Assembly (NCBI GenBank): GCA_013239625.1
Contig: MU053652.1
Location: forward strand, 8,269,303-8,333,026
From: Lama guanicoe
Taxonomy: Eukaryota
DNA: 63,724 bases
Reading direction: 5' to 3'
Of this stretch, positions 1-63,724 are shown piece by piece (positions within the stretch are counted from its first letter, which is position 1; every line of letters begins with the position of its first letter). Below the pieces are notes generated by a model that searched no databases, was not told where the DNA came from, and was given only the letters and a program-made list of their open reading frames with translations. The translations under genes and the position numbers were made by a program.

Positions 1-133
1 TGTAGCTCTATAGTATTGTCTGAAGTCTGGGAGAGTTATTCCTCCAGCCTCTTTCTTTCTCTTCAGTAATGCTTTAGCAATTCTAGGTCTTTGATGGTTC
101 CATATAAATTTTATTATGATTTGTTCTAGTTCT
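1..133 (-). mobile_element. LINE-1 ORF2 3'-region fragment, cut by the window edge; 5'-truncation point near 133
   Basis: TGTAGCTCTATAGTATTGTCTGAAGTCTGGGAG...GATGGTTCCATATAAATTTT...TTGTTCTAGTTCT is the antisense of the conserved L1 ORF2 C-terminal region. Confidence 0.85.
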
Positions 134-470
134 ACCTCTGTTCTTAATGTGAAGTTTCTCTTCGAAAGTTATTTGTTACCATGGCTTTTAAATTTTAAAT
201 ACCACTAATTTTTTTTCTCTCTTTTAAAAAGTTGGTTTTTGCAGAGTGGAGCACTTTTAGGACGACAAAATACAGAAGGCTTATAATTTCTGACTTACTT
301 AAGGGGACTTGTGGTCTCTAGTGCAAGATAATATTTTTAGGTCCCAGCTGTGGTTCTAAGAGTAGTACAGTCAGGGACAGATCTCACTACTTTTGATTCT
401 GTGGCCCCACCAAGGTAGGGTATTGAGGAATTAGATGGACTGCTAATCAGATTGTGATGTAAGTCCTTAT

Positions 471-503
471 ATTCAGTATTTATTGATTCAGTATTTATTG
501 ATT
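471..503. repeat. 15-bp tandem duplication (ATTCAGTATTTATTG x2)
   Basis: Identical units at 471-485 and 486-500, then ATT. Confidence 0.9.
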
Positions 504-510
504 TAAAATT

Positions 511-533
511 AATAATAATAATAATAATAATAA
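511..533. repeat. (AAT)n microsatellite at a MIR tail
   Basis: Direct read of AATAATAAT... Confidence 0.9.
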
Positions 534-534
534 A

Positions 535-697
535 TAATAGTAAACATTTATATAGCACTCACAACTAGCAGATAGTATTCTAGGAGATGTATGTGTGTTT
601 TTATTGTAACACTTTGTGAAATCCATACTCATATTATCCCCAATTTATAAGAAACAGAGAGTTTCAATAACTTGCCTCAAATCACATAGCTGGTAAT
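535..697 (-). mobile_element. MIR SINE
   Basis: AACATTTAT..AGCACT...TATTATCCCCAATTTATAAG..AACAGAGAG...TAACTTGCCTCAAATCACATAGCTGGTAA matches the antisense MIR core. Confidence 0.75.
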
Positions 698-954
698 ATA
701 AACTGTGCTGTTTGTTTTCTCTGGCCAATGGCAATTTATTGGTTTTGTATCTAGAGGATCACCATCTGAGAATTATGATTACTGTAGTGATATGATATCC
801 CATTTCTACCAGAGATGATGAAACTTTTAATACTTAAGTAGGCACAGAGAAAAAGAAATGAGAATTGTTTTTCCTGAATAGGCACAAGGAGAAAGGGAAT
901 TCAGTATCTTTTGATTCAAAACAAATCTCTCTACTGCACTTTGTAGTAGTATTG

Positions 955-1105
955 ATAGCTACCATTTACAAAGCATCTTCTACGTGCTAGGGAACATAAT
1001 GCACTGTATATGTATATATTTCTCACTTAATTCTCACAATAGATCTTTCTGTAGTTTCTATTTTCATTTTATAGATGAGGAAATGCGGACAAAAGGACTT
1101 TGAGT
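955..1105 (-). mobile_element. MIR SINE
   Basis: CTCACTTAATTCTCACAA...CATTTTATAGATGAGGAAA core motif. Confidence 0.75.
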
Positions 1106-1469
1106 GAGTGATGGAATGATGAAACTGATCAATAATTCTTTATGCTTTCAATTGGGACACAGAAATTTTAAGTAAGTTCATAATGGTGAATGGTCCAGGG
1201 TTTAAATCATAAGACTGTTCAGTTCCAAAACCAAGAAAGTGATCAAAAGGAATTGATGAAATTGACTTGCACAAATGCACGGGTGTTTCTGCAAAATATT
1301 TTATCAAAGTAAATAAGGTAGGTGGTGTTGAAAATTTATGCTACATGATGTTTTTCTTGCTTCTGGTAGATGCCCTGAGATGATAATTATCTCATTCCTT
1401 GTGTATTTTGCTATATTAAAGTCTCAAAGTTTACAAAAAATGTGGTAAATATGCCCATGTTTTATTTCG

Positions 1470-1780
1470 CTTTTGTTTGTTTATTCAAAAAAACTTTATT
1501 TAAACACCAACTCTGACCATATGCCATCATGCCAAGTAATAGAGATACAGAGATAAGTAAAATATCTTCTTGGCTTCAAATTGCTCATGATTGAGTGGGT
1601 GAGATGATAAGCAAGTAATGACAAATGCACATGTAGGATGAAACTCTCATCTGGGGGCTTTTGGAGTGATCAGGGAAGCAATGTCAGGCAGCAGTGTCTA
1701 AGCAGAGGTTTGAAGGATGAATTGAATTTTTCCAGGCAGTCTGGGTGGGGAAGCTGATTTCAATCAAGGGAGAAAAGGTG
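1470..1780 (-). mobile_element. LINE-2 3' end
   Basis: TTTATTCAAAAAAACTTTATT...AGAGATACAGAGATAAG...CAGGGAAG...TTGAAGGATGAA matches the antisense L2 3' region. Confidence 0.65.
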
Positions 1781-4700
1781 AGATTTTAAGATATCACTAT
1801 GTGGAGAGAAAATAGAAAAACAAATTTACCTTGTCTGAGGACTGATCACTCCTCTAAAACAAGTGACTTTTTATTTTTGTACTAACAGCATTAATTTAAA
1901 AGCATGTTTCTGATTTCTTAAGAGGATATGCAATTGCAAGATCTTTTGTGGTAATACAGTTCCATCCAGAAAATTGTGGATGATTTCTCATTGTTTCCCA
2001 CTCGTCACTCTTAAAGACATTTATCTAATAAAACTGCATTTGATGATGCACATTTAAGAATTATTTATCAGATATATTGTAAGTGTAAGTCTTTTAATTG
2101 GGAAGTTAGAAGGCTCAGGATATATTTAAGTGTAATGGTTGAGTTGTAAATTGACCGTTTGTGATGATCAATTTCCCACCCAGACTTCCCACAAATTTCA
2201 ATTCATCCTTTCAAGACTCTGCTTAGACACTACTTCCTTTCTCATCTTCCTTTCCTAATAATTGAAGGGTCTTTAGAAATGTTATCTTTCCTTCCCCAGT
2301 CAGTGAAAGTATGTGAAATACAGTAATTTCTTTCAGTTTGAGAAATGCCATCTTCTAACGTAAAACGTCCCCAACTCTTCCCATTGATGTCTTTGACACG
2401 GCCTGTGTCATTCTAATTTGTCTCATTCCTGTCTATTCCAGTCTCTCACATCGTCCCCCAAGCTCTCCTATTTGTCCCTTCTCTCTTACTATCTAAATCT
2501 CATTCTAAATCACATCTTTCATTGACAAGCCTTTGTTTACTCGTGAATATGGAGATTTTTTCCACTCTGCCCAGTGCTTATGAATAGTGGGTTGATAGAT
2601 AAACTTTTTTCAGAGAGTTTTCCCAAATTGCTATTTTAACTGCTGATGAACTTCTTAATCCAGTCGCTAATTCAGTACTCCTGGGGGGGGGGTGTTTATT
2701 TGCTTAAAATCACAGACAACCCCAATCAGTGACACCATATAAAAGCCAGATTCTTTGTGTGCTTGTGATTGTGTGTGTGCTTGTGCGTGTGAATGCGCTG
2801 GAGGCAAACAAGCCTCAAGTATCATAGAATCTTCAGATTTTTGAGCCAAAAAATAATCTAGAGATCCTTTAATCCAGCCCCTTTATTTTAATAAAGAGCA
2901 AACTGAAGCCCAGAAATAACGCAGCAAGTAAGGGAGACCAGATAAGAAGGTAGGACCACAGGCTCCAACCTGTGCCACTGTACCCAGGGCTCTCAAGGAG
3001 ATCTGTTGAAATCAAGCAGGCTTGGCCTTTTGTAAAATGTAGATTTTTTTTTTTGGAATCTTTTAAAGAACTGGCCTGGAAAACACTGTCCAGTCTGGTT
3101 TTTGACATCATCTTTCATCTTGGTCGGTTTCTTTTCATTGGAGTGCAAGAAAGAAGAGGAGATTACATTTAAAATTGTTGACTGTCCTCAGCTCTGAAGC
3201 ACTTTGCAGTTCAGAGGAAAAAGGACATACATAGAAATTAGGTTCCTAAAGTAATTCCTAAGCCACTTGAAATGCATGATTTAAAAAAAAAATAACAAAA
3301 TGCTTGATTTAATACTCTGTGGGGAGAGGGTGGGAAACGCAGAGGAAACTGACCTTCCCCCCTTTGCTAAGGAAAGCCCATTTTGAAAGCCTCTTAGTCT
3401 TACAATTGATATCAGGACTTAGAGAAATTCTGAATGACAGGATTTACCTAGGCATTTCTCCAAAGTGAATCCTGTCATTTTCTTAAATATTTCTTTTCTT
3501 CTCTCAAGTCCTGTCATTCATACCAGACATTTGAACTCATGTTTTGGTTCTTTTTGTAACAATTAGCTAGTTTTTTTTTCCTATCCTAGAAAAAAGAAAT
3601 TAACCTTTCCAAGTACCATATATCCATAATGAGATTATTACCTAAGATTCCCACAAGCTCTTCCTTTGGGACTCACAGTTAAGTGGTGGCCTGATGATGG
3701 GTTGTTTTGGCTCTTCAGTCATACCGAGAGCACTCTCCTCCCCCTGCTGCTCTGAGGTCTGAGGGTTGCACTCTTCACTTCCTCTGTCACCCCTCCTGAA
3801 ACTTTGGGCTTTCTTCAGACTGGCTGTAGAATGCAGAAATGTACTTGCTCTCCTCCTCGGTAATTTCCTGTAGGTATAGAATTTCATACCTGGTATTTGA
3901 GCAGTGATGAGTGATTTGGGCTACCCCTTTAGAATCCACAATACAGTATTTCACAGGAGGGTGCAGAAAAAAATGAAGCTCATACCTAATTCTACATAAC
4001 AGTCTCAGGGGGAACAGAAATGTAGAAGTTAAGAGTCTAGGGGAGAAACCCAATTTTAAGTTTGGTAGGTTGCCTGCTGCTAGGGTGAACAGGGCATAAG
4101 TCTGAATGTAACCTTACTTTTTTGGATGTGCCCCAGAAATGTATCTGAGGGTATGAAAGCACACCTGGAACTCATGAAATAAGCTGCAGTGCATTCATTT
4201 CACCACCTTGAAGGAGGTGGGGCTAAGCAAGTCGTGTCTGCTAAATGTATTTTCTTATTTTTCTAATGTTCACTAGGTGTATAATACATATGTATGAACA
4301 TAAATGCATACATATGTCTGTCCCCAGTAATCATTATGGTCAGTTTGTAATTTGCTTCCTTCATGCAGAAAGAAGCTTTTGGAGTGAAAATGCTAGCTAT
4401 TTTACGTCTTAAAGACAATTCACTAGGTGAGAGCTGATCCTGCCTTCCTTAATAGCAAACTATTCAGCAGGAGTTTGGAGGCAGAAACATACATGGAAAT
4501 CACATATCCTCAATGTACACTTGAAGCTCATTTGAAGTTGTTCTTTTATGGTAATTATGGAATCTAGCCCTTAAAGATTTCCAAAGTAACTTGTCTATAA
4601 AAACAGTGATAACAAATGGCCTCATTGATTGTTAAATAAGTAACTTGTAATTTCTTTTCTTTATGTTCTGTTCTTTATGTCAGTGAAAGTCTAAAACTGG

Positions 4701-5659
4701 GGATAAAAGTGGACCTAAAGAACAGGGTGGACTTGAGGTGGTCATGGAGAAGACTATCACAGATGTGATAAGTAGGGCTTATCCAAAGATAGATCATCCC
4801 TGGCTTGCTCACAAGACTGAAATACCAGCATCACTAACTGCTTCAGGATCCAAAGACAGTGGTTGCAAGGCTCCTTTGGGGTAGGTGGAAATCCACTGAG
4901 TCATTATCAAGGTGGCCTCCTTGGTATAAGATATTTTTTATGTTTCCTAGTAGAATGCCTGATATGAGAAAAACCAGTGCATTTAATAGTATTGAAAAGG
5001 AGAGAGGAGGAATGGGGTAGGAGCAAGGTTTCCATGAGGAACTACTGGAGTGCTACAGAGGGCCCTGGACGGTCACTAAGGTTGCTGAAAAGGGGGTGAG
5101 GGGAACCATCAACACAATATGTGACCTTGCAGCATTATCCAGCTCTTTTCCCCCTCTACATCGTAGTCCACACAGAAATTGAGCACACTGGGTTTGAAGA
5201 GATCAATATTTTGGCACCTTTGTAGCACACGCATTGCTGTGTGCTGACTGGAAACCTGAGCTGTCAGGATGAACTATAAGCAGTCTTACTATGGACAGAT
5301 GACACTTGGCTTCTGATATGTGGTCACTGCATATTATGTTGACACTCAGCTGCTGGGTCGGGGGGGCAAGGGCGGCATTGGATGTGGGCTCACTCATTTG
5401 AGAGGCTTTCATCAGGAAAATCCCTTGGTGACCTCACCCTGCTATTAGTATCTGTCTCCTCTTCCCAAGGGAGTGGTAATAGTAGGGGCACAGCCTGAAT
5501 GGGTGCTTAAAAAACAGTTGCACAGCTGCAGAACCTTTCATCACTGACTCTCACTACAAGTGCAGGCATTTTGGCCAGTCACATCTTGGCCAGTATGAAT
5601 TCCACAGCTTTCTTTCCACTGCATAGACTCATCATATGCACTCAACTTTACAGGGAATT

Positions 5660-5765
5660 TATAGTTCACAGAACGTTTTTCATGAATGCTTCATCACTTT
5701 ATTTTCATAATAACCCTGCGAGGTGGGTATTATTATTTTGATGATTATTTCATTTTTATGATAAT
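5660..5765 (-). mobile_element. MIR fragment
   Basis: CATAATAACCCTGCGAGGTGGGTATTATTATT. Confidence 0.6.
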
Positions 5766-5831
5766 GTAACAAATGTATTTTTTTCTCATGGGTTGTTTCA
5801 ATTCACAAACATTGTTTAAATATATAATACC

Positions 5832-6358
5832 TGTGGTCAGCAAAATGCTGCCCTGCCTACCCACCCTGCTTCAAAGACGTCGTCATTCTAATCCCTGAAA
5901 CCTGTGAATTTGTTAAGGTTTCATGGCAAAAGAGAATTAAGATTGCAGATGGAATTAAGGTTGCTAATCAGATGCTAATGCTTTAAAATAGGGAATTTAT
6001 CCCAAGTTATCTAGATGAGCCCACTGTAAATACAAGGGATCTTAAAAGTAGAAGGGCAGGCAAAAGAGGACAGAGTGATGCTATATGAGAAGGACTAGAC
6101 CTGCTGATGCTGGCTTTGAAAATAAAGAACTGGGACCAAGGACCAAAGAATTTGGGTGGCCCCTCGCACCTGGAAAAGGTGAGGAAACAGTCTCCACAGG
6201 AGCTTCCAGAAAAGAACACAGTCTGGCTGACATCCTGATTTTAACCCAGTTAAGCATGCATGGGATTTCTAACCTACAAAATTGTAAGACAATAAATTTG
6301 CACTGTTTCAAGCCACTAAGTTTGAGGTAATTTATTACAGCAGCCCCAGAACACTAAG
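5832..6358 (+). mobile_element. MaLR solo LTR, MLT1D-like
   Basis: Starts TGTGG; contains GAATTAAGATTGCAGATGGAATTAAGGTTGCTAATCAG and AATAAATTTG..TGTTTCAAGCCACTAAGTTTG..GTAATTTATTACAGCAGC typical of MLT1 LTRs. Confidence 0.85.
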
Positions 6359-7089
6359 ATTTTCTACATGAGTGAATGGTCTAGGCACCTAAAGTGGAAT
6401 ATTTTGACTGACAGTTTTAATCTTTTAGATGGAAATATTCCTTAAATAAATGTTGCATTTTCCTAGTACATTAAGCAGGATGCATTGATCCCTATTTAAC
6501 TTTCTTAATAATTGTGGAACATAGTTATGAAAACAAAGGTTTGGGGCTATAACAATACAGATGAGCTCTCAAATGCCATTGATGTGGGAAGTGCTATTGG
6601 CTATTACACTAAAAGAGCCTAGTTTATAGTTCTTGTTTTGTTTTTGTTTTTGTTTTTAAGTTCTTGGGTCTCTTTTATCCTTATCATTTCTAGTTGCTGG
6701 CTGTTTATAAGTTTCTACCCGTGGCCGACCACCACCAGTGCTGCTTATAATCTGTCCAAACTTGTTTAGAAAAGTAGACAAAATTATTTTGGTTGAATTC
6801 AGAAAATATATTCTGAGTGTCTTCTATATATACATACTTCAAATGTGTTTGGTTTTTCAGAGGCTAGAACATAATGAATGCAAAATCTGTCAGTATTTTG
6901 TATATATTAAATATTCACTACAGGCCTGTGAGATAAATAGGAGACTAATAAAGGCATAATTTCTGTGGGTTCATCTCTGTCTGACCTAAAGGAGACAAGA
7001 CTGTATTTTAAATCAATAAGCTTGAGGTGAGGGCTGGGGGCTCCGAGATGGCTACAAGTTGGAGCCACTGCTAAGCCCTCATGGTTGGG

Positions 7090-7426
7090 AGGTGAAAGAG
7101 GAGAGTAGAGGTCAGGCTGGCAAAGGGGAGAGTAGAGGTCAGGCTGGCGAGGAAGGCAGGGCTGTGATCACGAGTTTGGATTTTATTTTACAAGAAGAGC
7201 ATTAATGAGAAAAACAACATAATCAGAGCAAAGGTCACTTGACTACTGTGCGGACAATAGATCGGGTGGGAGTGAGAGGGCCAAGAGAGTGATAAGATTG
7301 AGAGGAGACCAGTGACAAGGAAGCTGTGTCAGCAGTCCAGGCAGCAGAGTGGTGGCTTCGACTAAGGTGGCAGCAGCGGAACTGGAGAGAAGGGGCGGGA
7401 GTCAGGATATACTTTGGAGACAGAGC
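7090..7426 (-). mobile_element. LINE-2 fragment
   Basis: GAGTTTGGATTTTATT...GGAGACCAGT...AGTCCAGGCA...GGTGGCTT.GACTAAGGTGG...GGAGAGAAG antisense L2 pattern. Confidence 0.7.
7100..7148. repeat. 22-bp direct repeat with 27-bp period (GGAGAGTAGAGGTCAGGCTGGC x2)
   Basis: Identical copies at 7100-7121 and 7127-7148. Confidence 0.9.
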
Positions 7427-8784
7427 ATGTTACTCAGATCTTAAATGCAAGGGTTGTGATACCATGTTGGGCAAATAGTCAAGGTATTCAATGTAATAGG
7501 GGAGCTACAACCTGACATAAATCACATCAATACAAGGTAAAAGGTCCTAGAGGTCATAGCAGAGGTAGACACAGTATGGAGACCTTGGCAATATTTAAAT
7601 CAAGACTGATTACTTTCCCTCACTGTTAGAAGCTTAAAATTGGACCCTCCAACAAAGCTGGGGGGAACTCGTCCCCTTTTTGCATCCCTCTGAGTGTCCC
7701 TTCTCCTGCTCTTCTCAACGCTGGAGTTCTGACTCTCGAGTGACCACTCAAGCAGGCCAGGCAGATTCCTGCCTGCTCCAGGCTCCACCATCGATACCTT
7801 TAACCCAAGAAGGGTTCTAGAAAAACTCGGAAACTTGATAGAAATGTTTACATATGAATCTTGTAGAAAATACAGTTTTTGATTGAACTTATCCTGGGCT
7901 CAGAGATCTAAGTGGTACCATCTCAGTTCTAAGAAAATCTGGAAAACCAGTATATCATTCAGTTAAACAAGACATACTTCATATGTTGAATTTCAGCTTA
8001 TTTGAATTCCTATTTCTTTGACTCAATAAAGGATCCAGATACTGAGATAATGATACAAGATTCTTTGACCTAGGCTGTGAACACCAGATGCCAAGTTTTC
8101 CCAATAAAATGGACATTTTCTGGCAAATACTAACATTTATCATTCAAATATATTTTTCATTTTATTTTTTTATAAAAATACCTCAGAGGAAGCCTGATTT
8201 TTCAAAAAGCAATAAACTTTTTATGTCTAGGCAGAAATTCCTTGAGTTCTATACGATGTTATGACCCTCTGTTTATCTTCATATTCCCTTGAACATCAGG
8301 GTTTAAGGCCCCCCAGCCCTTTAAGAATTATAACCAAGGCTGATCAATCACTCATTTCTCACTGTATTAGAAGTAATAAGAATACCACCAATTGGTAGAA
8401 TTTGTCATTTTTCTAGATTAAACATGTTTCTACCTTAGTAGCCAAAAAGTAAAGATTGCTGCTTGATTTTTCAACTCTAAAAATGATGATAACAGTGTGG
8501 TCACAAAAAAAAAAAAAGAAAACTTGAACGTCCTTTCTAAATCCCTTTCAAATAAGGTTAGATTGATTTTTTTTTAACATAGGCAAAAATCAGATCTTTT
8601 CCCCTTCAGTGGTACTCTTCAACAAACTGACATTCACAGGGAGTGCTTTCCCGCATTCTGAGAATTTTAAGTGATTAAGTCAGCCAAGCAGCCCTTATGC
8701 AGGTAGAAAATCACAACCAATGGCCAGAAGGTGATTCAAACAGTGACGATCTGTTGAGAGTTGCCTCTGAGCCTGTTGACCGGA

Positions 8785-8952
8785 GGAGCTCAACCTTGGC
8801 TGCACGCTAGAATCACCTGGGTAGCTTTGAAAATGCTGACTCTCGGGCCATACTCCAGACCAACTAAGCAGAACTCTGGAGGAGGGTCCTGGGCATGACT
8901 GTTTCTGAGACTCCGCACGTGATCCCCAAATGCAGCCATGATGAAACCGCTG
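8785..8952. mobile_element. MER5-family hAT-Charlie MITE
   Basis: CTCAACCTTGGCTGCAC.CTAGAATCACCTGGG.AGCTT...GTGAT...ATGCAGCCA.GATGAAACCGCTG palindromic MER5 structure. Confidence 0.8.
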
Positions 8953-9309
8953 ATGCACAACGGTGGTGCTTTCCCATCCGCGTTACTTAGGGGTTTCCTT
9001 CAGACTTACGTGAATCGTAGCGAACTGGAGTTCAGAACTCTCAGGATGAGGAGGTCATTCGGTAAAGGGCACAAGAAAGTTGGCACTATGTGCTGCTTAC
9101 TGTCCGTGAGCAGGTGTGCACCATGTGATTGCTTTGAAGAACTGGATGAAAAGAATTCACCACCCCCTAAACAGAGCCGTTTCCTCAATAGGTCCAACCC
9201 GCTCAGTTACTGCATTGTGTTTCCTCACTAAAAAAAAGACAGGACCTTGGAAGGACAATGAAAGAGGAAGCTTAGTAATTATTTACCTGTTCTGCTAGGT
9301 GCCAAGACA

Positions 9310-9463
9310 CCTATGAATCACAGTAAGTGGGTGAACAAACACTGGCCACTCAGGAACTTGGCTTCCGTACAAAGCCCAGTAATCATGGGACAATAGGAGG
9401 AGCAGGGACTGTTTCTAACAGGGGAGAAAAGTCTACTCCCAGCAGAAAGACTTTCCCATCACA

Positions 9464-9514
<51 letters not shown>

Positions 9515-9664
9515 TGAATCACAGTAAGTGGGTGAACAAACACTGGCCGCTCAGGAACTTGGCTTCCGTACAAAGCCCAGTAACCATGGGACAATAGGAG
9601 GGAGCAGGGACTGTTTCTAACTGGGGAGAAAAGTCTACTCCCAGCAGAAAGACTTTCCCATCAC

Positions 9665-9709
<45 letters not shown>
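9310..9709. repeat. Tandem duplication of a ~200-bp unit, each copy ending in a long (CA)n
   Basis: CCTATGAATCACAGTAAGTGGG...CTTTCCCATCACAAC(CA)n starts at 9310 and again at 9511; about 5 differences between copies. Confidence 0.97.
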
Positions 9710-9711
<2 letters not shown>

Positions 9712-10699
9712 AAGACTGTTTATGTTTGAAGGAACTGTTACGCACAGGAGGTGAAAGCATCCTTTATAAAGGAATACTTAAAAACTATTTGAAGATGGAG
9801 GTTGCAACTGAATTCGAGTTTCTCAGTCTTTCTGTAGCAATCCAAATTATGATATGCTAATTGAGTAAATATAGATTGATGTTAACAAATGGATAAAGGA
9901 CTATTACTCCCCCTACACTCACAATGTTTATGTGTTTTGGCCTCTGCTCCAACATCTTTCCAAGTTTTTATTCAAGGAGCACAGGTTAGCAGAGGATGTT
10001 TTGCAGTTGAAACTGATAAACATCTGGGAATCCAGGTGCTCGACATTTCAATTCTCTGTAGCAGAAGCGTTCCTTCATCATATGAAACTGTCACATTCTT
10101 ATTTTGCCTAATGATACCATCATTATCATATTCACTTGAGTGACAAAATGCCAGATTCATGCTCATCAATTTTCTGCTGTGTCTCTCCAAATCAAAGAGC
10201 TTTCTCTTTTTAAATCTATCAAATTAGCACGGTGGGCTCAGTCAACAGAGAGTGGTGTTTCAGTAGTGATATTCAAAAATTATGCGCCATTTTTGTCCGT
10301 CTTTGTAATTCATGCATTAAATTTAGTACTGCCAGGATTTAGCTATTTAAGCTTGAATTGTTCTGAATTTAATTATGTGTATCAAGGCAAATATTTAAGT
10401 GTGAAAATTTCAATCACAAGAAATTAGAAAAAAGTAAACACAATTTAGAGAGGAGGGATAGGAAGAAATATTATATCAATCTGCTAACCTATATGATTCT
10501 AATTTTTTGACTCAATTAAAAGAATACATTTGCTTTTCATGTATTTAAAAATGGTGCTTTGTCTAAACACACATTAAGCAAGCATCGTTAGTAGAAATTA
10601 CATGAAAATAGTTATGGGAGTTGAAAGGTCTGTAGTAACTTAATAAGTGATTTGAGGAGACAATACAGAAAGCAAAAAGGAAAGAAAGATACCTGAGTT

Positions 10700-10894
10700 G
10701 TTAGGGGCTTTGGCTCTGGAATCAAATAATTTGAGTTTATGCTTTGGCTCAGGCATTTATATGTGAACTGGGCAAGTTACTGAACCGTTCCAAGCCTTAT
10801 TTCAATGCTGCCTAATTCATATGTTTGTTGTTTGGATGCAAGTAAACAACATGTCCTGCATGTAGTGAGTGCTCAGGACAGATTAGCTATTATT
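10700..10894 (+). mobile_element. MIR SINE
   Basis: GGCTCTGGAATCA...TGTGAACTGGGCAAGTTACTGAACC...TAGTGAGTGCTCA...TAGCTATTATT. Confidence 0.75.
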
Positions 10895-11189
10895 TGTTAA
10901 TAAGAAGAATTAGTGTATGTTTTATTACATTAGCTTAAATGATATTATATGGTTATATTGTAAGGTAATTTTATTTCCAGTTATAGACTGGTACCTGAGA
11001 GGGAAGAGTAGACAAAGGGTATCCAGATTTCAGCTAACATTTGAAAGATATTTTCATAATACTCTTGTGAATTAACCTAAAGCACGCAGGGTAGTAGTTC
11101 AGCGTGACAAACTTGTAACTAGACAATTAACCCTTCAATAACTAATTGCCATCAATGAATTTGAACTCACTAAACAGGATCTGCTTCAG

Positions 11190-11485
11190 CTCAACTAATG
11201 GCACCATCCAAACAGCCACTTGATCGTATAAATAGAATCCTCTCGGCCTCTGAAATTCTTGGCATTCCTTCGCTGCCCCTCCCCACCAGCCATTAACACA
11301 GATTTTGCTGATTACAACTCTTGGAAACCCTCCAAACTCTTCCTTTTCCCCCATTTCTCTCTCCTTTCCTCTCCCACCTTGGGTCTCTGCAGTCCCTTTC
11401 TCCTGCCCACGGATCTCTTGAATTTCTGCTTTAAGAAATTTCTTACTTTCCTAACACAGTTGCCTTCTCTGTCTTCTCAGTCCAT
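11190..11485 (+). mobile_element. LINE-2 fragment
   Basis: CTCAACTAATGGCACCATCCA... followed by pyrimidine-rich L2-like body. Confidence 0.55.
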
Positions 11486-11823
11486 AGGAAGCAAGCCCTC
11501 ATCTTTCCTCCCATTACAGGATGGCTGACAAATACAATCTTAGTATGAAAGTTAATTAGTTTACACTGTATCTTGAGCACAGTTTTACCAAATTCCCAAA
11601 TTAATTCTCTGTTCCCTGGTTCAGTGTAGGACACACAGTTAAACCCTCTGGCTTCACACAAATCAGAAGAACAACATATATGTGGAAGCTCTAATTGCTA
11701 ATGGTTCTTTAACTCTGTGTAAGTCAACACAGTGACATGTATTACACCAGCATAAAGATAAATGCAGTGGACTCTTGCCATGTATCTAAGAAGAGATCTC
11801 AAGCATGAGGAAGACTGAAGTAA

Positions 11824-11995
11824 GTGGTATGGCAGTCGAGAGCCTGGGTTGTAGGGTCAGACTGTCTCATTCAAATCTGTTCTCGATGGAACCTTGGGGA
11901 AGTTATTCACTCTTTACTAGAGATGCTATGCGAGCAACCATATCAATTGCTTAGCACAGTACCTGCTATATTTTCAGCATCCTATGACTGGTAGG
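11824..11995 (+). mobile_element. MIR SINE
   Basis: GTCAGACTG...TTCAAATC...ACCTTGGGGAAGTTATTCACTCT...GCTTAGCACAGTACCTG. Confidence 0.65.
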
Positions 11996-12221
11996 TCAAA
12001 GTGATGATCTTGTTCTGTATCTCTGGGAGTGTTTGTATGTACCAGCGGGTGTGCATACTTTAATTTTCCCTTCCAGGGTGACCTCCGGCACGATTCCAAA
12101 GAAAGGAGGAAACAGAGGTGGGGCAGTTACTTTCAAAGGATGAGATGTTTACATATAAGACTTTATAAAATCTACTTGCTGTTGTGCTGGCTTCCTGAAA
12201 ATTTCCATACATAAATAATAG

Positions 12222-13436
12222 TTATTCATTTACTTAAAACTGTTTAATCAAGTGCTTATTGAGTATCTAGTACTCGATAAGCTGATTACTGGTCCAGGCA
12301 CTGGGAATACAGCAGTGAACAAAGCACAAAGGTTTTCTGACTTACATCCCAGGGGAGGGAGGTGGATAATAGATAAGCCAGTAAATGTACGGTGTATCAG
12401 ATGGTGGTAAGTGTAATAGAGAAAAATAAGGCAGGATGCAGTTTATAAGATGCATGGAATTACCTCTTCTTCTCCTTGATTGATTGATATGAAGACTGCT
12501 GCTCTCCTGCCTGACTGGTCTTTGTGAGTTCCATAAGAGAAGCAGATTAGCCTCTGGAAAACAGGGTAGCTCAATACAGTTAGCTGGGGTGGGTCTCGGG
12601 TATGCTAGGACTGTCAGGTGGGACACGCAACAGAAACAGCAGTCCTGCGCATGAGGAAATTTGGAGAATACAGTGGTGCACTACAGTCACAGGGAAGAGA
12701 CAGTGAAGGGCCGTATCCAAAGAGTGGAGCTAGAAAGGAATTTAGAGATGTAAACTGAATTGTGCATCCCAGCACTTCCCAACACAAAGTTGCTTTTTCC
12801 TGACATGAAGGTGTGAAAAGACAGAAGGAAAAAAAGACAACCTTAAGTTAGTGTTCTAATAGGCACTTAAGAATTGGATAATTATGTGAAAGAAATTCTG
12901 GATTTTGTATAGTGTGATCTGTCTCACAAGGCCTCCCTGTAAGGTGTCCGATGAGGAGAGGACAGAGGGAGACAGCAGTGAAGGCATCTGTGGGAAGAGA
13001 ATTTCAGGCAGAGGGAACAGCAAGTTTCAAGTCCCAGAGGCAGGAACATGTTAGGATTGTTTTATGAGCAGCAAGAAGACCCGTGAAGGAGAGGAGGTCA
13101 GACAGTGGTGGATGGGGGGTGAGCAAACCTGTCGGGTCTTGAGGCTACTTTAAAACCTTTGGCTTTTATTCTGAGTGAGAGTGGGAAGCCAGCGAGTGGT
13201 GGAGTGACATGATCTGACTGATGTATACAGAGTCCTTCCAGCTTCTCTGTAGAGAGCAGACTGAAGGGAGTCAGCAGTGGGGGCGAGGGGGCAGCAGGGA
13301 GCTCTACTAGGAAGTAAATGCGGCAATCCGGAGTTGCAGGCAGCTTGGACCAGCGTGAAGGCGATGGAAGAGATGAGACGAGATCAGATTCTGGATGTAG
13401 TTTGAAGGCGGAGCGACAGGATTTACTGCTGATCAG
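12222..13436 (-). mobile_element. LINE-2 (L2a-like) 3' portion, interrupted by a ~450-bp unclassified segment (~12450-12900)
   Basis: TTATTGAG...AGGCACTGGGAATACAGCAGTGAACAAA...; resumes AAGGCCTCCCTG.AAGGTG...CAGGCAGAGGGAACAGCAAG...TTGGCTTTTATTCTGAGTGAGA...GATTCTGGATGTAGTTTGAAGG. Confidence 0.8.
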
Positions 13437-13479
13437 CTTGTCACAGATGACAAAACATCATTCTGTACATTAGTACATT

Positions 13480-13640
13480 GACTCATTTAACACTCAACAA
13501 GGGTGAGAAGTAGTTGTTGGACTTACGTAGTAAGAGGGAGAACTGATGATCTGAGGCGTTAACATGGAGAGGTCCAACAGCCTCGATGGGGCAGGAGTGT
13601 GGTCTTGAACTCAGTGTCCTTATTCCCAGCTGCCTCTCCT
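13480..13640 (-). mobile_element. MIR, degraded
   Basis: ACTCATTTAACACTCA...GAGAACTGA...TTGAACTCAG. Confidence 0.5.
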
Positions 13641-13913
13641 TGTATAAGAGCCTCGCTCCCCAGGGGTTCTTTTAAGGCCTTTTTATCTCATACAATATCT
13701 ATTTGCAGTCAGAACAAACATCTTGGTTGATTCATAGTGCCTTCCTATTACATATCTATTCCTTTGCACCACAGCGAATTTCCCAGACATCTTACCCAGT
13801 GGCTTCGTAGTGACCTGAGGAGAAAATGTTAACTCCTGCGGGCAGCTCACAGCTTCTTCCTCACTTGGTGATAGGTTCTTTCTGCAGCTTCATGGCTCCA
13901 TCTCTGGCTGGAC

Positions 13914-13980
13914 TCCCCACCCTACCCCCCACCCCACCCCCACCTCATACCTGTACCAAACACACACACACACACGCACA
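13914..13980. repeat. C-run (CCCCA)n tract, a potential G-quadruplex on the minus strand, followed by (CA)n
   Basis: CCCCACCCTACCCCCCACCCCACCCCCACC...ACACACACACACACACGCACA. Confidence 0.8.
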
Positions 13981-15361
13981 TTAACTGATTGCACTCATAA
14001 AATTACCTTAACCTCATTAGGTGTAGTTTCCAGGTTAACATAACAACCTGAGTGAATACTTTCTGATCTGGAAGGATAAGAAGAGCAAAATATGGCAATA
14101 GACCAAAACAGAAAGTATCAATTAGTCCTCTGAGAAAATAGCTATAAAACCTCAGTTATCACAAGGATGTCCTTTTTGGTTTTATCTTTGTCTTGTCAGT
14201 ATAAAAGAACTTTTGTTTTGTATTTTTAAAACATTTCTGGAGCAGAGCTGGTGGGGGCAGAGGGGGTGAGGAGGTTGTGGAGTCAGGGAGATTTTTCAAT
14301 AGGCAAGATATTTCCTTGAACATAATTAGAATTCAAACAGCATGATGCTGAGTTTTTTCCTCACGCTCATGGTTGAGGAGTAAGTGAAAATTAACAGCAT
14401 CTTTACCGAGATCGAACATAAAGTGATTCCATCTTAGTACCTTATAAAATCAAGTTAATTTCCAGCCCTGGGATAAACAGCCCCTCAAAGGCCTGTGAAT
14501 GAATACTCAAATATGATCTTCGGCAATTTTGTTAACTTTAGGTCCTATTTGCTTTTTTGATAAAAACAAGCACAGTATGGGAGGGGTAGTTATCTAGTCT
14601 CCAGATGGCCTCTCAGTGCTCTCTGAGTCTGAGGCTCTGGTGCTTCTGTGAAGAGAGCCACAGAGAGCTGCTCTCACACTGGATTTTGGCAGGAGGATGC
14701 CTTTCTCCCTGAGCCATCGTGCGTGGCACCAGTATCAGGCAATTTGGTTGGATTGACTTCATCAGGAATCGGACAACAGTGTATTTTCGTTTCTTCACCC
14801 CTCCATGGAGAACGGGCAAGCGTCCCAGCTCCTACTGGTTATTACTTATGTGTACAAATCTCCATTCTTTGATTTCCTCCTCTGTAAAGTGAGGCTGGGT
14901 GATTGGCTTGAAGTTACAGGGAGGAAAGATTACGCACAGTCTTCCTGATCGGTCAGCTCTCTACTTGGTTCCTGAAGACAATTAAATTGATTCTGTTATG
15001 CAACTGCTTTGTTTCTGTTGGCCTATGCATAAGTCACTTCTGAAAAATGGCAAGTCCTACATTAAGATCAATCAGCAATATGATTTTCAACCTCAGTGGT
15101 TCTACAAGAATGATTTTTAAAAGAAAATACAAGTGGGACCTTCTGGTAGAAATGCAATAAAGTGCTAATTTCCTAATGTATACAACATAGATTGGGGGTG
15201 TGGCCAGCCAGTTATTGAATAAGAAGAAACTGTTCCCTACTCTGTAGCAAGTATTTGCTGTGAATTCCATTCATTCATTTCTGTGTATTAATAATAATCT
15301 CATAAAAATAGTGGCATTCCTGAGTAAGGTAACCTAGTAGTTTATTATCAGCCACAGTAAT

Positions 15362-15715
15362 TGTGGTAGGTTGAATTATTCTTTAAAATGTTTACATGCT
15401 GGACTTGGGACTCAGGGTGGGCAGGACGTAACTCCCTGCCCTTTCATTTTGGGCTCAGATTATGCCTTGCTTTGTCCGGAGGGTTATCATCAGACTCGAA
15501 GTGTGACTGCATTATTGGCCTTGGCCTCTTACCTTTCTGCCTTTGCCATACGCCCACAAGGAAGCTGCCTGGGCCCCAGAATGACATACATGGAGACCCG
15601 CGATGAAGTCTAGCCTCGGCCAGCCGACCCCCCGCTGACTTGTATACACATATCTCTTGTTTTAAGTATATATATCTCTGGGTGGTTTGCTATGAAATAA
15701 TAGCTAATGAATACA
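15362..15715 (+). mobile_element. MaLR solo LTR (old MLT1, MLT1I/J-like) with near-perfect 5-bp TSD
   Basis: TGTGGTAG...CAGCCGACCC...TTGTTTTAAG...GGGTGGTTTGCTATG...ATAGCTAATGAATACA; flanks GTAAT and ATAAT. Confidence 0.75.
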
Positions 15716-15895
15716 ATAATATTAATTGGGCACTTACTGGTTAAAGGTGCTACACACACACTTGTCTCATTTAATTCCTACCTTAAGCCTCTGGACTAGA
15801 TGGCAGCCCAATTTGGAAAGGAGATATAGTTAGTATCAGAGTCAATATTTGAACCCAGCCTTTTATGACTCCAAAGCCAATGCTCTTAAATGCTT
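15716..15895 (-). mobile_element. MIR SINE
   Basis: GCACTTACT...TCTCATTTAAT...TTTGAACCCAG...TGACTCCAAAGCCAATGCTCTTAA. Confidence 0.7.
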
Positions 15896-15939
15896 TCAGA
15901 TCTGAGTTATTCAATAAAATTAACAGATGGTTCAGAGCA

Positions 15940-16398
15940 GGACCCTTTATCTGACCTCCTTACCTAGAGGCAGTGTATGCGCTGCCCTCCTCCCTCATCA
16001 TCCCGTTTTCTCACTGTGGCTCTGGCCTCTCTGACTTTCCTCCAAACCCTTAAACTTGCTCAGATTTACTCCTCTAAAGCCATTGTGTGCATTTTATTTT
16101 CCCTGTTCTTTTAATGGCTGGCCTTTTCCCATTCTTGAGATTCCAGAAGTTCTAACAGACCACCGTAAAGTAGCCTTCTCTTCATTATTTTCTCTCCCAT
16201 CGCCCTATTTGTTTCCTTCATAGCGTCAGCACAGTTTGTAATTATTTTGCATACTTGCTTTCATTATGTCCCTGTCCCCCAGTGCACCTCCGCTAGGCAA
16301 GGGCATGCTTGTCTTGCATACTGTGGTATCTGGTACATCGAGTGCAGTGTCTTGCACATAGAACGTGCTCAATAAATATTTGTAGAACGAATGAATGG
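15940..16398 (+). mobile_element. LINE-2 3' end (L2a-like)
   Basis: Ends CAGTGTCTTGCACATAG..GTGCTCAATAAATATTTGTAGAACGAATGAATG, the canonical L2 tail. Confidence 0.85.
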
Positions 16399-17560
16399 AG
16401 AGAAGAGGAATAGGACCAGGATATGAAGAGCAGGCTGGTGAGTGGGGAACTACAAACCTGCACTGAACACTGATGAAGGAAAACCCGAGCAACTAGAGAG
16501 AGAGTTAGGATTGCAGTGGGCACAGGACATGAGGGAGGGATGTAGAGATGAGGGAGCAAGTTTCAAAAGCCAACGCTGCCCACTTCATAACTCCACACAG
16601 AACTCTCAGTGAGTTCTTAGGAGACATTATTCCTTGAGACACTTTAAGCTAGAATATGTGCTACTGGAAACACATACTAGCATGTGTATGATGCCCTTCT
16701 GATTTGAACTGCGTCTTTTATTTTCTTAGGGTTAGAAAAAGAGGTTAATATTAGAAACAAAAAAGAGAAATCTCACAGTAATCAATGCGAGGGGAGCAAG
16801 GACACTACACCAAAAGGGACCTTGGGTGAGCAATCTCCTTGCATCCACAGGAGACCCTGAGAGACTCAAGTGGGACTCGAGAGGGAGTTTCAGACTGGCG
16901 GTCACAACACTGATGAATCTCACTGGTGATTTTCTGTGATAAATGGAAATGATAAATATATCACATGGACAAGAAATCCAAACAAGGTCTAGACAAGATG
17001 AAGTGTGACTAGGTTCTGAAAGAGTTGGTTTTGTGCTGGAGAAATATAGCAGGCTTAGGCTAGACTTCTAAATCTGATTGTGCAATGGTGTACAAAAGGA
17101 TGCTCAAGGATTATGTTTTAAATTAAACCTTGCTTCTCTTACCTGGCTATATAAGCCATGGATTATTTTTTCGAATATGTTGCAAATTATGATTTATGAG
17201 GGAACTAGCTAAGAACAACAGTTTGTTCCTGTTTTTCTCCTCGGGTATTTATTGAATCTGTTCACTTATCGATTTGTCTAACAAATATTATTAAACTCCT
17301 CCTACCTTTGGTGCTAAAATATATTATGATGGTCCCAGGAGTGAAGAACTTGAGAAAAAGCATTAGAGAACCCATAGGAGGAGCATCTCTTTCTTGCTTT
17401 CCTAAAAAAGGGAGAAGCCAAGAGTATTCCACTTTATTTTCCTCTAGAGTGACTTTACAACTGTGGCAATATGATGCAATATAAGAATGGAGTTGACAGA
17501 TGAAAAAGAAATAAAGAAGAATGAAAAAAAGTGTCTTAGGATCTGCTTATAAGTATTTTT

Positions 17561-17714
17561 TAACATTTTTTATTGATTTATAATCATTTTACAATGTTGT
17601 GTCAAATTCCAGTGTAGAGCACAATTTTTCAGTCATACATGAACATGTATATATTCATTGTCACATTTTTTTTCTCTGTGAGCTACCATAAGATCTTATG
17701 TATACTTCCCTGTG
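17561..17714 (-). mobile_element. Young, heavily 5'-truncated LINE-1 (camelid-type 3' UTR) with perfect TSD
   Basis: TAACATTTTTTATTGATTTATAATCATTTTACAATGTTGTGTCAAATTCCAGTGTAGAGCAC...CCCTGTG flanked by CTGCTTATAAGTATTTTT at 17543-17560 and 17715-17732; TTTT/AA endonuclease site. Confidence 0.92.
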
Positions 17715-17789
17715 CTGCTTATAAGTATTTTTAAGCACTGGATATACATAGTCAGTAGGAAATACTCATGGGCCGATTTTTCGCTTTGA

Positions 17790-17968
17790 TTTACTCATTT
17801 CATCCTCATAGTAATGAACCTAGGAGGCTGGCACTATTATTATCCCCATTTTACAGTTGAAGAAACTGAGACACAGACATTTAAGGAGACTGTCATCATC
17901 ACCCAACTAAGAGATGGAAGCTCCAGGACTCCAACCAACCAAGGCAGACTGGCTCGAGAGTACATGTT
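17790..17968 (-). mobile_element. MIR SINE
   Basis: TATTATTATCCCCATTTTACAGTTGAAGAAACTGAGACACAGA core. Confidence 0.85.
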
Positions 17969-18619
17969 ATACCAAATGGTGAATTAAGCAAACCCTAAGG
18001 AACAGTACTTGTGAGAAACTTCCAGCATTCCGAGGTGAACAAGGAACTTGCATTCCTTGATCACTAATACATCCACATTAAGACATATGCAAGTTAGTCC
18101 CCAGTACCAGCACCTCACCAGAGCCCGGCTAGTGAGAGCCTTGTCCATTCCTGCCAGATGCTTGGCTGGGCCTCCATCCAGCTCCCCTCTGTGCATCCAT
18201 CCACCTGAAATCCAGATAAAGATCTTGACAGCAGCCCCCCACCAAATAACAAGATTTTGATGCATCCCTTTTATATAATTCTAATCAGAATATTTCTTAA
18301 TGACTCAAACTTATATATATGCTGAATCAAAATATCAGATGTTTTGATTGCAAAATTCTAGATAATTGAATTGAAGCTGAACTTCTCTCTCTTCTTCTGC
18401 ATATTTCCATGTGACCTTCCTTTGCTTGTGCCTTTTTTTTGTATATCCTTAGTCTTCTTGTTAGATAACCCGATCACCCAAATACAGATTATACACCAGG
18501 GCATCCGTGAGTCCAAAGGAGAGAACCTGGAAGCCAAGTGGGTAATGAATGAGGAAGAGCATGTGGGGTTCTGATCCGAACAATTCTTAGATGCCTGACC
18601 TATAACAGCCCCGATTCCA

Positions 18620-18800
18620 CATGTAATTACAAAGAAGGGGAGTAGACAGTATCTTGAAGCACATAACGAGTGCCTAATCTTTTGGCTGGGCTTAGGGAAG
18701 GCTTCTCAGAAGAGGCAACATTTTAGCGCAAGCCAGGAAGATGAACTGGAAGTGGTCAAGAGTAGGATGGGAATGTGAATGGCATCTTGTTTAGGGGCTG
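18620..18800 (-). mobile_element. LINE-2 fragment
   Basis: AGGGAAGGCTTCTCAGAAGAGGCAACATTTTAGC...GAAGATGA. Confidence 0.55.
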
Positions 18801-20772
18801 TCCTGGGGATGGAGTGAGGTCTCATCACTTGTCATTATACACTCATCTAGATGTTACTATACCATAATCTATATGAAGAGTTGACTGTACAAAGATACAG
18901 AAAAAGGGTTTCTACTCTCATCAAGAAACTGTGCACAAGATAAGAGATTTTACAACACTCAAAACAGAAAGTTAGGGGATGTAGGTGACTCTCTGGATTG
19001 TCTGTGTTTATTTCTCCTGGATTTGTCAGTTGGTCTCAGTATCACCTGCCTGGATGTTCCGTTCTTTACAAATTATTACAACATCGAGGCATTCGAGTGC
19101 CAAGGTTCTATCATGAGTACAGTGAGTTAACGCTGTATCTCTAATGGTGAGATGCCTTGTGCAGAGTGGCCTTAAAACCAGCCATTATCCTTGGATGCTC
19201 TGCATTTGGCCACAACAGAATCCTGAGGAGAGGCTGTTGGTGGAGGACCGTAATTTCAACTCTGCTATAAGTAAAAACACCACAAGGAGTAGGATTGTCC
19301 CATCGATTGGATCAATAGTTTTCTCAACACAGACAGAGAGAAAAAAATCTTGCTATTACTTAAAATCTGAAAACACATATTTTGTTTTTGATACCAATCC
19401 TAAATACTGGTAGCAGAAGCTTGATCTGTTTCTGTAAGAAGCTAATAAGAAAGCTAGAAAAAAAGTCATCTGTCTCTGAATTCCTTGTAATGGGCCTGCA
19501 AAACTCTCTCTTGCCCTGAAGAAAGCTTTAACTGGGCCCCAGGGCAGCACTGGTTATGAGGAGGAAAATGACATTTCCCCCGTATGTCAGCAGTAAAAGG
19601 AAGGACAAGAATCAGGGGCTGAGACACAGACTGCCACTCACTGGCTCTCCTTTTTTGTTGTTCTGATGATGGTAAGGTTGGAGTCAGGACAGAATGGAGA
19701 TGTGGGGAGAGGAAGGGCATTTTTCAAAATTTACAAGTTTCTAGTTAAAATGAAATGGCCTTTTGGCACTCTCTGAAGTGGGCCATTGTAAGAGAAAAGA
19801 ATCATTTGTTTTCCTTTCACTTTTGCCATTGTAAATGAATATCCCTTTAGGAAAATTGTATATGGAGACTCGCAGAATTCATTGCTCCATTTATTCAATG
19901 TGACAGGAATGAAAATGAGTCTACAGAAAACAAGGCAGTATGAGTTGGATTATATTTTTTATTGCTCATAACCTAATTTTTTTCCGATGACAGTATGGTG
20001 GTGTCTGTTATCAAGTATTTACTAAGTCCTCATTGTGTTTTGTGCTTGAAGTAACTGGATGGAGATGGAAAGGAAGAATATTGGAATAAAGATGAGGAGC
20101 TAATACGACTCATATGGTATCAACCCATCAGTGTTTTCACTCTAACCGGAGAGCACATGTCAATGTCTTTTTTCAAGATCTGGCCTTTACCATCAAGAAG
20201 ACTTTTAATCTAAAAAAATGGGCCAGAAAGACTAAAAAGAAAAATGCTAGAGGAATATAAAAATAAGATGTATATATGTGGTTGTTTCCAGACAATACAT
20301 AGAAACTTACCATGTCTGAATAATGACAGAGCTCTGGACCTCCCAACACTGGTTAGGGAACTCATCTTTTGATTCTTCAGATACATTGGGCAGGGCCTTC
20401 ACTTACAAATGAACATGCATGAACAACCACCCAGGAACACCAATTAATAAATAACAATGAACAATTACTGATTTTAAAGTTAATAATCTGGCAAAGTAAT
20501 TTATAGTGGATAATAAAATTACAGGCAATGTTAAGTTCTGGCCAGCCATTAAATGGTTACATGTTTATAACCAATTTGGAAAAGGCGGGCGCAGAGCCAT
20601 CAAGTATAGCTATGGAAAACCATTCCCTACAGATCCTTTTTCCCATCACCGTAACTACAGATTCTGGTTTTCAGAGAGCAGATTCAGTGTATGCCCGCTG
20701 TCCCAACATTAATATTAATAGGTCTCCTTTAAATCTCAAAAGTGTACCAAATAAAACTTGTGTCTGATAATG

Positions 20773-20785
20773 GGTCATCATGACC
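20773..20785. promoter_or_regulatory. Perfect consensus estrogen-response-element palindrome GGTCAtcaTGACC, with adjacent GATA motif
   Basis: TCTGATAATGGGTCATCATGACCAT read directly; function untested. Confidence 0.45.
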
Positions 20786-20909
20786 ATCAATTTGAGGAAG
20801 CTAAATAATTTTGCATTCCAGCAGAGTTATATTATTAAGCAACCATATAGACTCAGCAATGATGATGGTAATAATAATGTTAATAATATTATCAGCAGTA
20901 ACTTGAGCT

Positions 20910-21146
20910 GTAATATTTATTTTGTGATTACTCTGTTCTGGGTAATACACTGAGCACTTTTAGCTCACTTAATTTACAGCAACCTTACAAATACTCTTAT
21001 TGCCATTATATAGGTTTTTTAAAACAGAAAGGGAAGCGCAGAGTAATAAGTAACTTGCCCGAGGTCACACAATATTATGTGCTGAACGCAATGCTCAACA
21101 GAAACATTTTGATTCCAGAACCTACTTTCATAATGATTGCTGTTAT
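20910..21146 (-). mobile_element. MIR SINE
   Basis: CTGAGCACTTT...AAGTAACTTGCCCGAGGTCACAC...GATTCCAGA. Confidence 0.8.
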
Positions 21147-21895
21147 CGAGAAGCTTACTAATACAATAATTAGGTTAGAAAGTATTATGTAAGCATATGA
21201 AATAGATAACATGGGGTAATTAATGAGACAAAATGAACAGTATTGCCTATTTCCCAATGGTTTTTCCATCTGTGGAACTCAGAGTTCTTGCAAGAAGTTT
21301 TTTTTAAAGTTGTATAAAATATAATGCATGGTCTATAAACTAAATAATATGCTTATATATCTCTTCTGTGTGTTTGTGGTTAATAAGTTATGCCTTAAAT
21401 TAAAATCAGTACAAAATTCAAAGTAGTTCCTTCCCTCAATCCAAAGATACTTTTCTTAAAACCCCACTTTACTTTCAAGTTTATGTGTGGTCAGGAACAA
21501 GGAGGGTACCAGAAATCCAATAAAAAGCTGGATAAGTGACCTTGCTGAACAGCCGCAGTGCCCAGCTGAGGCTGGCAAGAGCTGGGCAAATGTAGATATT
21601 ATTCTGTATCAAGGTCTCACCTTGTCCAGGTGCTATATGATTTTACAACAGCACCAGGGTTGGAGAGCCACAATATCCAGAGTGGTGCATGCAGGATAGC
21701 GGTGAGAACAGCACTGGGGGATTCAGCCATGGGGTAGTGTGTCATCCAAATTGAGCCAGTGGAATCCATAAAGAGGAAAAGATGGAAAGATGAGAGGATT
21801 GAAAGGCAAACTCACAGAGTACTAATCTTAAGAAAAACTAGGTTAAAGCGCTAATGGCAACTCAAGTGGGGAAGCATCAAATTCAGGACACTGGG

Positions 21896-22255
21896 TGCTA
21901 TGAAGTGAATGTTCATTTCCCCCCCTCATTCACATGTTGAAGCCCTAACCTATAATGTGATGGTATCTGGAGGTGGGGCATTTGGGAGGTAACTAGGTCA
22001 TGTGGGTAGAGCCCTCATGAATGGAATTAGTGCCTTTATAAGAAGAGACATGACACAGCTGATCCTTCTCTCCACCATGTGAGGATGCAACAAGAAGGTG
22101 GCCATCTGCCAACTAGGAAAGGGGCCCTCACTAGAATCTCACCATGCTGGCACTCTGATCTCAGACTCCCCAGGCTCCAGAACTATAAGGAATAAATGCC
22201 TGTTGCTTAAGTCACCCATTCTACAATATTCTGTTATCCCAGCCCCTGACTTAAA
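21896..22255 (+). mobile_element. MaLR solo LTR, MLT1A/MLT1A0-like
   Basis: TGCTATG..GTGAATGTT...ATGTTGAAGCCCTAACC..AATGTGATGGTAT.TGGAGGTGGGGC.TTTGGGAGGT...GGGCCCTCAC...TCCAGAACT..AATAAATG. Confidence 0.9.
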
Positions 22256-22339
22256 TCCAGTGTTTCGCTAGAGTGGCAAATGGCTGATGTGGCATGGAGA
22301 TGAACAACTTCATCCATACAGAGGAAGGAAGGAGGGAAT

Positions 22340-22436
22340 GAATGCCTCATAGATGTATTGGGGGATTAAGTGAGGTTTTGGACATAAGGGTTTAGAACAG
22401 TGTCAGCACATAGTAAATGCTTATTGAATGATTGTT
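22340..22436 (+). mobile_element. MIR 3' fragment
   Basis: CCTCATAG...GGATTAAGTGAG...TTAGAACAGTG.CAGCACATAGTAAATGCT. Confidence 0.7.
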
Positions 22437-23359
22437 CGACAAATGCTACTGAGGAATATGACGCATGTTGATATTGGGGTCTGAGATTCCCTTGGAATTT
22501 GGAGATGCCAGGATAAGTTTGGAAAGATAAAGAGGAAGAACACAAATGAGTTGTTGAAGACATGGGGAGGATAAAAGTGAGTCTAGCAGAACGAGCAGGA
22601 GGTAGTAGATGGTGGTGGCAGTAGTGACTGGGAAAGGAGAGTTTAAATAAGTGTTGCTTGAAAAGGAGAGTAACGCTCTCCAAAGCACCCACAAAATCCT
22701 TGGGAGATTTGCGTCCTTCTTTTCCATTATTGCTTTAATTCACTTTCCGAGAACTGCTTTAGTTAACACATTCATCCCTTTAAAGCCAAATGTTATGCAT
22801 GTTGAATTATATATACTAAAAAGGTAAACAATTGCAGCATTTATAATAGGTTCAGAGAATAAACAAAGGATTTTTTTTTGTGCATTTATATTCCTCATTG
22901 TTTTCCGGGTGTTTAGTGATCATTCTCCACTCTGTTTGCTATGGGATGTGGTGAACGTTGTTAATTATTGTCGTCAGAATGATGAAAGAGTTTCATATCA
23001 CAGGTGGTGACAGCAAACAAATCTGTGGCTTCAGAAAAGGAAGTTCCAGTCTGAAGACAAATGAATGTTTACAAAAGCACAATGGATACTGCAAGGGTAC
23101 TACTGTCAGATTTATAGGGAGAACAGTACATGCCGTGTTCTGCAGGTCAGGTTTAGGACATTTGATATAAGAAATGTTTTCTATTCTGATTTCATCCAGA
23201 ACATTAATTGTTCTCCTCTTGCGTTGTGTCTGGTGCAACGGCACAACCTTCTTCCCTTAATTAGGTTTCAGAGGATTCAGAAAGGGCCCACTCTTGGTCT
23301 GAATTGTTTCCCTTGGTGACATTATTGGGTTTTCCTTCAACAGCCTGGAGGCAAAATCC

Positions 23360-24130
23360 ATCAACCAATCAGCAAGTTTATACAGCACCCCTACTATGCA
23401 GCCGGCTTTATGTTAGGTGCTCTCTAAAAGCCTACAATTGAATTGGAGGGGCAAAATCTATGCGTAGGAAATAATAAGGGAACGACAAAGGCCAGACTGG
23501 GTGGAACTGACTCTCAGTGCTATAGAAACTCAGGGAAAGGAGAGATCAGTGTGGGCTAAGCAGCCAAAGGTTTTCAAATTATTATGATCAATTACTGTCA
23601 TTACAGCAACAACGGCTAGCTGTATTTATTGAGCGTTAAGTGCTCACCATATGCCAGGTACTGTGCGGAGCACTTTGTGTGCCTTCTCTGATTTAATCCT
23701 CATAACAGCCCTTTTTATTATTCTGACTTAAAAAAAGAAAACCAATACTCTCATTTTTCCCATTTTATAAATGAGGATACTGAGTCTTAAAGTGGTTATG
23801 TAAATTCAACCATGGTCACAGAGTTAGCCATGCCACAACTGACACTTGAATGCAAATTTGTTTGACCCCAAACCAGTAAGCATATTACTACCACATATAC
23901 TGCTATTGCTTTGTAGCTGGATGAAGTCCATAAAGCCAGTCTTTAACAGTATGTGTAGATGCCAAATGGCAGGGGAGAGCAAGGGAGGGCATTCCAAGAG
24001 AAAGAAATCCTGGAGCAGAAAGTTAGCGTCATGAAGGACTGTAAAGGCTGAGAGGATCTGCTTTGCATAGCGCTGTGCTGGGAATGCGCAGAGACGAGGT
24101 GTGGAGGTTCAAGTTGGGTCAGACCAGTGA
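23360..24130 (-). mobile_element. LINE-2 3' portion interrupted by a MIR
   Basis: CAGCAAGTTTAT..AGCACC.CTACTATG...CAGTGCTATAGAAACTCAGGGAAAGGAGAGATCAGTGTGGGCT; resumes ~23910 GGAGGGCATTCCAAG. Confidence 0.6.
23616..23905 (-). mobile_element. MIR SINE
   Basis: ATTTATTGAGCG...ATGCCAGGTACTGTGC...ATTTAATCCTCATAACAGCCCT...CCCATTTTATAAATGAGGATACTGAG. Confidence 0.85.
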
Positions 24131-24649
24131 CAGGCAGTACTACTCAAGAAATTAGGATAATATTAGATAGTAAAGGCTTTGTATCAAATTTGATGACCAA
24201 GAAGCTCAGGTACACAAGAATCAGAGTAACGAGACAAGAACAAGTGTAGGTCATGCATTCAAAACATTACACGAGGCACCATGGAAATTAAGGAGATGAT
24301 TAAGGCCGGCTTTCTTCCCTCCAGCAGTTTACAGTGTAGACAGGAGTGACCTGAGCTGGAGTTGTTAAGGTATACAAGACTCGGGAGAAGGTGGAGCGAG
24401 AGAAGCTCGCTGAAGGAAGACTGTCACGTTCTGAGTGGACTGAAGCCCCAGTCAGAGGGATCATTTATTCACTTACTGATTTAATAACTGTTTTTTAGCG
24501 TATACCTCATGCTAGGTGTTGGGGAGAATAGTGAGTCCTCAGTAAACTTAGCTATGGATTAAGGGAGAGACATTAATAAGATGACCTCACGGACAAGTGT
24601 AAAATCACGACTGGGAATGCAGTGAATTGAGGAAATGAATCCAGATTGA

Positions 24650-24824
24650 GGGTCTTCTTGGCAACAAGCCCCATCCTCAGCGGCTTTCCAAAGTCACCTC
24701 ATTGACGTAGCAAAAGACATTTGTCACTGTCCTCACTTAGAAAATCCCAAGGGTTTTAGGAGCTCAGTGCCAGAAACTGAGAGGGAGACCAAATATTTAT
24801 TTCTTATCATAAATCACAATATCA
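24650..24824 (-). mobile_element. MER21-family LTR terminal fragment
   Basis: GGCAACAAGCCCCATCCT...AAGTCACCTCATT...AAGGGTTTTAGGAGCTC.GTGCCAGAAAC...AGACCAAATAT.TATTTCTTAT.ATAAATCACAATATCA matches a recalled MER21 terminus. Confidence 0.75.
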
Positions 24825-24999
24825 GAGGACCTTTTGCTCACCGCTGCAACAAACCAGAGTAACTCTGTGCACCCGTGGCACCCTTCAGCTCTGCACTGCG
24901 GGATGTGCAACTGTGAATATGCGCTATGGGGAAGAGAAAGAAAAGAATTCCATGGGGCAAAGCCAGCAGCAAGTGAGACTTGGCTCCAGAGTCCGGGAA

Positions 25000-25465
25000 A
25001 GCGAGCAGGCAGTGAGGCAGAAGAGGCCTCTTTCTCTCATGGGCAAGTGAGGGGAACGTGCAAAAGTGAGGAGTGAGAACAAAGACCAGAGTAGGGGTGG
25101 GGGTAATAAATAAATAGAAATTTAGAAAAAAAGAGGCAGCAAAAATTACTCTCTTGAGAACTTTCGAGATAAAGGGTTGAGAGCAAGTGAGTGTTTAATC
25201 TAAAGGTTAGCTGAAGGTTTGGGGGACATGGGATCAATTAAACATGTATGTAGCTAGATAGAGATTGAAAATGCCAGAAAGAGGGACTCTCCCTTGGAAC
25301 CAAGACTAGTGGTGCAGGTGTTTGCTCTAGAAAGGAGAACGTTGGTGTCTCCCACTAACATTAAAGGGGAGGAATGTAGAGGTAAAGATACAGAGACATT
25401 TTTGAAGTGAAAATGCAGGAATCTTTGTCTACTCCATATAACTTTCATATTGATTTCCTGAAATT
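25000..25465 (-). mobile_element. LINE-2 ORF2-region fragment
   Basis: GGTGCAGGTGTTTGCTCTAGAAAGGAG...AGGGGAGGAA.GTAGAGGTAAAGATACAG resembles the antisense L2 internal region. Confidence 0.5.
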
Positions 25466-25699
25466 GCTTTATAGATCAGTGCTTTGCTGTATATCGTCCT
25501 ACTAAGAACAATAAACAACTCATCTTCAAAGAGATTATACAATGAAATACAAACAAAACGCCAACAATGGGCTTTTTTTCTCCTGTTGAGATACTGTTCC
25601 ATCAGATATCCCTTCTTGCCTCTAAAATATTCTCCCTCTTCGCATCCTTTCTTTCCACATATAAAGTCTGTTCTATCCAAATAAAAGCATAACCTAAAG

Positions 25700-26023
25700 C
25701 CTTGTGCTCCCTTCCTTCCTACTTTTCAGAGATACCCATCTTCGCTGGCTCCATTGGCTTTTTTCCACTCACCCTTCAACCTTCTGTGGTCTGATTCCAT
25801 CCCCACGTCCCCAGGAAAGTGATCTCACATGAGGCCTGTCATGACCTCCATCCAAGGGCACATTCAAGGACTAATCCTTTTGTAGCTCACTCTATCCTTG
25901 ACCCCATTCTCTCTCTCTGGTTCTTCTCTGGCCTCTCTGATGGCTCCATCCCAGTCTCTTGGACATGTTCTTATTCCATATGCCTGACAAAAGTCAGTCT
26001 TCCCTGGGGTCCTGTTGTAGGCC
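25700..26023 (+). mobile_element. LINE-2 reverse-transcriptase-region fragment
   Basis: CTTCAACCTTCTG.GGTCTG...ATGACCTCCAT...CTCTCTCTGGTTCTTCTC..GCCTCTCTGA...TCCCTGGGGTCCTGTT.TAGGCC. Confidence 0.65.
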
Positions 26024-26403
26024 GTAATCTAAAACATTCTGCATATATTACGAACATAATCCATAATCCAAAAGAAGCAAGCTTGAGGAAGAGACTAAAA
26101 TGGTCAGGAAATAAATGCTGATGAAGATGAAGAGAGGAGAGTGTTGGAATGATGAAGAGAATTAAATTTAATTCTTTCAATTAAATAAGGTAGATTTAAA
26201 CTGAATGGAAACTAAAAATAAAACTCAGAGAGACCCAGGAAAGCAGGATAAGTCTCAGGGTCACTGTGTGGCTGGACTGGGGGCTGTGGACAGGGTTGTA
26301 GAATCTCAGGTCTGCTCAGGCTGAGTCAGAAGACCTGATCAGGTTTCTTGGTCCACACCAGACTATTGCCATAGTGGTCAGCTTTTTTGGATGGTGGACT
26401 TTT

Positions 26404-26740
26404 TTTTAATATATATTTTTATTGAAGTATAGTCAGTTTACGATGCTGTGTCAATTTCTGGTGTGCAGCATAATGCCTCAGTCATACATGAACATACATA
26501 TATTCATTTTCATATTCTTCTTCACCATACGTTACTACAAGACACTGAATATAGTTCCCCATGCTATACAGTACGAATTTGTTGTTTATTGGATTTTGTG
26601 AGAATCCTCCCATATTTCGAGACACTCTGCCATAATTCAGCAGGTGTTCTGTGTGATTCAATAGGTTTATAGATGTAATTTTTGGTGTATTTGTGGGAGA
26701 GGGTGAGCTGTGAGCCTCTGCACTCCACCATCTTGGCCTC
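26404..26740 (-). mobile_element. Internally deleted mini-LINE-1: ~150 bp of the 5' end fused to ~190 bp of the 3' end, with TSD
   Basis: Minus strand begins GAGGCCAAGATGGTGGAG (L1 5' end with YY1-like site), joins at 26589/26590 to ATAAACAAC...GTACTGTATAGCA...CTATACTTCAATAAAAA-polyA; flanks TGGATGGTGGACTTTT (26388-26403) and TGGATAATGGACTCTT (26741-26756). Confidence 0.8.
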
Positions 26741-27399
26741 TGGATAATGGACTCTTGGAGAATCTGATGAAGGTTATATTCTGTCTTTCTATGGAAAAGC
26801 ATACTTGCACATAAATATGAATTCAAGAAGTTCACAAATTCCTACACTAAATAAGGGAAAACTCTTAAGTTTTGCAGACAAGTAGAACACCCCACCTATC
26901 AACCTATTTGTTTGTACTTTGACCAGAAGTCCTCACTAAGTAAATCAGTGTAGTTCTTGTCAGTCGAGTTTTGGAAAAGCTGAATTTTACTCTCCCCCCT
27001 CCCCAGTACTACCCTGTTCAGCTGCTCTACACTTACTGCTAAAAAGAAAACACAGTGGTTGTTCTCCTAGCATATATTTGCCTTTTTTTGTGTGAAACAT
27101 GTACATGGGAAAGCTTCAATTCACAATAGTTCAACTTAATTTCTCTCTTGTAATCAAATACTTTTGGAAAGCTCTCCATATGACTGAAATACTGTTGTAT
27201 TTTCCAAGAGGAAAAGAAGCATCTTGAATTTTGTCAATAATAGGTTACTATAGATTTTTCTCACTCAAAAGAGAATGACTTGGTGTGATACTGAGAAGTC
27301 ATTGTCTTTATTAAATCCCTCCCTTTCCAGCCACATCTGACACAGCAGTGGGCTGGTGTTGATCTGAACTTCTCTCCCTATGATACAGTCATCTCGCCC

Positions 27400-27880
27400 A
27401 TTCATTTAAAGACATTGTTTGAGTATTCACTGAAATACTTCAGTCTTATGCTAGATCCAGAGACTAGGACAATGAATAAGACAAAGACTTAGTTCAAAGT
27501 CTACTTTCAAAAGCTTGAGGCTCCAGGCAGAGATAGATATGTCAACAGATGTTAAAGATATAGTATAATAATCGGTAGTTCTCAACCCTGACTTCATAAT
27601 AGGATCATCAGGGAGAAGTGATGATGCTGGTCTCTGACCAAGAGATATTGGTTTCATTGTTGTAAAATAACACCTGGACATCAGTATTTTTTTAACAACA
27701 CCCAGTAGCATCTATAACAAGGAAAATATAAGATACCATGGAAGCATTTAGGACCTAGAATGGATGTCTGAATTGATTCACTCAGTGAAGAAGGAATATT
27801 TAATTGAAGCAGGGAGAAGGCGCACCCAACCAGGTACATCAGTTTATGTAAAAACATGAAAGTGGAAGGACACATGTTGG
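27400..27880 (-). mobile_element. LINE-2 3' end interrupted by MER5
   Basis: CATTCATTTAAAGACATT..TGAG...GCTAGA...AATGAATAAGACA. Confidence 0.6.
27573..27720. mobile_element. MER5-family MITE
   Basis: GGTAGTTCTCAACCCTG.CT.CA...ATCA.CAGGGAG...CCTGGACATCAGTATTTTTT. Confidence 0.65.
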
Positions 27881-27884
27881 GTTT

Positions 27885-28390
27885 ATTTATTCCTTCACTC
27901 AACAAATACTTATTGAGTTCCTTCAATATTGCAGGCACTGTCCAAAGCCCCAGGAGCTAGGTCTCAGTAACATAAAAAATAACCCCTGCTCCTATAAAAA
28001 TTCTAGTATGATGGTAAATACTGACATCACACCATTAATTGTAGCAATGATTGTTAAATAACAATTCTGAGAAATGCTATAAAGCAGAATCACGAGAACT
28101 ATGAGGGTCTAGCTGGAATAGACCCAGCTCCTTCTGGGGAAGCCAGGAAGGTTTACCTGAAGAACTATATTTAGGCCAGAATTTGAAGGGTGGGCAAGAA
28201 GTAGTCAGCAGAAGCAGGAATGCAATCCAGAGAATTGCTGGCAGAATGGCTGTGAAAAGCCCTGACATGGATGTGTGGTCAGTGGATGGTCCAAGCACAG
28301 TGAGTAACAGGAGGGTGATGGGGGGAGCGAGTAAGAACGTTCCCTCAGTGTGGTCAAATTACCCAGGACCTTGTGGACCATGCTGGGTTC
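27885..28390 (-). mobile_element. LINE-2 3' end (L2b-like)
   Basis: TTCACTCAACAAATACTTATTGAG...GCAGGCACTG...CCCTGCTC...CAGGAAGGTTTACCTGAAGAA...TTGAAGG. Confidence 0.8.
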
Positions 28391-30029
28391 TGAGTGCATC
28401 ACATCCCTTCTGTTTCTGTACTACATCGGCAACACAACAGTTTGTGCATCTCCTGGATGTTATCAAAATGTCTGCACAAAGAACCTCAGTGTCCTCAAGA
28501 CAGTCCTGCCTCTTAGTTAATGTTCAGAGATGCTAATTGACTTGCCCAAGTTTGCATAGCTTAAAATCAATCTAAAGAACCAAGGCTGGAACCTAAGGCT
28601 GGTGACTGCAAACCTGAGCCCCTTTTTGTCACATCACAGAAAATATTTTATTTATTAGATGATATATTGTATGCAGCCAAGTAAAGAGTGTTCCGATAAG
28701 GCTAGAACACTTGTCTAAGTTTTATGACAGTACAAAGATGTCAGAAGCACTTTGTGGTTTGTTGTTTGTTTTTGTAAGAATGATCGAATCAAAAGATGAA
28801 GGGCAGAATTTTCAGGCCATATAGCAGTAGCTAGGGAGAACTGTCTAGATGAAAGGAAGCTGTGAAGATAAATCTTTGTTCAGAGCCTGAGAGACCTTAT
28901 TTACTCAGTAACTGCTTCCAAGAGGAAATGAACACCTACACTTCCTAGGACAAAATGCAAAGACAAGAGCAGCTTCTCACTGCTGAAATTCCATTGATGA
29001 AAAGGAAAGAGCTTTGGTTTGCCAAACAAAGGTTCCAAGGAACCCGTGGGAGCTCTGAAAGAGTAGCCAACATATAGGAAGGTCTTTGCACTGCTCTAGG
29101 ACCTGTGTATCTGGCCAGGAGAAAAGCTGTGCTGCCGAAGTTACCTCCACGTGGCCCACCCAGGAGCATGTTCACTGGCTGCCATTTTGCTGGTGTGGCC
29201 AGATCAGAGCCACCACCTCCCTACAGTGACACCCCCAAGGGATTTAGAGTGCCTGCCTGAGTGGAAAAGATTCATGGTAGATATGGGACAAATCCAAATT
29301 CATCCTTCTTGTCACTTTTCCTCATAGTCCAGACTGGATAGATTCTAGAAGCTTTCACCAAAAAGTGATTCTTCGAGAAATGTTCTCTATAGATATTAAC
29401 TTGGGACCCATACTATGCATTTAAATAAGTAAACTACTAACTACATAGAAATAAATGCCAGAAAAAGTAACATCTGATGACTTGTTGAAGATGTATCTTT
29501 CGTATTTCTGTTCATCTGTATTCCTAAGTTAGCAATAATATAATGCATACATAGTCCAGAGAATGAAAGCCAAATTGTGAACATCTCAATTCCTTGGCAC
29601 AATCAAGGGTTTTATAAATTCATGATTATTTCACTTGGTCAGTAGTGTTAGAGAACCAAATATCCAAAAAGCAAATTTCTGGATCACTAAAAGCAAAAAC
29701 TTTAAATGTCAAAATATATATTCTCCTATTTTCACATTTACCGTCCTTCAGTATATTTCCCTTTCTTTTTTCACTGTCCCTGCAAGGCAGGCTCCCCATG
29801 GCCCTTTGTTTCTCAGATTCCTTATCTAATCTGTCTTCTGGTTTAATACAGTCCATCTCCTAAAAGTTCATGTATTTAGTTTCGATGCCTCTTTTACCTT
29901 CCCGCTATTGGCATCAGAGTGTATGTATCACCTGAACTACTGCAAAATGTTTTGAACTCTTCTCAGGGTTGCCTGGTTCCTACTCTCCGACTCAGCACTA
30001 ACCCTATGGCCAGGTGAGGTGCTGTCTGC

Positions 30030-30470
30030 CAGGACAACCCAGCACCTGAGAGCCAGGCTTGCTATGCTTGGTGAACTTCCGACATGGGATCCACCTTCCG
30101 AAGGTAGAAGTCAGAAATAACCTTTCTGGCTGCTTGTTAGCAAGAGCACAGGCACAATCCCTGGGCTCTATGAATTAGGCTCATCCATGAAATACTAGGA
30201 TTCCGAAGTGGGTAAATGGAGGAAGAGACTCACTGTGGATTCCATTTCACTGGCAAGTGTTGTGGCAAGAAGTCTGGTTCCACCAACAGAGTCACTGCGG
30301 CATCCAGTGGCAGCAGCGTCTCAGATGGCCATCTCCCGGGGAGCCAGTTCTGAGCGTGGTGCTGGGCGTCATTCTTCAAAGCAGCCTTGAGCCTAGTTCT
30401 GCAGCTCTCCCAGGGGTCCCATGCATCATCTGGTGTCCTGTCAGTAAAGCCAGCTGCTTTTTCTTGCCTC
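30030..30470 (+). mobile_element. ERVL solo LTR, LTR33-like
   Basis: GCACAGGCAC...GGAAG..GTGGATTCCATTT..TGGC...CCAGTTCTG.GCGTG...GCAGCCTTGAGCCT.GTTCT.CAGCTCTCCCAG resembles the recalled LTR33 consensus. Confidence 0.7.
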
Positions 30471-30966
30471 TAATAACTGCAGAGTAATTTTTCTCAAAGG
30501 TACACCTGATCATTTCTCTCCCCTACTTAAAGTTCTTCAGGGCTCCCTACAGCCTGCAGAATAAAGTCCAGATACTTCAATCTGGCATTCAAGGTCCACC
30601 GCCATTTAGGTTCCAACCACTTCTCCATCCTCTTGCCCTTCCATTCTTCCTGCACAGACTCTGAGATCCAGGCACCCGAGACAACATGCAGGACCCTCTA
30701 CATGCCATCGCTTTTAGTGCTGTACCCTTTGCTTGGAATGCCCCCTAACCACCTCTGTCTGGCAAACACACTCCTCCTCCAGGTAACTCTCCCCAACCTT
30801 TGTTCTCCACAACTTTCCCTTGGCGGGGTTATGTGTTTCCTCTCTGTCTTCCCAGTGTGTCCTTCATGTCTCTATTTTAATACTTATCACACTGCAGAAA
30901 TTACTAGGGTGGACATTGGCCTCACTTATCCAGACTGTATATTTCTCAAAGATAAGATAATACGCT

Positions 30967-31254
30967 ATTCTACAGAATGCGGTAATCCCATCATAAAGGA
31001 CAGTCAAATGTGCTTACACATATTCAAGAAATCAAAATAAAAATACTGCATTCTGTGAATTCTTATTTTGTAGTCGGCCTTATTCCTTTGATAACTATGG
31101 AAGTTCGAAAAGCTGAAGATCTAATCTGTTCTTAAAAATAATAATTAGTACATATATGTAAACTAAAAAAATGCGGTATACTGTATATGTATTTACATGC
31201 AATATAATGTGTATGTAGAGTCAAACTGTAATAAAAAAATCAAAAATTTAAAAA
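30967..31254 (+). pseudogene. 5'-truncated, partly inverted retrocopy of a non-L1 polyadenylated RNA (probably a cellular 3' UTR); parent unidentified
   Basis: AATAAA at 31230-31235, decayed A-tail, 17-bp TSD AAGATAATACGCTATTC / AAGATAATATGCTTTTC, internal ~18-bp inverted repeat. Confidence 0.65.
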
Positions 31255-34109
31255 AAGATAATATGCTTTTCATCCTCATGTCCCCACTCCTAGCACAGTC
31301 CCTATACTTCGTATGAACTTTACACATGGTAAGTGAATAGATGAACAAATGAATTTCCCTAGTCTTTTTAATTCATCCAGCTTCACCTTTTTAGGTACCC
31401 TTCTCACACCCCACCTACTCCAGCCAAGTGCTTCCTTAAGCATCTCTAATACCAAGGGGACCTGACATAACTATTTCTTTTCTGCAAAGTCCTTCCTCCA
31501 GATATTCTTTTGGAAACATTTAATGTAGTTACCAAGGCTGCTTCATTTATCCCATTCTTAAGAAGCATTTCTGTCCTCCCTCCCACCCCCCGGTATGTTT
31601 ACTCACTCCCTCTTTTGTGTCTAAACTGTCCCCTTGAAGGGTCCTCTTCATGTCTCCAGCTCTGACTAAAACACCTGGTAAATGGAAGAAGCTTAATGAA
31701 AGTATGATAAATTCCTTGAAGGTTGCTACCATGTGTTTTCTAGCAAAAAGATGTATTTTGAGCTTTCTTTTTCTTGGTCTTCCAAAATCTCTTGATTTCC
31801 TCTTGTCCCTTCCTACTTACTCTTTCACTAAAAGGAAATGTTTCCAGAAGAAAGTGAGATTAATATTTAGTTTTAGGGATGGATTTAGTTTATAGGTAGG
31901 TAGATAGATAATTAGATAGACAGGATAACATAATAGAAAAAAAGCAAGTTATTTTAAAAATTACAAGGGGCTGAACGTTAAATGGAAAAATTAGAACATG
32001 CAGTTGAGAAATGGGACGTAATGAGAGAATCCAACCAATTAAAAATTTTAAAAAATAGAAATCCCCCTTCTAATTGTTCCTGAATACTTCAGTCAGAATT
32101 GACATTCTTAAATGCTTATCTGTATAAGCTACATTTATGCTTTAAATCTTCCAAAGTTCCAAATCTTAGCACAACCTATAGAGTTTAAGTGTAACCTGAC
32201 CCTGCCTTTCTTCCAGCCGGGGGAGCTGATAAGGGGAGGATTCTTTCAAATCAAGAGTAGTAAGCACACAGTGGGTATTTTTATTACTAAGTATGTCCTG
32301 TATGCAAGATGTTTGGGATCCGACTGAAGAATCATGAAGTTGAAATGATGGAAAAGGAAAGGGAACTGGTGGTTGAGATGGAAATGACAATCCTAGCAGT
32401 GACACTTGGAAAGTGAAAGATGTTATGGGTGAAATATGGCCACCAAAAAGCTAGATGGGAAGGGCCTCAAACTGAAACACAAGTTCAACATTGCACAGAA
32501 CTTTGTTATGAATGGCCGTTTACTTGCTCATTGGAAAGTTCAAGATTGGTGAAAAGCTCACAGCCACTTGGAGACCTCCAGCTGACCTCAGAGGAGTTCC
32601 GGTCACCCTGGCAGGCAGCGGAGACAGAGCTGAGAGAGAGCAGAGCATCATCTGTCATCAGAAGGCAGTTAAAGTTATAACAGCAGATAAGATGAACTAA
32701 GGAATGCCACCAGAGGGGAGCAGAAAGCTATAACAAGCATTAGAAGTGACAAAGGAAGTAACACCAATAAGATGAGATAATAGCAGCCAAAAAGCAAATA
32801 ATAGATACAGGGTTTGTTTGTTTTTTTTTAAAACGTGTTTTAAAAAGTATTAAATCTATTTGATCATTTACTAGTTTTTCATTTCTCTGTCTTTCCCCTG
32901 AAGAGGGCCCCGAGCATTTGCCAAAGCAGTTGGTCCCTGGAGCGTGCATTTCCTTGGGATGCCGGGTTGTCTCAGCTACTGTCCTTCCAGCAGGAGCAGC
33001 ACTGACATGTGCCAGGCTCACTGCCGGGTGCCCTCAGCCTGGCTGCACGTGCGGGTGCAGATCAGAGGGCCTTGCAGCAAACCACCCATGCAGGGCTTGT
33101 TGGATTTTCCATTTCTACCATGATATTTTTGCAGAGTTCTAAAGACCGCTCCCAAAGAGTTCAGTTGGGCATCTGCAAAGATTTTAGTCTAAGATGATTT
33201 GAGTTGAATGATTCTACAGCTGGGATTTCAATTGGTGTTCTCCTTTTTCTCTCCCCCATTCCCTTTTTCCTTTCCTTTGAGTGACTTGGGCACTGATGTT
33301 TCCTCTGTCTAAAGCGTTGGTGGCATGGGAATTTCATAGATCACCTCATTCAGATTCTCTTGTATGGATTAGTTTCAAAGCACAGACTCTAATGTATAAT
33401 CACATTTGCTGGCTGGCTGAGTCTGTCTAACTCCTTGAAGTAGCAGAATCCTACTGATGCCGTGATAAATACTGACCCTCTGGGAAGGAACACTGTGTTT
33501 CAGGTCCTGGATCATCCAGAAGAAATGGTCAGAATGACAAATGTTGGACAGAGTCAGCATCGCAGATTTTTTTTCCCTACAATAAGTTGATTCTTTGATT
33601 AATATGACTTTAATGTATATTATTTAGAAGTAAGGAGTGGGCATAGGATATACTATCAGACTGCTTGTGTCTTACATTATAATGGGATGTTAAATTACAG
33701 TGGAATGCAGAGATGAGAAAAGAGCCTGGTCTTAGTGTGACTGTGGTTTAAGTCAACTTTCATCCAGGAAAGCTCAGTTGTTGATCTCTGATATAAAGAT
33801 TTGAACTAGAAGATACAAATGTCCACCTTCAGTTTGGTTTCTATAACCTATAGTTAACTAGCCTTAATGCTGCAGTAATAAATGCATTCTGTGCCTAAAT
33901 CATGGTAGATTCGTTTTATATTCTAGAGATTGCTTAACCACAGTATGCAAGAAACAGTGCTCCTCCTGGGATACAAGGATGCTTTGACCCTCAATTAGAC
34001 ATACCTTTGATGTTCTTTCTTAATTAATGGTGAGGATTTGTGCTGTGAGTCACCCACCCTCCCTGTGATGTGTAGCTAAGTTTAGATTGATCCTATGCTA
34101 TGGGTTACA

Positions 34110-34425
34110 GGGCAGAGTATTGGTTGGAAGAATCACAAACAGGATCACACTCATGCCTTTATTTCTATTAGTGTCATATTGAATCAGTTGCTACCGTTTA
34201 AATATCAGGATATTTCACGTAAAAGAATATGTTTCTGATTTTTTTTTTGAAACTTCAGAAAAATCAGATAACTTGGGACCTGTCCTGTCTCATGCCTACT
34301 GGCCCTGATGACGGCCATCTCCTTCAGGGAGCCACCTGCTTTCATTTTTACCGAGGTCCCTAGCCTGTCCTTTCCTTTCACACCTGAATCTGGTGTCTGA
34401 AATCGTTTGGGTTTGCAGTCCCTGC
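34110..34425. mobile_element. MER102-like hAT-Charlie element
   Basis: TTTAAATATCAGGA.ATTTCAC.TAAAA...GAAAAATCAGA...CCTTCAG...TTTGGGTTTGCAG.CCCTG. Confidence 0.65.
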
Positions 34426-34898
34426 TTACTGACGGTTTTGTTTGTTATCCATGGAAAGACACTGGCCTTAATTAAATTACCTCCACCCAGAGGTCCTCTC
34501 TGATGGGGGAGGCATGGATTTCCTCGTTACTTTCACCAAAAACGTGTTTTATTCTCTTAATGGAATTAAGCCCTGTGGCGTGTGAATTAGCAAGTCTCTC
34601 CGGATCAGAGGGAAGATCTGTCTCTAACAGGGATATTCTTGTACCTCAAACTAATTTTTGACACTCAAAAAATAGATTACTTCAAATGTTTAAAAGTTTT
34701 AGAAAAATTGTTAGTTAATTTTAAGATTCTGTGAGCTCTCGGGATCTTTAAATGTTCTCTGTACCATGAACTAATCTACTGAGATCAGCCTCCATCCCTT
34801 TGGCCATCCGTCCAAGCAGAGCACTCTCATCCAGGCCCTCCAAATATTCAAAATCTTTATTTTTAGTCTCAGCTTAGTTCTCAGTTTCCGCCCTGGCT

Positions 34899-34986
34899 AA
34901 GGGCAAGTTGTCTGGGACAGTTCCAGAGTAACTATTAACAGCATTCCTTTTATTCTCAAAAGTGTCCAGGTTTGAGCCCTACCCCT
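34899..34986. mobile_element. MER94-like hAT-Blackjack MITE
   Basis: TTGTCTGGGACAGTTCC...TAACTATTAACAGC...CTTTTATTCTCAAAAGTGTCCAGGTTTG. Confidence 0.7.
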
Positions 34987-35205
34987 GGTACTTCATAATG
35001 ATATCTATTTGTGATTATCATAACACAGAAGGGTCCGCATTCTAGAATTTAGCAATTACAGTTTTCATATTGAATAGCAGTCTTCTTTGAGTAGAGGTAT
35101 TTCTTTTTATCAACATCAAATTTAATGGACATCTCTGACTACCTCCCTTCCTTGTAAGGCAAACCTCTTCCTACTAACCATAGTTTATCTCATATTTATT
35201 TATTT

Positions 35206-35623
35206 CAGCGCTTCCCAAAATGTGGTTCAGGGACCCCTGTGGGTCCCTAAGACCCTTTCAGAGAGTCTGCAAGTTCAAACTATTTTAATAATACGACCTT
35301 ATTTGCCTAGTTCTCTGCTTCTCTCACAAGTACACAGTGGAGCTTTTCAGGAACAGCATGACATGTTACCTGGCAATAAACTGAATAAAGAATCCAACTG
35401 CTTTCAGTCTCTAAATAATACCATTATTCTCACAAAATTTTTTGGAAAGTAAATTTCGTTCCTTAAAATATGTTCTTTATCTTAGCATTTAATGGAGTTA
35501 CTATTTTTAGTTTTAAGCAAATTGCTAAACATTTAAAAATTTTCTCAGTTTTATTTTCTAATTGGTCATAAGAAAAAAATTAGGTAAGACTATAGAAGAT
35601 TGCTGAAACTTTGAGAACTGCTG
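35206..35623. mobile_element. hAT-Charlie non-autonomous element, MER119-like, both terminal inverted repeats present
   Basis: Ends CAGCGCTTCCCAAA ... TTTGAGAACTGCTG; internal GGACCCCT..GGGTCCC..AGACCCTTTCAG...CAAACTATTTT. Confidence 0.75.
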
Positions 35624-35729
35624 ATAAAGTGTTTTGTATTTTTCAAGTAATTTCACATGTATTGTGTAATTTTTAGTAAGTTTACCTTTTCTTAAATTGA
35701 GATATAATTCACATGCTATAATGTTCACT

Positions 35730-36274
35730 TTTTAAAATTGAAGTATAGTTGATTTACAATATTGTGTTAGTTTTAGGTGTACAGCAAAGTGATTCAGTTG
35801 TATATATATTTTTTCAGATTATTTTCCACTATAGGTTATTACATGATATTTAATATAGTTCCCTGTGCTATACAGTACATCCTTGAAGCTTATCTGTGTC
35901 ATATGTAGTAGTGTGTATCCATGAATCTCATACTCTTATTTTAGCACTCACCATTCCTTTTCCCCTTTGGTGACCATAAGTTTGTTTTCTCTATCTAGGT
36001 CTGTTTCTCTTTTGTAAATAAACTCATTTGTATTATTTTTTAGATTCTATATGTAAGTGGTATCATACAGTATTCATCTTTCTCTGCCTGGCTTCACTAA
36101 ATATAATATTCTCTCGGTCTATCCATGTTGCTGCAAATGGCAGTATTTCATTCTTTTTTTATGGCTGGTTAATTTTTTGCTGTATCTATACCACATCTTC
36201 TTTATCTGTTCATCTATTATGGATGCTTAAGTTGTTTCCATGTCTTGGTTATTGTAACTAGTGGTGCTATAGAC
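35730..36274 (-). mobile_element. Younger LINE-1 3' end nested in the L1MB, with degenerate TSD
   Basis: TTGAAGTATAGTTGATTTACAATATTGTGTTAG...TACAGCAAAGTGATTCAG; flanks CTATAATGTTCACT (35716-35729) and CTATAATTTCACT (36275-36287). Confidence 0.85.
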
Positions 36275-37374
36275 CTATAATTTCACTCCTGAAAGTATAC
36301 AATTCAGTGGCTTTTGGTATATTCACAGAATTACATAAACATCACCACTATCTCATTCCATAATATTTTCATAACCAAAAAAGAAACCCCATACTGATTA
36401 GCAGTTACTCCCCATTCTCCCTTTTTCCTAACCACTGGCAACCACTAATCTACTTTCTGTCTCTATGAACTTACCTGTCCGGGGCATTTCATACATATAT
36501 ATCTTTCCATGTATGTCCTTTTGTATCTGGCTTCTTTTATTTGGCATAATGTTTTCAATGTTTACCCATATTGTTACAGGTATCAGAATTTCATTCCTTT
36601 TTATGACTGAAGTCTATTCCATTGTATGATATACCGTATTTTGTTTATCCGTTCATCCATCATTTAATGGACAGTAGGGTTGTTTCCACTTTTCAAAAAT
36701 ATTATGAAAAATGCTGCTGTAAACATTCATGTATTAGTTTTTGTATGCAGACATGTTATGCAGACATGTTTTCATTTCTCTTGGATATATATCTAAAGGT
36801 GGAAATGCTGGGTCATATGGTAACTGTATGTTTAACTTTTTGAGGAACTTCCAGACTTTTGTGGAACTTCCGGAATTGTGGCCACACAATTGTACGTTTC
36901 TACTGACCATGTACAGGGTTCAATTTCTCTACATCCTTGCCAATACTTGTTATCTTCCATCTTTTTAAATTCTAGCCATCTAGTGGGTATGAAGCAGTCT
37001 TCCATGGTGATTTTGATTTGCATTTCTTTGGTGACTAATGATCTTGAGCATCTTTTCATGTGCACGTTGCCCATTTGTGTATTTTCTTTACAGAAATGTC
37101 TATTCAGATGTTTTGCTCATTTTAATGTGGAATTTATATAATTTGTATTATTATGTATTTTTATTACTAAGTTGTTATAGTTTTTATATATTCTAATTAC
37201 TAAATACCTATCAGATGTATGATTTGCAAATATTTTCTCCCATTCTGTGGGTTGTCTTTGCACTTTCTTAGTAGTGTCATTGGAGCACAAAAGTTTTTAA
37301 TTTTGATGAAGTTTACTTTTTCTAGGTTTATTTTGGTTACTTGTATTTTGTTGTTATATATAAAATAACCAATG

Positions 37375-37705
37375 CCAGGTAGTTGAGGGGCTGAGCAAAA
37401 TGGGTACAGGTAGTCAAAAGGTACAAAATTCCATCTATAAAATAAATAAGTCATGAGGATGTAATGTAGATCATGTTGACTATAATTAACAATATTGTAT
37501 ATTTGGAAGTTGCTAAGAGAGTAAATCTTCTGTGATGAATGTTAAAGAGACTTATTGCAGTGATCATTTCTCAACATACAGAAATATCAATTATGTTATA
37601 GACCTAAAACCAGTACAATAAGCCAATTATATCTCAATTTAAAATAAACTTAAGTTAAAGACAATAAGAACAAATTAAATAAATGAATGAATAAATAAAT
37701 AAATA
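37375..37705 (+). mobile_element. LINE-1 3' end (L1MA9-like) nested antisense in the L1MB, with A-rich/(TAAA)n tail
   Basis: GTCAAAAGGTACAAA..TCCA..TATAAAATAAATAAGTCATG.GGATGTAATGTA...AAGTTGCTAAGAGAGTA...CAATTATATCTCAAT. Confidence 0.85.
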
Positions 37706-38386
37706 AGGTCACAAAGATTTAAACCTATGTTCCTTCTAAGAGTTTTATAGTTTTAGTTCTTACATTTAGTTCTTTGATCCATTTTGTGTTAGTTTTTGTG
37801 TATAGTGTGATGCAGGGGTCCAACTTCATTTTTTTGTAAATGGATATCCAGTTGTCCCAGCACTATTTATGGCAAAGACTCTTCTTTCCCCAGTGAAGTG
37901 TCTTGGTACCCTCATCAGAGTAATTTTATTTTTACCCCAGCTTTTCCTTGTTTCTAGGTCAGTCTTGACTAGTTTGTTTCACCCAAGTTCAAAGTGCACA
38001 TTCCCAGACCAAGCACTGGCTGCTAGATAATTAGTGAAAGCATGTGACAAAGAAGTCAATCCTGAGAAAAGATTTTTTCAATATCTATGAAAATATCTTC
38101 CAGGCTGAGTGATCATATCAAGTCCTTGGGCCTATGAGAAGATGAATGATTCTGTGTAAAATCATCTTAAAGTTTCCTTTATATTATGTAGACTAGATTT
38201 CTTGAGGTTCTCTATGGCAAGAGGTTGTGCTAAAACCCATTTTTTAGGTAGCAAATCTCTTGACTGTTTGAATTGACTTTGGATAGCTTCTTTTGTATTT
38301 TTAATAGTTTATTTTTTCATTTTTAGGAGAAACATGGATTAGAAATCTCTAGATTTTTCTGAAAGTTTTGAGACTTCTACATTTTT

Positions 38387-38689
38387 TAAAAAATTATTTA
38401 CTAATTTTTAAAATTGAAGTATAGCTGATTTACAATGTTGCATTAGTTTCAGATGTACAGCAAAGTGAATCAGTTATACGTGTGTGTGTGTGTGTGTGTG
38501 TGTGTATACATATTTTCTTCTTCAGATTCTTTTCCTTTATAGTTTATTATAAGATATTGAATGTAGTTCCTTGTGCTATACAGTAGGGATGCTGTTGTTT
38601 ATCTATTTTATATATAGTAGTGTGTATATGTTAATCCTAAACTCCTGATTTATCCTTCCTCCTCCTTCTTTCCCCTCTGGTAACCATAG
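38387..38689 (-). mobile_element. LINE-1 3' end with internal (TG)n and 19-bp TSD
   Basis: TTGAAGTATAGCTGATTTACAATGTTG...CCCCTCTGGTAACCATA; flanks TTGAGACTTCTACATTTTT (38368-38386) and TTGAGACTTTTACATTTTT (38690-38708). Confidence 0.9.
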
Positions 38690-39009
38690 TTGAGACTTTT
38701 ACATTTTTGAAAGGGAAAATTTTAACGTATGTTCTGAAAAGAAATTCTTTGAATATAATGCAAGCCTGGGAATATAGAATGGAAGAGCTGGAGGAGATGT
38801 AAGATCATATAATATAAATATTTGATATTTTTAAAGGGAGAATAATGAAGGTGAATTTATTTATCTAGAGGTTATCCATGGAGAATTAGTTAGGCAATGA
38901 GGAGAGATGGTAGGAGGCTATACCCAATGTCTTGAAAGAGTTGAAAAATGGAAGGAACTTTCAAACTTGTAGTAACTGTATACAGCTAGAGCTTAGTATA
39001 AGGCTCTAA

Positions 39010-39535
39010 GTAGAATGAAAATCAGATGCAGAGGCATGAAAGTATAAGAAAATATGGGCTTGGGGCGGGAAGAGACTGTAGATAATTTATTGGGGAACTG
39101 CTTTACAGAAAAATATCAAATGTAAAGCAGGGCAGTGAAGAAGAATAAGGCTGAGAATACAGACTGGAATTATATTCCATAGGACCTTTCAAATTATGTA
39201 TGGATATTGGACTTTCTTTTTTCCATAGTAGAGAGCCATTGATATGTCCAAACAGGAAAAACATGTGGTCAGATTCATTTGGGCAGAAAGATCTCTCTAG
39301 TGGCATTGTGGAGGATGTATCATTGAAGAAGATGTCAGGAATGGAGACAGACTAGTTAGGAGGCTAGTGATAGTCAAGGATGGTGAGAGCCTAAACAAAA
39401 AGCAGTGGTCATGGAGATGAGGGAGGGAGAGATTTGAGAGCATTGCAAAGGTAAAGTGAAGAGGCCTCAATGATGGAGGAAATGAGGGGTGGGAATGAGA
39501 AGAAAACGTCAATATCATGTTCAGATCTCTGGTTG
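39010..39535 (-). mobile_element. LINE-2 fragment
   Basis: TTGGACTTT...GAGAGCCATTGA...GGTCAGATT...GAAAGATCTCTCT...AGACTAGTTAGGAGGCTA...GATTTGAGAG. Confidence 0.75.
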
Positions 39536-39566
39536 ATAGGGGCCAGGAGCCTTCTCAGTACCATGA

Positions 39567-39678
39567 CAGAGTGACCACACAGTCTAGTTTGCCTGGAACT
39601 CTCCTAACTTTTGTACCAAAAGCTTCATGTCCCAGAAGACACTCAGTCCTGGGAAAGCTGATACAATTTGTCACCCTA
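39567..39678. mobile_element. MER81 hAT-Blackjack MITE
   Basis: Terminal inverted repeats CAGAGTGACCA ... TTGTCACCCTA; internal GTTTGCCTGG.ACT...TGTCCCAG...CTCAGTCCTGGG. Confidence 0.8.
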
Positions 39679-40061
39679 AGTATGAGCCTGATATTTTGGC
39701 CCCTGAAGTTACAACCACCACCACCAAGCAGCTTCATGGCCACTAAGTTACCATTCCCCCAATTTCTGTTTTACAAAATAACGTATTTGCATTCTGCTCG
39801 CAGTTCCTGATCTGAGAACAAATTACTCACCTGGGCAGGATGGTTGCCTTGACCCAAGTGCAGTTGGCCAGGGTCTATGTAGACCCCCACTTCCAGTGAC
39901 TGCACCCTGTTCTCCATGTGCTGTCCAGAAATAGTAAACATCAGGCTACTCAAAAGTGACTCCAGCCCCTCTGTCTTTAGATAGCCTCACTTTTGGAGCA
40001 CTGTGCTCTATGCCTTCCACTAGTTGACTTATGGTGTCCATACAAAGCCAGAAGCAGTGAT

Positions 40062-40228
40062 GACTTGGGGGAAAAGAACACCAGCTTCGAAATCAAACAG
40101 ATCTGGGTGTGGACTTCATATGAGTGACCTCAAGCAAGTTACTTAACCTGTTGAAGCCTCATCTGTAAAAACAAGATTATTGTTGGAAATCAAGAGTATG
40201 ACAAATACAAAATACTAGCTATCAGCAG
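40062..40228 (+). mobile_element. MIR SINE
   Basis: GTGACCTCAAGCAAGTTACTTAACCT...CCTCATCTGTAAAA. Confidence 0.8.
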
Positions 40229-40539
40229 TTTGATTTTTCTTTCCTTGGGTCTTTATAGCTTCAGATAATGCCTCCTTCCCCTGAGGGGAGAGTATGAGGG
40301 CCATGTAGTCCCTGAGCCATGGTACTTCCCAGTCCAGGTTCTCAATTTCCTCAGCGGCCTCTGCCAAGGTCCCTGAGTGGCTGATGCTAAGTCTGCCCAG
40401 GAGATGACATCCCTATAGGAGGAGAATGACAAAAGAGTGGCCTGGAGGAAACATGCTAGTGGTTTCCAGTACTACTAGGTTTACACTAACTCCACATGTA
40501 GTTTCCTGGGCATCTGTTTATAAAGTCACACATATGTAT

Positions 40540-41860
40540 TTGCATATATTTAATATGGATAACATGTCTTTTCTAGAAAATATGAATATTTCTCATTTTT
40601 AGATAATGGATAATCTGTCTTTCTTTGGAGAAATCAATGACACAATAAGTATAATAACTAACACTTCTTATCCAGGCAAGTGCGTATTTCAGTGTATAGA
40701 AGAAGAATTGGTTAGGGAAGTTGAAAGTAACTTACGCCTTAGGAAAAACTGTTGATGTGCTTTTTGGCATTTATGCTAACCAAGGAGTGGAAAGGTAGAC
40801 ATAATTGTATGTGTAACCTAAATTTCTGGGAAGGTTGATTTCAAAAATTGTATAGGAAATGTGAATTTGTGCTCAAAGATAGGAAAATGACATCCTGATT
40901 GTCAACAAGGCAAAAGTCATTGCTATTAACTGTTCATCAGGGAGTGAAAAGTAGTCTTGGGCCAAATTCTAGAGTGGGACTGCTAAAGGGAGACAATTCA
41001 GTAGACCTGAGTTAATAATAGTATCCAAAAGCTGCTTTCTAATGGAAGAGTATCAACTTGGAAGAAGGCATTTGGAGAAGGGAATCTATTGAATACATTA
41101 TCAATGATTTTGAATTAAAATGTGAGGACATCATTATTAACTATGTGTTTAGCCTGCATGTGATGAACAACAGAAATCATAGCACTTTAAAGCATGTGTA
41201 AAAATCTAACAAGATGGAAATTAGTAGGGAAAATTTGCCGTATTTATTAAAATGACAGGATAGAGATTACTTAGCTATAGCACACAGAAAAATATTTTCA
41301 AAGTTTATTGGGTAGTAAACTCAAAATGTTTCAGTAATATAATGGGGCAAATGCAGCCTGCATTGTTGTAAGAACCACATCTAGAACCAGGGAGGTGTTG
41401 GTCCAGTTCTGCTCCTGTCTGCCCAGCAGCATGTGCAATAGAGTATTGAACTCAGGCACCAGCCAGGGAGACAGAAAAGGAGTCCATGTTCTTAATTTGA
41501 GACGAGTGCCCAAGATAGTGAAGAGAATTAACATTTGAGACATGAGATATAGTTGAAGCAAATAGTTAGGGAAAGACTTCAAATATATAAAGGCTATCAC
41601 TTGATTTCCCCCTCACCCCATGGTCCCCAAAAGCAGAATTATAGCAGAGCTGAAAGCTACAGAAAGACAGATTTTGGCTCAATGTGGAAAAATGTCTAAC
41701 AGAAAAGAGAGGGGATATTTAAATATGGAGGGAGGGACAAGTCATCCATCATGCGATATACATTCAAGAACATGCTGGGAAAGAATGGGCTTTTGGGCAC
41801 TGATATTTCCTGGGGGTGCCTAGAACAATTTTCTGAATCAGAGATGCTCTGATTCTCTAA
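40540..41860 (+). mobile_element. Ancient CR1/L3 LINE, decayed ORF2 through the 3' end
   Basis: GAAGAATTGGTTAGGGAAGTTGAAAGT...AACCTAAATTTCTGGGAAG..TGATTTCAAAAA (endonuclease end); TCTAGAACCAGGGAGGTG; CTTCAAATATATAAAGGCTATCA; GACAGATTTTGGCTCAAT; GATTCT-type tail. Confidence 0.7.
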
Positions 41861-43919
41861 AAGTAGAGACAACCACATTAGGTCAAGACTCATGCTGTGA
41901 GAATTTATAATTAGTTATTTTAGGGACTATGAGAATAGAGATTGTTATGAAAGACAAGAGAGCACTCAGAATTAACTGTCCTCCCATAGCACTTGTCTTA
42001 CGCTCTACTGAGCCACCAGCTCCTGGTTGTGTGCACACTATCTTCCCAGTTGAAGAAGGCACAGTCTCTTATTCACATCAGTGCACTCACTACACGAGTC
42101 CATTTTATTGGTTCCTTTCTTTTAAAACCTCCCAGAATTCAAACTATTCCTCACCCCTGTCATTGTATATCATATCTACCCAGGCCAAAGATGTAAATCA
42201 ATCTTGTGGTCTATCAATTAATGTGGTTTAACTATACAATCATACAAATGTAGAAGAAAATGTTCTGAAAATATACCTCTGTGAGTCTATGGTAAAGAAA
42301 ATGGACAAGAATGAAAGCATAAATAACTTGCCAGAATAAATGTTGGGATATTTCTTCATAAGGTTGCTAGTAACCACAAGGCACACATTTCCTTCCCTTA
42401 AGAGTGAGTTTACTCTATGAGTAACCATTTTGAACCGAAAGCCACCAAATCCAAATGGTAATAAAAGGCCAAGTCGCCAAGAAAAGCAGTGATGCTGTAG
42501 CTATGCCAACAGAAAATTACTGCAAGAGGGCACCCTGGCTAACTTCCTGTAGTCATGTTAATGGCATATTGTGAAATATTCTACGCTTATGGAAAAATTT
42601 ATTTCCAAGGAAGATGTGTTAGCCTGGCGGCTGGATTGTGTCAACACCGCTTACTACACTTAAAATAAAATCACCATCAGGAACTTTATTTTTTCATTGT
42701 CATCAAGGGCAGGAGATGTACCAGGCTCAAATGGACAACAGTTTTGGTGGCAAAAATGGTGGGAGAAATACTAATTTTTTTTTTCTGGGAGAGAAAAATG
42801 GACACATTTGGCTATGAGCAACAGTGAATTCATAGCAGCACTGAGATTACCAGGGCAAAACTTTTACCTCTGTGGCTTCTTTAAACAGGTCTCTCTAGCT
42901 ATACCCCAAAGCAGTTCCTGACTGCCTAGTTTGAACTATATGGAATGCTACTGACGTCCGAGGAGGGGACCCTCAGGTCAGCTGGGCTGGTATGGTAGCT
43001 GTATGTAATTTATTTCATGGATCCTCAGCTTCCATTCTGAGGAGTCCTAGTGCCACAGCAATCCTCTTAGAGCACCTCGAACTCTGGTCTCCTTTCCCAC
43101 CCAGGTACTCATTATTTATGCTACATCCAGGAGTCCTGGCTCACTTCTGAATACCCTAAAAGGTCTCACGAAGGTCCCCATGCTGTCTCATGTGTGAAGG
43201 CTGCTGCAGTACGATTATTACAGAAGGTGACCGGGCAGGGAAATGAGGGACAAGCAGGGAGCAGGAGTAAAGAGAGATCTAGACATTTTGGGGCAGCTTT
43301 ATTCAGTTTCCTTTTCTAACAATATGCTGCTTATTAGAGCATGTCCTTTCTCCTTTCTTCTTCCCAACATCCCCCTCTTTCTTCTTCCATCCCTGGATTT
43401 TCCCCTTTTATCCCTCAGGGTGCCCAAGATAAAGACATGGTCAGGGAAAAACGTTCCTCGCACCCAGGTGGAGGGTGTGACCGGTTGTGTCTGGACAGGA
43501 GTGCTCAGCTGTTCAGGCAGCTGCTGTTTTTTGCCAAAAATAGATCCTCCTCTTTTGGAATTTGCTTTGCTTCTCGGTTCATGGGAGTTCAGGTCATCAC
43601 CTTGTAGGCCATGGTTCAGTCTTCATCTGTTCAGTCAGTCATTTACTTCATGGTATTGGAGGAATGATTATTGAAGTTGTGGTTAATAATGAATGATACC
43701 AATTTAGGTGTCTAGAGGGTTGTGCATGAGCCAGGAGTCTCTAGGGTAGATTATCCATCCCGAGGTAATACCTTTATCCTTTATTTTAGGCAATGAAAAT
43801 AAAAACTGATACAGTTAATTGATGTGGGCCTGGAAATTTCACTACAATATTCTTACATTTCACTTTCATCAAGGGAATTCATCATCTTAAGGAATAGAAA
43901 AGTTGAACGTGAAGAAATT

Positions 43920-44290
43920 GAAAATATTAAAAAGTGGTGAAGGGAATGACTGCTAGATGCCAGTTAGGAGGGGAAAAATGATCTTAGTTTTCAGAGTATC
44001 TAAAAAGGTTTTAGGGCATAGCTCACACATGGAGCTCAGAGAGTAAACAATTTACGATGCAGTATCTGGAAATGATAGAATTTATGAAGGTAACCAGAAT
44101 ATATAAAAAGGGATGGACCATGAGTGAGATTCAGAATTAAGGATTAGTTGAGGCTTAGAAATAAATGACTGTGAAGAGAAAATCTGACTTACATCCTGAC
44201 TCGACAATCTCAACAACAGCAATCAGCTAAAACTGGACTGCACTTTGAGCTCCACACATTCTAACGGTGAAAATTGGAACACACAATTGA
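43920..44290 (+). mobile_element. Possible second CR1/L3 fragment
   Basis: AACTGGACTGCACTTTGAGCTCCACACATT...AAATTGGAAC resembles a CR1 ORF2 3' motif; very degraded. Confidence 0.3.
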
Positions 44291-44688
44291 AGTGAAGTCA
44301 GTCTTTTATATACAAATGTTTATAATGCCTGCTTTCACCAACAGGAAAGGCTTTTGACTTTTTTTTTCCTAGTCAAAGTGTACACTGAGCATACACACTT
44401 TCTCATCTAAGTATTTATATATATATTTGCAATGGAGCAAATATTCCCCCATTGAGCAAGTCATATCTCTTTGAAGTCCTGAATGCTTTATTGAAGAACT
44501 GCTCCTGTAAACCACACTATATAAACAGTGAGGCTAATTGGTTCCCATTTATCTACATTTATAGGTAAATCCAGAGAAAATTTTCACCGAGTATTCACCT
44601 GTCACTTTGCTAGGGACATAGGGAAGGAAATTAATGTCCCCTGTACTCAGACAGTTAGCAAGTTTATTGAGGATTTAAGATTTATGTG

Positions 44689-45071
44689 CATTATATCACC
44701 CATGTATGGGATCAAAATAAAAAAGAAAGAAAGAGGACATTTATGAGCTCATCTGCAAAACAGAAACAGACTCACAGACATAGTAAATAATCTTATGGTT
44801 GCCAGGGGAAACGGGGTGGGAAGGGATAAATTTGGGAGTTTGAGATTTGCAAATGTTAACCACTATATATAAAAATAGATGAAAAACAAATTTCTTTTGT
44901 ATTGCCCAGGGAAGTATATTCAATATCTTGTAACAACCTTTAATGAAAAAGAATATGAAATGAATATATGTGTGTATATATATATACACACACACACACA
45001 CGGCTGGGACATTATGCTGTGCACTGGAAATTGACACACTGCAACTGACCGTAAACTTCAATTAAAAGAAA
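44689..45071 (+). mobile_element. Lineage-specific LINE-1 3' end
   Basis: ATCTGCAAAACAGAAACAGACTCACAGACATAG...GGGATAAATTTGGGAGTTTGAGATTTGCA...GAAATTGACACACTGCAACTGAC..TAAACTTCAATTAAAA. Confidence 0.9.
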
Positions 45072-45129
45072 TAGTAATTAATGTAAATCTGTCTACTCAC
45101 AGGCCAGAATGCATCTTACAGATACTGTG

Positions 45130-45290
45130 TCAATGGGTCTCAAATCTTAGTGTGCACAAGAACTTCGTAGGGATCCAACTACACGTGAAGACACATTTTG
45201 ACCCAGTAGGGCAGGGAATCTGCACTTTTGTGGAGCTCTCAAGACTATTTGGATACGGTTGGCCCAGGAGCTTCCCCTGTGGAAAGCCAG
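45130..45290. mobile_element. MER5A-like MITE
   Basis: CAATGGGTCTCAAA.CTTAGTGTGCA...CAGTAGG...GGAATCTGCACTTT. Confidence 0.6.
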
Positions 45291-45814
45291 GAATCATCAG
45301 TTTGGATTTATAGGAAGCAGCAGATTTGAGATGAGTCTACGAGTTCAAACTTTGAGGATGGATGGGGTTTAAAGACAGAGAAAGGAAGCATGTTCTTGGA
45401 ATAGGGAGAGACTTGAAGAAGAGCACAGAGTTGAGAGTTAATGTGGCATAAGGAAGGGGTGGCCAGAAAACAAGCCTGAGAGAAGTGTGTGGCATGGTAT
45501 GAAAGCTGGTTTCTGCTCCCCTCATGTTGACTGTCTATACAACTTCAGCACCAAACTTCTTCATGAAAATAATCAGAATATAAAGAAGGAATCTTTCTTT
45601 CTCTTTATGCCCGAACCTGATTTTCACGTAAGTTGTGTCCCATCATAAGGCTTGATGGACATTAACGTAAACAAGCCCTAGAGCTACAATCCGTCCCTCA
45701 GCCAGCCAAACCACGTGCCGATATACAAATGCTGGATTCGATGATTTAGTGTTTAGTGGCCAGTTAACAGTCAGCATGGTAGGCACATGACATATTACCC
45801 CCAAAAATTGCCTT

Positions 45815-46023
45815 AGGTACGAGAAAGAACTGGATTTAAATCATTGTTATACCACTTAGTACCTGTTGTGTTTTACATGGCCTCTTTGAATTTTAGTTTC
45901 AAAATCTGTACGAGAGAAATAGTTATAAAAATACACACAATACCAACAATGTGCATTGGGTTTTGAAGGTTAAATGAGATGGTAAACTTTCTGGAACATA
46001 GTATATAACTGTGAATGAATGAA
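45815..46023 (+). mobile_element. MIR SINE
   Basis: CTGGATTTAAATC...CCACTTA...CCTCTTTGAA.TTTAGTTTC..AATCTGTA...GGTTAAATGAGAT. Confidence 0.65.
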
Positions 46024-46891
46024 CAATATTTGTAATATTCTTATATTTGTAGAGAAGATGTTTTAAATGGACTAATCTTTGATTACACAATGGTGTGATT
46101 CATTTTAGGTCAGATAGATAAAACAATACATTTGTGATGTAGTAAGAGAGATTTATGTTTTTCTGTACCAAGAAGAGGTGAAACCTCATGACTGTGGAAC
46201 TGGTTAGCAATGTGATGTGATTTGAAAGACACCTTAAGATATGTTTCCAAGGGGCCCATAGTCTCCCATTAGCGTTTCATTTCCTGCTGACTCTTCCAGA
46301 GGTAGGTAGACCGCTCATATTAGTCATTCGTGTTTAGTGTGAATTGTTCTATCAGATCTTTTCTCTCTATGATAATGGAGAGAAGACCCTTAGGAACAGA
46401 AGATTGGCTGGACATAAAGAAAAGTAGAACGATTTTTTAGTAAGGGGCCACCACAGAAGATGGAGCTGGCTAGAACCTCGGTTTATAGGAGGGTCCTGCA
46501 AAACTTTGTCCGGTGAGAAAGGGGCACCAGAATAGAGAAAACAGGGCACAGAAAGGAGGCCCTGACAGATGTCAAGTGTTTTTCCTTTAGCCTCTGTCTG
46601 GTTTGAGTGCCACTAGTCCCTGTATGCATAGGCACTCACTTCCATTAAATGTCCCATCAATGCCTTTTCATTTTTGGTGTCATTTCACAGAGTAAAATTT
46701 AAGATGAGGAAAGTGAAGTTCAAATGGTCTCACCAGGTGGCCCAGGAAATTTCAGAACAGAAATGGTTTCTTGAAAAAAATCTCAAAAAAAAAGCATGCA
46801 ATTAAATGTACAGGGTGTTATATATTGAAAAAAATGTATCAAAATTGCTTTAAGTAACTCTGTTCCTTTAATGTGTTTTTTAACACTATTA

Positions 46892-46919
46892 TTATTACTG
46901 CTCATTTATTACTGCTCAC
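46892..46919. repeat. 14-bp tandem duplication (TTATTACTGCTCAY x2)
   Basis: Direct read. Confidence 0.8.
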
Positions 46920-49144
46920 TATTTATTGCTACTATTTATAATTACCCACTTTTTTTTTCACCTGAGAAATTCAAGATGTGATGTGCCTTTCTGGTTTGGA
47001 GACTTTTTTTCTTCTGTGTACTATGGTGATTTTCCTGAATCACTATATATATTTAGAAATTTAGACTTTTACAGGGAAAAAAATGCTTTCTCACCCACAT
47101 TAACAGTACAGTGAGATGAGTGTTGGTGAAATTATCTTCCTTGATGGGAAAAGAGAACAGAGTTACATTAGTGAGGAATTAGAAATAAGGTCTGAATGCT
47201 AACCATAGATTACATAAAAGTAAGGTTATTTGTGCCAAGAGACATTGACTATAAATTATAGAAGGGAATGTGTTTTGTTTATACCTAGGGCTGGGTGCAA
47301 AGTAATTGTTTAGTTGATGTCTTTTGGATGATTAATTTACAACACAACGAGAAACAAACCACCCAGTCCCTAGCCCTGAGGCATTTCAAAACAGATCCTT
47401 GATATCACTGTCAGAACATCTCCCATCTATACACATACACACGCAGCCCCTCGTACATGGCTCTAATGACTTATCTCTGTGCAGGTTCCCTCATAGTTAA
47501 CTCATCAGTCTAGTCAGTATCAGAGCAATACTATCAACTCAGTCTTTTGGCTTCCTATTGAAAGAGGTCACAAAGTCCAAGAAATACACAGAACTTTGCT
47601 TCCAAACAGTGAAGAAGTCATTGTACAACCAAGTGTGGTATTGGGGGTACTCACTATCAGAAGCAGGTATTTATCTTTTGAATGAGAGCAGAGAATTCCT
47701 GAACGAGAGAGGTCCGGAGCCCTCCTCTGAGCCGAACCCCAGGTGGGCAGTGAGACAGCTGCCTTAATACATTATCTAAGAAGCCCTAGAAAAACCCATC
47801 TGCACCCAAAACTTGCCCTTTCACACTGGAATTCCCGCTACTGGGGCTGCTATTTCAATTCACACTCTGAAAATGGGCTTCACTGGACAGGACACTGGAG
47901 TGACCCAGTAAAGACTTGCTCAAGGCACCACCCAAGTGTGGAGCCTCAAAGTCAGGGGCCATCAAAACGGGCAGAGGGTCCTCATTGCGGGCAGACTCAA
48001 GCCACTTCACAGTTCTGCCTTCTCCTAGGCTTGGCTGGTCTATATTCCAGTTAATGTGAACAAAGGAAATAAGGAGAGTTTGGCCTTTCAAAAACCGTAC
48101 CTGTAAATGGTCTTTGGTTTCTTGAAAACACTCTTGGGCTTATCTCTCCATGTTAATTGTGACAGTAAAACAATAAAAATCAAGATTTAATTTTAACTCA
48201 TGTTGGTCAGTCTGGGGCAGTAAATGAAGATGATGAGCTGGAGAAATATTAATCCAGGTTGGTTATTTAACATCTGCCTTATTTTGAGGAGAACACTATT
48301 GAAGGCACCTGCTCGGGACAATGAAATTCTTCAGTTATATTCTAGTTTATCGCCAGCTTCTCCTTGTGGTTTTCAGTCTGTTGATCCTATTGCCATTGCC
48401 AATCGTCCTCCACACCAAGGTAAGCGAACCCAGAGAATAGGCTGGTGGATTTTCTGATTTATCTAATTGTCATTTATTGTTGCTATGTAATTGGCTCAGA
48501 GCTGAATGGATGGTGACACTTTGGGCTTGAAATCAGGATGGTTATACATTGTGTTTTGTCCATTTTTCTCCTTTTTAATGACTAATGTTGTAGATTCTCA
48601 GTATGGTTAACTAGCATAATTAAATAGTATATTCAAGCAGAATTATTCTCTGCCTAGTAACCAAGTGAGAGGAAGAACAAAAAAAAGCACAGCTCTTGAG
48701 ATCTTGTTGTCCTGGTTATCCGTCTCCAGGGAGCATCCTGGGTTAACACAGTCCCTTTCCCTGAGATTAGGCAGCACTGTGACATTGGGGGAAAGAGCTA
48801 GAACAACTGGTGTAGCACAGACTAATTTACTTGTCAGCTTCATGGCTTGGTGTAAGCCTTGGAACTTCTGGAAATTTAGTTTCCTCATGGGATAAGAAGA
48901 CATTGAAAACATGAAGTAATTTTCTTGGTTAATCAGAAAATCTATTAAATTATTGTACATATTCTAATTCTTTGAGATTTTATTTTGGTGTACTTGTAGG
49001 GATTTTTCTGTTTGCTTTTACCTGTGGTCAGTCTAGTAAGTCCAGAACAATAAACCCAATGCATTTTTAATACTTTGGTAAAATGATTTGTATCAGCAAA
49101 TATTTAATGAACATCTTCCCTATGCCAGGCACGACAGGTGTCTC

Positions 49145-49353
49145 TTGGTGCTAAGAGGACGGTCACGAGAGCCAGGCTGTCTCCTTGAGGTGCCAGTATT
49201 CCACTTAGAGCTGTGTGACCTCTCTGTGCTTCCATTTTCTCATATGTACGATTGGAATAGTAGTGGGCTTGTTGTGAGGATTAAATGAATAAGCGCTCAT
49301 CAGGCACTTACTTGGAGCAGTGGCTGGCACATCGTACGTGGGTTAGTGAGCAT
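49145..49353 (+). mobile_element. MIR SINE
   Basis: GAGCCAGGCTG...CCACTTA.AGCTGTGTGACCT...GTTGTGAGGATTAAATGA...CAGTGGCTGGCACAT. Confidence 0.8.
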
Positions 49354-49920
49354 CTCCCCAAACCTGTTGACCCCACAGCTGTGTGATTCCTGCCACCCCA
49401 TGACGCCTTTTCTCTGAGTAGAAGAGAACGTGTCTGATGTTCTCCAACAAGTATTAACCAAGGTTATACTAGTCTTAGTTTAAAATAGAATCATGGTAAT
49501 TATAATACTCCAGCCTGCCTCAGAAGCCTGTCACTGGTCTGGGAATCTCTGAAGGAAATTCACGTGAGATAATGAAAAGTCCTTTTGAACTCTGCCAAGA
49601 TCTCCTCCACCTGCAAAGCTGACAGAGGGACCGACCTCTGCTGCCCACAGCTGTGGGTCACCTCCTGCAGGGGGTCAGGGGGCAACCACTCGGCTGGGCC
49701 TCTCTTGGCACTGAGGTCTCAGTGCCCTGTGGAGGGGGGCAAGAGCTCCCCTCACGCCCTTTTCATCAAACATTGTTCTTAACCCCGAAAGTCTAACAGA
49801 ATTTCTAGTGAAAACAGCAGGCACACTCCAGTTGTTTATGGTTTGGTGGTTTTGTTCTTTAAATTCTGTGTGACTAATCCTCCCCTCTTCCCTCTGCCCC
49901 CCGACCCCACCTCAGCTACT

Positions 49921-50698
49921 TCTTTTTTTTAATTAAGTATGTTCAGTTTGCTATGTTGTGTTAATTTCCGATGTACAGCACAGTGATTCACTTATACATA
50001 TATATACATATATTCCTTGTCATATTCTTTTTCATTATAGGCTGTTACAAGATACTGAATATAGTTCCCTCTGCTATACAGTAGGACCCTGTTGTTCATC
50101 TATTTTATATATAGTAGTTAGTATCTGCAGATCTCGAACTCCCAATTTATCCCTCCCCACCGTCTTCTCCTCCTGATAACCGTAAGTTTGTTTTCTATGT
50201 CTGTTAATCTGTCTTTCTTTCATAAATAAGTTCATTTGTGTCATTTTTTAAGATTCCACAGATAAATGATATCATATGGTATTTTTCTTTCTCTTTCTAG
50301 TGTACTTCACTTTGTATGGCAATCTTCAGGTCCATCCATGTTGCTACAAATGTCAATATTTTATTCCTTTTTATGGCTGAGTAGTATTCTATTGTATATA
50401 TATACCATAGCTTCCTTATCTAGTCATCTGTCGATGGACATTTAGGTTGCTTCCATGTCTTGGCTATTGTAAATAGTGCTGCTATGAACATTGGGGTGTA
50501 TGTAACTTTTCAAATTAGTTTCCTCCAGATATATGCTCAGGAGTGGGATTGCTAGATCATAGGATAACTCTGTTTTTAGTTTTTTAAGGAATCTCTATAC
50601 TGTTTTTCATAATGGCTGCACCAAACTACATTCCCACCAATAGTGTAGGAGGGTTCCCTTTTCTCCACACCCTCTCCAGCATTTATCGTTTGTGAACT
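49921..50698 (-). mobile_element. LINE-1 3' UTR and ORF2 C-terminus, 5'-truncated
   Basis: T-tract then GATGTACAGCACAGTGATTCA...GTTCCCTCTGCTATACAGTAGGACC...TGCTATGAACATTGGGGTG...ACATTCCCACCAA..GTGTAGGAGGGTTCCCTTTTCTCCACACCCTCTCCAGCATTT. Confidence 0.92.
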
Positions 50699-51854
50699 GA
50701 GGACCCCTCTATGAGTCTCTGGCAGCCAGTAGATGACAAATTTGAGTCACAGACACAAAACTCTAAGCTGAACTCCTACCCTCACCCTCTTCAAAGACCC
50801 GATACTCCATCTAGTGTGTGTGATGGATTTCTTTTTCCGACTCCCCTGGTCCCACTTGTCCCCTAGACCTGGCTGAATCCTACCATGAGTACATCTTGAT
50901 TCATACCGGGACCCCTGCTATATTTTAATATTTCTGGATTAGTCTCAGCATAAGTCCTTACTTAAGGCAGAGAAACTAAGAAGTTAAAGTAGTCAAGACA
51001 AACTTTGGCCATGACTGCATATCATCAGTGATGCTCCTTTGACATATATACACTCGACACTTTGATTATCTTGCATAGTTTTCAGAGAAAGTGAGTATAA
51101 ACTCTTTGAAAAGGCAAACAAGTAAATAAATTAAAAGCAACAATCTCTGTGCATGATTCATTAACCAGAAAGTGTATTCTTGCTAAGAAAGGCAGTCGCT
51201 GATTTTTTCCCTGAGGTGCTATGATAAGAGTACATTAGGTCTGTGGGGAAGCCTGGCATCAAGTTGCATTTGATGAACTGTGTTCCTCTTTCTTTTCCTT
51301 CTAATCAACTCATTTGTTAAAACTCAGTAAATGTTAGTGAGAGGATATTTTCCTAGTACAATAACATGATTTCATTTTTTGGCTACTTTAAATGCATATT
51401 TAATCATTCAATCAACTGCTAATTAAACTCAAAGAATATTATTTTAACTGTTGCTTACAATGAAAGCAGAACTTTTTTTTTTTCAGAGACCATGAGCTTT
51501 TGGAGGGTATAAAATTTAAGTAGAGGTTTACTTTGACAGGGCTGCAAATCAATGCATTGTAACTTTTAAGTTACCAAACTGGAGAACTAATAGAACAACT
51601 AAAGAATTCAACCCCCTCAAATAGTCAATTTTGCTTTATAAAAGCACAATCAATCTATATGACATAGAACCAACAAACAATAAATTATTGACTGATTTTT
51701 TTTCATTTTCCTCCTGATTATTGAATTGTTTCTATAGACTGGCCTTAACTCTTACCTTAATTCCATATCAATTCAAAAATGTAGTATCAGTGGTGAGAGA
51801 CCCTAAGTGATTTTGCAAGGTAAAGTTCAAACAGAAGAGGAAGGGGTTCATTTT

Positions 51855-52056
51855 GCAGAGCATGCTTCTGCTCCAGGCATTCTGCCAGCTGCTTTATCCA
51901 AATTATCTTCTTTAACTTTCATTACAAGCTAATAAGACAAGCACATATGTTCTATCATTCTCCTTTCACACTTGAGGAAACTGATGCTCCAAGACAGTTG
52001 ACCCAACCAAAGCCACACAGATGTTACTGAAACTGGATTTGAACTTAGGTTCTGTA
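51855..52056 (-). mobile_element. MIR SINE
   Basis: CCAGGCATT.TGC...TGAGGAAACTGA...CACACAG...CTGGATTTGAAC.TAGG. Confidence 0.75.
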
Positions 52057-53679
52057 CATAGTTACATAAAGTGTGGCTTGGTAATCATTTACCAACTCAG
52101 GCATATCTCTTTAAGATAATACTTTAGACAGGTGAAACCAGAGAAGAGGTATATCTTAGCCATTTCCCCAATTGGTCTCATGTTACTCAGTGTCTTTAAG
52201 ATAGAAAATTACAGTGATTCTAACTACAGGATGTGGAACTATCAGAACCAGTCATTTGCTGAATGTCCCAGAGTCCCAGCTATACAAGCTGGTATTATCA
52301 ACTTGTCAGGATGTTTTTTTCTTCCCTTCACACCTGTGCCCAAATGTTTACTATGGATCATAGCATTAGATTGGCATCTTGATAACTTCTAGTTGGAAAG
52401 AGACCTTGGAACTATACTTGAATGTTTTCACGGAAATAATATTTTATAGGAAAGGAAGTTATGTCTCATCCCAGAAGCCCATGAGTGTAAGTCAAACAGA
52501 AGCTCAAATTCAATCCTTATGAATTCGCTGTCATACTTGGTCAAATTATGCAGATCGGAAATGGAGACAGAAACAAGTAAATGGCTTACCCAGATGTGGC
52601 TATACAGATGCTTCCTACCAACACCTGTCTGACTCTACGGCCAGTGAGCCCATATTTGTGTCCTTATAGCTTCCACAGTGGTAATAAGTATACTCCTAAA
52701 ACACTGGTGTGATGCCACTTTACTAAAGGAATCCTGATTTCTTACTGCTTTTTGCTAAAACTTCAGAAATCCTGTCTTTTTAACTGCCACACAAACATAA
52801 AGGTAGGCTTGGTCTTCCCCAGTCAGTAGTTAGTGATCAGTAAAACAAGCCTGTCATGTAACTGATATTTATGTAAATGTTTGAATAACATTAACAGGCT
52901 GCACTGAATTTTTCCCTTTCTGGAGCCAAATTTTCTTAAATAACCCCAGATAAAAACCTGTTAAAACTGGTCCAGACTCTGTGCCATAGTTCCAGTGATG
53001 TTCTCTACGCAGCTTTGTTCTTGTATGCCTACTTCTAGCAGCTTGTTCATTTTTATTTTTCTCAGAACTCTGTACTATTTTCTTACTTATTTCTCTAGTC
53101 CTTGGCTTTTCTTCATACTTCTTTTGATGGGACAAAAATGATAAAAAGAATGCCAGATTTGTTTGAGAAGGAGTAAGAGAAGAAAATTGAACAATAATAC
53201 TTCCTGTTTGTAGTGAGCATTTCTTCCAGGTATGCCACTCCTCCATCCAGTTTATCCATTCATTATGGATCCCTTTTTCTCAGTTAAGGAGTCGGGAAAA
53301 CAGCCGCACAGATATTGAGCAGCATTCCCTAGTTGATTGGTTGTAAAACCGAGACCAGATTCTGGATTTCTGTCAGATACTTCAGGATTTCTCTAGAAGA
53401 TATTTTACGCTGAGAGAAACTTGAAGAGAGAAGAGAGTGGGAGCATGAGCAGAGCAGAGTGCTGGTGCGCAGGACTGACCCCGTTAGACATGGAGGAGAT
53501 ACGGCTGGGAGGGCCGCCTCTGTTCCTGCAGCTGTCATGTGCTGCTTCTTTCCTTCCCAACCTAGGCATCTGATGCATCACAAATATAATAGAAATTATA
53601 GTAAGGATAAGAAATGATGCCTAGTGAGAGATGCGGTGCTACATCTGTACAAATGAAACATGGGAGAAATACAGTGCTT

Positions 53680-53950
53680 GTAAAGAAGTGTAAACTTTGG
53701 CGGGATACAGGCTCTAAGGGGAAGGGGAAAGTGGTAGGTTGGGAAGTCTGACAAAGCAAATGAAAATGAGTGGGAGAGCATTTTAAAAGACTACAAGTGA
53801 GAGAAGAGGGAGGGGAGGAATTCCCAGAAAACATGAAGAACTTTCAAAGCAGGAAATCGAGTAATGAAACATATTAATAGAAACAATTGGTATTGTTTTG
53901 GATGTTGGTTTAGAATGTTGTAGGGATTTAAGATAAGGGGGAGAATACTA
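53680..53950 (-). mobile_element. LINE-2 fragment, degraded
   Basis: TGAAGAACTTTCAAAGCAGG...AATGA...AGAAA purine-rich L2 pattern. Confidence 0.45.
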
Positions 53951-54369
53951 TAAAATCCAAGACAGTGAACATTTTAGATCCAAAAGAGCATCAAAATGAT
54001 GGCAGGCAAGAAAAAAGAAAACATAGAAATCCACCAATAATAATGTGGTAGGAGAGGACCAAAACCAGAAAATCCAAATGTCAGATACATTTATTTCATG
54101 AATATTTTCTGAGAACCTGCAAAGGCCAAAGGGTCGTGCTAAGTGAACAGTGACATTACACAGAAGTTTAACGTTTCTGCTTTCCGGTAGCTGGTACAGT
54201 TGCTGAAAGTCAATATATACTGTGGCAAACATTCATCACAAAACAAGGCTGCTTATAAATTTATGCCAAATGATTGGAACACATCATTTGTGGTATAGAT
54301 GTGTAACTAAAAGGTGGGTGCCCCTCTAGGGAGTCATCATCGTCCTGCTCTCCGTTCCCCCGACCACAC

Positions 54370-55202
54370 ATGGTCCCACTTGCCCACAACCTGCTGCTCC
54401 TTCTGTTTTCTTTATCTCAGAGAATCTGCTACACTTCACCCCACTTCCAGGCCTGAAACCTGCGCATCATGTCAGATGCTTCAGAGATTCCTGAGCTCCC
54501 ATCACTCAGTGTATGTAGCTTCACTGTCTGAATCCACCCATCTCCTGTCTGCGGCCCCATCTCCACTCCCGCTGGCCCTGCTCTCCTCGAGGCTATCTTC
54601 ACCTCTCTCTTCAATAGGCCATCGTCACACTCCTTCCCCGCCAAGTCTCCTGCCGGAGCACCAAGTCAGAAATGCCAACCTGGTCCTATTGTACCCCTGG
54701 TCAGACTTCTGCAATGGCTCCCTTTTGCTGACAGGTGGAAAATATCTAAATAAAACACATACGTATTAATGGAGTTTTAGGGTTTTGTCATTTATGTGTC
54801 CTAACAACCCTCCCCAAAACCCCCCATACTTATCTCCCACATTCACATTTCCTGCATTAACAGTATTTCGCTATCTGTTGCCCCTGGAATACTCATGACT
54901 ATTCTTCCTCTCTGTCTGTGTCCTCTTCCTGGAATGCCCTCTCCTCCCGCCCTGTGCTCTTTGGGAAAGGCAGCTCCGGTTGAGATATAATCAGAATCAT
55001 CCTCCATGCCCTCATTGCACCATCATGGAGATGTCGGCCTCCACTACAATATGTATTCCTCTTTGCTTTTATCTTTGCTTCCCCCTCTCAGCCGTAAATA
55101 CCTCAAGAATATGGAATGTGTGGTTTGGCTTGTTTCCTCCTCTGGCCCAAATGCAGTGCCTGTCACCCAGGAGAGAGTTGATCATTGTGCTGAATGGATG
55201 GA
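54370..55202 (+). mobile_element. LINE-2 3' portion
   Basis: CCTGCTGCTCCTTCTG.TTTC.TTATCTCAG...CAGGCCTGAAACCTG...CAATGGCTCCC...TCCTGGAATGCCCT...GCAGTGCCTG.CAC.CAG...TGCTGAATGGATGGA. Confidence 0.8.
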
Positions 55203-55429
55203 CTAAAGACCTCTTGAGGCAGAAGGATGTAGGGATTTCAGCCAGATCTTATAGGAAAGATAGGAGGCAGGAGACAGAAGATGATGAAAGGAAGGAACTT
55301 CAAATACAGTGAAGAGAGTGACTAAGAGACAGGACAAAGGGTGTGTCTCTTCCATGGAGCTCTTCTTGACCTTTCACGATACATTTTTATACTTTGTTTG
55401 GTAACAATAATATATGTGAATGTTGGCTA

Positions 55430-55590
55430 TCAGCCTCCTAACAACCATTAGAAATAGTCAACATTATCCCCATTTTACTGATGAGCAAATGGACACTCAA
55501 AGAGGTTAAGTAATTTGCCTAAAGTCACACAGTCTATAAAGAAGGTGGGAGGATTTAAACACTGACTCCCAAGCTCATCAATGATATTGC
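55430..55590 (-). mobile_element. MIR SINE
   Basis: ATTATCCCCATTTTACTGATGAG...AGAGGTTAAGTAATTTGCCTAAAGTCACACAG. Confidence 0.85.
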
Positions 55591-55639
55591 CTCTTCAGTG
55601 GCATTTATATCAGATTTCTAATAGCTCGTGCACTGTTCT

Positions 55640-55813
55640 TCCTGCATTTGCAATTACGAAAACACATACTGAGATGAGTCTCTCACTGACTGGATTACAG
55701 ACCAACCACAATCCTTGATGAACAAATAGTGTGAACAAGAAATAAATTTTGGTTGTTGTAAGCCGCTGAGGTTTAGGGAGTTTTGCCACAGCATAACCTA
55801 TGCTGTCCTGACT
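55640..55813 (+). mobile_element. Old MLT1 LTR 3' fragment
   Basis: GTGTGAACAAGAAATAAA.TTTGGTTGTTGTAAGCCGCTGAG.TTT.GGG...CACAGCATAACCTA..CT.TCCTGACT. Confidence 0.75.
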
Positions 55814-55934
55814 TGTCTGCTATATTCTGAAAAACTCCCCAAGTGATTCCGTCATGCTGCCCTCTGGGCCATGTCCTCATCTGTAAAATGAATAAGACTC
55901 TTAAAAGTGTTTTAGATATTATCTGTGGATTGGC

Positions 55935-56092
55935 TCTCCCAGATTCACTGGAGGTACTTGTTTAAAATCACAACCTCTGGATGTGAAGTCTGGGATGCTG
56001 CACTTTCAACAGACTCCTCGTGATTACGAAGCAGTTAATCCAGGGACCGCATTTCCATCACACCCTAACAATGTAAAGTCAGGTTGGAGAAC
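55935..56092. mobile_element. MER5-family fragments
   Basis: TCACTGGAG..ACTTGTTTAAAAT...CTGCACTTTCAACAG.CTCC..GTGATT...AATGTAAAGTCAGGTTGGAGAACC. Confidence 0.5.
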
Positions 56093-57200
56093 CGGATGAC
56101 CTCTACAGCTGTTTCCAGTTCCACTGTGTGCATGGGGTATGAACGCAGTACATCTCCATTGCTAAATGGTGGTAGACGTTAAATGAAAAGAAAGAGTTAA
56201 AAATCCCTTGTAATTGACATAGTGGAGCCACCAGTTGCCTTTCCCTGCTATCCATTTTGGGCTAAAGACTAACAAGAAATGCTGATTATTTTTCCTTGAC
56301 TTTGTAGTTGAGCTCTTTCTTACTCTCAAGATCAAGGATTAAGTCTTGAGAAATTCCTGCAGCAGTAGGGGTAGGTGTATCACGAACCAGGCAAAGCCCT
56401 TCATGGGCTCTGTCAAATAATAATAGTGTTTTTCTTGTAGCACACAGATTTAGAAAGCATGATTTTTTTCCCTTCTTAAATTGCTTGGCGTTCCTTTTAG
56501 AAAGTCAACTGCAGTGAGTGAGGCCTGGGATTGGTCCTACTTTTCTCAAGCTGTGCTGCTCAAGCTGATCGTACCCACATACATGCAAATTCATCAGCCA
56601 AATTACTCCCTAATATCAGTCAGTGTGTTATTAAAAAGGGGGAGGTGAAAAGACTATATTTTAAAGCCTAATTTATATTTCAGTTCCATCTGGAGTTATA
56701 ATTTAAAAGCGAACTAAGGTGATTTTTCAATATAATCAGCCACATTTCCCAAGAGAATATGTTTGGCACTCAGGACTTTGGGGGAGGGGTAGCCGTGGCT
56801 GCCTCCTCGGATTGCATTTGCTTTTCTGCCTCGGGGGCAGTTGCCTGGCTGCACTTACTGAGGTGGTGGAGACAGGAGATGACTATAATATTGTCAAATG
56901 GGGAAGCGGGAGAGTGCCAGGTATGGGAAACTGACCTACGCAGGTAAAAGTTTTAGTTCCAATTCTAGCTTTTTGGCAAGAGAGATGAGAACCTCAGGAG
57001 AAATAGGCATTTAGCCACCAGGACGAGGGTCAAGAGATCCACTGCCAGGCAAGAAGAAGAGAGAACAGAAAAGAAAACAAAGCAAAAGATTCCTGTGCTA
57101 AAGAATTTTATGGCCAGGATGGTGATTGAGTGTTTTATTTAGGGGTCAAGATATATGAATTAAAACAGTTGTAGAAAAGACAGAGTGAAGGGGGAAAACC

Positions 57201-57297
57201 TCATCATTCAACAAATGTTACTGAGCACTTACCATATGCCAGGCACTGTTCTGGTGCTGGGAATAGGGCAGTAAATGAACAAGAGATGCTCTCATGG
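57201..57297 (-). mobile_element. LINE-2 extreme 3' tail
   Basis: CATTCAACAAATGTTACTGAGCACTTACCATATGCCAGGCACTGTTCTGGTGCTGGGAATA. Confidence 0.8.
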
Positions 57298-57539
57298 GTC
57301 TACTTGGATTGAACTCTACTACATACTAGCAAGGTGATTATGGATCCTTGGTTCAACATGGAATTACAATACCTACTTTCCTCTCCTCTTATTTAGTCAT
57401 AGGTCAGAAAAACAGATCTGTCTGCTTATTGGCAAATATCTTCACCTTGTAAATACGATTGCCTGTCTATAAAGCCTGTGATCAATCAGCAGTCTACATG
57501 ATGTTGTTGCAGTTAAGACCCCTCCACCCCACCACACAA

Positions 57540-60500
57540 GGCAAATAAATATTTCTGTAGACCCGAATGGGGCAGAAAAGCAAACAAGCAAACCCCAAAA
57601 GTGAGAACCTGTATGGTCTACTATGCTCCCACATCATTCTGAGGTCAGAACTAATGTCAGTGCCACAGACTAAGGGCTGGAGAGTGGTTTTCTTGTAGCT
57701 ATGAAAACACTAAAAAAGTAGACTGACCGCTGTCTGTGGTGGCATTCACAGAAAGCAGCCCAGCCTCCCAGCCAGCTAGAAGCCTGGATTTGCATTCTTC
57801 TGGCAGGACAGGACCTCAGGCTGACAAATAAGGCACATTCTAGACTGTGAGCCAGGGACTGGCTGGAGGCAACTGTAAAACTTCTAGATGGGGAGTAATG
57901 AGTACAGAAAGAAAAGAAACCACTAAAACAAAACAACTACCACTCAAGGTGAATCTGAAAATAAAAATAAAAATGCAGTAAGACAATTAAGAAAGTCTGA
58001 CAATGGAATCAACACAAAGATGAAAACAGTCCAAATAAAATGAAAATAACAGGGCAATCATCAGATGAGGAAGGGGGGAAATTTGCAAAAGATGACAAAT
58101 TATTTTTAAAAGAGAAATATATCAATTACACACCAACAAATTGAATAATCTAGACCTAAATAAATTCCTAGAAACACACAGTCTATCAAGACTGAATCAT
58201 AAATAAATAAGAAGCCTTAACAAACCAACAATTACTGAAGCGCTTGAATCAGTAATCAAAAACATCCTAACAAAGAAAAGCTCAAGACCAGATGGCTCCA
58301 CTGGTAACTTCTACCAGATATTTTAAAAAGAATTGATGCCAATCCTTTTCAAACTCTTCGAAAATACTGGAGAGGAGGAAACACTTCCAAACTGCTTTTA
58401 TGAGGCCAACATGACCCTGCTACCAAAGCCAGGCAAAGAGACTACAATGAAAGAAAATTGTCCCTAATGAACATGCACATAAAAATCCTTAACAGAACAC
58501 TAGCAGACCAAATTCATTAGCGCATTAAAGGATCATACAACACGGCCACGTGGGATTTACAGGGGTGATTCAGTTATACACAAATCAGTTCATGTGATGC
58601 ATCAGAATAACAGATTTTTTTTAAATCATATGATCATCTCAATAGATGCAGACGAATCATTTGACAAAATTCAACATTCTTTCATAATGAAAAAAAACTG
58701 TCAAGAAATTAGGCCACAACAATTAAGGAACAAACCTCAACATAATAAAGGATGTATATGACAAGCCCACATGTAACATCATACTCAATGTTGAAAAACT
58801 GAAAGCTTTTCCTCTAAGCTCAGGAATAAGACAAAGATGCCCATTCTCACCACTTCTATTTAATACAGTGTTGGAAGTCCTAATCAGACCGGTTAGGTAA
58901 GAAAAAGAAATACAAGGCAACAAATTGGAAAAAGAAGAAGTAAAATGATCTTATGCGTGGAAAACTCTAAATATGCCACAAAAAACTATTAGAATTAATA
59001 AACAAATTCAGTAAAGGTACAGGATTCAATATCAATGTAAAAATTCAGTTGTGGAATTTATACACTAACAACTATCAGAAAAGAAAATTAAGAAAACAAT
59101 TCCATTTACAGTAGCATCAAAAAAATAAAATACTTAGGAATAAACTTAAGCAAGGAATTTCACCTTCTACACTGAAAATTACAAAACTATAAAACATTGA
59201 TGAAAGAAAACAAAGCCATTTGGACATTGGTCCAAACCTTGGACATGTCTGTTTATGGTGATGGTGACTGATTGTGGTGACAGTTATATGGGTGTGTGTA
59301 TATATCACATATATCCAAACTCAGCAAACTGCTTACAATACATATACACAATTTTTTTGTATATAAGTTACACCTCATTAAAACTGTTTTTTAAAAAAGA
59401 AATACGAAACAAGAATAAGTAAATGTAAAAAATGACTAGTTAGAAATCCAGGAAATGAAAAAGATAATCTCTGAAATTAAAAAAGAAAAAAAGCAACTCA
59501 ATTAGAATTTTAAAAACTCAAGATAAAATAAACTATAATCTTTAAAGTGAGTACACCTGAAGACATAATTATGTGGACTAAGAATACTAGGAATTCACCT
59601 AAAAAATCAGGCAGAATAGTAAGTAAATATGTTTTAAGTTAAAGAATAATTTGAGGAAGGAATTCAGAATTCCCAAAATGCATGCAAGAGGTATTCCTGA
59701 AAGAGACAGAATAGAAAAGAGATTATATTCAAAGTAATAATGGCTAATTTTTTTCAGAATTAAAAAAGACATCAATCCTCAGGCAGAATATACATTTCTA
59801 AGTACAAAATAATTTAATATTAGCCCATGTTCAGACACATCATAAATGGAACTTCAGACCATCGAAAATAAGGAGAAAATGTTAAAGCTACTAAACAGTA
59901 GAGAGGAAAAAACTTTCTACAATAGGATGATAATTAGATTCATTTCTCATTCTCAGCAATAATGAAGATATTTAATAAAGATATACAAAACTCCTGCAGA
60001 GAAAATTATAAGATATTATAGAAGGAATTTAATGAACACCTAAATGAATAGAGAGATTAATAGATGGGAATATTTTAAGGCTATTTCTTACTCTATAAAT
60101 TCTGTGTAATTTGAATACAAATCTAAAAATCAAAGAGAAAAATGAAAGCTTAAAACGATCAAGGCAAGTTTGAGAAAATGTAAGTTAAGGGACTTTAGAT
60201 AGAGATTATAAAACTTATTGAAAAGCTATAGTAGTTATAAGAGTTTAATAATTCTACAAGAATTGATTTTTGAAAGCTGTGGTGAGGGTAGGAGTTGAGG
60301 GACAAAATTAAAAAGTCCATAAACATATGTGCCTACATTTGTAGAAATTCCTGTGTAGCAACATGAATTTGTGGGCAAAAGATGGACCATTCAATAAAAA
60401 AAAAAAAATCCAGACCATTTTGGTTATTCATTTAGAAAAAGAGTTATCAGATTCCTACACAAATAAATTTAGGACCTACACTTGAAAAACAAAATTTAAA

Positions 60501-61625
60501 GCTTTAGGAAAAACATGGGAATACAATATAATATAGAGAGAATTTTTCATACAAGACAGTAAAAACATAAAACATAACAGAAAGGATTTAAAATAACTGC
60601 ATTAAAATTGAAATCCTCTTATCAACCAGAAATACAATAAAACAAATTTCATAGATGAGCCAGAGACTAAGAAAAATACTTGCAAAAATATACTTATAAA
60701 GAAATATTATCAAGAATCTAAAAATAACTCCACAAATGCATGAAAAAAAAGGAAACAACCAAACAGAAAGAAAGAGACTATAAACAAAGTAATTTGCAGG
60801 AAAGAAACAATTATGTTCAATAGCCATAAAAAAATACTTCAGTAGTATTCAAGCAAATGCAAATTAAATTTAGAACTTTCCATACCATCAGATTGTCAAA
60901 TACATAAATTAGTCCAATATACCAATGGTTGGTGAAACTGAACTTTCTCACATTGCTGGTGCTAATATAAACTGACACAAGCATCTTGCATAGCATCTGG
61001 CAATTCCCAGTAAAGTTCAAATGCATCCCTTCCACCCAGAAATATTGATACTACTTTTATACAATACCTTAGAAAATCTCTTTCCTATATTCACATGGAA
61101 CTAGGTACAAGGATGGTCATAGTCTTATGATAATGAAGAATTGGGGAAAGAGCCCTAAAGAGCCATCAGTAGAAAAAAGCACAAATGAATTGTAATATAT
61201 TTATAAAAAGAAATGCTATATTCACTTAAAAGTAATTAACAATAGGTCTACATGTATCAACATGAATGCATTTGAAGTACATAAAATACTGAGTGAAGAA
61301 GCAAGTTGAAAAATCACATACACAGAAAGTCTTGTTTATTCTTAAAATTGCATGTTTATTAATGTATTAATGTCTACATACAGTAAAATCACAAAAGCAT
61401 GGATAGAAAGGATGCAGACCACACTCTAAACAATGGTTGACTTCTAAGATTTCCAAGGAGAAAGAAATGGAGTGGTCTATATAAATCTCGCATGTTTTAT
61501 TTAGTTTTTAAAAAGTCAAGCAAATGTGGCAAAATGTCAACATTTTTAAAATGTGAATACAAGTGCAGTTACTATTACAATTTTTCCATGTGTTCTTAAT
61601 ATTTCACAATTTTAAAAATATTTTT
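57540..61625 (+). mobile_element. Very old, internally deleted LINE-1 (L1ME-like): possible 5' region, ORF1 remnant (~59400-59960), ORF2 end and 3' UTR
   Basis: TAGAAATCCAGGAAATGAAAA...GAAATTAAAAA (ORF1 coiled-coil region); AATTAAAAAAAGACATCAATCCTCAG; CAAATGCAAATTAAA; GCAAAATGTCAACAT 3' UTR. The 5' boundary is uncertain. Confidence 0.65.
58115..59400 (+). mobile_element. Younger LINE-1 ORF2 reverse-transcriptase fragment plus 3' end, within the old L1
   Basis: AAAAGCTCAAGACCAGATGGCTCCACTGG...TATGAGGCCAACAT.ACCCTG.TACCAAAGCCAG...ATCTCAATAGATGCAG...TCAGGAATAAGACAAAGATGCCCATTCTCACCACTTCTATTTAA; many stops and frameshifts. Confidence 0.9.
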
Positions 61626-62000
61626 AAAAGATATTCTGCTAGAAGAGTTATGCTTAAATTTTTTTTTTTTAAATCAGGAAACAGAAATTTCTCGTCCCTG
61701 TTGGTAATAAGTCTGCAAGGAATCGCTTCATCTGTCTGGTAGTTTGAGAGAAGCGTCTTTTAATAGGAAAGGTGGAGATGGCCCTAAAAGAGCCAGAAAG
61801 GCATAGTGTACACACAGAGCAGGAAAGCATGGTTACTTGACATTCCACCTCATACCATCTGACAGAATTTACAGCGTCTGTTTCTGCACAGCTGCCCCTG
61901 TCTGGATGGATGTGGTTTGTTTGCTGAACTTCTCCATGTAACTTTTGGAAGTGGTAGGGGGTGTATAGATTTTTAAAAAGAAAAAATTTTGAGGAAGTCC

Positions 62001-62050
62001 TCTGGACTTTCCCCTTTTTGTTTCATCTGGACTTTCCCCTTTTTGTTTCA
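62001..62050. repeat. Perfect 25-bp tandem duplication (TCTGGACTTTCCCCTTTTTGTTTCA x2)
   Basis: Identical units at 62001-62025 and 62026-62050. Confidence 0.95.
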
Positions 62051-62389
62051 TATAGAGTTTTGAGAAGGAATCATGACTTAAAAAGTATTCTTATAAGATC
62101 AGTCAGTCATAATTTTGAATCATTTTTTTCTTCCTATATTTTCCTTCACAATAAACAAAATAAAAGTGGACATTATTTGTGTTGCTCTCATTCAGTTCAG
62201 AATTTTATGATACTGAAATGCTTTGCTTTATCTAGAACAGAATTTGATTCAACATTACTTGTTATGGCTGCAGGATTAATTTTATGAAAGGCATCGGATT
62301 GTAGTCATGACTTGCACTAGACTTGAGAGGGCTTGAGAAAGGAAAATGATTCACCCACAGTCTAACTTATTTGACAATTGGCCTTCTTT

Positions 62390-62463
62390 TATTGTTGTTG
62401 TATTATTGGTTGTCGGTGGTAGTATTAGCGGTGGTTGTGGTATATAACGGTGGTGATGGTGGC
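62390..62463. repeat. Degenerate (TTG/TGG)n low-complexity tract
   Basis: Direct read. Confidence 0.7.
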
Positions 62464-63039
62464 GTCCCTCTGTTTTAGGAGTAGGGGCTTGATAAGAAAG
62501 TAGAAAAAGAGAAGTAAGAGAACAAAATTAAAGAGCTCAATGAGAGACAAAGATGCTATAGCTAGAGAGAACAGGTGATGAAGCATTTCCAGGGATAAAA
62601 TGAAGCAATTTTCCCCTTTATCTCAGAGATGATTCTACAGATCAAACATTCAGGGTGTCTTTGGAGTTGCAGCACATTCAGACAGGGATAATTCTGTTTT
62701 TCTCCTATTCTAGGCTTTGAGTTTAAGATATGGGGACAAGGAGGCATTTCCTACAAATTCTGGGAGGGTAGCTGTCAGAGACAATAGATATGGTGCCTTA
62801 GCCAGATGCAGCTGTAATCCCCTGGGACGTAGATGCAAAAATATGAAATGTACATAAGTGTTTAGGGGAAGCTCTGCAGACAAGACGTAAATTTGAACTT
62901 CACATTGAAGAATGGATAAGTATTCAGAATAGGTTATGAGTCTAAGGATTCAGCTTAAGCAAAATGACCCTTCTTGGAAGCGTGTTTCTGATTTGAAAGT
63001 TGGACCCAGCAATAAAGATAAAAGGGAAGGTCCAAAAGA

Positions 63040-63195
63040 GGTAGTAACCCAGGGCTTAGCAAATTTTAACTTAATTAATAATCAACTGGGGAACTTGAAT
63101 ATGGTGATCTGGACTCAGTATGTCTGGGGAAAAGCCTGAGAATCTGCATTTCTCACAAGCTCCCAGTCCATGGACCACACAGCCAGTAGGCAGAG
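63040..63195. mobile_element. MER5A-like MITE
   Basis: AATCA.CTGGGGAACTTG...GACTCAGTA.GTCTGGGG...GCCTGAGAATCTGCATTTCTCACAAGCTCCCAG...CCATGGACCACAC. Confidence 0.75.
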
Positions 63196-63399
63196 AAATC
63201 CAAATGAGCAATCCAGGTATTGATGCGGGAATGGTAAAAGCAAGATGGTAAAAGGCAGCGTTTTTATTACCGGAGATTTTACTTAAATACTAAGGCCAAA
63301 TGGGAAAGAGAATGAATTTGATGGTGCAGAGTTACTGTACACAACCGCAAAGCACAAGTCAGCCTCTAAAGGGGAAGCTCTCCTCGAATCTGGAGAGTT

Positions 63400-63612
63400 G
63401 TTGACCTGGAAGAATATGATCTCAGTGTTACCAAATTCCTTAGTTTGTCAAGAGAAGCCAGAAATTCAGGTTTTATTTCTAACGTGAAATCTGTTGATTT
63501 ACCAATCTTGACCCAAATTAAATGCGCACGTGCACACACACACACACTCCCCTCATTGTAAGTCAGATAAGCTGTATTTTCTTGCTAGAGTTGGCCATTA
63601 GCTTGCAACTAC
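63400..63612. mobile_element. MER102/MER103-like hAT-Charlie element, opposite orientation to the 34110 copy, with internal (CA)n
   Basis: CAGTGTTACCAAAT...TCAAGAGAAGCCAGAAAT.CAG.TTTT...GTGAAATCT..TGATTT. Confidence 0.65.
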
Positions 63613-63724
63613 TTCATTTAAATAGTCAAACTTGGTCAAAGGGCCCAAGAGGCCAGAATATAGTCATAGGCAGGTAGAAGCTGTCACTTAAGAGTATCTG
63701 GGGGCTTACTGGTATGAACGTTAT

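What the first reader, a model, noticed from the sequence alone, without database searches (positions are those of the whole stretch)
26388..26756. Mini-LINE-1 made of only the two ends of L1 inside one TSD: spliced retrocopy or non-autonomous family
Seen on minus: GAGGCCAAGATGGTGGAG...CACAAATACACCAAAAATTACATCTA...AGAACACCTGCTGAA (L1 5'-terminal type) runs ~150 bp, then joins the last ~190 bp of an L1 3' UTR and its A-tail. The unit is bracketed by a 16-bp TSD (13/16 identical). Other L1 copies in this window (38596-38607, 50092-50103) show that the 3' junction follows ...AAAATAG|ATAAACAAC, i.e. directly after an AG. From memory, related L1 5' UTRs have a GTAGG donor-like motif at about the 5' junction. 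Inference: both ORFs were removed, possibly by splicing, and the RNA was mobilised in trans. Keeping the promoter start and tail could let it amplify as a SINE-like family. The acceptor lacks a polypyrimidine tract, so an AAAAT microhomology deletion remains possible.
Basis: partly seen in the sequence, partly recalled or inferred. Interest (0 to 1): 0.7.

Follow-up and report, generated by a model that had tools for sequence, protein, structure and literature searches.

The report
Multi-copy mini-LINE-1 lacking both genes
A 340-base jumping-gene relic made only of the two ends of a LINE-1, probably because splicing removed everything in between, also occurs at other places in the genome, so it may be a gene-less LINE-1 parasite of a kind that two papers say had not been seen.

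Summary
Confirmed and extended. Minus-strand 26740-26404 joins a 151-nt L1-type 5' end (the label is recalled) to the last ~190 nt of an L1 3' end with its tail, inside a 13/16 target-site duplication. It is not a one-off. In public contigs, 3 of 32 listed records bridge the same junction at other loci, 80-82% alike. In addition, 37/24/9/8 contigs in 4 runs carry the majority letter at the joint, which suggests tens to about 200 copies (rough). The 3' break follows AG: 4 of 4 window copies, and 163 contigs clipped there in one run. An unjoined 5' relative stops aligning at the joint. One peptide cluster fits a donor that starts with G, but the GT was never seen. The AAAAT-microhomology idea is not supported. 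Best reading: an L1 RNA spliced from 5' UTR to 3' UTR and retrotransposed in trans many times, before two groups of related animals split. Whether copies came repeatedly from full-length L1s (SpIRE-like) or propagated themselves (an L1 SIDE) is unresolved. Repbase and Dfam could not be checked. The scan's notes showed no look-alike.

The parts
26741..26756 (-). Target-site duplication, upstream copy (16 nt)
   Evidence: 13/16 match to 26388-26403; 9 of 3000 random segments reach this
26590..26740 (-). 5' part, 151 nt: start of an L1-type 5' UTR (label recalled), with a YY1-like motif (recalled) at about 26728-26736. It lacks about 5-7 nt near 26618 relative to its relatives.
   Evidence: Many-copy in 4 of 4 runs (table 2); unjoined relative X15 record 23 aligns 26738-26591 and then runs on for 225 unlike letters (table 8); insertions in relatives at 26617-26621 (table 4); 3-residue gap against P0006
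26589..26590 (-). Junction. The window has A at 26590 (element strand); most other copies have G there, so the A is probably CpG decay.
   Evidence: table 3 row 26590; bridging records X1-7, X15-21, X16-29 (table 8)
26421..26589 (-). 3' part: end of an L1-type 3' UTR, beginning right after an AG in ordinary copies
   Evidence: 69-80% to 5 window copies; AG in 4 of 4; 163/131/66/59 contigs clipped at 26589 (table 7)
26404..26423 (-). AATAAA signal (26423-26418) and short decayed A-rich tail
   Evidence: Read directly
26388..26403 (-). Target-site duplication, downstream copy; begins with an A run, as expected for L1 endonuclease sites (established knowledge)

Best explanation
An old L1 subfamily made transcripts in which the spliceosome joined a donor about 151 nt into the 5' UTR to an AG about 190 nt before the 3' end, removing both ORFs. 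The ~340-nt polyadenylated RNA encodes nothing, so L1 proteins from other copies reverse-transcribed it into the genome by target-primed reverse transcription, at tens to perhaps 200 places. This copy is one of them and is now decayed. SHOWN: the anatomy, the TSD, the same junction at other loci, the AG before the 3' break, an overlap of at most one letter, and presence of the insertion in two diverged groups of runs. INFERRED: the GT donor, splicing as the cause, mobilisation in trans, and the copy number. Within this reading I put recurrent production from full-length L1s (SpIRE-like) at about 60% and re-transcription of inserted copies (a true L1 SIDE) at about 40%.
For:: 3 of 32 listed records bridge 26589/26590 with 31 or more letters on both sides and differ from the window by 23-30 substitutions plus 3-8 gap letters, whereas the window's own locus is identical in X1/X13 (records 1, 8, 9, 16) and 4-11 letters off in X15/X16 (records 24, 32). 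Row 26590 shows 37, 24, 9 and 8 contigs with the majority letter inside an alignment, reaching 29 letters on the nearer side in all 4 runs, the value a k=31 assembly gives for a joint with a 0-1 letter overlap (simulation). Ordinary 3' ends clip exactly at 26589 after AG (table 7; 4 of 4 window copies). A TACTAAC branch-like heptamer lies at -19 in the copy near 50100 and in the X1 clipped consensus, with no other AG between. Peptide cluster P0006 reads Gly-Arg at the junction codon, which requires the first removed base to be G if the last kept base is G. Spliced L1 retrocopies are established in human (PMC5860796).
Against: The donor letters were never seen: only 24 of 1297 loose-end rows were shown, and none was on that side. 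The peptide comes from an organism not given, is 40% identical, has Met where the element has Ser just before the joint, and leaves the second removed base open; of the other two related peptides, P0005 ends before the joint and P0008 does not read Gly-Arg there. The acceptor has a poor pyrimidine tract (0.44-0.56). The clipped consensus in 3 of 4 runs (X13, X15, X16) lacks the perfect branch heptamer, and I ran no chance control for that motif. AG is common in this purine-rich strand. The tool warns that depth is no copy number, and some of the 37 contigs could be loosely aligned unjoined relatives. No listed record spans the window's own junction without differences.
Confidence: 0.7

Rival explanations
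1. One founder arose without splicing (reverse-transcriptase template jump or DNA deletion joining the two L1 ends) and was then re-transcribed from its retained 5' end and amplified as a non-autonomous family.
For: The fixed junction at several loci fits a single founder. The acceptor is weak and the donor was not seen. Template jumps and recombination are the mechanisms proposed for R2 and CR1 SIDEs (PMC3414825 section 9; PMC6740152 passages).
Against: The break falls exactly after an AG with a branch-like motif upstream; the overlap is at most one letter, so there is little microhomology to drive a jump; the peptide hint fits a donor starting with G.
Confidence: 0.17
2. The parent is not an autonomous L1 but an already shortened relative (HAL1-like, ORF1 only) sharing these ends, and the element is its spliced or deleted derivative.
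For: No call links this 5' end to ORF2 or to a full-length element; HAL1 families exist in the L1 clade (PMC5786205).
Against: The 3' part matches window copies that extend far upstream as ordinary L1-type 3' ends (35729-36270 with 49924-50485). Nothing seen points to a HAL1 in this genome; Repbase names in one camelid locus table include L1-1/2/3_Vpa but no camelid-named HAL1 in the 2 of 6 parts read.
Confidence: 0.07
3. A single deletion or chimeric insertion; the other junction-bearing contigs are DNA-level duplicates or alignment artefacts.
For: Only 3 of 32 listed records meet the tool's bridging rule, and their TSDs could not be read.
Against: Those records are 18-20% unlike the window copy while flanks in the same runs are 0-5% unlike; both flanks are at single-copy depth; no indel at 26579-26590 reaches the 4% listing level, which argues against gapped mis-extension (tables 2, 4, 8).
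Confidence: 0.06

Closest known systems
SpIREs, spliced integrated retrotransposed elements of human L1 (Larson et al. 2018, PMC5860796; abstract, outline and passages seen)
   Same: L1 retrocopy with a fixed internal deletion at splice-like boundaries, TSD and tail; recurrent (116 SpIRE97/622 copies in the human reference).
   Different: The described classes splice within the 5' UTR or from the 5' UTR into ORF1 and keep ORF2; they are about 1.8% of full-length L1s and are called dead ends. Here both ORFs are gone and joined forms make up roughly 40-60% of the depth over this 5' end (rough and biased).
SIDEs / ORF-less bipartite non-autonomous LINEs: R2 SIDE (PMC3414825, section 9 and passages), Persaeus from CR1 (PMC6740152, passages), RIME, Vingi derivatives, Bov-A, RTESINE (PMC5786205, parts 1-4 of 5)
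   Same: Only the 5' and 3' ends of a LINE, no ORF, several copies, mobilised in trans.
   Different: Derived from R2, CR1, Ingi, Vingi or RTE. [quoted passage not shown] Splicing is not among the origins proposed in the passages I read. Self-propagation is not shown here.
HAL1 (half-L1), as described in PMC5786205; the primary paper (Bao and Jurka 2010) seen only as a reference
   Same: Internally shortened non-autonomous element of the L1 clade.
   Different: HAL1 keeps ORF1; this element keeps no coding sequence.
SpORF2 spliced L1 RNAs (PMC2896524, passages)
   Same: 5' UTR donor spliced far downstream (97 to 1837, 290 to 1920).
   Different: ORF2 is retained; the acceptor here is in the 3' end, past both ORFs.

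Membership tests
SpIRE | TPRT hallmarks (TSD, A tail) | tested here: met
   13/16 TSD, 9 of 3000 by chance; AATAAA and A-rich tail
SpIRE | Removed part ends in AG | tested here: met
   4 of 4 window copies; 163/131/66/59 contigs clipped at 26589 (table 7)
SpIRE | Removed part begins with GT in the parent | tested here: inconclusive
   Letters not shown; one peptide cluster implies a first base G only; motif scans of prokaryotic and viral collections gave nothing or bacterial chance hits
SpIRE | Same junction at independent loci | tested here: met
   3 of 32 listed records bridge it at other loci (table 8); their TSDs not readable
SpIRE | Splice within the 5' UTR or into ORF1 (the two described classes) | tested here: not met
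   The acceptor lies about 190 nt from the 3' end, so it is not a member of either described class
SIDE / ORF-less bipartite non-autonomous LINE | Only the 5' and 3' ends of one LINE, no ORF | tested here: inconclusive
   Anatomy fits, but no call shows both ends on one full-length parent
SIDE / ORF-less bipartite non-autonomous LINE | Multi-copy, dispersed | tested here: met
   tables 3 and 8; number only rough
SIDE / ORF-less bipartite non-autonomous LINE | Propagates as its own lineage (shared mutations absent from the parent) | not testable with these tools
   No genome held; contig sequences are not returned
SINE (Pol III, small-RNA head; definition in PMC3531059, passages) | tRNA, 7SL or 5S-derived head | tested here: not met
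   No tRNA in the window; the only Rfam match is at E 0.37, 19.6 bits against a gathering score of 95
HAL1 | Retains ORF1 | tested here: not met
   The unit is about 340 nt; the 86-residue frame across it found no homologue

The most novel reading that the evidence does not exclude
A self-propagating, ORF-less L1-clade non-autonomous family (an L1 SIDE) born by splicing from the 5' UTR to the 3' UTR, transcribed from the retained L1 5' end, that reached on the order of a hundred copies in a mammal despite L1 cis preference.
Probability: 0.3. Interest if true: 0.8.

Novelty: new variant of a known kind. Interest (0 to 1): 0.62.

Why it matters
L1 proteins prefer their own RNA, and this is the published explanation for why no gene-less two-ended L1 derivative had been seen (PMC3414825). 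Spliced L1 copies in human are treated as dead ends (PMC5860796). A fixed UTR-to-UTR form at many loci shows at least a new splice class that removes both ORFs. If copies share their own mutations, it would be a natural case of L1 producing a Pol II mini-parasite of itself. It would also define how little 5' sequence suffices for transcription and give a direct test of cis preference. The copies look old and dead, so no effect on the host is claimed.

Tried and rejected
No own genome is held, so loci could not be counted in an assembly. Motif scans for the parent 5' end: 0 matches in viral contigs and in the first metagenome scan; 1 match each in the second metagenome scan and in genome contigs, both bacterial chance hits. 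No match in plasmids or phages and no locus for P0006 in viral contigs. Protein searches with two other frames found no candidate; the profile search returned only the 3 peptides already known among 587 candidates; the Atlas gave no usable hit. Of 5 hits, P0004 and P0007 are unrelated repeat proteins and were dropped. Records X15-22, X16-30 and X16-31 cross the joint by only 11 letters and were not counted. RNA runs X15 and X16 also cover the flanks, so they show presence, not transcription. Gene context: 121 stop-free frames, mostly the longest of 392 of at least 52 aa, gave 2 Pfam matches, both below cut-off; no host gene was identified. A published camelid locus table (PMC6726744 file 4, parts 1-2 of 6 and two term searches) shows a 191-nt L1-2_Vpa 3' fragment but no adjacent 5' hit, so it is uninformative. 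Supplements of PMC8605555, which may hold a camelid repeat library, could not be read. The AAAAT microhomology model was rejected.

Full report
Observation. On the minus strand the unit runs from 26740 to about 26404 and ends in an AATAAA signal and a short A-rich tail. It is flanked by 16-mers at 26741-26756 and 26388-26403 that match at 13 of 16; 9 of 3000 random window segments do as well against the same downstream zone. The part 26402-26589 matches 5 other L1-type 3' ends in the window at 69-80%; the part 26590-26740 has no second copy in the window. It has no tRNA or Rfam head. That the 5' part is an L1 5' terminus, and the YY1 label, are recalled and come from no call.

The 3' break. 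Four of the 5 window copies reach the junction place, and all 4 have AG directly before it. In public contigs laid at 80% likeness, 163, 131, 66 and 59 contigs in runs X1, X13, X15 and X16 are clipped exactly at 26589, and their consensus continues with the same AG-ending sequence (table 7; 24 of 1297 rows shown). A perfect TACTAAC heptamer with its branch A at -19 and no intervening AG is present in the window copy near 50100 and in the X1 consensus, but not in the X13, X15 or X16 consensus. A looser yUnAy motif lies at -19 to -29 in 4 of 4 window copies, without a chance control. The pyrimidine fraction before the AG is only 0.44-0.56, so the acceptor is weak by that measure.

The 5' break. 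X15 record 23 aligns from 26738 to 26591 and then continues for 225 letters that do not match the element: an unjoined relative whose likeness ends at the joint (table 8). Its letters are not shown. A search of 1.84 billion protein representatives with the frame across the 5' part gave 5 hits; 2 are unrelated and 3 are unnamed peptides from Logan contigs. One cluster (P0006, P0009-P0011; one observation) aligns in frame at 40% and reads Gly-Arg at the codon that straddles the joint. If its last kept base is G, as in most copies here, Gly requires the first removed base to be G. This fits a GT donor but does not show it. P0005 ends before the joint and P0008 does not read Gly-Arg there.

Other copies. 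The window's locus is identical in X1 and X13 over 26300-26428 and 26690-26870 (records 1, 8, 9, 16). Of 32 listed records (61,070 not shown), 3 bridge the joint with at least 31 letters on each side: X1-7 (26554-26719, 26 substitutions, 8 gap letters, single-copy depth), X15-21 (26551-26709, 23 and 7) and X16-29 (26447-26620, 30 and 3). They are far too unlike to be this locus. Whether they are three loci or fewer across runs cannot be told. Three more records cross by only 11 letters and are not counted. At 26590, 37, 24, 9 and 8 contigs carry the majority letter inside an alignment, and the farthest reach on the nearer side is 29 letters in all 4 runs (table 3). A simulation with random sequence gives 29 for a k=31 graph when the joint overlaps its parents by 0-1 letter, and 25 for 5 letters; reading the column this way is my inference. 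Summed depth at 26590 divided by flank depth is 154-224 in X1 and 106-178 in X13, and it is 41-58% of the depth at 26633 across the 4 runs. The tool states that depth is no copy number and overlapping contigs inflate it, so I take only 'tens to about 200'. No indel at 26579-26590 reaches the 4% listing level (table 4), which argues against these being mis-extended ordinary copies.

Age. X15 and X16 share three flank differences and hold the same insertion at the upstream flank (records 24 and 32; 11 of 235 and 4 of 160 letters differ). The window copy differs from the majority letter at 13 of 151 places in the 5' part and 12 of 174 in the 3' part among the rows shown (64 rows not shown). The insertion therefore predates the split of the two groups. 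If these are New and Old World camelids (inference), that is more than about 16 million years (date as cited in PMC6726744, passages).

Mechanism. Most likely (0.70): spliceosomal removal of everything between a donor near nt 151 and the AG near the 3' end, then retrotransposition in trans. A 340-nt RNA is nearly always copied whole, so recurrent splicing from full-length L1s could by itself leave many complete copies; copy number therefore does not prove self-propagation. Rivals: a non-splicing founder that then amplified (0.17), a HAL1-like parent (0.07), a one-off event plus artefacts (0.06).

Comparison with the literature. Human SpIREs are intra-5' UTR or 5' UTR/ORF1, number 116 for the main class and are called dead ends (PMC5860796). 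One SpIRE regained activity through a host promoter (PMC13174262, passages). [quoted passage not shown] The named camelid SINE vic-1 is a simple SINE (PMC3531059), and the camelid repeat survey mentions no such element in the passages seen (PMC8605555; supplements unreadable). Ten searches showed no description of a UTR-to-UTR L1 family in listings or in the passages read. Subscription journals, Repbase and Dfam were not searchable, so it may already be catalogued there. The scan's own notes gave no look-alike by sequence or words.

Verdict. Real, multi-copy, probably made by splicing: a new variant of spliced L1 retrocopy that lacks both ORFs, with about a 30% chance of being a self-propagating L1 SIDE. 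Interest 0.62.

Noticed in passing
window 17556-17674 (-): Short 5'-truncated L1-type 3' end with a perfect target-site duplication of about 17 nt; looks younger than the element studied.
   Followed up: no
window 9307-9712: Tandem duplication of about 205 bp at 97% identity.
   Followed up: no
run X15 record 23 (tables 5, 5c, 8): An L1-type 3' end lies 34 letters upstream of an unjoined copy of this 5' end, at about seven times flank depth: a head-to-tail L1 arrangement that may be duplicated or expressed.
   Followed up: no
window 38393-38688 (-): 5'-truncated L1-type 3' end with an apparent TSD of about 19 nt and an expanded CA repeat in its 3' part.
   Followed up: no
run X1, table 5: Single contigs skip 26569-26673, 26607-26686 and 26618-26680; possibly copies with further deletions near the joint.
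   Followed up: no
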